Part shown: positions 1 through 431 of the stretch, in pieces | Numbering within the stretch: position 1 is the stretch's first letter | Layout: each line of letters opens with the position of its first letter | Assembly (NCBI RefSeq): GCF_003334385.1 | Contig: NZ_QOWN01000183.1 | Source: Escherichia coli | GTDB lineage: Bacteria; Pseudomonadota; Gammaproteobacteria; Enterobacterales; Enterobacteriaceae | Length of the DNA stretch: 431 nt | Strand: one strand, 5' to 3' | The notes under the pieces: model-generated | Databases searched by the model: none | Told to the model about the DNA's origin: nothing | Seen by the model: the letters and a program-made list of their open reading frames with translations, nothing else | Position numbers and translations under genes: made by a program

Positions 1-77
1 GCAACCAGCATTAGTGAAAATGAAATACCGACAATCACACACAGGACCTTTGCCGGCGTTATGAGTTTGTCTGACAT
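1..77 (-). CDS. 5' end of a protein-coding gene (start ATG at 77-75, continues beyond window position 1); hydrophobic N-terminus suggests a membrane or secreted protein; identity unknown
   Basis: Minus-strand ATG at 77-75 is the first start after an in-frame TAA (89-87). It is preceded by AAGGGG (88-83) with a 5-nt spacer. The frame stays open to position 1 and reads MSDKLITPAKVLCVIVGISFSLMLV..., with a hydrophobic stretch from about residue 10. The supplied track omits it, apparently because it is partial. Confidence 0.6.
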   Translation of the reverse strand, partial: MSDKLITPAKVLCVIVGISFSLMLV

Positions 78-79
78 AG

Positions 80-175
80 CTACCCCTTAATTGCCACAAT
101 TAACTGGGATACTACCCATAAAAAAGGGATGCTCCAGACCAGCAAAAATTTCCAGTTTGGTAATTGACTAATCAT
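80..175 (-). CDS. Candidate small ORF, 31 aa (MISQLPNWKFLLVWSIPFLWVVSQLIVAIKG), predicted single-pass small membrane protein; hypothetical
   Basis: This is the internal ATG (175-173) of the 70-aa track ORF, in the same frame, with TAG stop at 82-80. AGGGAG (190-185) lies 9 nt upstream. The peptide has a roughly 20-residue hydrophobic core (FLLVWSIPFLWVVSQLIVAI) flanked by K residues. Caveat: the minus strand is T-rich here, which favours hydrophobic codons by chance. Confidence 0.35.
   Translation of the reverse strand: MISQLPNWKFLLVWSIPFLWVVSQLIVAIKG
83..88 (-). promoter_or_regulatory. Shine-Dalgarno / ribosome-binding site (AAGGGG) for the gene starting at 77
   Basis: Minus-strand AAGGGG lies 5 nt upstream of the ATG (AAGGGGtagctATG), a near-ideal spacing for a purine-rich Shine-Dalgarno. 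Confidence 0.6.
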
Positions 176-184
176 GAGTCGCAA

Positions 185-190
185 CTCCCT
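185..190 (-). promoter_or_regulatory. Putative Shine-Dalgarno (AGGGAG) for the candidate small ORF
   Basis: Minus-strand reads AGGGAGttgcgactcATG. The GGAG core is present and the 9-nt spacer is at the long end of the functional range. Confidence 0.35.
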
Positions 191-240
191 AATCAGTTTG
201 CTAAAATCAATCAAGGCAGCCTCCCATAGCTTACTGCCAT

Positions 241-280
241 AAAAACAAAACCCCGCTTGCTGCCAACAAACGGGGTTTTT
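241..280. terminator. Rho-independent (intrinsic) terminator, potentially bidirectional
   Basis: Stem 251-259 (CCCCGCTTG) pairs with 267-275 (CAAACGGGG): 9 bp with one C/A mismatch and five G-C pairs, loop 260-266. It is followed on the plus strand by TTTTT (276-280) and preceded by AAAAACAAAA (241-250), which is UUUUGUUUUU on the minus strand. The minus-strand TAA stop at 287-285 lies 9 nt before the hairpin. Confidence 0.75.
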
Positions 281-284
281 ACTT

Positions 285-431
285 TTATTCACTTACATTT
301 TGCCAGTTCGCAGGATTTCGTGTTATCCGTCCGCCTTGGCCAACGTCATTTATTAGCAAAATATTCTGCTTATCTGTCGATTCCCCAGCACGCCAGCGCG
401 CTCTCCTGGTCTCGCCGGGATACCTGACCGT
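285..431 (-). CDS. 3' end of an upstream protein-coding gene (enters from beyond 431, TAA stop at 287-285); product unknown; frame assignment uncertain
   Basis: Minus-strand frame is open from 431 to the TAA at 287-285 (48 codons: ...TVRYPGETRRARWRAGESTDKQNILLINDVGQGGRITRNPANWQNVSE*), and the stop is followed immediately by the terminator. Caveat: this frame holds several codons rare in enterobacteria (AGG x2, AGA, CGA, CGG, CTA, ATA x2). Another minus frame, stopping at 372-370, and a stop-free plus frame are also open here. Confidence 0.4.
   Translation of the reverse strand, partial: TVRYPGETRRARWRAGESTDKQNILLINDVGQGGRITRNPANWQNVSE

Follow-up and report, generated by a model that had tools for sequence, protein, structure and literature searches.

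Two routes to translational coupling, RNA unfolding and termination-reinitiation, are both established (PMC12548453). In termination-reinitiation pairs, such as those of the trp operon and the E. coli pairs of Huber et al. 2019, 2023 (PMC6728339, PMC10666635), the two genes lie on the same strand with stop and start a few nucleotides apart, most commonly as overlaps of -4 or -1. Coupling is efficient at distances from overlap to about +10 nt (PMC10666635, PMC12548453) and is abolished at ~20 nt (PMC10666635; review PMC12548453). In RNA-unfolding systems (phage f1 genes VII-IX, MS2 coat-lysis, E. coli rpmI-rplT; PMC12548453), part of the upstream coding sequence pairs with the downstream ribosome-binding site (RBS), so that a translating ribosome would unmask it.

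The junction described here, between two small genes that we call A and B, lies on the minus strand of a 431-nt window (the whole stretch of DNA that was analysed) and can be compared with both kinds of system. As in the termination-reinitiation pairs, A and B are on the same strand and the Shine-Dalgarno (SD) sequence of B lies inside the last codons of A; the spacing of +2 nt falls within the efficient range for termination-reinitiation, and efficient coupling would be expected at this distance. In contrast to the commonest pairs, the two genes do not overlap, and B also occurs behind other upstream genes, at a 14-nt gap. As in the unfolding systems, the RBS of B is predicted to pair with an upstream coding segment, but this helix is short (13 pairs, with the AUG bulged), has an energy like that of shuffled sequence, and is known by prediction and covariation. 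The mechanism under consideration is of a known, textbook kind, and A and B are uncharacterised proteins. On balance we favour, with guarded confidence, the reading that the junction truly joins two co-transcribed cistrons, each for a small single-pass protein of the inner membrane, where B would be made in step with A and the coupling is probably facultative.

A small-gene cassette in the lysis region of a prophage

The late genes of lambdoid prophages form a Q-dependent operon. The window belongs to the late lysis region of such a prophage, a lambdoid (Stx-phage-like) element of E. coli, and many E. coli chromosomes carry prophage DNA that matches it at 100% identity. The minus-strand gene order in annotated loci is class II holin, YdfR fragment, lysozyme R, four small hypothetical ORFs and a 'lysis protein' Rz with embedded Rz1, and terminase and capsid genes lie farther along the same prophage, past Rz/Rz1. 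Within the window, the 3' end of R (370-431, minus strand) was placed from the RefSeq annotation of identical loci and the ORF list; R is a 177-aa lysozyme/endolysin, R21/RrrQ-like, with an N-terminal hydrophobic SAR-type segment and a TAA stop at 372-370. In Stx phages a pinholin is typically found together with a SAR endolysin and Rz/Rz1 (PMC8136144). In K-12 Qin the homologues of R and Rz, rrrQ and rzpQ, overlap by 4 nt and carry no insert, so the insert at the present locus, where R and Rz are ~640 bp apart, is accessory.

This insert holds four small genes, A to D, each predicted to encode a single-pass membrane protein; by hydropathy, all four proteins contain one strongly hydrophobic 19-residue segment. 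C (~38-40 aa) lies past B on the minus strand, outside the window, and its GTG overlaps the TGA of B. D (28 aa, minus strand) is the last gene before Rz, with its TGA 1 nt ahead of the Rz ATG. Small membrane-protein genes between R and Rz in a late lysis operon are also a feature of the phage 21-type/lambdoid S-R-Rz/Rz1 cassettes with accessory membrane proteins. Genes of the cassette are found in isolated phages and in six genera, beside four unrelated endolysin types, and sequence comparison indicates a mosaic cassette that moves between phage backgrounds. In most phage records the match is confined to 241-431 of the window. It breaks at 241, and this marks a mosaic joint immediately downstream of a hairpin (279-247).

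This hairpin, picked out by a terminator scan, resembles an intrinsic terminator (237-279, minus strand; stem-loop 279-247, T tract 246-237) with a fold energy of -25.8 kcal/mol (z = -4.0), and stands right after the short 3' region of R, directly upstream of A. Nine loci from 6 genera keep it at a distance of 30-45 nt ahead of their first small gene, and 5 of its 12 pairs show compensatory changes. An A tract on the opposite side makes it formally bidirectional, so that each strand has a T tract. L215 alone has another terminator following B. No coding-strand sigma-70-like site was found anywhere from R to Rz, so the cassette would most simply be expressed when Q-modified polymerase reads through the hairpin, as can be inferred from established lambdoid biology. 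The terminator hairpin and A-B-C-D make up an accessory cassette inserted between R and Rz/Rz1 of the Q-dependent late operon, and this cassette would be transcribed only once Q-modified RNA polymerase passes the hairpin.

Morons are accessory cassettes in lambdoid late operons, lambda bor/lom among them. The present cassette resembles them in being mosaic, mobile and inserted between genes that are adjacent in a relative (K-12 Qin). However, morons have their own promoter upstream and a terminator downstream, whereas here the coding strand lacks a promoter-like site and the terminator precedes the genes. Given this layout, the cassette probably needs late antitermination and is not autonomous in the lysogen. 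Between endolysin and spanin genes, Stx-like prophages and others of enterobacteria carry a mosaic array of uncharacterised genes for small membrane proteins behind a conserved hairpin, and this description is the more useful by-product of the analysis.

The bidirectional hairpin also bears on a reading of the type I toxin-antitoxin kind, to which we assign the lowest probability of all: A or B would be a small hydrophobic toxin, and an antisense RNA would run from a plus-strand site at 71-100 to the hairpin (about 280-290). Small hydrophobic peptides, one mark of such systems, are present; so are the T tracts on both strands, and a plus-strand promoter-like site (CTGACA-18-CACAAT, extended TG) sits exactly over the junction. 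However, the other mark, a conserved antisense RNA with a promoter of its own, was not found. The site is weak and is the sole promoter-like one in 1.8 kb, where chance alone would give 2.0. L215, L005 and L216 lack it, and in L212 the only antisense-strand site lies ~330 nt past the end of the A gene. Searches over the locus with Rfam at a permissive threshold gave nothing relevant, PADLOC gave no match, and the genes stand in line in the late operon with tight joints to Rz. As the promoter-like site is neither conserved nor beyond chance expectation, the antisense idea was dropped.

Two small coding genes and the joint between them

ORF A (80-214, minus strand) runs from a TTG start (214-212) to a TAG stop (82-80) and encodes 44 aa, M/L-IDFSKLIRELRLMISQLPNWKFLLVWSIPFLWVVSQLIVAIKG, with a charged N-terminal segment and one predicted transmembrane helix (mean Kyte-Doolittle value of 2.2 over 19 residues). 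An SD sequence, GGGAGG (220-225, minus strand), lies 5 nt upstream of TTG 214 and forms a duplex of -10.2 kcal/mol with the anti-SD. In five loci translation would open at one shared position, with TTG, ATG or GTG as the codon, and a purine-rich SD is found at an equal distance from it in all homologous loci, despite differing flanks. Residues 2-13 (IDFSKLIRELR-) are invariant in the protein, and their codons carry synonymous changes. The earlier note had opened this ORF at ATG 175, which would yield 31 aa; on the strength of the SD and of the conserved start position, A most likely starts at TTG 214 instead. ATG 175 (173-175, minus strand) is Met14 of A, an invariant residue of the family, and has an SD of its own (AGGGAG, 9-nt spacer), making it a possible secondary start. 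RefSeq, on the other hand, opens a 70-aa version of A at GTG 292; we rejected this start, as it has no real SD (-1.5 kcal/mol), places the terminator inside the ORF and disagrees with the homologues, which start at the TTG/ATG/GTG position. The genes of the cassette are inconsistently annotated, and correcting such start sites would improve annotation.

The 5' part of B (1-77, minus strand) covers codons 1-25; the whole gene ends 55 nt past the left edge of the window and encodes 43 aa, MSDKLITPAKVLCVIVGISFSLMLVALFLSLAWVMLSSSGLLG, with one predicted transmembrane helix (mean Kyte-Doolittle value of 2.9 over 19 residues). The downstream hydrophobic protein of the earlier note is thus itself small. 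Relatives of A, 42-50 aa long, occur in Escherichia, Salmonella, Providencia, Citrobacter, Enterobacter and Klebsiella (6 genera), including a variant with a replaced N-terminus (MKMIKMDWKF...) that follows an antirepressor-like gene and has a TAA-AG junction. Relatives of B form 103 protein clusters, nearly all of 43-44 aa, down to ~62% identity. A matches PHROG 6632 and B matches PHROG 4906, both listed there with function unknown; for A-D, NCBIfam, Pfam and PADLOC contained no family, and PHROGs gave unknown-function families only.

It could be argued that one or both ORFs are non-coding remnants of a decaying prophage and that the pattern at the junction has no translational meaning. The ORFs are very short, the protein family databases Pfam and NCBIfam do not cover them, and some copies are frameshifted or truncated. 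Within E. coli, moreover, the pN/pS of B is only 0.50 (21 alleles), compared with 0.67 and 1.08 in the other two frames. Nevertheless, we hold this to be very unlikely. Between the window and L215, pN/pS is 0.21 for A in frame against 1.2 and 3.4 in the other two frames, and 0.44 for B in frame against 0.65 and 2.4, so that the excess of synonymous changes is specific to the reading frame in both ORFs. The start of A rotates among three codons at one position with an SD each time, the length of B is held across its 103 clusters, and the genes recur in isolated phages and six genera, beside four unrelated endolysin types. On this comparative evidence, A and B are protein-coding genes under purifying selection in their own frames, with moderate constraint. 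An alternative 90-aa frame overlapping B, in the style of PHROG 3246, was ruled out by off-frame pN/pS values of at least 1.

Across the joint the minus strand reads ...GCA ATT AAG GGG TAG CT ATG TCA GAC... The last two sense codons of A, AAG GGG (Lys-Gly; 83-88, minus strand), are at the same time the SD of B, and nested between this SD and the ATG of B (77-75, minus strand) are the TAG stop of A (82-80) and a 2-nt spacer, CT (79-78), together 78-82. All of this is read directly from the sequence, the ORF ending at 82-80 and the one opening at 77 both appear in the ORF list or the annotation, and pairing of AAGGGG with the 16S 3' end is predicted at -8.4 kcal/mol, with 5 nt between SD and ATG. 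The earlier note had described this layout exactly, including the dual use of the AAG GGG codons and the stop 2 nt ahead of the ATG; its range of 75-90 takes in the feature and two extra bases. From 214 to 1 on the minus strand there is no promoter-like or terminator-like site, so that the pair shows what is usual for coupled genes, namely a shared strand, no promoter or terminator in between, and a distance of +2 nt.

How unusual such a joint is was gauged with random windows drawn from a first-order Markov model of the same composition as the window. A comparable junction, defined as an ORF of 30 codons or more that ends at most 10 nt upstream of an SD-preceded ATG opening at least 25 codons, arose in 90 of 5000 (1.8%). 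By itself the junction is mildly unlikely, and its conservation is the real argument. The earlier note had asked whether the arrangement is preserved in homologous loci, and this check came out in its favour. Of 5426 complete E. coli genomes, 701 (~13%) carry the junction, O104:H4 and 55989 among them. Five intact lineages, with Escherichia and Cronobacter represented, retain the nested stop and the 2-nt gap although their stop and spacer bases differ (TAG-CT, TAA-AG, TAA-GT, TAA-GC and TAA-AC). These lineages include L215 (AAGGGG-TAA-GT-ATG), with a Peptidase_M15_4 endolysin and other holins; L238 (TAA-GC), with a Glyco_hydro_108 endolysin and ANT; and L235-237 from Cronobacter (TAA-AC), with a Glyco_hydro_108 endolysin. 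In viral contigs, 50 distinct contexts have B behind an A-type gene with a nested stop, reading AAGGGG-TAG-CT-ATG or AAG(G/A)GG-TAA-AG-ATG, and the SD of B is AAGGGG, AAGAGG or AAGGGA in all variants of the A-B junction. Further lineages were sought in species-representative genomes, which gave 13 chance matches only, and in a metagenome scan, which gave none; another scan of viral contigs added one, L241. We also considered whether the C-terminal Lys-Gly of A exists only as the SD of B, and rejected this, as Providencia A ends in the same residues (AAG GGA TGA) with no B downstream.

A simpler account would regard the tight joint as a by-product of dense phage packing and recombination, with B initiated independently and linked to A by nothing more than the shared late transcript. 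We regard this as a serious alternative, though less likely than coupling. The SD of B is a good one, and tight joints are the norm here, since 6 of the ~12 same-strand junctions in the 12-kb locus measure at most 11 nt. However, the gap between A and B stays at exactly 2 nt while its bases vary.

A predicted helix over the ribosome-binding site of B

The window alone predicts a helix that would place the RBS of B under the control of A, and this helix is kept in the consensus fold. Its 5' arm (126-139, minus strand) is formed by codons 26-30 of A (GUC UGG AGC AUC CC), and its 3' arm (69-86, minus strand) comprises the GGGG of the B SD, the TAG, the CT spacer and codons 2-3 of B, with the AUG in a 3-nt bulge. 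The same 13-pair helix was returned by RNAalifold on four lineages. Over ten distinct sequences from five lineages (eight sequences in the first run), 96.2% of cells hold standard pairs, whereas shifting the 3' partners by 1-3 columns leaves 31-48%, and none of 500 shuffles reached the covariation score of the helix. Four pair types occur at pair 19-74 and three at pair 20-73, so that both spacer positions show compensatory changes. In every case the two spacer bases complement positions 1 and 2 of A codon 28 (AG/CT, CT/AG, GC/GT, GC/GC and GT/AC); L241, a sixth lineage in which A is frameshifted, retains one of the two spacer/codon-28 pairs.

The energetics count against the helix. Sequences folded one at a time gain no stability over their shuffles (z from -1.2 to +0.2), the complete helix appears in the minimum free energy fold of the window type only and is absent from that of two lineages, and the predicted unpaired probability of the B RBS is no lower than that of the other RBSs of the cassette. 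These fold energies, which are not significant, count in favour of compaction. In contrast, pure compaction does not predict that the spacer bases covary with codon 28 of A in five lineages or that 96% of the helix is paired. Overall there is moderate support for a predicted structure that masks the RBS of B, for a helix that was first derived from this same sequence and whose comparison draws on only 5-6 lineages.

Returning to the reading of a genuine joint, it is plausible from these predictions that masking of the B RBS by the coding sequence of A provides an RNA-unfolding route to coupling, which could be combined with termination-reinitiation at +2 nt. Ribosomes translating A would melt the helix and terminate 5 nt from the AUG of B; the SD of B would then be placed for capture of a 30S or 70S particle, and B would be translated in step with A through unfolding together with reinitiation. 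The two proteins would do their work in the membrane at a late stage of infection. Should the coupling of B to A be real, the pair would add another natural case of this two-layer arrangement, with unusually clean covariation of the spacer bases, and A and B would stand out as likely partners in a heteromer. What is currently understood about coupling or lysis is unchanged by these results.

Separate occurrence of A and B and possible roles

The earlier note had proposed that terminating ribosomes reinitiate on the downstream gene and that A and B are therefore co-expressed and functionally linked. Co-expression and coupling are plausible given the shared strand, the +2 nt distance and the covarying helix, but the case for a functional link specific to A and B is weakened by the finding that the two genes occur apart. 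Among 94 distinct contexts, B follows an A-type gene in 50 and a C'-type gene in 43. The C'-B joint has a different layout, TGA-AGGGAGGATTAAGC-ATG, in which the stop lies 5' of a different, stronger SD and the gap is 14 nt, and no convincing masking structure was found in this context, where folds are no better than shuffles. In L234, B likewise stands behind C', with a leftover TTAAGGGGTAGGC leader and no A. Conversely, Salmonella, Enterobacter, Klebsiella, Citrobacter and Providencia have members of the A family with no B beside them. Those with a ...RWW C-terminus lie directly ahead of Rz in SPN3UB and L219, ahead of other spanin-like genes in Enterobacter, and within tail/baseplate clusters in Klebsiella L216 and Citrobacter L218; Providencia has an ...AIKG-type A. 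By this distribution A and B are clearly able to exist apart.

B is also intact where A is not, in E. coli L087 and all Cronobacter copies (L235-237), which have a premature stop in A, and in L241, which has a frameshift. These loci show, at the level of the genes, that full-length A protein is dispensable for keeping B. That C' precedes B about as often as A does, at a gap of 14 nt and with a different SD, that L234 lacks A altogether, and that B persists beside an A pseudogene all favour the account in which compaction alone made the joint. Unmasking, for its part, is not refuted by L087 and Cronobacter, because translation would still run past the 5' arm of the helix in the former and get as far as this arm in the latter. 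Within the reading that we favour, then, coupling of B to A is probably facultative, because the SD of B is competent in itself and B also functions downstream of other genes; independent initiation of B at this SD is possible from the predicted pairing energy.

As to function, the A family gives no indication, on its gene neighbourhoods, of a role tied to lysis by SAR endolysins, because its members also lie beside non-SAR endolysins and inside tail clusters. Antiholins such as P1 LydB, and the 'releasin' gp25 of Mu (PMC9239132), differ from A-D in that no sequence family is shared, and the cassette proteins matched no described holin, antiholin or releasin family. A search of the literature on the peptide sequences, R-Rz genes, accessory lysis proteins of Stx phages and EHEC Ribo-seq supplements did not turn up these ORFs, expression data included. 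Tuning of lysis or exclusion as the role of A and B would be a guess by analogy, and it is in this sense that the cassette genes are candidates for lysis-timing or exclusion functions.

A bolder extension of the joint, which we think improbable, would see A-D as an unrecognised, fast-recombining set of small single-pass membrane proteins in a 'terminator hairpin + leader + small genes' cassette. A and B would then form a two-peptide complex whose stoichiometry is set through helix and reinitiation, and which either tunes lysis in the manner of an antiholin or releasin or excludes superinfecting phage. The destination of the cassette, so conceived, would be the late operons of enterobacterial temperate phages, mostly between the endolysin and spanin genes.

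Small-gene content between endolysin and spanin genes

The interval between the SAR-type endolysin gene R and the spanin gene Rz is a hyper-mosaic array, as seen in the annotated E. coli locus containing the window (L001 5729-5949) and in the R-Rz intervals of six other E. coli loci (L086-L091). Its contents in E. coli prophages vary among the small ORFs A-B-C-D, A-B alone, C'-B, D' alone, and X1-C''-X2-D. The C and D families share the motif ...RA-AFAI(K/R)-VA..., while D-type and A'-type proteins both end in ...IRWW, whose CGT TGG TGG codons provide the SD of Rz; the Rz start then follows 1 nt past the stop of the small gene (TGAtATG or TAAcATG).

Annotation does not always reflect this arrangement. 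RefSeq/PGAP gives ORF A as 70 aa from GTG 292 (window 80-292, minus strand), crossing the terminator hairpin, and in phage records this version is labelled 'TPR_REGION domain-containing protein'. Comparative data put the likely start at TTG 214, which would give 44 aa. ORF C is annotated from a CTG (L001 5827-5982), with a 37-nt overlap with B, and comparative data suggest a start either at the GTG overlapping the TGA of B or at the following GTG. In Salmonella phage SPN3UB (L005), the 400-bp endolysin-Rz gap is without any annotation despite containing a 45-aa A' gene. The phage also has an unannotated hydrophobic ORF of 36-38 aa, MSKRDVSALCFLMAAAVAISGNDGWGWLIFAGIIIL (L005 1953-2069), with an ATGA-type overlap with the endolysin gene end and a position before the hairpin.

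The hairpin and its flanks

A terminator-like hairpin, followed by a T-rich leader and SD, lies 5' of the first small gene at window 237-279 and at the equivalent site in loci L005, L212, L215-L219 and L234. The first small gene behind it is A, A', C' or D', and the arrangement recurs in six genera, beside endolysins of four unrelated types. Compensatory changes occur at 5 of the 12 stem pairs among homologous loci, and a mosaic joint coincides with the hairpin, phage matches ending at 241. A terminator 5' of a gene cassette, instead of 3', is an unusual layout.

The 3' untranslated stretch of R (window 280-369, minus strand) is broadly conserved, matching >300 phage records, and SPN3UB at 76%. 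Within it lie the core GGATAACACGAAATCCTGCGAACTGGCAAAA and a 24-codon TTG ORF, of which the ...RITRNPANWQ... portion is retained among E. coli variants. The stretch has no Rfam match. Possible roles are as a small RNA processed from the 3'UTR and terminating at the hairpin, as a very short coding sequence, or as a binding site.

Only one sigma-70-like site, CTGACA-18 nt-CACAAT extended by TG, covers the A-B junction (window 71-100, plus strand); it is directed antisense to A and toward the bidirectional hairpin. The count is no higher than expected by chance, and the site is not conserved in homologous loci.

Occurrence outside lysis cassettes and toxin-like neighbors

RWW-type A-family genes, each with its own hairpin upstream, are also found within tail or baseplate gene clusters of Klebsiella grimontii (L216 2501-2638) and Citrobacter (L218 2501-2638). 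The A family thus behaves like a cassette that moves among late operons, rather than strictly as a lysis gene.

In Cronobacter prophages (L235-L237, positions 1-859), genes with Enterotoxin_a/Scabin-like and LT-IIB Pfam matches lie directly 5' of the holin genes and form a pair resembling A and B of a type II heat-labile enterotoxin. In Stx phages this same position is taken by stx.

Follow-up and report, generated by a model that had tools for sequence, protein, structure and literature searches.

A small membrane-protein gene and its terminator hairpin in an Escherichia coli prophage: a mobile cassette with a putative antisense promoter

Some phage genes for small membrane proteins of the lysis cassette have two in-frame starts, as in the holin/antiholin pairs S105/S107 of lambda and S68/S71 of phage 21. 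The bacterial peptides KdpF, AcrZ, CydX, and MgtS modulate larger membrane proteins. In some type I toxin-antitoxin (TA) loci, a cis-antisense RNA overlaps the 5′ end of the toxin message, and SymR/symE offers a precedent for the layout considered below (PMC4147584). Phage morons, in the definition of Juhala et al. (2000) as it is cited in PMC4104026 and PMC3594210, are a further point of reference. Finally, lambdoid prophages carry the AgvB/AsxR “anti-sRNAs” and the Pas sRNAs, which are 50 to 70 nt long, end at a terminator, and are encoded at moron sites on the strand opposite to that of the late operon (PMC4104026; bioRxiv 10.64898/2026.05.13.724894).

How does the present locus compare? 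The window, meaning the whole 431-nucleotide stretch of E. coli DNA that was analyzed, is the endolysin-to-spanin junction of a lambdoid prophage, with its genes on the minus strand. A preliminary description had picked out a 31-codon open reading frame (ORF) in it. The local gene order is SAR endolysin, terminator, the ORF of interest, a 43-amino-acid ORF, a 51-amino-acid ORF, a 28-amino-acid ORF, and Rz, so that three other small ORFs separate the ORF of interest from Rz. The 3′ end of the SAR-type phage lysozyme occupies 370..431 on the minus strand (stop codon 372..370), as annotated in RefSeq for the identical sequence; the N terminus of this endolysin reads MSAKIKYGLSAAILALITAGASAP, and a class II holin is already encoded upstream of it. 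Between the endolysin stop and the terminator hairpin lies the intergenic motif GGATAACACGAAAT (315..328, minus strand), which is conserved among the E. coli and Salmonella phage relatives and occurs 105 times across 199 loci. The next gene, at 1..77 on the minus strand (ATG 77..75), is the hydrophobic 43-amino-acid ORF (MSDKLITPAKVLCVIVGISFSLMLV...; PHROG 4906). Its ATG follows the stop codon of the ORF of interest by 2 nt, and loci L097 and L177 carry the same gene pair. The preliminary description had placed its ORF in the leader of a downstream gene, and this is not borne out: the locus is a prophage lysis region, and the gene that begins at 77 is this short ORF rather than one for a large membrane protein.

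A conserved family of 44/45 residues

The 31-codon ORF with its own AGGGAG is present as it was first described, at 80..175 on the minus strand (ATG 175..173, TAG 82..80; AGGGAG 190..185), with the translation MISQLPNWKFLLVWSIPFLWVVSQLIVAIKG. Profile and alignment comparisons identify it as the C-terminal 31 residues of a conserved family of 44/45 amino acids, PHROG 6632. The full member is the 44-codon ORF MIDFSKLIRELRLMISQLPNWKFLLVWSIPFLWVVSQLIVAIKG at 80..214 on the minus strand, running from TTG 214..212 to TAG 82..80 and delimited by the profile match, alignments, and pN/pS; the 31-codon ORF is an in-frame short form that starts at its Met14. The frame found earlier therefore stands, but the conserved product is 44/45 amino acids long, not 31, and the gene boundaries are corrected to 214..80 with an internal start at 175. 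Residues 28 to 69 of the 70-amino-acid translation match positions 2 to 43 of the 45-position PHROG profile (E 1.3e-12), the 31-residue form matches positions 14 to 43 (E 6e-5), and the window copy matches a hidden Markov model built in this analysis with an E value of 2e-22. The start 13 codons upstream of ATG14 is conserved in 52 of 64 sequences (GTG in 43, TTG in 6, and ATG in 3), and 51 of these 52 canonical long-form starts have a Shine-Dalgarno-like site. In the window, this site reads GGGAGG (220..225, minus strand), 5 nt ahead of the TTG; the corresponding site in relatives is AAGGGAG, AAAGGAG, or ACGAGGA. Distant high-GC members start the long form with ATG.

Is this frame a genuine gene? 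The preliminary description had proposed a gene for a small single-pass membrane protein, and conservation bears this out. Between 64 and 71 distinct DNA versions preserve the frame, its length, and the hydrophobic nature of its product, and substitutions are biased toward synonymous ones, with a pN/pS of 0.22 to 0.37 over codons 15 to 45 (0.25 in codons 15 to 27 and 0.37 in codons 28 to 45) that indicates purifying selection. An N-terminal motif, xDxSK(L/I)xRExRxM, is kept in distant relatives. The product is a 44-amino-acid, single-pass inner-membrane protein: an amphipathic helix at the N terminus lies in the cytoplasm, followed by an LP kink and then by the transmembrane helix at the C terminus. 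Kyte-Doolittle hydropathy over 19 residues peaks at residues 11 to 29 of the short form (mean 2.19), and AlphaFold2, run on an alignment of 26 sequences, places helices at residues 4 to 17 and 20 to 43 of the long form (pLDDT 79.9). The window copy shares the family's start position, length, and helix-kink-transmembrane architecture, an architecture that persists in distant members at <35% identity. It belongs to a subtype with a TTG start and an ...AIKG C terminus that is also found in Providencia and Salmonella.

The family comprises 74 clusters at 90% identity, with 56 representatives in 1.84 billion proteins and 376 + 186 hits in IMG/VR, and its hosts include Escherichia, Salmonella, Enterobacter, Citrobacter, Klebsiella, Providencia, and Yersinia, as well as more distant high-GC contigs. 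Stx-converting phages are among the prophages that bear it. The ORF and its hairpin are carried by 704 of 5,426 complete E. coli genomes (about 13%), and in all seven full-length matches listed from these 704, no feature is annotated under the match. An identical cassette occurs, for example, in E. coli G1/2 and in O104:H4 FWSEC0009. Other records annotate an over-long coding sequence of 70 amino acids that runs through the terminator. The minus-strand frame does stay open upstream as far as 292, but this PGAP model was rejected because its first 26 codons read through the terminator, and their frame is not the same from one homologue to the next. The earlier suspicion that the ORF falls below annotation thresholds was thus well placed, as it is often missed; “undescribed” went too far, since the family has an entry in PHROG (6632) and, at NCBI, goes under the names “hypothetical” or “phage” protein. 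PHROG 6632 is always “hypothetical,” searches with the ORF found no Pfam, NCBIfam, PADLOC, or PDB match, and a full-text literature search for the peptide motifs found no paper that mentions the family.

What, then, of the start at 175? The ATG and the Shine-Dalgarno site noticed at the outset are conserved at the nucleotide level. The internal AGGGAG (185..190, minus strand) lies 9 nt ahead of ATG14 and doubles as codons R9-E10 of the long form. ATG14 is present in all 64 unique family sequences, though residues 13 and 15 vary, and a Shine-Dalgarno-like element precedes it in 58 of the 64. In the core set of 19 sequences, the R9 codon is only CGG or AGG, both rare, and E10 is always GAG; in the wider set, E10 is GAG in 56 of 58. 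Rare codon choices preserve ATG14 together with its Shine-Dalgarno site, which makes two starts plausible, and we infer two in-frame products, a long form that would be translated from TTG 214 and a 31-amino-acid form from ATG 175. Some gene callers report products of 30 to 32 amino acids for family members. Met14 is missing from a few distant proteins (P0092 and P0107), which means that not every member can make the short form.

A terminator hairpin and its mobile cassette

Upstream of the ORF, a terminator scan and RNAalifold place a GC-rich hairpin at 247..279. An A-tract flanks one of its sides and a T-tract the other, and it is an intrinsic terminator for either strand. The plus strand also folds the hairpin, followed by UUUUUACUUUU. 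This is the most structurally conserved element of the unit: across 16 diverse copies, RNAalifold finds 12 pairs in the hairpin, 7 of them with compensatory changes, and the two tracts are present even in high-GC members. A strict perfect-stem finder detects the hairpin in 48 of 64 sequences but undercounts bulged hairpins, and reliance was placed on the 16-sequence alignment and on inspection. In most family members, about 32 to 40 nt separate the hairpin from the start codon. The ORF and the hairpin together form a cassette that is compact, rich in AT, and horizontally mobile, with the bidirectional terminator as its fixed upstream limit; the GC content of the ORF is 0.39 versus 0.54 for the flanking genes. 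Always co-oriented with its surroundings, the cassette occupies junctions of phage late operons that tolerate insertions. Neither the approximately 32 nt between hairpin and start nor the upstream part of the cassette yielded a sigma-70-like sense promoter on the minus strand.

Where does the cassette reside? Of 68 unique cassettes, 33 have hairpin and ORF behind an endolysin gene, and these endolysins belong to at least five unrelated types. In most copies of the RWW type, the stop codon of the ORF is 2 nt from the start of Rz. In DLP12 and Qin of K-12, by comparison, R and Rz directly abut and there is no family gene; the small proteins of these prophages (YnfQ/R/S/T/U and YlcI) were considered as a K-12 counterpart and rejected, as they are located elsewhere. 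Another 18 of the 68 lie between the baseplate V and W genes of unrelated phages and 3 between the tail K/I and J genes, so that at least 21 are outside the endolysin-adjacent site. Tandem copies are also seen, as are copies beside type II TA genes, outside any lysis cassette. In the baseplate operon of a myovirus, an efficient terminator halfway along would be hard to accommodate.

The position in front of Rz invites the idea of a lysis accessory, that is, a dedicated regulator or helper (antiholin-like, a release factor for the SAR endolysin, or an i-spanin partner of Rz) that is translated together with Rz. The copies between endolysin and Rz, which make up about half of the unique cassettes, the 2-nt spacing in the RWW type, and a single-transmembrane product whose start may be dual, like that of holin/antiholin genes, all speak for such a role, and the window itself has a SAR-type endolysin with a class II holin upstream. 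However, the baseplate, tail, and TA-associated copies have no place in it. The endolysin families that precede the cassette are unrelated and no specific partner co-varies with it, the window ORF is not next to Rz, and there is no match to a Pfam holin family. We regard a dedicated lysis role as unlikely, though not negligibly so.

A second idea is that the cassette is a moron for lysogenic conversion or superinfection exclusion, its inner-membrane protein being expressed from the prophage to block DNA entry by other phages, as HK97 gp15, T4 Imm, and P22 SieA do, or to benefit the host otherwise. Its presence or absence at operon junctions, its low GC content, its spread over phage types and genera, its abundance in E. 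coli genomes, and the membrane location of its product would all fit. Against this, the terminator immediately upstream, with no sense promoter evident, would prevent expression in the prophage state, no PADLOC defense model matches, and hardly any of the protein reaches the periplasm, where it could encounter an incoming phage. A moron of this kind is a doubtful proposition.

The variety of sites also bears on the function first suggested, in which a KdpF/AcrZ/CydX/MgtS-type peptide made from ATG 175 only would modulate an adjacent larger membrane protein. Size, the single transmembrane helix, and the conserved ATG14 with its Shine-Dalgarno site agree with it. But the same ORF and hairpin recur at baseplate V/W and tail K/I-J junctions, and there is therefore no constant large membrane partner; the neighbors are wholly different between contexts, and in the window the adjoining gene is the 43-amino-acid ORF. 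The 13 codons upstream of ATG14 are, moreover, conserved as protein, with a start and a Shine-Dalgarno site of their own, and Pfam and NCBIfam searches revealed neither membership in those peptide families nor similarity to them. Genomic context has largely refuted this suggestion, and its remaining chance is very slight indeed.

A putative antisense promoter within the gene

The 5′ part of the ORF is also constrained at the nucleotide level. Synonymous divergence is 0.25 in codons 2 to 13 versus 0.67 further downstream (pS 0.6 to 0.7 across codons 15 to 45), and the frozen synonymous sites in codons 3 to 6 spell an extended −10 element, TGCTAAAAT, on the plus strand (199-207). The pattern TGNTAWAAT has one match in the window versus 0.06 expected, and of 64 unique sequences, 55 have TGnTAnnnT at one and the same register, despite amino acid changes at residues 3, 4, and 5; the other 9 do not have it there. 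Among the 55 sequences with the motif, the third base of codon 4 is always T (TTT, ATT, CTT, or TCT) through changes between F, I, L, and S, with Leu always CTT, and that of codon 5 is always C (AGC, or ATC in L111, where S has changed to I). R12 is encoded by CGA throughout the core set (19 of 19) and in most sequences of the larger one. A conserved mRNA fold was considered as the cause of the frozen codons 3 to 12 and rejected, as RNAalifold finds none. The conservation of S5 and K6 may, however, have protein reasons, and AU-rich or rare codons near starts are generally common.

The cassette thus probably contains an antisense promoter, to judge from codon usage and motif register. The putative element extends over 179..207 on the plus strand, with a −35 TCGCAA at 179-184, a 17-nt spacer, and the extended −10 TGcTAAAAT at 199-207. 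Only three of the six positions of the proposed −35 match, and distant members do not preserve it. From the geometry of promoter and terminator, a cis-antisense RNA of about 70 nt is predicted at 213..285 on the plus strand, which would span the start codon and Shine-Dalgarno site of the long form and end at the hairpin and its U-run; its predicted fold energy is −20.8 kcal/mol (z −2.96).

Does the predicted RNA correspond to a catalogued one? In the window, Rfam gives only ohsC, at an E value of 0.62 and below the gathering score, and none of 15 loci has a match at the gathering score. AgvB, AsxR, and the Pas sRNAs were rejected as owners of the hairpin; their positions are upstream of the holin, and the Rfam models for them have no match here. 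Those Hfq-CRAC sRNA peaks in Sakai prophages that can be placed are not at the cassette position, and the Sakai regions examined do not have the family. Among the EcOnc RNAs, EcOnc10-12 (about 5 kb from AgvB, antisense) were set aside as lying downstream of Rz in Sp10, which has no family member; EcOnc33 (about 71 nt) as lying inside an esterase gene; and EcOnc22, at the I-J junction, as part of a different unit with another hairpin and a 39-amino-acid ORF.

Nucleotide-level constraint on the 5′ third of the ORF, next to a hairpin that is the best conserved structure of the cassette, could also mean that RNA or DNA is all that is conserved, namely a terminator plus an opposite-strand sRNA gene with an incidental ORF. 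Codons 15 to 45, however, lie outside the proposed promoter and RNA, and there frame, length, and hydrophobicity are kept at the low pN/pS given above, with pS at 0.6 to 0.7; the architecture also holds in the members at <35% identity. A cassette with no functional protein is accordingly most improbable.

A possible mechanism and its relation to known systems

Taken as a whole, the locus is best explained as a mobile phage membrane-protein cassette with transcriptional read-through, a dual start, an antisense gate, and action at the membrane, an explanation to which we give a probability only a little above one half (roughly 0.55). Its inferred steps are ordered here by decreasing support. The sense message would have no promoter of its own and would be made by read-through or by Q-antiterminated late transcription, with the protein appearing late in lytic growth and the terminator blocking expression in the lysogen. 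Two products would then be translated, as described. The extended −10 in codons 3 to 12 would fire the antisense RNA of about 70 nt, which would pair with the ribosome-binding site of the long form, end at the same hairpin, and act as a SymE/SymR-like gate of the type I TA kind that holds leaky expression off. The protein, finally, might act on the cytoplasmic membrane itself, by permeabilizing it, depolarizing it, or setting the time of lysis, rather than as a subunit of a neighboring complex. A toxin-like activity at the membrane is conjecture, drawn only from the size and hydrophobicity of the protein and from the layout.

A bolder version can be entertained, if only tentatively. The cassette would be a new, self-contained, antisense-gated module of small-toxin-like type that at least three unrelated phage architectures carry in their late operons, its hairpin serving both as a roadblock for sense transcription and as the terminator of the antisense RNA. 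The RNA would silence only the long-isoform site, and the ratio of RNA to message would set the balance between the 44/45- and 31/32-amino-acid forms. Such a type-I-TA-like switch on a dual-start gene might affect lysis timing or abortive killing.

In any case, a cassette present in about an eighth of complete E. coli genomes (the 13% above) has gone unannotated or been misannotated as a 70-amino-acid coding sequence. If it does encode a membrane-active protein gated by terminator and antisense RNA, it would be a new and widespread small-protein/antisense module in phage lysis or exclusion biology and would explain the repeated “terminator” in the middle of late operons. Precise synonymous mutations can be specified that would separate the function of the protein from that of the putative antisense promoter.

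Which described systems does the cassette resemble? With KdpF, AcrZ, CydX, and MgtS it shares a peptide of <50 amino acids and one transmembrane helix, but it is phage-borne and mobile, its neighbor may be the 43-amino-acid ORF, Rz, baseplate W, or tail J, with no constant partner gene, and they have no counterpart of its conserved cytoplasmic, amphipathic N-terminal helix. The AgvB/AsxR and Pas RNAs resemble the predicted RNA in their short length, their terminator, and their antisense position, but differ from it in lying upstream of the holin or near stx and in being unpaired with the family ORF, and their models RF02702 and RF02703 have no match here. Like holin/antiholin genes, the family can be found in the lysis cassette as a small membrane protein with two conserved in-frame candidate starts, of which the longer product would carry extra N-terminal positive charge (K6, R9, and R12). 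Its starts, however, are 13 codons apart rather than 2 or 3, a class II holin is already encoded upstream, and the gene also occurs outside lysis cassettes; PHROG, NCBIfam, and Pfam give no membership in a holin family.

Phage morons, such as the superinfection-exclusion moron gp15 of HK97, are similar in being extra AT-rich DNA between conserved late genes, present or absent among similar phages, horizontally spread, and able to encode a small membrane protein. Classical morons are transcribed independently, with a promoter before the gene and a terminator after it, whereas the cassette has its terminator upstream and no sense promoter is seen. Where type I TA loci are concerned, the family has no Rfam antitoxin match, no Pfam match, and no similarity to known toxins; unlike theirs, its sense message would have no promoter of its own, and the terminator is directly upstream of the ORF. 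SymE, too, is a 113-amino-acid non-membrane protein and unlike the family product. In layout, the cassette does resemble the type I TA loci with 5′-overlapping cis-antisense RNAs (SymE/SymR, Ibs/Sib, Hok/Sok, and Ldr/Rdl) in pairing such an RNA, here a predicted one, with a hydrophobic, single-transmembrane peptide of <60 amino acids, and it likewise occurs in tandem copies and rides mobile elements. As in SymE/SymR, the putative antisense promoter lies just inside the ORF, and the predicted RNA would run over the Shine-Dalgarno site and start codon to end at an intrinsic terminator.

The locus and the limits of the gene

In many E. coli strains, the chromosomal prophage DNA contains exactly these 431 bases, and some part of the window is matched in 2027 of 5426 complete E. 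coli genomes. In annotated records, the minus strand is the coding strand of every gene here. The order on that strand is a class II holin, a YdfR-like gene, a SAR-type lysozyme (ending at window position 370), an intrinsic-terminator hairpin (279..247), the ORF of family PHROG 6632 considered here (the family ORF, 214..80), a 43-amino-acid (aa) ORF starting at 77, a 51-aa and then a 28-aa ORF, and Rz ("lysis protein"). The locus is thus the junction between the endolysin and spanin genes in a lambdoid late operon. The preliminary description had placed the ORF in the leader of the downstream gene and likened its product to KdpF/AcrZ-type peptides, which sit beside larger membrane proteins and modulate them. 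This reading fails on genomic context: what comes next is not a large membrane-protein gene but the 43-aa ORF.

That hydrophobic ORF (MSDKLITPAKVLCVIVGISFSLMLVALFLSLAWVMLSSSGLLG; window 1-77, minus strand; 5946-6077 in L001, the annotated locus around the window sequence) begins 2 nt past the family ORF stop and matches PHROG 4906 (E 4.5e-21). The same pair is found in two other compared loci, L097 and L177, and a 48-aa homologue (ECs_1966) directly precedes Rz in Sakai prophage Sp10. Before Rz in L001 lie the hydrophobic 51-aa and 28-aa ORFs (5827-5982 and 5729-5815, minus strand); the former matches PHROG 3246/1115/4493, and the latter ends in AIRWW and weakly matches the family C terminus (E 0.09 among 279 segments). 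Both may be what is left of additional family copies. The stretch separating the hairpin from the endolysin stop holds a motif, GGATAACACGAAAT (window 315-328, minus strand), that is conserved among E. coli and Salmonella phage relatives and occurs 105 times in 199 loci.

Where does the gene begin? The ORF first described is indeed there, running 31 codons from ATG 175..173 to TAG 82..80, with its AGGGAG Shine-Dalgarno (190..185, 9 nt ahead of the ATG), a 19-residue hydrophobic stretch (Kyte-Doolittle mean 2.19), and the KG tail. The frame stays open 5' of ATG 175; where PGAP gives any annotation, it is a 70-aa CDS starting at GTG 292 (WP_001043230.1, RefSeq; window 80-292, minus strand). All seven full-length matches listed from other genomes have nothing annotated under the cassette, that is, the ORF plus its upstream hairpin. 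The 45-position PHROG 6632 profile matches residues 28-69 of the 70-aa translation (E 1.3e-12); the 31-aa peptide covers only profile positions 14-43. In homologous DNA from Salmonella phages FSL SP-016 and SEN34, Stx phages, and Providencia, Citrobacter, Yersinia, Enterobacter, and Klebsiella prophages, the ORF always starts at the equivalent position, 13 codons 5' of ATG 175. The start codon there, which follows AAGGGAG, AAAGGAG, or ACGAGGA, is GTG (ATG in L097 and distant high-GC members); in the window, the start is TTG 214..212, with GGGAGG (225..220) five nucleotides before. Of the 64 unique versions, 43 have GTG in the start column, 6 have TTG, and 3 have ATG, and 51 of these 52 starts have a Shine-Dalgarno-like site. 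The 70-aa model is over-extended, because homologues read the upstream terminator in differing frames (KNPVCWQQAGFCF versus KTPFVGCKRGFVF) and its first 26 codons are the hairpin in a frame not conserved among them. Protein-level conservation of the first 13 residues, xDxSK(L/I)xRExRxM, extends to relatives of <35% identity. The gene should be redrawn to run from 214 to 80, with 175 as an internal start.

The long form's Shine-Dalgarno is overlapped by a second, short hairpin (GGCAG...CUGCC, window about 215-246, minus strand), which has a counterpart, CCUUG...CAAGG, in many relatives. This second hairpin could act as a modulator of initiation or an antisense kissing loop.

A coding gene with two plausible starts

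The family ORF is coding. Codons 15-27 have a pS of 0.67 and a pN of 0.16 (ratio 0.25; 19 unique sequences), codons 28-45 have a ratio of 0.37 (15 sequences of the RWW type), and length is constant at 44-45 codons. Frame and length are kept under synonymous-biased substitution.

Is the long start the only one? Met14, encoded by ATG 175, is present in 64 of 64 unique DNA versions, with residues 13 and 15 freely variable. In the 19-sequence core set, codon 9 is restricted to the rare CGG and AGG and codon 10 to GAG (kept in 56 of 58 sequences of a wider set), jointly preserving GGGAG 9 nt before ATG14; a Shine-Dalgarno-like element precedes ATG14 in 58/64. This pattern is selection on the nucleotide sequence such as an internal ribosome-binding site would call for, making long (44/45 aa) and short (31/32 aa) products both plausible. 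The short form could even predominate in the window prophage, whose long start is the weaker TTG. Since a few distant proteins lack Met14, the universally conserved product is the long form.

AlphaFold2 (26-sequence alignment; pLDDT 79.9) predicts helices at 4-17 and 20-43 with a break at Leu18-Pro19. Helix 4-17 is amphipathic, with a hydrophobic moment of about 0.46-0.50, and bears K6, R9, and R12, which would fit an N-in, C-out tail-anchored topology with hardly any periplasmic part.

The family is small: clustering at 90% identity gives 74 clusters, and a set of 1.84 billion proteins contains 56 representatives. Its members are all named "hypothetical," "phage protein," or "putative bacteriophage protein." Searches of Pfam, NCBIfam, PADLOC, and the PDB returned no relatives, and a literature search with peptide motifs found no paper. 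The suggestion that the gene may be undescribed does not hold, since the family is already catalogued. Overall, the original observation stands, and its interpretation does so only in part: the gene is real and belongs to a catalogued yet unstudied phage family. Tandem copies, two or three per contig and some degenerate, occur in L111, L113, L149, and L107; in L147-L150, the N terminus (6-8 codons) has been replaced or interrupted, with retention of the region that starts at about codon 7.

A candidate antisense promoter

Synonymous divergence is 0.25 over codons 2-13 versus 0.67 downstream, and the core set shows no variation at D3 GAT, S5 AGC, K6 AAA, E10 GAG, or R12 CGA. Over these frozen codons, RNAalifold found no conserved mRNA structure. 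Their opposite strand carries a putative, weak -35 (TCGCAA, 179-184) and, after a 17-nt spacer, a putative extended -10 (TGcTAAAAT, 199-207; 0.06 occurrences expected in the window). TGnTAnnnT lies at the same register in 55/64 unique sequences and persists through amino acid replacements: residue 4 is F, I, L, or S with the third base always T (Leu always CTT), keeping -10 A2, and residue 5 is S or I, encoded by AGC or ATC, keeping TG and T1. AU-richness alone would not favor AGC or CTT, though protein function could account for part of the conservation of S5 and K6. The transcript would start near 213-215, cross the long form's start codon and Shine-Dalgarno, and end at the cassette hairpin, which UUUUUACUUUU follows on the plus strand. 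The predicted RNA is about 70 nt (fold energy -20.8 kcal/mol, z -2.96), and this model would account both for the hairpin being bidirectional and for its travelling with the ORF. We put the odds of such a promoter at roughly even.

Several known prophage RNAs proved to lie elsewhere. AgvB, AsxR, and Pas sRNAs, antisense to the late operon, map upstream of the holin, and their Rfam models gave no match. Among Sakai Hfq-CRAC peaks, EcOnc10-12 are downstream of Rz in prophages without the family, EcOnc33 is within an esterase gene, and EcOnc22 (~85 nt, antisense) marks a different unit at the Sp15 tail I-J junction: hairpin, 39-aa ORF, second hairpin (L198; NC_002695.2 2902690-2902931). The same insertion hot spot thus hosts another small-ORF and antisense-RNA unit. 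In phage CP-1639, the sRNA STnc100 (RF02076, 176.7 bits; L005 1017-1226) lies just 3' of stx1B, about 350 nt upstream of the cassette copy.

A mobile cassette and the proposed role of its protein

In every context, a GC-rich hairpin with A-tract and T-tract flanks precedes the ORF by about 32-40 nt. The consensus stem from an alignment of 16 diverse cassettes has 12 pairs, 7 of which show compensatory changes, and sequence conservation ends at the A-tract. The ORF has 39% GC versus 54% for its neighbors; in the K-12 prophages DLP12 and Qin, R and Rz overlap with nothing between. Of 68 unique cassettes, 33 follow an endolysin (SAR GH24, canonical GH24, GH19, M15 peptidase, or others), usually with Rz next, 18 lie between myovirus baseplate genes V and W, and 3 lie between lambda-type tail genes K/I and J. 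The other 14 are unclassified, some adjoining type II toxin-antitoxin genes. Distant members in L105 (454-603) and L107 (2501-2635), each with an upstream hairpin, sit beside such genes (PrlF/YhaV; ParE; YafQ/RelB), outside any recognizable phage late operon.

How is the gene transcribed? No sense promoter is detectable for the cassette, so, with a terminator upstream, sense message would have to come from the late promoter through that terminator. In lambdoid phages, Q-modified polymerase can pass terminators, and by analogy with this established biology it may do so here.

The reading best supported by this anatomy is a late-expressed, membrane-acting small protein, which would act on the membrane itself and not as a subunit of a neighbor. 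In the lysogen, the terminator, and probably also the antisense RNA, would hold off its synthesis. The main rival, a dedicated lysis-accessory role, draws on the half of copies at endolysin/Rz, often 2 nt from the Rz start, but is at odds with the variety of endolysins and with copies at baseplate, tail, and toxin-antitoxin sites. A superinfection-exclusion moron is possible, though hard to reconcile with the upstream terminator and missing promoter.

The cassette architecture, dual start, and candidate antisense promoter are new here, all proposed from comparative sequence evidence. The cassette behaves like a moron but differs in its upstream terminator and undetectable sense promoter. The predicted antisense RNA over the family ORF would share the layout of SymR over symE (PMC4147584).

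Follow-up and report, generated by a model that had tools for sequence, protein, structure and literature searches.

A candidate antisense RNA opposite a small membrane-protein gene in the lysozyme-spanin gap of lambdoid Escherichia coli prophages

Among the described systems closest to the locus analysed here are P22 sar and lambda OOP, cis-antisense RNAs of lambdoid phages; sar is complementary to the ribosome-binding site of ant. A second point of reference is the classical moron, which has its own promoter upstream and a terminator downstream of the gene. In type I toxin-antitoxin systems (hok/sok, ldr/rdl, zorO/orzO and timP/timR), a hydrophobic one-helix protein of <60 aa is paired with a short RNA from the opposite strand that covers the ribosome-binding site and leader, and the antisense promoter is constitutive. 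Finally, AgvB, AsxR and HnrS are RNAs of 51-66 nt encoded in the lambdoid late region, on the strand opposite the late genes and with a promoter and terminator of their own. AgvB and AsxR are anti-sRNAs, HnrS is EcOnc10-12, and a conserved 3' hairpin goes with a variable 5' part; these RNAs sit downstream of pR' or Rz, bind Hfq and act in trans.

The stretch of DNA studied here (the window, 431 bases) is the R-to-Rz (lysozyme-spanin) gap of a lambdoid E. coli prophage whose genes lie on the minus strand. This is the direction of phage late transcription and hence the biologically relevant strand of the window. RefSeq annotates the lysozyme gene at 6370-6903 of L001, in which the window occupies 6001-6431, after which small "hypothetical" ORFs follow one another up to the spanin (Rz) gene. 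The genes and the spacer within the window are the following.

370-431, minus strand: lysozyme gene R/rrrQ, 3' end, stop codon 372-370 (RefSeq annotation).
284-369, minus strand: spacer that follows R and moves together with it (BLAST breakpoints 275/284 in Stx phages).
80-214, minus strand: small membrane-protein gene of 44 aa, MIDFSKLIRELRLMISQLPNWKFLLVWSIPFLWVVSQLIVAIKG, with a TTG start at 214-212 and a TAG stop at 82-80.
1-77, minus strand: next small hydrophobic ORF (43 aa, MSDKLITPAKVLCVIVG...), of which the window holds only the start before the ORF runs off its end; it matches phrog_4906 (E = 4.5e-21).

All 431 bases match lambdoid prophage at 100% in several E. coli chromosomes; E. 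coli G8 (GCF_014295215.1; NZ_CP060057.1, 2962667-2963097) is one strain with this very prophage. Of 5426 complete E. coli genomes, 2027 contain the window whole or in part, mostly by way of the lysozyme 3' end; at least 80% of it is present in 703 of these genomes, and parts of it are found in a median of 2 places per genome (maximum 14). BLAST breakpoints resolve three layers: 284-431, which goes with the lysozyme gene; a hairpin unit that begins at about 280; and a break at 134, within the small minus-strand ORF. The Sakai prophage Sp10 retains the spacer up to ‘gtgaataaag’ and then has an antirepressor (ant) gene module instead; in the same prophage ECs_1966, a homologue of the 43-aa ORF, immediately precedes Rz. 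Neither Sp10 nor Sp6 of Sakai has the hairpin, and Sp3 has no R-Rz gap. The prophages of E. coli K-12 are without the insertion; in Qin, rrrQ abuts rzpQ and the cassette is absent, so that K-12 transcription-start maps are uninformative for this locus. Among the model prophages in the phage collection, none had the Salmonella type C cassette. Between its lysozyme and Rz genes the window's prophage carries an inserted small-membrane-protein cassette, and it is the 5' end of this cassette that falls in the window. The Pas sRNAs were also considered as a candidate and were rejected on position, lying between the esterase and holin genes.

Our preferred reading, to which we give a probability of about 0.5, is that the window's variant of this cassette makes a plus-strand RNA of about 70 nt across the ribosome-binding site and leader of the small gene.

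214-286, plus strand: predicted antisense RNA of about 70 nt, drawn for the window from its fold and from homology with E. coli O157:H7 EDL933.

Such an RNA would probably be a cis-antisense sRNA opposite the small membrane-protein gene. By analogy, the closest functional counterparts of the cassette are type I toxin-antitoxin pairs and P22 sar acting on ant, with toxicity putative. The protein is of the type I kind, the predicted short RNA would cover the same parts of the mRNA, and a constitutive antisense promoter is found in the EDL933 homologue; unlike the type I systems, the window cassette has no match in Rfam, PADLOC or NCBIfam, its protein's mRNA has no promoter of its own that we could find, and it lies inside the lysis cassette, directly before Rz. 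With sar and OOP the predicted RNA shares its length of about 70 nt, a promoter of its own and an orientation against the phage operon, and with sar also the complementarity to a ribosome-binding site; it differs from both in locus (the R-Rz gap), target (a small membrane protein) and sequence, and in having a terminator shared with the sense strand. Like bidirectional terminators and the terminators of morons, the window has a G+C hairpin with complementary A/T runs at the edge of an accessory late-operon cassette, but here the hairpin is upstream of the gene, and the order of promoter followed by terminator exists only on the antisense strand.

The minus-strand 44-aa ORF encodes a protein. 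We conclude this from its match to phrog_6632 (E = 1.3e-12) and from the excess of synonymous changes in pairwise comparisons (synonymous:nonsynonymous 11:7, 11:4, 10:5 and 9:3). The protein has a single hydrophobic stretch and is conserved across five genera. Its 45-aa homologues (Escherichia, Salmonella, Citrobacter, Yersinia and Providencia, the Salmonella homologue being that of phage SPN3UB) start with GTG 5-6 nt past AAGGAG or GGGAG and share the pattern M-[IF]-D-[FI]-SKLIRE-[LI]-R-[LV]-M...W[KR]F.L[IV]W...IRWW; the stop codon of the homologous 45-aa ORF touches the Rz start. A protein database search returned no Pfam domain and only the names ‘phage protein’ or ‘hypothetical protein’, searches of NCBIfam and PADLOC with six small ORFs gave zero matches, and in PHROGs the small ORFs matched only families of unknown function.

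The start of this gene bears directly on what an antisense RNA could cover. The original prediction had placed the start at a minus-strand ATG (175-173), overlapping a plus-strand ATG (174-176) within the palindrome TCATGA (172-177). All of these motifs are present where it put them; however, the minus-strand ATG is an internal methionine codon, and the conserved start is the TTG at 214-212, preceded by the ribosome-binding site GGGAGG at 225-220.

173-189, minus strand: internal, invariant Met14 (ATG 175-173), with GGGAG at 189-185.

Judged by its sequence, Met14 may be a second start site of the 44-aa ORF. The Met14 frame remains open in three sequence variants (first seen in L015, L059 and L108) despite a stop at codon 12, and likewise in L020, where the first start is lost; 32-aa forms are annotated by some sources. 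Because the codon-12 stops and the lost start leave this frame open, one may speculate that two protein forms, if Met14 is indeed a second start, could be controlled differently. RefSeq, for its part, annotates an ORF of 70 aa with a GTG start, from 292 to 80, that passes through the terminator hairpin; this start is almost certainly wrong, and the annotation is corrected accordingly.

Promoter scoring found no convincing minus-strand promoter between R and the 44-aa ORF. The best minus-strand candidate, a sense promoter inside the hairpin (TTGGCA-16-TTTTAT), was rejected as it has no -11A. Its own promoter being apparently absent, the ORF seems to rely on read-through from the late operon and would be expressed only upon Q-modified late read-through. 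At one locus, L046, the ORF is present without the hairpin.

Between the lysozyme spacer and the small gene lie two structured elements.

239-293, both strands: G+C hairpin, terminator-like in both directions, with its stem at 247-279 and, on each strand, an A-rich tract ahead of the stem and a T-rich tract behind it; 5' edge of the mobile cassette (terminator scan and covariation).
215-238, minus strand: mRNA leader with a 5-bp hairpin, GGCAG (238-234) pairing with CTGCC (219-215) (sequence and fold).

The hairpin at 247-279 is real and conserved. Across 25 distinct sequences its 14-bp stem has 94.8% of cells paired, six pairs change on both sides, and the observed covariation score was reached by no shuffle. 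The covarying pairs include one between the A tract and the U tract (AU 17, GC 6). In the fold, the loop of the smaller leader hairpin displays the ribosome-binding site GGGAGG. In other variants the corresponding position has a 5-bp hairpin of another sequence (TGACT/AGTCA or CCTTG/CAAGG, and CCTG/CAGG in Providencia); with hairpin columns shifted between variants, a single leader consensus structure cannot be written on the MAFFT alignment.

The two elements belong to a mobile unit with the order A-tract, hairpin, U-tract, 5-bp leader hairpin and ribosome-binding site. In many phages it is found behind unrelated upstream genes (lysozyme, antirepressor, a baseplate-like gene and others) and ahead of small ORFs of four classes. 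Downstream of the stem come TTTTTACTTTTATT on the plus strand and TTTTGTTTTTAT on the minus strand; T-runs are thus found both ways, and a G+C stem with a T-run on each strand is the sequence signature of a bidirectional terminator. Termination of plus-strand transcripts at this hairpin is predicted.

The terminator scan, by contrast, scored the hairpin as a terminator on the minus strand only, and this is one ground for the main competing explanation: that this variant has no functional antisense RNA and that the hairpin acts on the minus strand alone, where it could terminate or insulate in the lysogen, or could serve as a stem for stabilisation or processing between R and the cassette. Where the covariation exchanges A:U for G:C, selection seems to have favoured a long stem over termination, in keeping with such a stem, and variants E, G and c have poor U tracts on both strands. 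Against this explanation stands the composition of the cassette edge: the 5' edge of the unit always carries ATAAA(A/G)CGAAA(A/G), that is, the T-run needed for the plus-strand terminator. With the promoter and transcript evidence given below also taken into account, we regard a hairpin that serves the minus strand alone as somewhat unlikely, though it is the strongest of the alternatives.

A plus-strand transcript needs a promoter, and here the original prediction had pointed to two features that do not survive comparison with relatives.

164-169, plus strand: TTGACT, proposed as a -35 element; a chance match, outside the feature described here.
174-242, plus strand: proposed ORF of 22 codons, the antisense of codons 1-14 and the leader; unconserved.

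TTGACT stands at the place given for it, matches the consensus at 5/6 positions and would, on that proposal, direct a start near 195-200. It is a chance hexamer inside coding sequence, where it lies antisense to codons Ser16-Gln17 of the small gene. The window has six hexamers within one mismatch of TTGACA, where 4.89 would be expected; of 200 shuffles, 76 had at least six. The prediction had itself noted that no matching -10 could be found, and this is borne out: hexamers 15-19 nt downstream score -8.5 to -0.2 bits, the best of them, CCTAAT, having no -11A. Loss of TTGACT from related genomes had been named as the observation that would count against the idea. Relatives read TTGTTC, TTTTTC or TTGCTT, and the hexamer is kept in none of types B, C, A2 or Providencia; the proposal fails on this lack of conservation, and a start near 195-200 driven from TTGACT is hardly credible. 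As for the 22-codon ORF, both it and the G+C hairpin downstream of it exist in the window; however, the ORF is an artefact with no PHROG match. Its plus-strand ATG depends on this variant's codon pair CTC-ATG; relatives have CTA, CTT or GTG before the ATG, and with them neither the plus-strand ATG nor the ORF.

The best promoter in the window lies farther downstream on the same strand, and predicts a start near 214-215 instead.

199-207, plus strand: candidate extended -10 element TGcTAAAAT, with a weak -35 (TCGCAA, 179-184) at a 17-nt spacer (promoter scoring).

No other site on either strand scores as high (11.0); even so, 15% of shuffled windows attain this value, which is a point in favour of a hairpin working on the minus strand only. 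TGcTAAAAT is the sole TGNTAWWAT in the window, where 0.12 would be expected. The second-best plus-strand score, 9.6, belongs to CTGACA-N18-TGcCACAAT (71-100, plus strand), the only site to pass the two-hexamer scan. Transcription from it would begin at about 107 and give an antisense RNA of about 180 nt covering the whole small ORF. We consider this longer RNA very unlikely: 0.6 such sites are expected by chance, and the site spans a mosaic-specific ORF junction whose equivalent in L006 has no -10.

The element at 199-207 is the antisense of codons 3-6 (D-F-S-K) of the 44-aa ORF, and its conservation must be read against that of the protein. The first set of loci had been collected with a pattern that contained the candidate -10 and was left out of the conservation analysis; loci were fished again by leader and peptide patterns. 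In all members obtained with this motif-free bait the -10 is kept as TGcTAAAAT, TGcTAATAT or TGcTAAGAT. The synonymous sites that it needs, the third bases of codons 3-5 and the AGC serine codon, do not change in any lineage, and AGC rather than TCN is retained even in the most divergent member (AAT CTT AGC AAG); codons 7, 8, 9 and 13 vary synonymously in the same family comparison. The clade nearest the window offers no conservation test, since its 92 copies comprise 3 haplotypes, and a peptide scan of viral contigs returned near-identical type-A copies only, with no diversity. Selection on the protein could explain part of the conservation, for the -10 overlaps the conserved D-F/I-S-K and A/T-rich early codons are common. 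On the explanation that confines the hairpin to the minus strand, the plus-strand -10-like hexamer would be a by-product of exactly these A/T-rich, conserved N-terminal codons, and its overlap with conserved amino acids speaks for that view.

Against it stands the position of the element in other members of the unit. Of the antisense promoters within 200 nt, the best one in each ORF class has a -10 that ends 4-7 nt inside the ORF, and unrelated classes have it at the same position.

Class a: TGcTAAAAT/TGcTAATAT.
Class b: TGGACA-18-TATACT.
Class c: TTCACA-16-TAATAT.
Class d: TCCACA-16-TAAAAT.

The background is low: such a hexamer is found at 3.5-4% of 1912 phage ORF starts with a ribosome-binding site. 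Because classes a, c and d have homologous first codons, the four count as about two truly independent classes. In the window's variant the element at 199-207 is a predicted promoter.

A published map of transcription starts allows the prediction to be compared with data for a related cassette. In EDL933, the lysozyme gene is followed by a hairpin identical to window 247-280, then by a CCTTG/CAAGG leader and the class-b ORF EDL933_RS06270; this cassette differs from the window's in leader and ORF. From its TGGACA (1272061-66), an 18-nt spacer and TATACT (1272085-90), an antisense start was predicted at about 1272097 on the plus strand. The Cappable-seq data (PMC10469882, Table S6) list a primary antisense start for gene 6270 at 1272098 on the plus strand in 8/8 conditions, which span exponential and stationary phase in LB, M9, acid and salt. 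Predicted and published positions differ by no more than 1 nt; agreement to within 2 nt would occur by chance in about 1% of cases (19,975 starts on about 11 Mb of strand). Among the rows of the EDL933 start tables that the analysis covered (PMC10469882), no other start falls in 1272060-1272239 and none is on the sense strand at the cassette. An antisense start is therefore present in a cassette homologous to the window's. It lies one base upstream of the complement of the ORF's GTG, and transfer of this geometry places the window's start at 214-215.

This agreement, in all eight conditions, argues against a hairpin that functions on the minus strand alone; antisense starts are, however, pervasive in the EDL933 data set (PMC10469882), a point on the other side. 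A further point in favour of that explanation comes from E. coli O157:H7 Sakai, in which the Sp4 copy of the cassette (about 1184767-1184867, plus strand) is absent from the 63 Hfq-bound RNAs obtained by CRAC (Tree et al. 2014). The Sp4 copy is a different variant and the CRAC peaks had been filtered beforehand; its absence from the Hfq-bound list disfavours strong Hfq binding, not the existence of the RNA.

The RNA that we favour for the window would consist of a 5' hairpin with an anti-ribosome-binding-site loop (CCUCCC), an A-rich linker, the terminator hairpin and a U tail. Its predicted fold has -21.9 kcal/mol (z = -2.9), and the same architecture recurs in all variants. Its complementarity to the small-ORF mRNA would be complete across the leader and ribosome-binding site. 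The general idea of the original prediction, a cis-antisense RNA directed at the ribosome-binding site and leader of the small ORF, is to this extent reasonably supported, chiefly by the EDL933 start; the particular targets it had chosen are left uncovered, since an RNA from 214-215 would miss both GGGAG (189-185) and the ATG at 175.

In the mechanism that we propose, the extended -10 promoter within codons 3-6 would fire at about 214-215 on the plus strand, and the RNA would stop at about 281-286, at the shared hairpin read in the opposite direction. Produced constitutively in the lysogen, the RNA would act together with the sense terminator to silence the small membrane protein, by blocking ribosome binding on any read-through transcript. 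As the mRNA also shows its ribosome-binding site in a loop, a first contact between RNA and mRNA could be loop to loop, and the resulting duplex might be open to attack by RNase III. Once the prophage is induced, transcription of the late genes, modified by the Q antiterminator, would pass the hairpin, and the mRNA would then far exceed the antisense RNA.

An RNA of this description might instead work mainly in trans, with mRNAs or sRNAs of the host or phage as its targets, in the manner of HnrS, AgvB and AsxR. The predicted RNA is like these in position, orientation, size class and build, its 5' part varies between variants while the 3' hairpin is kept, and the A-rich linker contains A-R-N triplets. 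It differs from them in overlapping the start region of a coding gene and in having no Hfq-CRAC peak at the Sp4 copy; indeed, no Sakai R-Rz gap has one, EcOnc10/11/12 (HnrS) being downstream of Rz and EcOnc33 upstream of the holin gene. A search of 4227 Rfam families at E up to 10 gave only sub-threshold matches driven by the terminator (ohsC, PyrR, rnk and isrJ). The best of these, ohsC, reached 21.6 bits against a gathering score of 50 and rested on the terminator only, and AgvB (RF02702) and AsxR (RF02703) were not among the matches at that E limit. BLAST with the Sakai HnrS region found no match in the window, only L001 4817-4989, an HnrS-like locus about 1 kb away in the same prophage. 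With this lack of similarity to AgvB, AsxR or any other Rfam family, the absence from the Sakai Hfq-bound list, and an obvious cis target in the adjacent, perfectly complementary ribosome-binding site, we consider a role mainly in trans improbable, and keep to a cis-acting RNA as the preferred reading.

A broader generalisation, which we offer as a rather doubtful one, is that the conserved mobile unit is itself an antisense-RNA gene, widespread in temperate enterobacterial phages, behind which small membrane-protein ORFs are swapped. Such a gene would consist of a promoter within the small ORF's first codons, a leader complementary to the ribosome-binding site and a terminator that serves both directions. 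If so, the unit would be a safety catch like that of type I toxin-antitoxin pairs, or a lysis-timing control, within late operons, and lysis-associated membrane peptides would be kept silent in lysogens.

If the RNA in the window's variant is real, it would be an undescribed antisense regulator in the lysis cassette of thousands of E. coli and Salmonella prophages, and its partners would be the uncharacterised small membrane proteins encoded directly in front of Rz (spanin). It would bear on how lysogens silence such peptides, and on what these accessory peptides do: set the timing of lysis, exclude other phages or act in a toxin-like way.

The main small ORF, a membrane protein gene at window 80-214 on the minus strand, may be a dual-start gene, comparable to holin/antiholin pairs. 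Its internal methionine codon, Met14 (ATG 175-173), is invariant and is preceded by GGGAG (189-185; the two together span window 173-189, minus strand) or, in the most divergent member, by AAGGAG. The Met14 frame is intact in three sequence variants (loci L015, L059 and L108) in which codon 12 is a stop codon, and also in a locus (L020) where the first start has changed from GTG to GTA. Forms of 32 aa are annotated by some sources, and RefSeq/PGAP lists a longer one:

Window 80-292, minus strand: 70-aa ORF, WP_001043230.1

The GTG start of this annotation lies upstream of the terminator hairpin, so that the ORF runs through the hairpin; comparison with relatives puts the real start at TTG 214.

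In the hairpin itself, the innermost pair formed by the A tract and the U tract beside the G+C stem covaries, being A:U in 17 sequences and G:C in six:

Window ~280-283 and ~243-246 (columns 20 and 48 of alignment A2): covarying A-tract/T-tract pair

The U tracts are poor on both strands in some variants (E, G and c), and selection seems to act on the long 14-bp stem as such, beyond termination alone. In one viral contig (L046), the 45-aa ORF, together with its ribosome-binding site, is fused to unrelated upstream DNA, and the hairpin and leader are missing; thus, the ORF can exist without the putative antisense terminator. A two-hexamer promoter scan returned a sole passing site, CTGACA-N18-TGcCACAAT (window 71-100, plus strand), which straddles the junction between the first and second small ORFs and is absent from the equivalent junction in a related locus, L006.

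Cassettes of class b, one of the four small-ORF classes found behind the hairpin/leader unit, occur at the following places:

Locus L155: class-b cassette
Sakai 1184728-1184947 (L307): class-b cassette
EDL933 1272059-1272278 (L308): class-b cassette

In each, a short ORF of eight codons (MGREVLSL) precedes the cassette's own main small ORF, and its stop codon shares bases with the GTG that opens the latter (cTGTGAgg), an arrangement that looks like translational coupling. The putative EDL933 antisense RNA would span the MGREVLSL ORF. A second antisense start in EDL933, at 1272853 on the plus strand (L308 ~10854), is present in 8 of 8 conditions; downstream of it, flanked by the genes for holin and lysozyme, lies a plus-strand gene for a 90-aa protein (WP_000138558.1). 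The locus containing the window, L001, has a plus-strand gene in a similar position (7029-7304), and the gene between holin and lysozyme resembles an accessory gene (moron) placed in opposite orientation within the lysis cassette.

Two further stretches of L001 are outside the window or extend beyond it:

L001 4817-4989, ~1.0-1.2 kb past the left edge of the window and downstream of Rz: HnrS-like stretch
L001 5729-6077 (window -272 to 77), minus strand: tandem small hydrophobic ORFs before Rz

The first shares 96.5% identity with the part of Sakai Sp10 encoding the 66-nt prophage sRNA HnrS (EcOnc11); judging from this identity, this known sRNA is probably encoded in the same prophage as well, on the opposite strand from the late genes.

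On the other side of the hairpin, a spacer of ~90 nt 3' of the lysozyme stop codon (window 284-369, minus strand) is conserved in E. coli along with the lysozyme gene. The spacer of Salmonella phage SPN3UB is ~75% identical, although the sequence immediately upstream there is without a match. The spacer includes a conserved block, GGCGGATAACAC(G/A)AAATC.

The tandem run before Rz includes a 43-aa ORF (MSDKLIT..., phrog_4906), a 5'-truncated copy of a 60-aa family (phrog_3246/1115) and a 28-aa ORF with IRWW at its end. The C-terminal motifs LIVAIKG, LVIALKS and IRWW are shared between small-ORF families, and their recurrence suggests repeated recombination inside one superfamily of Rz-adjacent peptides.

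What the first reader, a model, noticed from the sequence alone, without database searches (positions are those of the whole stretch)
176..292. N-terminal 39 codons of the 70-aa track ORF are probably an artefact
The track ORF starts at a GTG (292-290) that lies inside the last codons of the upstream gene (...GTA AGT GAA TAA) and has no Shine-Dalgarno. Its reading frame then runs straight through the terminator hairpin and A/U tracts (251-280). Only the portion from the internal ATG at 175 has a plausible ribosome-binding site.
Basis: seen in the sequence. Interest (0 to 1): 0.25.

Follow-up and report, generated by a model that had tools for sequence, protein, structure and literature searches.

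The report
Mis-started small phage membrane-protein gene
The 70-codon reading frame is an over-extended call: the real gene is a 44-codon phage membrane-protein gene starting at TTG 214, and the stretch in front of it is a transcription terminator that, with a conserved promoter-like site on the opposite strand, may encode a small antisense regulatory RNA.

Summary
The window is a lambdoid prophage lysis region of E. coli, with its genes on the minus strand. GTG 292 has no Shine-Dalgarno, and the frame runs through a strong terminator hairpin (279-247). Two points are wrong. The real upstream gene, the lysozyme, ends at 372-370, not at 287-285. ATG 175 is also not the only start with a ribosome-binding site.

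Comparison of 22 diverged lineages (Escherichia, Salmonella, Citrobacter, Providencia, Pantoea, Yersinia, Actinobacillus, Pseudomonas and metagenomes) shows a conserved protein of about 45 aa (PHROG 6632, function unknown). It starts at the position of TTG 214, behind a strong SD (GGGAGG). So codons 1-26 of the 70-aa ORF are an artefact, while codons 27-39 are real coding sequence.

Unexpectedly, the hairpin travels with the small gene in every genomic context. In addition, codons 3-6 carry an extended -10 promoter motif (TGnTAnnnT) on the opposite strand in 19 of 21 lineages, and it is conserved at the nucleotide level rather than the amino-acid level. Together these predict a cis-antisense RNA of about 75 nt covering the start codon and SD, an arrangement like SymR/symE. 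This RNA is predicted from sequence only and has not been shown experimentally.

The parts
370..431 (-). 3' end of the prophage lysozyme (R/rrrQ-like) gene; its stop codon TAA is at 372-370
   Evidence: RefSeq annotation of identical DNA; translation ...GQVSRRDQESALACWGIDR* read
293..369 (-). Conserved non-coding spacer between the lysozyme stop and the hairpin.
   Evidence: Alignment: conserved with the lysozyme module and also behind other endolysins in SPN3UB and Providencia. The 24-codon ORF has a premature TGA in L004/L005. No Rfam family at threshold.
239..292 (-). Intrinsic-terminator hairpin (core 279..247) with an A-rich 5' flank and a T-tract (250-241). The artefactual ORF start GTG is at 292-290. 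The hairpin has a bidirectional shape, with T-runs on both strands.
   Evidence: 15-bp stem, 6 GC pairs, then T-tract; -24.2 kcal/mol, z = -5.3; present in 21 of 22 lineages with different upper stems; covariation AU7/GC6/CG4 at one pair
215..238 (-). 5' UTR of the small gene: small stem-loop GGCAG(238-234)/CTGCC(219-215) enclosing the Shine-Dalgarno GGGAGG (225-220)
   Evidence: Anti-SD pairing -10.2 kcal/mol; a weak stem-loop with different stem sequences in other lineages
80..214 (-). True CDS: 44 codons from TTG 214-212 to stop TAG 82-80. Product: (M)IDFSKLIRELRLMISQLPNWKFLLVWSIPFLWVVSQLIVAIKG, a short charged N-terminal segment plus one hydrophobic helix.
   Evidence: PHROG 6632, E = 1.4e-13 over the full length; cross-genus conservation; 44-aa version deposited for E. 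coli E2348/69 (CAS08961.1) and 45-aa CDSs annotated in SEN34, Rac-SA53 and pPE4; hydropathy maximum at residues 28-42
173..189 (-). Internal in-frame ATG 175-173 (Met14 of the 44-aa protein) with GGGAG 189-185.
   Evidence: Met conserved in 20 of 21 lineages, Glu10 codon GAG in 20 of 21; SD pairing -8.4 kcal/mol here but only -2.9 in L101; 31-32-aa versions exist in databases
179..207 (+). Predicted antisense promoter embedded in codons 3-12: weak -35 TCGCAA (179-184), TG (199-200), -10 TAAAAT (202-207)
   Evidence: TGnTAnnnT at one fixed position in 19 of 21 lineages and nowhere else on that strand within 200 nt. Critical bases are nearly invariant while the encoded residues vary. Third-position entropy is 0-0.59 bits against a mean of 1.24.
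214..289 (+). Predicted cis-antisense RNA of about 70-76 nt: the 5' end is complementary to the start codon and SD, and the 3' end is the hairpin (247-279) plus a U-run (276-289)
   Evidence: Fold -21.9 kcal/mol, z = -3.4; predicted length 73-86 nt in 19 of 21 lineages with the hairpin. Inferred from sequence, not observed.
1..77 (-). Start of the next small gene (ATG 77-75), a 43-aa hydrophobic protein (WP_001280935.1, PHROG 4906) that runs off the window
   Evidence: annotation; PHROG 4906, E = 4.5e-21; hydropathy

Best explanation
The 70-codon ORF comes from the rule 'first start codon after a stop'. The real gene is a 44-codon small membrane-protein gene (PHROG 6632) that starts at TTG 214, behind the SD GGGAGG.

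The 78 nt upstream (292-215) are non-coding. They comprise an A-rich flank, a Rho-independent terminator hairpin with its T-tract, and a 24-nt 5' UTR.

Shown: the position of the conserved start and SD, the non-conservation of the upstream frame, and the coding-type substitution pattern from codon 27 onward.

Inferred: the gene has no promoter of its own, since only 32-36 nt separate the hairpin from the start. It would therefore be transcribed only when late-operon transcription reads through the hairpin, for example with Q-antiterminated polymerase.

Also inferred: the hairpin belongs to the small-gene module. It serves in addition as the terminator of a roughly 75-nt antisense RNA, started from an extended -10 promoter embedded in codons 3-6. 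That RNA would pair with the start codon and SD and keep the membrane protein silent in the lysogen.
For: Start and SD: 22 lineages from 8 or more genera all have GTG, TTG or ATG at the same position, with (A/G)GGAG(A/G) 4-6 nt upstream.

Upstream frame not conserved: stops lie 5-6 codons upstream in three genera, five lineages have no upstream start, and the spacing varies by non-multiples of 3. The frame through the hairpin differs between the window and Stx phages (KNPVCWQQAGF versus KTPFVGCKRGF).

Mosaic junction: many E. coli copies share only the lysozyme end, spacer and hairpin, then diverge.

Within the close lineage the extension has 5 variable sites, all at codon positions 1 or 2 and all changing the amino acid, against none in codons 27-39.

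Family: PHROG 6632 has a 45-position profile. There are 46 representatives at 50% identity, and the distant ones are 42-53 aa with the same N-terminal motif.

Independent annotators called 44-45 aa in E2348/69, SEN34, Rac-SA53 and pPE4.

Hairpin linked to the gene: it is present in 21 of 22 lineages, whether the module sits after three different endolysins, a baseplate gene, tail gene K, or in TA/defence islands. In L101, L102 and L107 it follows a separate terminator of the upstream gene.

Antisense promoter.
Against: There are no translation or transcript data for this locus. A search of the Sakai Ribo-seq supplements found nothing.

TTG is a rare start codon.

PGAP annotates the 70-aa form on hundreds of genomes (WP_001043230.1, about 995 contigs), but it omits it on identical DNA elsewhere, so that is an algorithmic call rather than evidence.

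For the antisense RNA: the -35 is weak. The hairpin is somewhat more stable on the sense strand, with more G·U pairs there (27 versus 10; my window choice favoured the sense strand). The lineages are not independent.

In baseplate operons a strong sense terminator should be polar on essential downstream genes, so its strength or role there is unclear.
Confidence: 0.88

Rival explanations
1. One reading: the only real product is the 31-aa peptide from ATG 175, and everything upstream (176-292) is untranslated.
For: GGGAG lies 9 nt upstream of ATG 175 (-8.4 kcal/mol). This Met is conserved in 20 of 21 lineages, and GAG at the preceding Glu codon in 20 of 21. Gene callers produced 31-32-aa versions. 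The conserved nucleotides at 199-207 could be explained by the antisense promoter rather than by coding.
Against: Codons 7-13 show coding-type variation: Arg9 is AGG/CGG/CGA/CGC/AGA, Arg12 is CGA/AGA/CGG/CGC, and hydrophobic residues swap L/I/V. Indels are whole codons only. A start codon with a strong SD is kept at position 214 in all 22 lineages. The SD in front of the internal Met is weak or absent in several lineages (L101 -2.9 kcal/mol; L108 AGA GAA; L109 CAT GAG). The PHROG profile begins 13 residues before this Met.
Confidence: 0.06
2. Dual start: both TTG 214 (44 aa) and ATG 175 (31 aa) are used, giving two isoforms of a membrane protein, as in the dual-start motifs of holin genes.
For: The same evidence as for the internal start: a conserved Met14 and an SD-like GGAG formed by the R/K-E codons in about 15 of 22 lineages. 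The gene lies in a lysis cassette in many phages.
Against: The internal SD is not universal, and Met14 and Glu10 may be conserved for protein reasons alone. The module also occurs outside lysis cassettes. The product has one predicted transmembrane segment and is only 44 aa. No holin family matched.
Confidence: 0.2
3. The full 70-aa ORF from GTG 292 is a real protein, as annotated by PGAP (WP_001043230.1).
For: The frame is open. It is annotated in many RefSeq genomes. Some Salmonella and Cronobacter predictions also extend upstream.
Against: There is no SD (-1.5 kcal/mol). The frame runs through a -24 kcal/mol terminator. The upstream frame is interrupted, shifted or lacks a start in other lineages. 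The apparent 'KNP...GF' similarity is dictated by the hairpin arms. Close-lineage substitutions fall only at codon positions 1 and 2. The chance of 26 stop-free codons is about 0.29, so the open frame is not informative.
Confidence: 0.02
4. The hairpin is simply the terminator of the upstream gene and the antisense '-10' is a by-product of the conserved D-F-S-K codons, so no antisense RNA exists.
For: The hairpin is more stable on the sense strand, with more G·U pairs there. The -35 is poor. The lineages share ancestry. No transcript data exist.
Against: In L101, L102 and L107 the upstream gene already has its own terminator before the module hairpin. The A-run/T-run symmetry is conserved. Residues at codons 3-5 vary (D/Y/N/E/H/S; F/I/L/S/Y; S/I/T) while the -15T, -14G, -12T, -11A and -7T equivalents stay nearly invariant. 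Codon 5 is always A-N-C, with zero third-position entropy against a mean of 1.24 bits elsewhere. L106 has lost both the hairpin and the -10.
Confidence: 0.4

Closest known systems
PHROG family phrog_6632 (phage protein of unknown function, 45-position profile)
   Same: The 44-aa product matches over its whole length (E = 1.4e-13). The Stx-phage and SPN3UB homologs match at E = 4e-28 and 4e-23.
   Different: The family has no assigned function, and there is no Pfam, NCBIfam or PADLOC counterpart. The upstream hairpin and the antisense promoter are not part of any description I found.
SymE/SymR of E. coli (cis-antisense RNA whose promoter is embedded in the target ORF; PMC1891008)
   Same: In the predicted arrangement the antisense promoter lies inside the ORF next to the start codon, and the short RNA overlaps the ribosome-binding site of the sense mRNA.
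   Different: By my recollection SymE is a cytosolic protein of about 113 aa. It is MazE/AbrB-related and has its own LexA-controlled promoter (PMC1891008). Here the product is a 44-aa membrane peptide with no sense promoter of its own, and a shared bidirectional hairpin sits upstream. There is no sequence similarity. The RNA here is only predicted.
hok/sok-type type I toxin-antitoxin loci, e.g. hokW-sokW of Stx2 prophage Sp5 (PMC8621323)
   Same: A small hydrophobic inner-membrane peptide encoded in a lambdoid or Stx prophage and paired with an antisense RNA. hokW-sokW modulates lysis and phage release.
   Different: There is no homology to Hok. No mok-like leader ORF or fold-back structure was seen. 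Toxicity is untested, and the antisense RNA is predicted only.
IsrK-orf45-anrP of Salmonella Gifsy-1 (PMC4825925)
   Same: A terminator hairpin is followed directly by a small ORF of about 45 codons that can only be expressed from read-through transcripts. That small ORF has two in-frame starts.
   Different: In IsrK the sRNA is on the same strand. orf45 starts at AUG, its amino-acid sequence is not conserved, and its stop overlaps the anrP start. No Rfam isrK match was found in the window or in six related loci. It is an analogue, not a relative.
Phage 'morons' (accessory genes inserted between conserved late genes; concept recalled from the HK97/HK022 literature)
   Same: The module is inserted between genes that are adjacent in relatives (rrrQ overlaps rzpQ in K-12 Qin). 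It also appears in several unrelated late-region positions.
   Different: Classical morons carry their own promoter upstream and a terminator downstream. Here the terminator is upstream, no sense promoter is visible, and the next gene starts 1-8 nt after the stop codon in the six lineages where I read it.

Membership tests
PHROG 6632 | Full-length profile match to the 45-position HMM | tested here: met
   E = 1.4e-13, residues 1-43 matching profile positions 1-43 of 45. ORF70 matches only at residues 28-69.
Rho-independent (intrinsic) terminator | GC-rich stem-loop immediately followed by a U-tract | tested here: met
   15-bp stem with 6 GC pairs and a TTTTGTTTTT tail; -24.2 kcal/mol, z = -5.3
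Rho-independent (intrinsic) terminator | Actual transcript 3' ends at the U-tract in vivo or in vitro | not testable with these tools
   This needs Term-seq, Northern blotting or in vitro transcription.
Type I toxin-antitoxin system | Small (under about 60 aa) hydrophobic, membrane-targeted peptide | tested here: met
   44 aa. The hydropathy maximum is 2.05 at residues 28-42, and the N-terminal 22 residues carry 4 positive and 2 negative charges.
Type I toxin-antitoxin system | An antisense RNA gene (promoter plus terminator) complementary to the toxin mRNA | tested here: inconclusive
   A conserved extended -10 (19 of 21 lineages at one position) and a bidirectional-shaped hairpin at a fixed distance predict an RNA of 73-86 nt. 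No transcript evidence exists, and the -35 is weak.
Type I toxin-antitoxin system | Toxicity of the peptide on overexpression, relieved by the RNA | not testable with these tools
   This needs expression assays.
Type I toxin-antitoxin system | The toxin mRNA has its own promoter | tested here: not met
   Only 32-36 nt lie between the hairpin T-tract and the start codon, and no sigma-70-like site occurs there. Sense transcription must come from upstream read-through.
Moron | Inserted between genes that are adjacent in related phages | tested here: met
   rrrQ overlaps rzpQ in K-12 Qin. The module lies between R and Rz here and in Stx phages, SPN3UB and C. braakii, and between baseplate genes elsewhere.
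Moron | Own promoter upstream and terminator downstream of the gene | tested here: not met
   The terminator is upstream. The next gene starts 2 nt after the stop codon in the window and 1 nt after it in Stx phages and SPN3UB.
Holin (dual-start lysis-timing protein) | Match to a known holin family, or the typical 2-3 transmembrane domains or class III topology | tested here: not met
   No holin family in PHROGs, NCBIfam or Pfam. A single hydrophobic segment. A class II holin is already annotated upstream in the same cassette.
IsrK/orf45 locus | Rfam isrK RNA upstream, and an AUG-started orf45 overlapping anrP | tested here: not met
   No isrK hit. The start is GTG or TTG, the downstream gene is Rz or another small ORF, and the protein sequence is conserved, unlike orf45 (PMC4825925).

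The most novel reading that the evidence does not exclude
The hairpin, 5' UTR, 45-aa membrane peptide gene and embedded antisense promoter form one mobile module: a previously undescribed family of cis-antisense-controlled small membrane proteins, like a type I toxin-antitoxin system with SymR-style architecture. It is spread through late regions of lambdoid, P2-like and baseplate-bearing phages and through defence/TA islands, from Enterobacteriaceae to Pseudomonas and Burkholderiaceae. In this reading the peptide is locked twice, by an upstream terminator on the sense strand and by an antisense RNA over its ribosome-binding site. It is released only when strong antiterminated late transcription outruns the antisense RNA, which could make it a lysis-phase or abortive-infection effector.
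Probability: 0.42. Interest if true: 0.7.

Novelty: new member of a known kind. Interest (0 to 1): 0.45.

Why it matters
At the practical level, one gene circulates in public databases in three lengths: 70 aa on about 995 contigs, plus 44-aa and 31-aa versions. Most phage records do not annotate it at all. The comparative data fix the start at TTG 214 and give a rule that can correct hundreds of records.

At the biological level, the terminator in front of the gene is not incidental. It accompanies the gene in every context, and a promoter-like element is written into codons 3-6 on the other strand. If the predicted antisense RNA exists, this is a widespread, unrecognised RNA-controlled small membrane protein in phage late regions, including Shiga-toxin phages such as H-19B. 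It could then be tested directly for effects on lysis timing, phage release or exclusion.

Tried and rejected
- Rfam on the window (both strands, E up to 1) gave only sub-threshold hits driven by the hairpin (ohsC 21.6 bits against a gathering score of 50). Rfam on six related loci found nothing at the module.
- I considered IsrK-orf45 identity and rejected it after reading PMC4825925.
- K-12 Qin was checked for a curated small protein at this position. There is none, because rrrQ overlaps rzpQ.
- Pfam, NCBIfam and PADLOC gave no family.
- A viral-contig scan returned only near-identical copies, 16 unique variants in all. The diversity came from genome contigs, the look-up of encoding contigs and phage tblastn instead.
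- A specific antisense promoter, TTGACT-18-CCTAAT inside the ORF, was rejected because it is not conserved in Stx-type copies.
- Antisense promoter-like sites near the 3' end of the ORF (window plus strand 71-100 and analogues) differ between lineages and are not positionally conserved.
- The second stem-loop between the hairpin and the start codon is weak and shows no strand preference.
- A G·U strand test on the main hairpin favours the sense strand, but my window selection was biased towards it.
- Searching the Sakai Ribo-seq supplements for the peptide or DNA strings found nothing.
- Literature searches for a type I TA or antisense RNA between endolysin and spanin genes found no description. 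One search failed on a term that was too short.
- I did not run structure prediction, because a 44-aa single helix would not be informative.

Full report
**Where the window comes from**

The 431-bp window matches E. coli chromosomes at 100% identity, within a lambdoid prophage lysis region. All of its genes are on the minus strand. RefSeq annotation of identical DNA gives this order: class II holin, a YdfR-family pseudogene, lysozyme, several small hypothetical proteins, an Rz-like lysis protein.

The lysozyme ends at TAA 372-370 of the window. The 70-aa ORF (292..80) is annotated as WP_001043230.1 in some assemblies and left out in others that have identical sequence. That inconsistency already marks it as an unstable algorithmic call.

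**Checking the observation**

- GTG 292-290 lies inside GTAAGTGAATAA.
- Its upstream 20 nt pair with the anti-SD at only -1.5 kcal/mol.
- The frame passes through a terminator-like hairpin at 279..247 followed by TTTTGTTTTT, which folds at -24.2 kcal/mol with z = -5.3.
- ATG 175 has GGGAG 9 nt upstream (-8.4 kcal/mol).

Two statements are wrong:
- The frame ending ...GTA AGT GAA TAA is not the upstream gene. It is an unannotated 24-codon TTG ORF (359..285) that is cut short by TGA in Stx-phage relatives. The real upstream gene stops 83 nt further upstream.
- ATG 175 is not the only start with a ribosome-binding site. In-frame TTG 214-212 follows GGGAGG (225-220) with a 5-nt spacer, which is the best anti-SD pairing of the three candidates (-10.2 kcal/mol).

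**Where the real gene starts**

I collected 22 diverged lineages:
- Stx phages and Salmonella phage SPN3UB;
- one-genome-per-species hits in Citrobacter, Providencia, Pantoea, Yersinia and Escherichia;
- metagenomic and genomic homologs at about 30-50% identity;
- Pseudomonas, Actinobacillus, SEN34 and Rac-SA53 phages.

In every lineage a start codon (12 GTG, 2 TTG, 8 ATG) sits at the position of TTG 214. In most of them, though not all, it is preceded by (A/G)GGAG(A/G).

From that codon onward the protein is conserved: x-D-F-S-K-L-I-R-E-L-R-x-M, then a hydrophobic helix, for 42-53 aa in total. Substitutions have a coding pattern, with Arg codons swapping among AGG, CGG, CGA, CGC and AGA, L/I/V exchanges, and whole-codon indels only. 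PHROG 6632 has a 45-position profile that aligns with residues 28-69 of the 70-aa ORF.

Upstream of that codon nothing behaves like protein:
- In-frame stops lie 5-6 codons upstream in Providencia, C. braakii and Yersinia.
- Five lineages have no upstream in-frame start codon.
- The hairpin-to-start distance is 32, 33, 34, 35 or 36 nt, so the frame through the hairpin shifts.
- Many E. coli prophages share only the lysozyme end, spacer and hairpin, then carry other sequence, so a mosaic junction cuts the 70-aa ORF.
- Among 13 close variants of the window's own lineage, the 26-codon extension has five variable sites, all at codon positions 1 or 2 and all amino-acid-changing. Codons 27-39 have none.

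Independent annotators chose the 44-45-aa form in EPEC E2348/69, SEN34, Rac-SA53 and Actinobacillus phage pPE4.

The conclusion is that codons 1-26 are an artefact and codons 27-39 are real.

**The internal ATG**

Met14 of the 44-aa protein (ATG 175) is conserved in 20 of 21 lineages, and the Glu10 codon is GAG in 20 of 21. In many lineages the R/K-E codons spell GGAG 9 nt upstream of this ATG. In others the SD-like sequence is weak or absent (L101, L108, L109). A second, internal initiation site is therefore possible, at about 0.2 probability. ATG 175 as the sole start is unlikely.

**The hairpin belongs to the small gene**

The module (hairpin, about 33 nt, SD, ORF) occurs in many contexts:
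- after three unrelated endolysin types and before Rz (E. coli, Stx phages, SPN3UB, C. braakii);
- between a baseplate spike/V-like gene and the next baseplate gene (Pantoea, Yersinia, SEN34, Rac-SA53, Actinobacillus);
- after tail gene K;
- in neighbourhoods with PrlF/YhaV, ParE, RelB/YafQ, SIR2 or WYL genes.

A hairpin of -16 to -26 kcal/mol is present in 21 of 22 lineages. It has a conserved lower stem (AAAACCCCG/CGGGGTTTT, with AU/GC/CG covariation at one pair) and lineage-specific but complementary upper stems. In L101, L102 and L107 it follows a separate terminator that belongs to the upstream gene. Its A-run and T-run flanks make it terminator-shaped in both directions.

**A promoter-like element inside codons 3-6 on the other strand**

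The reverse complement of codons 3-6 (GAT TTT AGC AAA) reads TTTGCTAAAATC, which is an extended -10 of the form TGnTAAAAT.

Across 21 lineages, TGnTAnnnT occurs on the antisense strand at exactly this position in 19. It occurs nowhere else on that strand within 200 nt, and only twice on the sense strand. L108 carries the perfect consensus TGGTATAAT.

The encoded residues vary: D/Y/N/E/H/S at codon 3, F/I/L/S/Y at codon 4, and S/I/T at codon 5. The bases that correspond to -15T, -14G, -12T, -11A and -7T have entropies of 0 to 0.45 bits. The non-critical positions inside the motif have 0.86 to 1.15 bits. Codon 5 is always A-N-C, so its third position has zero entropy, against a mean of 1.24 bits for third positions of codons 7-28, none of which is zero. 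This is the reverse of the normal codon-position pattern and points to selection on the nucleotides themselves.

A transcript starting about 7 nt downstream would begin opposite the start codon, run across the SD and 5' UTR, and end at the hairpin and U-run. The predicted length is 73-86 nt in 19 lineages; L104 has no valid estimate, and L108 gives about 115 nt. In the window it spans plus-strand positions of about 214 to 289 and folds at -21.9 kcal/mol with z = -3.4. L106, the one lineage without the hairpin, also lacks the -10.

The arrangement parallels SymR/symE, where the antisense promoter is embedded in the ORF and the RNA blocks translation (PMC1891008). Its setting parallels hokW-sokW of Stx2 prophage Sp5 (PMC8621323).

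**Caveats on the antisense RNA**

- The -35 is weak.
- The lineages are related by descent.
- The hairpin is about 2.5 kcal/mol more stable on the sense strand, with more G·U pairs there (with a selection bias towards the sense strand).
- There are no transcript data.

The RNA is a prediction, and I put its probability at roughly 0.5-0.6.

**How it most likely works**

Shown: the gene boundaries, the non-coding nature of 292-215, and the conserved linkage of hairpin and gene.

Inferred: with only 32-36 nt between the T-tract and the start codon there is no room for a sense promoter, so the ORF is transcribed only by read-through from upstream. In lambdoid late operons this is what Q-modified polymerase does. 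In the lysogen, the terminator and (if it exists) the antisense RNA would keep a membrane-active peptide off.

The product has a positively charged N-terminal 22 residues and one hydrophobic helix. By the positive-inside rule this suggests an N-in, tail-anchored inner-membrane peptide. Its function is unknown. A lysis-phase or exclusion role is a guess based on context.

**What is known**

No Pfam, NCBIfam or PADLOC family matches. PHROG 6632 is labelled 'unknown function'. In most phage records, including H-19B, nothing is annotated at this site. My literature searches found no description of the module. IsrK-orf45 is an architectural analogue, not a relative.

**Verdict**

As the finding was posed, the answer is ordinary: an over-extended ORF call, with the true start at TTG 214 rather than ATG 175. 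The follow-up raises its interest. The terminator and an embedded antisense promoter appear to be conserved parts of a mobile small-gene module that has not been described.

Noticed in passing
window 293-369 (minus strand): A non-coding spacer of about 77 nt between the lysozyme stop and the hairpin (GCAGAATATTTTGCT.A.AAATGA...GGCGGATAACACGAAATCCTG) is as conserved as the flanking coding DNA. It recurs behind different endolysins in SPN3UB and Providencia, but is absent from modules in other contexts. Its function is unknown. The weak Rfam ohsC hit (313..242, 21.6 bits against a gathering score of 50) is driven mainly by the hairpin.
   Followed up: partly
window 1-77 (minus strand): The next gene (ATG 77-75, 2 nt after the TAG) encodes another small hydrophobic protein (43 aa, WP_001280935.1, PHROG 4906, unknown function). 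Two more tiny ORFs (51 and 28 aa) follow before Rz. This lineage has therefore accumulated a string of small membrane-protein genes between R and Rz.
   Followed up: partly
window 71-100 (plus strand): A promoter-like site, CTGACA-18-CACAAT with TG before the -10, lies antisense to the 3' end of the 44-aa ORF. It would give a longer antisense transcript ending at the same hairpin. Similar sites occur at other positions in some lineages (L004, L092, L098) but are not positionally conserved.
   Followed up: partly
window 215-238 (minus strand) and the equivalent 5' UTRs in other loci: A small stem-loop between the terminator and the start codon has different but complementary stem sequences in different lineages: GGCAG/CTGCC, TGACT/AGTCA, CCTTG/CAAGG, CGTTA/TAACG, CCTAT/ATAGG. 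It is weak (-2 to -9.5 kcal/mol) and shows no strand preference. It may modulate SD access or act as an antisense recognition loop.
   Followed up: partly
L009 1330-1601: The same hairpin and a 5' UTR homologous to the module's (CCTTGAGTAAGGCAAGGGAGAAC) precede a 60-aa ORF (WP_001446668.1, MAKCKRILLRLTMKNG...). It looks like a diverged homolog with an internal insertion, and it has a -10-like TACACT at the same gene position but no TG. The 51-aa ORF downstream in the window's lineage (WP_042004856.1, ...VTDDISRALAF...) resembles its C-terminal half.
   Followed up: partly
L008 (NZ_AP027191.1), gene position equivalent to window about 104-102: A copy 94% identical to the window has TTA changed to TGA, truncating the protein to 37 aa. 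PGAP annotates nothing there. This suggests decay in some cryptic prophages.
   Followed up: no
L001 versus L002/L003 (identical DNA): PGAP annotates the 70-aa ORF in some assemblies and omits it in others with 100% identical sequence. Public databases hold 70-, 44- and 31-aa versions of the same gene.
   Followed up: yes
L106 2390-2650: This is the only lineage lacking the upstream hairpin. It is also the only one with no -10-like hexamer on the antisense strand (TGcTGATAT) and with Ile instead of the conserved internal Met. It lies near SIR2 and WYL genes.
   Followed up: no
L099 4130-4218 (minus strand): An Rfam sRNA-Xcc1 match above the gathering score (63.3 bits) lies just downstream of a Bro-N gene, about 1 kb from the small-gene module.
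   Followed up: no
L096 (JAIJJM010000840.1, 'Collinsella sp.' MAG): A 1.3-kb contig binned as Collinsella carries E. coli Stx-type lysozyme-module-Rz sequence. This is probably mis-binning or contamination.
   Followed up: no

Follow-up and report, generated by a model that had tools for sequence, protein, structure and literature searches.

A predicted sense-strand intrinsic terminator at the endolysin R–Rz junction of Escherichia coli lambdoid prophages

The lysis-region locus

The 431-nt stretch of Escherichia coli DNA analyzed here, termed the window, lies in the lysis region of a lambdoid, Stx-phage-like prophage whose late genes are encoded on the minus strand. The window matches many E. 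coli chromosomes at 100%, and of 5,426 complete E. coli genomes, 2,027 contain its sequence, 703 of these over at least 80% of its length. The RefSeq annotation around it gives the gene order class II holin, YdfR, lysozyme, several small hypothetical ORFs, the Rz 'lysis protein', an HNH endonuclease and terminase, with an 'antitermination protein' gene on the same strand about 8 kb upstream of the hairpin described below. This protein was identified as the antiterminator Q by two Pfam PF03589 matches (E 1.1e-26 and 5.6e-22), and the locus as a whole follows the canonical lambdoid late-gene order of Q, tRNAs, morons, holin, R, Rz and terminase.

Read along the minus strand, the window opens with the 3' end of the SAR-type endolysin gene R (370..431), encoding a 177-aa protein that belongs to PHROG 7 (endolysin, E 1.4e-62) and whose CDS, named 'lysozyme' by RefSeq, ends at position 370. 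Its translation ends in ...RRDQESALACWGIDR* (...ALACWGIDR-TAA) with the stop codon TAA at 372..370, and the R gene of phage 933W ends at the homologous position. Directly after R follows a conserved non-coding segment of about 85 nt (284..369) with the core GGATAACACGAAATC at 328..314. Next come an A-rich tract, UGAAUAAAAGUAAAAA (276..291), evident from the sequence just 5' of a stem, and the stem-loop itself, AAAACCCCGUUUGUU-GGC-AGCAAGCGGGGUUUU (247..279; GC core 275..251), which was identified by terminator scan and folding. The scan and the sequence also delineate the adjoining U-tract UUUUGUUUUUAU (239..250), the expected release site of late-sense transcripts. A spacer devoid of promoter-like sites (215..238), which carries the Shine–Dalgarno sequence GGGAGG at 225..220, leads to a small ORF for a predicted membrane protein of 44 aa (80..214; TTG start 214..212, stop 82..80; PHROG 6632) and to the start of the next small hydrophobic ORF (1..77; 43 aa, ATG 77..75; PHROG 4906, E 4.5e-21), all on the minus strand.

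A preliminary description of this DNA had placed the hairpin directly against the stop codon of the upstream gene, which is wrong, as the R stop at 372..370 precedes the GC core by 94 nt and the A-tract by about 89 nt. The TAA that touches the hairpin (287..285) belongs to a 93-aa ORF, read in a different frame and overlapping R (6285..6566 of the annotated locus, L001), and is therefore not the stop of the upstream gene.

Structure and conservation of the hairpin

The GC-rich hairpin that had been proposed within 241-287 was recovered by the terminator scan of the minus strand as a 15-pair stem at 279..247 that includes 6 G-C pairs, with a 3-nt loop, the GC core CCCCG...CGGGG and the tail GTTTTTATGG. 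Minus-strand RNA of region 241-287 folds with −21.1 kcal/mol (z −4.71, matched by 1 of 200 shuffles), and the longer region 236-295 with −24.2 kcal/mol (z −5.43, matched by 0 of 200 shuffles). The corresponding plus-strand values were −14.2 kcal/mol (z −3.36) and −15.3 kcal/mol (z −3.17). Folding both strands, a check suggested in the preliminary description, thus yields a hairpin that is stable each way and stronger on the minus strand (−21.1 versus −14.2 kcal/mol for 241-287). A U-tract on each strand was likewise confirmed, UUUUGUUUUUAU at 250..239 of the minus-strand RNA and UUUUUACUUUU at 276-286 of the plus-strand RNA. The latter, which also reads TTTTTACTTTT, is encoded by the minus-strand A-tract. 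This A-tract lengthens the stem by pairing with the U-tract and gives the opposite strand its own U-tract. The number of terminator-like sites in the window, one found versus 0.5 ± 0.7 in shuffles, is not above chance, so that the significance of the hairpin derives from the fold z-scores and from its conservation with compensatory changes rather than from the site count.

We compared the R–Rz junction across phages in two sets. A pattern-based set, obtained by BLAST against phage records and by a scan of viral contigs for the core 15-mer of the segment after R, contained 46 distinct homologues, all of them sitting directly after an R gene, and is biased towards keeping that 15-mer. An unbiased set comprised 80 loci chosen by R protein similarity alone (93–99% identity), 76 of which had enough downstream sequence. 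An insertion between R and Rz, beginning just after the 'GCAGA' that follows the R stop, was present in 67 of these 76 loci; the other nine have no insertion and the R stop overlaps the Rz start, as in K-12 Qin. The CCCCG...CGGGG hairpin was found in 53 of the 76 loci, and 14 carry at the same place an unrelated hairpin, GGCACC...GGTGCC/GATGCC (GGCACCGTAATGGTGCC or ...GATGCC, then TTTGTCATTT). What follows the hairpin varies: a TTG ORF of the window type in 15 loci, a GTG ORF of the CP-1639 type in 16, an unrelated 'MEKYKRILL...' ORF in 21, one other type in a single locus and ant in 14. The CCCCG-type hairpin alone precedes at least four unrelated downstream cargos. Across these loci a terminator-like hairpin is kept at the R–Rz junction whatever follows it. 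In 933W-type phages it is the non-homologous hairpin that occupies this place, followed by the ant gene, and in their commonest variant (GATGCC) a mismatch leaves a weakened sense hairpin (−3.4 kcal/mol) that was not called by the scan, indicating that a strong terminator is not universally kept at this spot. A wider taxonomic pattern scan of genome contigs (GGATAACACRAAATCN{23,27}ATAAAR) returned only eight chance matches in unrelated phyla.

The helix of the CCCCG type is maintained at the level of pairing. Across 21 distinct variants 91.1% of its positions are paired, compared with 43–62% when the 3' partners are slid by 1–3 columns, and three pairs change on both sides, for example from U.G to A-U or G-C and from U-A to C-G. 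The covariation score of 0.112 compares with 0.076 in shuffles, of which 1 in 500 scored as high, and RNAalifold applied to 48 longer sequences recovered the same helix. Columns 10-13 of the A-tract are invariant and the remainder nearly so in the 21 variants, Salmonella ones included, and a T-rich tail is present in all of them. The hairpin thus combines a stable GC-rich stem-loop, a U-tract immediately 3' of it and pairing kept in evolution, as characteristic of intrinsic terminators. Together with the scan, the hairpin and U-tract support the earlier proposal that it ends the upstream minus-strand, late-gene transcript, in the form of a predicted intrinsic terminator. On these sequence grounds we consider it a real, functional-looking, sense-strand intrinsic terminator that is maintained by selection. 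The terminator is not annotated in the 933W record or in the other phage records examined, and it represents an unannotated but ordinary case of a well-known class.

Direction of termination

The hairpin had been described as a bidirectional terminator. The U-tracts on both strands agree with this description, whereas the asymmetry of the stem, the comparison with 933W-type phages and the arrangement of the neighboring genes do not. Over all helix variants we counted 34 G.U versus 6 A.C cells, and the helix is 91.1% paired when read as sense RNA compared to 82.2% as antisense RNA. In 19 of 22 variants the core hairpin is more stable as sense than as antisense RNA (mean −12.8 versus −9.7 kcal/mol), and in the window the two values are −15.6 and −9.2 kcal/mol, respectively. 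Here, three G.U pairs of the minus-strand RNA turn into C.A mismatches on the plus strand, and the plus-strand hairpin falls short of the terminator-scan thresholds and is not called. The hairpin of the 933W type lacks an upstream A-tract and has a U-tract in the sense direction only. Based on this comparison, the conserved property is predicted to be sense-strand termination; antisense termination is possible for the window variant, in a weaker and non-conserved form.

A stronger version of the bidirectional reading holds that the hairpin is a truly bidirectional terminator whose main job is to stop plus-strand antisense transcription coming from the downstream morons before it enters R and the holin gene. 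We regard this as a possible but rather doubtful explanation. Its candidate sources lie on the plus strand of L001, namely a YlcI/YnfO-family gene at 4009-4209 and a strong promoter-like site at 4513-4540 (11/12 matches), about 1.7 kb from the hairpin, and the scan of L001 called no plus-strand terminator between the hairpin and either of them. Antisense transcripts from these sources may hence reach the hairpin, where the plus-strand RNA would fold with −14.2 kcal/mol (z −3.4) followed by UUUUUACUUUU; moreover, the A-tract encoding this antisense U-tail is conserved in all CCCCG-type variants, including those from Salmonella. However, an upstream A-tract reportedly also strengthens one-way terminators (Chen et al. 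2013), and the G.U pairs and compensatory changes favor the sense RNA, as do the uncalled plus-strand hairpin with its weaker core and the 933W-type phages without an antisense U-tract at this position. Furthermore, the flanking genes are co-directional, both on the minus strand, so that no convergent units meet at the hairpin, and the nearest annotated plus-strand gene feeding toward it is about 2 kb away. Within the window the sole plus-strand promoter-like site, at 71-100, has 9/12 matches, which is at chance level, and its position is not conserved, with the match in CP-1639 being about 21 nt out of register and SPN3UB having none. The same two observations led us to reject a type I toxin–antitoxin arrangement of an antisense RNA with the small hydrophobic ORF. 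Stopping of antisense RNA from the two distant sources would be compatible with the sense-strand terminator that we favor.

Bidirectional intrinsic terminators, of the kind that Ju, Li and Liu (2019) are said to have described, resemble the present element in having an A-tract, a hairpin and a U-tract and thereby U-tails on both strands. Such elements lie between convergent genes, whereas here the neighbors are co-directional, the hairpin is G.U-asymmetric with a weaker antisense form, and the antisense U-tract is missing in its 933W-type relatives.

Read-through in the late operon and the segment after R

The promoter scan found no sigma-70-like promoter on the minus strand anywhere in the window, including the stretch from the hairpin to the next ORF. 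This agrees with the preliminary description, which had seen no convincing sigma70 promoter in 176-240 and had concluded that the downstream genes need either a promoter of their own or terminator read-through; as no minus-strand promoter was found, read-through is left, and the small ORFs and Rz are expected to be transcribed by polymerase that passes the hairpin. The PHROG 4906 ORF (ATG 77..75) would depend on the same read-through as the PHROG 6632 ORF. Concerning the suggestion that read-through is regulated, an ordinary mechanism is at hand in the Q gene about 8 kb upstream, and we infer the action of Q on this hairpin from that arrangement.

In lambdoid phages, polymerase modified by Q passes the intrinsic terminators of the late operon, as known from the work of Roberts and others. 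The moron and late-promoter context of such phages has been described (PMC4104026). In L001 the scan called another terminator on the sense strand, located shortly before the holin gene (7953-7925), which together with the hairpin after R brackets the lysis genes by terminators on both sides, as expected for a Q-dependent operon. The hairpin is therefore best described, with good though not complete confidence, as a Rho-independent terminator inside a Q-antiterminated late operon, positioned at the left edge of the variable insertion between R and the spanin gene Rz. Termination at the hairpin and its override by Q are predicted, and read-through would most simply be explained by Q antitermination. 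Unmodified polymerase in the lysis genes, for example polymerase coming from upstream moron promoters in a lysogen, would stop at the hairpin and leave the small membrane-protein ORFs, Rz and the packaging genes downstream silent in the lysogen. After induction, Q-modified polymerase from the late promoter would pass the hairpin along with the other internal terminators. The hairpin would accordingly act as an insulator in the lysogen and be silent during Q-driven lytic growth, and the proposed Q-driven read-through would account for the lack of separate promoters for the downstream ORFs.

Compared to the known terminators of lambdoid late operons, such as lambda tR', those downstream of it and those of Stx-phage late regions, the hairpin is alike in its GC-rich stem, its U-tract and its location on the late-gene strand, as well as in the upstream Q gene, the usual gene order and the promoterless downstream genes. 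It differs from lambda tR', which lies right after the late promoter, in following R and in being a predicted terminator. The element also resembles morons, at least as these appear in the passages of PMC4104026 that cite the 'more DNA' of Juhala/Hendrix, in forming a presence/absence edge between conserved late genes, and the interchangeable cargo is here either small membrane-protein ORFs or ant. The canonical moron consists of promoter, gene and terminator, whereas here the terminator precedes the cargo and no promoter was found. If this assignment is correct, a real transcript boundary lies at the hairpin, within a prophage module carried by Stx phages and by about 2,000 of the 5,426 complete E. 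coli genomes, and internal terminators bracketing the lysis genes would help to explain why lysis and toxin release of Stx phages need Q.

The segment between R and the terminator (284-369) is shared by 933W, Sakai Sp5, phage 86, CP-1639 and PhiR12, and by Salmonella phages such as SPN3UB at about 63% identity. Among the R-selected loci it occurs in 67 of 76 and is absent where R overlaps Rz. Its divergence amounts to about 0.55–0.65 of that at 4-fold sites of R (0.13 versus 0.235 for close pairs and 0.38 versus 0.58 for distant ones), corresponding to a moderate level of constraint that is usual for intergenic DNA. The invariance of its core 15-mer is partly built in by the search pattern, and variants exist in the unbiased R-selected set. 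Folding of 284-369 gave z −1.97 for the sense and −0.27 for the antisense strand in the window and z +0.69 in SPN3UB. A covariation-supported structure was not found in this segment, for which RNAalifold returned only a nearly invariant 4-bp stem (GGAU/AUCC). A long-range pairing of two variable patches, present in the minimum-energy fold of the window, is not kept across variants and was not recovered by RNAalifold, and an 8-codon ORF considered as a leader peptide loses its ATG in many variants. Rfam searches of the window at a permissive threshold gave only matches driven by the terminator (E > 0.5), and at this site no match was obtained in 933W, CP-1639, SPN3UB and PhiR12. The literature search by sequence strings and locus tags yielded nothing relevant. 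Simple termination leaves both the conserved upstream A-tract and this 85-nt segment unexplained. The segment may simply be the left arm of the R–Rz insertion.

Alternatively, the hairpin could be the 3' end of a regulatory sRNA of about 130 nt, made up of the 85 nt and the terminator and perhaps bound by Hfq, that would be released from the 3' UTR of the R mRNA or start at an undetected promoter. We consider this unlikely. The conservation of the 85 nt from E. coli Stx phages to Salmonella phages, at a divergence below that of the 4-fold sites of R, would agree with such an RNA, as would the A-rich run AAUAAAAGUAAAAAC, which by sequence resemblance forms five A-R-N triplets beside a U-tailed terminator; A-R-N repeats constitute an Hfq-binding motif according to Tree et al. 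(PMC4104026). The sRNA screen of that study discarded all but antisense peaks within 100 bp of a CDS, a filter that could have hidden such an RNA. However, the scan found no promoter on the sense strand in 284-369 or elsewhere in the window, covariation supports no structure past the almost invariant 4-bp stem, the fold z-scores reach only −1.97 (window) and +0.69 (SPN3UB), no Rfam family matches, and the conservation is at the level typical of intergenic DNA, with the core invariance stemming in part from the search pattern. The segment is also absent from the EcOnc and Pas sRNAs. None of the EcOnc sRNAs of Sakai lies in the R–ant spacer of Sp5, with EcOnc10/11/12 appearing downstream of Rz. 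Among the Pas sRNAs of EPEC, PasB is located between tail genes and PasA, C and D were placed by holin/lysozyme synteny; the published PasA and PasD fragments are unlike 284-369, and the E2348/69 prophage PP2 has no R–Rz insertion. The sRNAs of Stx-phage late regions (StxS, AsxR, AgvB, Pas) do share with the present locus a conserved non-coding stretch ending in a terminator; AsxR and AgvB are encoded at the moron site that follows the late promoter, and 284-369 differs from them in location and sequence. Overall, the broader proposal that 284-369 and the terminator form an undescribed phage RNA element of Stx and Salmonella lambdoid phages, either an sRNA derived from the 3' UTR or a cis signal, appears improbable on the present sequence comparison. 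If true, such an element would provide a further level of control over lysis timing and Shiga-toxin release, and in its cis-signal version it would determine to what extent transcription or translation continues beyond the endolysin gene into those for the spanin or the antirepressor.

Even less probable, and in our view very unlikely, is an attenuator or riboswitch-like leader, in which the 85 nt would sense a signal and switch the hairpin for the small ORFs and Rz independently of Q. The layout of conserved leader, terminator, Shine–Dalgarno sequence and promoterless ORF fits such a leader. However, nothing in 284-369 is complementary to the 5' arm of the stem (CGGGG does not occur upstream), and 933W-type phages carry this leader in front of a non-homologous hairpin, a finding that excludes sequence-specific antiterminator pairing. 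The loss of the ATG of the 8-codon ORF, the lack of an Rfam match and the lack of significant structure argue likewise against it.

The start of the small ORF bears on whether the hairpin is intergenic. RefSeq annotates a 70-aa protein, WP_001043230.1, from GTG 292 to position 80, running through the hairpin, and ATG 176 is a further candidate start. Neither start agrees with the PHROG 6632 profile, which spans 45 positions and covers residues 1-43 of the 44-aa form starting at TTG 214 but only residues 28-69 of the 70-aa form. For the CP-1639 and SPN3UB homologues the start is the equivalent GTG, preceded by a Shine–Dalgarno sequence, and in the window GGGAGG (225..220) is located five bases ahead of TTG 214..212. 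A hairpin in the spacer enclosing this Shine–Dalgarno sequence (GGCAG...CUGCC) folds no better than shuffles (z −0.13). We thus assign the predicted start of the small ORF to TTG 214 instead of the annotated GTG 292, and profile coverage, homologue starts and Shine–Dalgarno placement together place the hairpin between genes. That the hairpin is incidental coding sequence of the RefSeq protein (292..80), carrying no signal, is hardly credible: although RefSeq begins the protein at GTG 292 and the frame is open across the hairpin, the PHROG 6632 family and its homologues, which begin at a GTG or TTG with a Shine–Dalgarno sequence, start after it, the same hairpin precedes at least four unrelated cargos at spacings that do not keep the frame, and its substitutions preserve pairing rather than codons. 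The current view of phage late-gene control is unchanged by these results and their practical value lies mainly in annotation, where the 70-aa 'hypothetical protein' of RefSeq appears over-extended through a terminator.

Stop codon beside the terminator hairpin and the conserved segment after R

The preliminary description had placed the terminator-like hairpin (window 247–279, minus strand) against the stop codon of the upstream gene. The codon that directly adjoins the hairpin, TAA 287..285, closes an off-frame ORF of 93 aa on the minus strand (window 285–431; 6285–6566 in L001, the longer locus holding the window), which overlaps the endolysin gene, R. That assignment therefore does not stand, and the off-frame TAA was probably the source of the error. 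Following R, we observed a conserved non-coding segment of about 85 nt (window 284–369) with the near-invariant core GGATAACACRAAATC, which is common to the Stx phages of E. coli (933W, Sakai Sp5) and the Salmonella phage SPN3UB. Within this segment no promoter was found, no Rfam family matched, and no covariation-supported structure was detected.

Small hydrophobic ORFs between R and Rz

A run of very small hydrophobic ORFs on the minus strand separates the endolysin gene from Rz (window 1–214; L001 5729–6214), comprising members of the phage protein families PHROG 6632 (44 aa) and PHROG 4906 (43 aa) as well as hypothetical proteins of 51 and 28 aa. Their position in the lysis cassette, together with their membrane-like sequences, suggests that they may encode lysis accessory proteins. 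For the first of them, RefSeq annotates a hypothetical protein of 70 aa (WP_001043230.1; window 80–292, minus) starting at GTG 292, with an amino-terminal extension that crosses the terminator hairpin. The PHROG 6632 family spans 45 aa and its match to this protein begins only at TTG 214, which is preceded by a Shine–Dalgarno sequence at 225..220; judged from sequence, the annotation is probably too long at its amino terminus. This GGGAGG motif lies within the loop of a possible hairpin of 5–6 bp, GGCAG...CUGCC (window 215–238, minus), ending one base ahead of the TTG; its fold was not better than that of shuffled sequences (z = −0.13). SPN3UB carries an extra ~100 nt ahead of the conserved segment, occupied by an unannotated hydrophobic ORF of 36 codons (MSKRDVSALCFLMAAAVAISGNDGWGWLIFAGIIIL; L006 about 1735–1845, minus), the ATG of which overlaps the endolysin stop.

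Equivalent hairpins and other transcription signals

At the equivalent site, 933W/Sakai-type phages carry the hairpin GGCACCGTAATGATGCC (L213 about 1440–1460; L003), in which a mismatch destabilizes the sense fold, leaving only −3.4 kcal/mol, and which was not called by the terminator scan; the phage-86-type variant GGTGCC forms a perfect hairpin (sense fold −10.1). A further terminator-like hairpin lies ~70 nt beyond the 933W-type one (L213 1401–1382). We rejected a location in the R–ant spacer for EcOnc10/11/12, abundant Hfq-bound peaks (Tree et al. 2014, PMC4104026), which appear just downstream of Rz instead, adjoining a small reverse-strand gene in Sakai Sp10 (L131 about 1946.8–1947.1 kb), a placement that is approximate given an offset of about 140 bp between coordinate versions.

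In L001, a second strong terminator-like hairpin in the sense orientation (7925–7953, minus) directly precedes the holin gene, and between ydfR and R a small ORF on the plus strand has a plus-strand terminator (7227–7254) after it; the holin–endolysin block is therefore flanked by terminators. A near-consensus promoter-like site on the plus strand (L001 4513–4540; TTCACA, 16 nt, TATAAT; 11 of 12 matches) lies antisense within a 'TonB family protein' gene, directed toward Rz and the hairpin ~1.7 kb off.

Follow-up and report, generated by a model that had tools for sequence, protein, structure and literature searches.

Reading frame at the 3′ end of a prophage endolysin gene in an Escherichia coli lysis cassette

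Introduction

Which reading frame, if any, encodes a protein at the end of the 431-base stretch of Escherichia coli DNA analyzed here (hereafter, the window)? Across positions 285-431, a minus-strand frame crowded with rare codons, a second minus-strand frame that stops at 372-370, and a plus-strand frame with more typical codons share the same bases. A first-pass annotation, made from the letters of the sequence, offered three alternatives: the rare-codon frame is a horizontally acquired or weakly expressed gene, the gene ends in the other minus-strand frame, or the region is non-coding. Our analysis leaves little doubt that positions 431-370 of the minus strand are the 3′ end of a prophage endolysin gene, R, that an untranslated trailer comes next, and that the rare-codon frame and the plus-strand frame are shadow ORFs.

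Results

Prophage setting of the window

E. coli chromosomes carry the window at 100% identity; among 5426 complete E. coli genomes, 2027 contain parts of it, at 6783 places in all. The window lies in the lysis cassette of an E. coli lambdoid prophage of the Stx-phage type, with its genes on the minus strand. In the RefSeq annotation, the order in the direction of transcription is two tRNA genes, a sialate-esterase-like gene, a class II holin, a 177-aa lysozyme, four small hypothetical ORFs, an Rz-type lysis protein, and terminase. The lysozyme is endolysin R, which sits between the class II holin upstream and the Rz-type "lysis protein" downstream; the same order of holin, endolysin, and Rz is also seen in H-19B and 933W. 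Because the lysozyme coding sequence spans 370 to 903, only its last 20 codons and the stop are inside the window. The frames in question are as follows, in window coordinates:

370-903, minus strand: lysozyme coding sequence (RefSeq WP_054518644.1, "lysozyme," on identical chromosomes)
370-431, minus strand: 3′ end of endolysin R, with the last 19 sense codons in the window (…GQVSRRDQESALACWGIDR) and TAA at 372-370; based on RefSeq, Pfam, alignment, and codon-position variation
285-431, minus strand: rare-codon frame, a shadow ORF (…TVRYPGETRRARWRAGESTDKQNILLINDVGQGGRITRNPANWQNVSE, then stop); no periodicity, truncated in relatives, startless here
205-431, plus strand: startless antisense shadow frame (open from 205 to 441, ending at 442-444); no start codon and no PHROG match

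The prophage also carries a tRNA-Arg (anticodon TCG) and a CAT-anticodon tRNA (locus L001, 11933-12094). The latter is called Met by ARAGORN and tRNA-Ile by RefSeq, and the two tRNAs correspond to argN and ileZ as annotated in the prophages of O157 Sakai; tRNAs of the argN/ileZ type in Stx phages read rare codons. Between the tRNAs and the esterase gene (L001, 10853-11119), we found the small RNA STnc100 (179 bits) and an AsxR-like anti-sRNA, the latter at 63 bits, which is exactly the gathering score. The strain from which this prophage comes is a commensal of a healthy person.

Endolysin R and its reading frame

Pfam family PF00959 (Phage_lysozyme) matched R at 1.8e-24 (residues 33-167 on model positions 2-125 of 125), and phrog_7, "endolysin," matched it at 2.7e-62. 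R aligned to the R protein of phage 21 (PDB 3HDE/3HDF) and to RrrD (4ZPU) over residues 31-174 of 177, through the C-terminal …CWG; thus, the conserved C-terminus that the first-pass annotation had expected to settle the frame is present in the alignment with all three structures. The catalytic triad Glu35/Asp44/Thr50 of R aligned with the same residues in phage 21 R (3HDE), and the triad spacing (Glu, 8 residues, Asp, 5 residues, Thr) is present. The residues encoded within the window (…SRRDQESALACWGIDR) form the conserved C-terminal part of the lysozyme fold.

To compare substitution patterns, we collected 88 related loci from IMG/VR and GenBank phages, which gave 67 distinct sequences of the R gene plus 130 nt. 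Among these, pi was 0.026, 0.028, and 0.154 at R codon positions 1, 2, and 3, respectively, and the variable sites in the last 20 codons numbered 2/20, 2/20, and 13/20 at the same three positions. RefSeq annotation, lysozyme structure alignment, and codon periodicity all identify the true frame as the minus-strand one ending in …ACWGIDR, with its TAA at 372-370. This corresponds to the second of the three alternatives; the 3′ UTR that came with it is also there, with about 90 nt before the terminator stem rather than the estimated 95. As an annotated endolysin whose stop is where RefSeq puts it, R was already known, and its gene end is ordinary.

At the other end of the protein, residues 9-24 (LSTAILALITAGASAP) are weakly hydrophobic and rich in Gly and Ala, and this composition suggests a putative signal-anchor-release domain. 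Enzymes with such a domain are exported, remain tethered to the inner membrane, and are freed to cut the cell wall once the upstream holin depolarises the membrane. By analogy with phage-21-type lysis systems, the N-terminus of R would mediate export and tethering; collapse of the membrane potential by the holin would then release R, and the cell wall would be cut. Translation of R ends at TAA 372-370, leaving 369-284 untranslated as part of the R module.

A trailer with three conserved blocks

The 86 nt at 369-284 are a non-coding trailer belonging to the R module, so the suggestion that the region is non-coding holds for 285-369 and fails for 370-431, where R is coding. The trailer and the terminator that follows it comprise these features:

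351-369, minus strand: trailer block A (GCAGAATATTTTGCTAATA), conserved, pi 0.035
329-350, minus strand: variable trailer stretch, pi 0.265
307-328, minus strand: trailer block B (GGATAACACGAAATCCTGCGAA), conserved, pi 0.038, with a possible 4-bp GGAU/AUCC hairpin
295-306, minus strand: variable trailer stretch, pi 0.195
284-294, minus strand: trailer block C (AAGTGAATAAA), pi 0.000 in 67 distinct sequences
237-279, minus strand: intrinsic terminator, a 15-bp stem at 279-247 followed by GTTTTTATGG; based on terminator scan and MFE fold

As neutral yardsticks, we used pi at R third codon positions (0.154) and at 4-fold degenerate sites (0.191). Diversity in the intervening stretches reaches or exceeds the neutral level, whereas the three blocks are as conserved as R codon positions 1 and 2. 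Because the data had already been inspected when the block limits were drawn, the resampling P values for the blocks are optimistic; the contrast is large nonetheless. An exact 19-mer from block B (GGATAACACGAAATCCTGC) occurs in at least 120 IMG/VR contigs. Among 120 such contigs, the R C-terminal peptide was found upstream of the 19-mer in register in 111 and offset by one base in 8, and 1 contig was too short to read; the C-terminal YGQVSRRDQESALACWGIDR followed by the stop was exact in 95 of the 120 loci and one residue off in 16 more. The trailer accompanied this R gene in every one of these cases.

Conservation of the three blocks is not explained by a plain trailer; it is the only unexplained feature of the region, and a minor one. 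Purifying selection on the blocks is a tentative reading, under which they may be an undescribed Stx-prophage element, either a small RNA, a processing or stability signal, or a junction for cassette swapping. We think it unlikely overall that this reading is correct, although it deserves to be weighed in its two forms.

In the first form, trailer and terminator together would be a functional RNA of the late transcript, either a small RNA cut out of the R 3′ UTR or a signal for processing or stability that would set how strongly R is expressed compared with the genes downstream. This is compatible with the region being the end of the R gene. In its favor are the block diversities far below those at third positions and 4-fold sites, the neutral stretches in between, and the constant association of the trailer with this R gene. 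An A-rich stretch immediately precedes the terminator, an intrinsic terminator with a U tail is present at the 3′ end, and a hairpin with a T-rich tail is found ~90-125 nt past the R stop, whichever cassette comes next; on the other hand, the terminator itself is swapped between lineages, and the block boundaries were picked after viewing the data. RNA structure also argues against a functional RNA. RNAalifold, run on 34 trailer variants, predicted two small hairpins only (372-357 and 328-313), with 10 pairs, zero compensatory changes, and a covariation term of 0.03, and the first hairpin is broken in some variants. Block A together with the last A of the stop codon could form a 6-bp hairpin. 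A scan for covarying column pairs in the trailer gave nothing coherent. A long-range stem seen in the single-sequence fold (346-342 with 299-295) was rejected, as it was not kept in the variants and showed no coherent covariation.

Searches for a known RNA likewise weigh against this form. An Rfam scan of the window at a permissive threshold returned three sub-threshold matches, none with E < 0.5 or near its gathering score; they rest mainly on the terminator hairpin, and one of them, ohsC, scored 21.6 bits against a gathering score of 50. Over the stretch of the locus from R to Rz, no Rfam family reached its gathering score. Based on the Hfq-CRAC table for O157 Sakai (PMC4104026 Table S2), none of 64 peaks is at the R trailers of Sp4, Sp6, and Sp10, but this negative is weak because the cultures were uninduced and the late genes were probably silent. 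The peak nearest to the R trailers is EcOnc11, downstream of Rz. A sigma-70 promoter scan of the minus strand of the trailer found no promoter, and manual inspection gave only poor -10 elements. In a literature search for the trailer sequence, the sole match was to primers designed to knock out and tag R in Sp5 (PMC8621323). On balance, we give a functional RNA at this position a minority chance, well short of even.

Other candidate identities for the trailer were considered and set aside. For the trailer to be called a decayed Rz start, the resemblance to the Qin rrrQ-rzpQ junction is too short, ending ~10 nt after the stop. AgvB, AsxR, and EcOnc03 differ in sequence from the trailer. PasA, which is described as adjacent to the holin/lysozyme operon, was ruled out by its position, as PasA and PasC are between the esterase and the holin (bioRxiv 10.64898/2026.05.13.724894).

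EcOnc10, EcOnc11, and EcOnc12 (Tree et al. 2014) are very strong Hfq peaks that map just past Rz, on the other strand from the late genes. The site in Sp10 corresponds to L212 8820-8868 (O157 Sakai 1946819-1946867), and spacing puts peaks at the same place in Sp9 and Sp12. This position is outside the window, in the next intergenic gap of the cassette.

Terminator and alternative downstream cassettes

The terminator stem has 15 pairs (6 G-C) and a 3-nt loop, and it appears in both the MFE and the centroid fold (MFE -44.5 kcal/mol, z = -5.1). Although outside 285-431, the terminator marks where the trailer ends. Because the tail on the plus strand is also T-rich (TTTTTACTTTTATT; 247-290), the terminator can act in both directions. 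From lambdoid biology, unmodified transcription in either direction would be expected to stop at 279-247, whereas Q-modified late transcription would read through into the small-ORF cassette and Rz.

Homology with other phages breaks off at window positions 284 (9 loci), 275 (14), 241/238 (10), 221 (14), and 134 (21), and what comes after the trailer is one of at least three different cassettes. In the type found here and in H-19B, a strong CCCCG-type terminator is followed by small ORFs; in 933W, VT2-Sakai, and ArgO145, a GGCACC hairpin is followed by an antirepressor gene. The alternative hairpin of the 933W-type phages is followed by TTTGTCATTT. Block C is placed at the junction where the alternative downstream cassettes start.

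The second form of the selection reading takes its cue from this arrangement: the conserved blocks, especially 294-284, would be DNA junctions for homologous recombination that swaps R-Rz cassettes (small ORFs, antirepressor, or nothing) among lambdoid prophages. The discrete points at which homology ends and the three or more cassettes behind one trailer are consistent with such junctions, as is the Qin gene rrrQ, which has no trailer and is followed by an rzpQ that overlaps its stop codon. However, recombination alone would not hold three short blocks invariant amid neutral stretches, and no recombinase site or repeat was identified. We rate this form, like the functional RNA, as possible but doubtful.

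The rare-codon frame

Based on six-frame translation, the rare-codon frame has its first codon at 431 and ends with TAA at 287-285. AGG, AGG, and AGA are its codons 3, 9, and 10, and it also contains CGG, CGA, CTA, and ATA (twice), in line with the cluster of three such arginine codons within 10 codons originally reported. As a reference for codon usage, we used 38 intact core genes of the same strain (11,701 codons) and defined as rare the 11 codon types below 6 per 1000 in this set. By this definition, 12/48 codons (25%) of the frame are rare, which is the level of out-of-frame readings of host genes: rare codons account for 4.2% of the 38 host genes in frame vs 19-20% in shifted frames. AGA and AGG occur in host genes at 1.9 per 1000 codons in frame vs 32-33 per 1000 out of frame, and a run of these codons is a signature of out-of-frame reading.

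Were this frame nevertheless a real gene, it would overlap the end of R out of phase, much as Rz1 lies inside Rz, and foreign origin or weak expression would account for its rare codons. The frame stays free of stops for 108 codons (window 611-288), and its translation matches phrog_34797 (1.8e-28) and phrog_30041 (3.6e-23), both of unknown function; because of these matches, some phage annotations call it a gene. It is also kept through the same stop in 132/196 relatives, most of which have an in-frame GTG at codon 7, but this persistence is expected by descent because the sequences are ~90% identical. In the remaining 64/196, in-frame stops or 1-nt indels truncate the frame. Where other loci have the GTG start of a 42-codon version, the window copy reads GAG, and it is one of 9 loci without ATG, GTG, or TTG in the last 20 codons.

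The distribution of variation points the same way. Inside R, variation hits the second codon position of this frame because that position coincides with the third position of R. Downstream of R (369-288), its three codon positions have similar shares of variable sites (12/27, 13/27, and 13/28), with no periodicity, and the middle of the peptide differs radically among variants (NDVGQGG, NAVCSHG, NKAWPRG, and NEVCLHG). We consider an overlapping gene very improbable, and the first of the three alternatives is abandoned for the same reasons, namely lack of periodicity, truncation in relatives, and the missing start. Horizontal acquisition, which had been proposed for the rare-codon frame, applies instead to R as a prophage gene; the rare-codon frame is no gene to be acquired. 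A functional +1 frameshift from R into this frame at the rare AGA-TAA end was likewise rejected, as the frame shows no coding constraint downstream. phrog_34797 and phrog_30041 are probably gene-caller artefacts built from a shadow ORF that happens to stay open for 108 codons.

Open frames, codon usage, and the plus-strand frame

Across 385-431, five of six frames are open, more than the three first counted, and only plus frame 2 is stopped (TGA at 425-427). GC content in this segment is 0.70, at which a 15-codon frame is open with probability 0.75; because 4.5 of 6 open frames are thus expected, the frame ambiguity is unremarkable.

The plus-strand frame was correctly described as having typical codons (CGC twice, CTG twice, CCG, and ACC) and no in-frame ATG, GTG, or TTG, here over the whole of 205-441. 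Codon usage favors it: over 19-20 codons, this antisense frame reached a codon-adaptation score of 0.605, ahead of the true frame (0.524) and the rare-codon frame (0.385), and it has no rare codons over 373-429, whereas the true R frame has 4/19 in the window (CGG, CGA, TGC, and AGA). That the plus frame of 205-441 is coding, as its host-typical codons might suggest, can nonetheless be set aside almost entirely, given that it contains no start codon, its path crosses the terminator hairpin, its translation gave no match in a PHROG search, and the substitution phase belongs to the minus-strand R frame. An antisense frame that shares third codon positions with a real gene commonly looks gene-like in codon usage.

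Because the antisense frame scores best, codon usage cannot pick the frame here, and the codon-adaptation check proposed in the first-pass annotation would have misled. Over the whole R gene, 22/176 codons are rare, and AGA and AGG make up 6/16 of the arginine codons, compared with 3.5% in host genes; this richness in rare codons fits a phage gene. Four rare codon types together supply 10/16 of the arginines of R.

Small ORFs downstream of the terminator

Directly past the terminator, a 44-codon ORF (window 80-214, minus strand; also L003 675-806) has a TTG start and a GGGAGG Shine-Dalgarno sequence. Its product is a small hydrophobic protein, LIDFSKLIRELRLMISQLPNWKFLLVWSIPFLWVVSQLIVAIKG, which matches phrog_6632 (1.4e-13); this product, of which 5 distinct sequences were available, may be a genuine small membrane protein encoded within the lysis cassette. 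A diverged, unannotated homologue in H-19B (…FDFSKLIREIRVMAEKLSTWKFILIW…) stops 1 nt short of Rz. Some RefSeq genomes instead annotate a 70-aa, GTG-started version (WP_001043230.1; window 80-292, minus strand), and others with identical DNA have no annotation there. This version is probably over-extended because its reading runs through the terminator hairpin.

The window also contains the start of a 43-aa hydrophobic ORF at 1-77, minus strand (L001 5946-6077; MSDKLITPAKVLCVIVGISFSLMLV…), annotated as WP_001280935.1 and matching phrog_4906 (4.5e-21). Variable sites in its first 25 codons number 1, 2, and 5 at the first, second, and third positions, respectively, which hints weakly at coding. 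Two further tiny ORFs (51 and 28 aa) are between this ORF and Rz. On the plus strand, a promoter-like site at 71-100 (CTGACA, 18 nt, TG-CACAAT) points toward the terminator; as pure speculation, a ~180-nt RNA on the plus strand would be antisense to the beginning of the 44-codon ORF, an arrangement like that of type I toxin-antitoxin systems.

Discussion

The biological weight of the gene end is small, as R is an annotated endolysin that over 2000 of the 5426 complete E. coli genomes carry. The locus is more useful as a caution for scanning by sequence alone: in ~20 GC-rich codons, the gene cannot be told from open frames and codon adaptation. In a stretch of this length, the true frame holds as many rare codons as the false one, and the antisense frame scored best of all. 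Should a function be shown for the trailer blocks, the lysis cassette of Shiga-toxin phages would gain a further control point.

Comparison with known systems

Short terminator-ended RNAs near late genes (AgvB, AsxR, STnc100, and PasA-D) are known from the same kind of prophage. An AsxR-like RNA and STnc100 are in the same locus as the window, ~4.5 kb upstream and before the esterase gene, and none of these RNAs maps to the trailer.

Phage 21 R (3HDE/3HDF) and DLP12 RrrD (4ZPU) are signal-anchor-release lysozymes of the same fold family as R (PF00959). They share with it the alignable residues 31-174, including Glu35, Asp44, Thr50, and …CWG, as well as the position in a cassette of holin, endolysin, and Rz. 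The relationship is distant (phmmer 63 bits, E ~1e-16), and …CWG is directly preceded by SRRDQESALACWG in the R of the window but by TRREIEREICLWG in phage 21 R. Rz presumably comes directly after R in phage 21, whereas in the window locus a trailer, a terminator, and small ORFs intervene between the two.

The K-12 Qin gene rrrQ is 84% identical to R over the coding sequence; however, the trailer is absent, and rzpQ overlaps the rrrQ stop codon. The R genes of Stx phages 933W, VT2-Sakai, and H-19B align to window 275/284-431 with ~90% identity, the trailer at 369-284 included, and in the 933W-type phages the trailer is followed by a different hairpin and an antirepressor gene.
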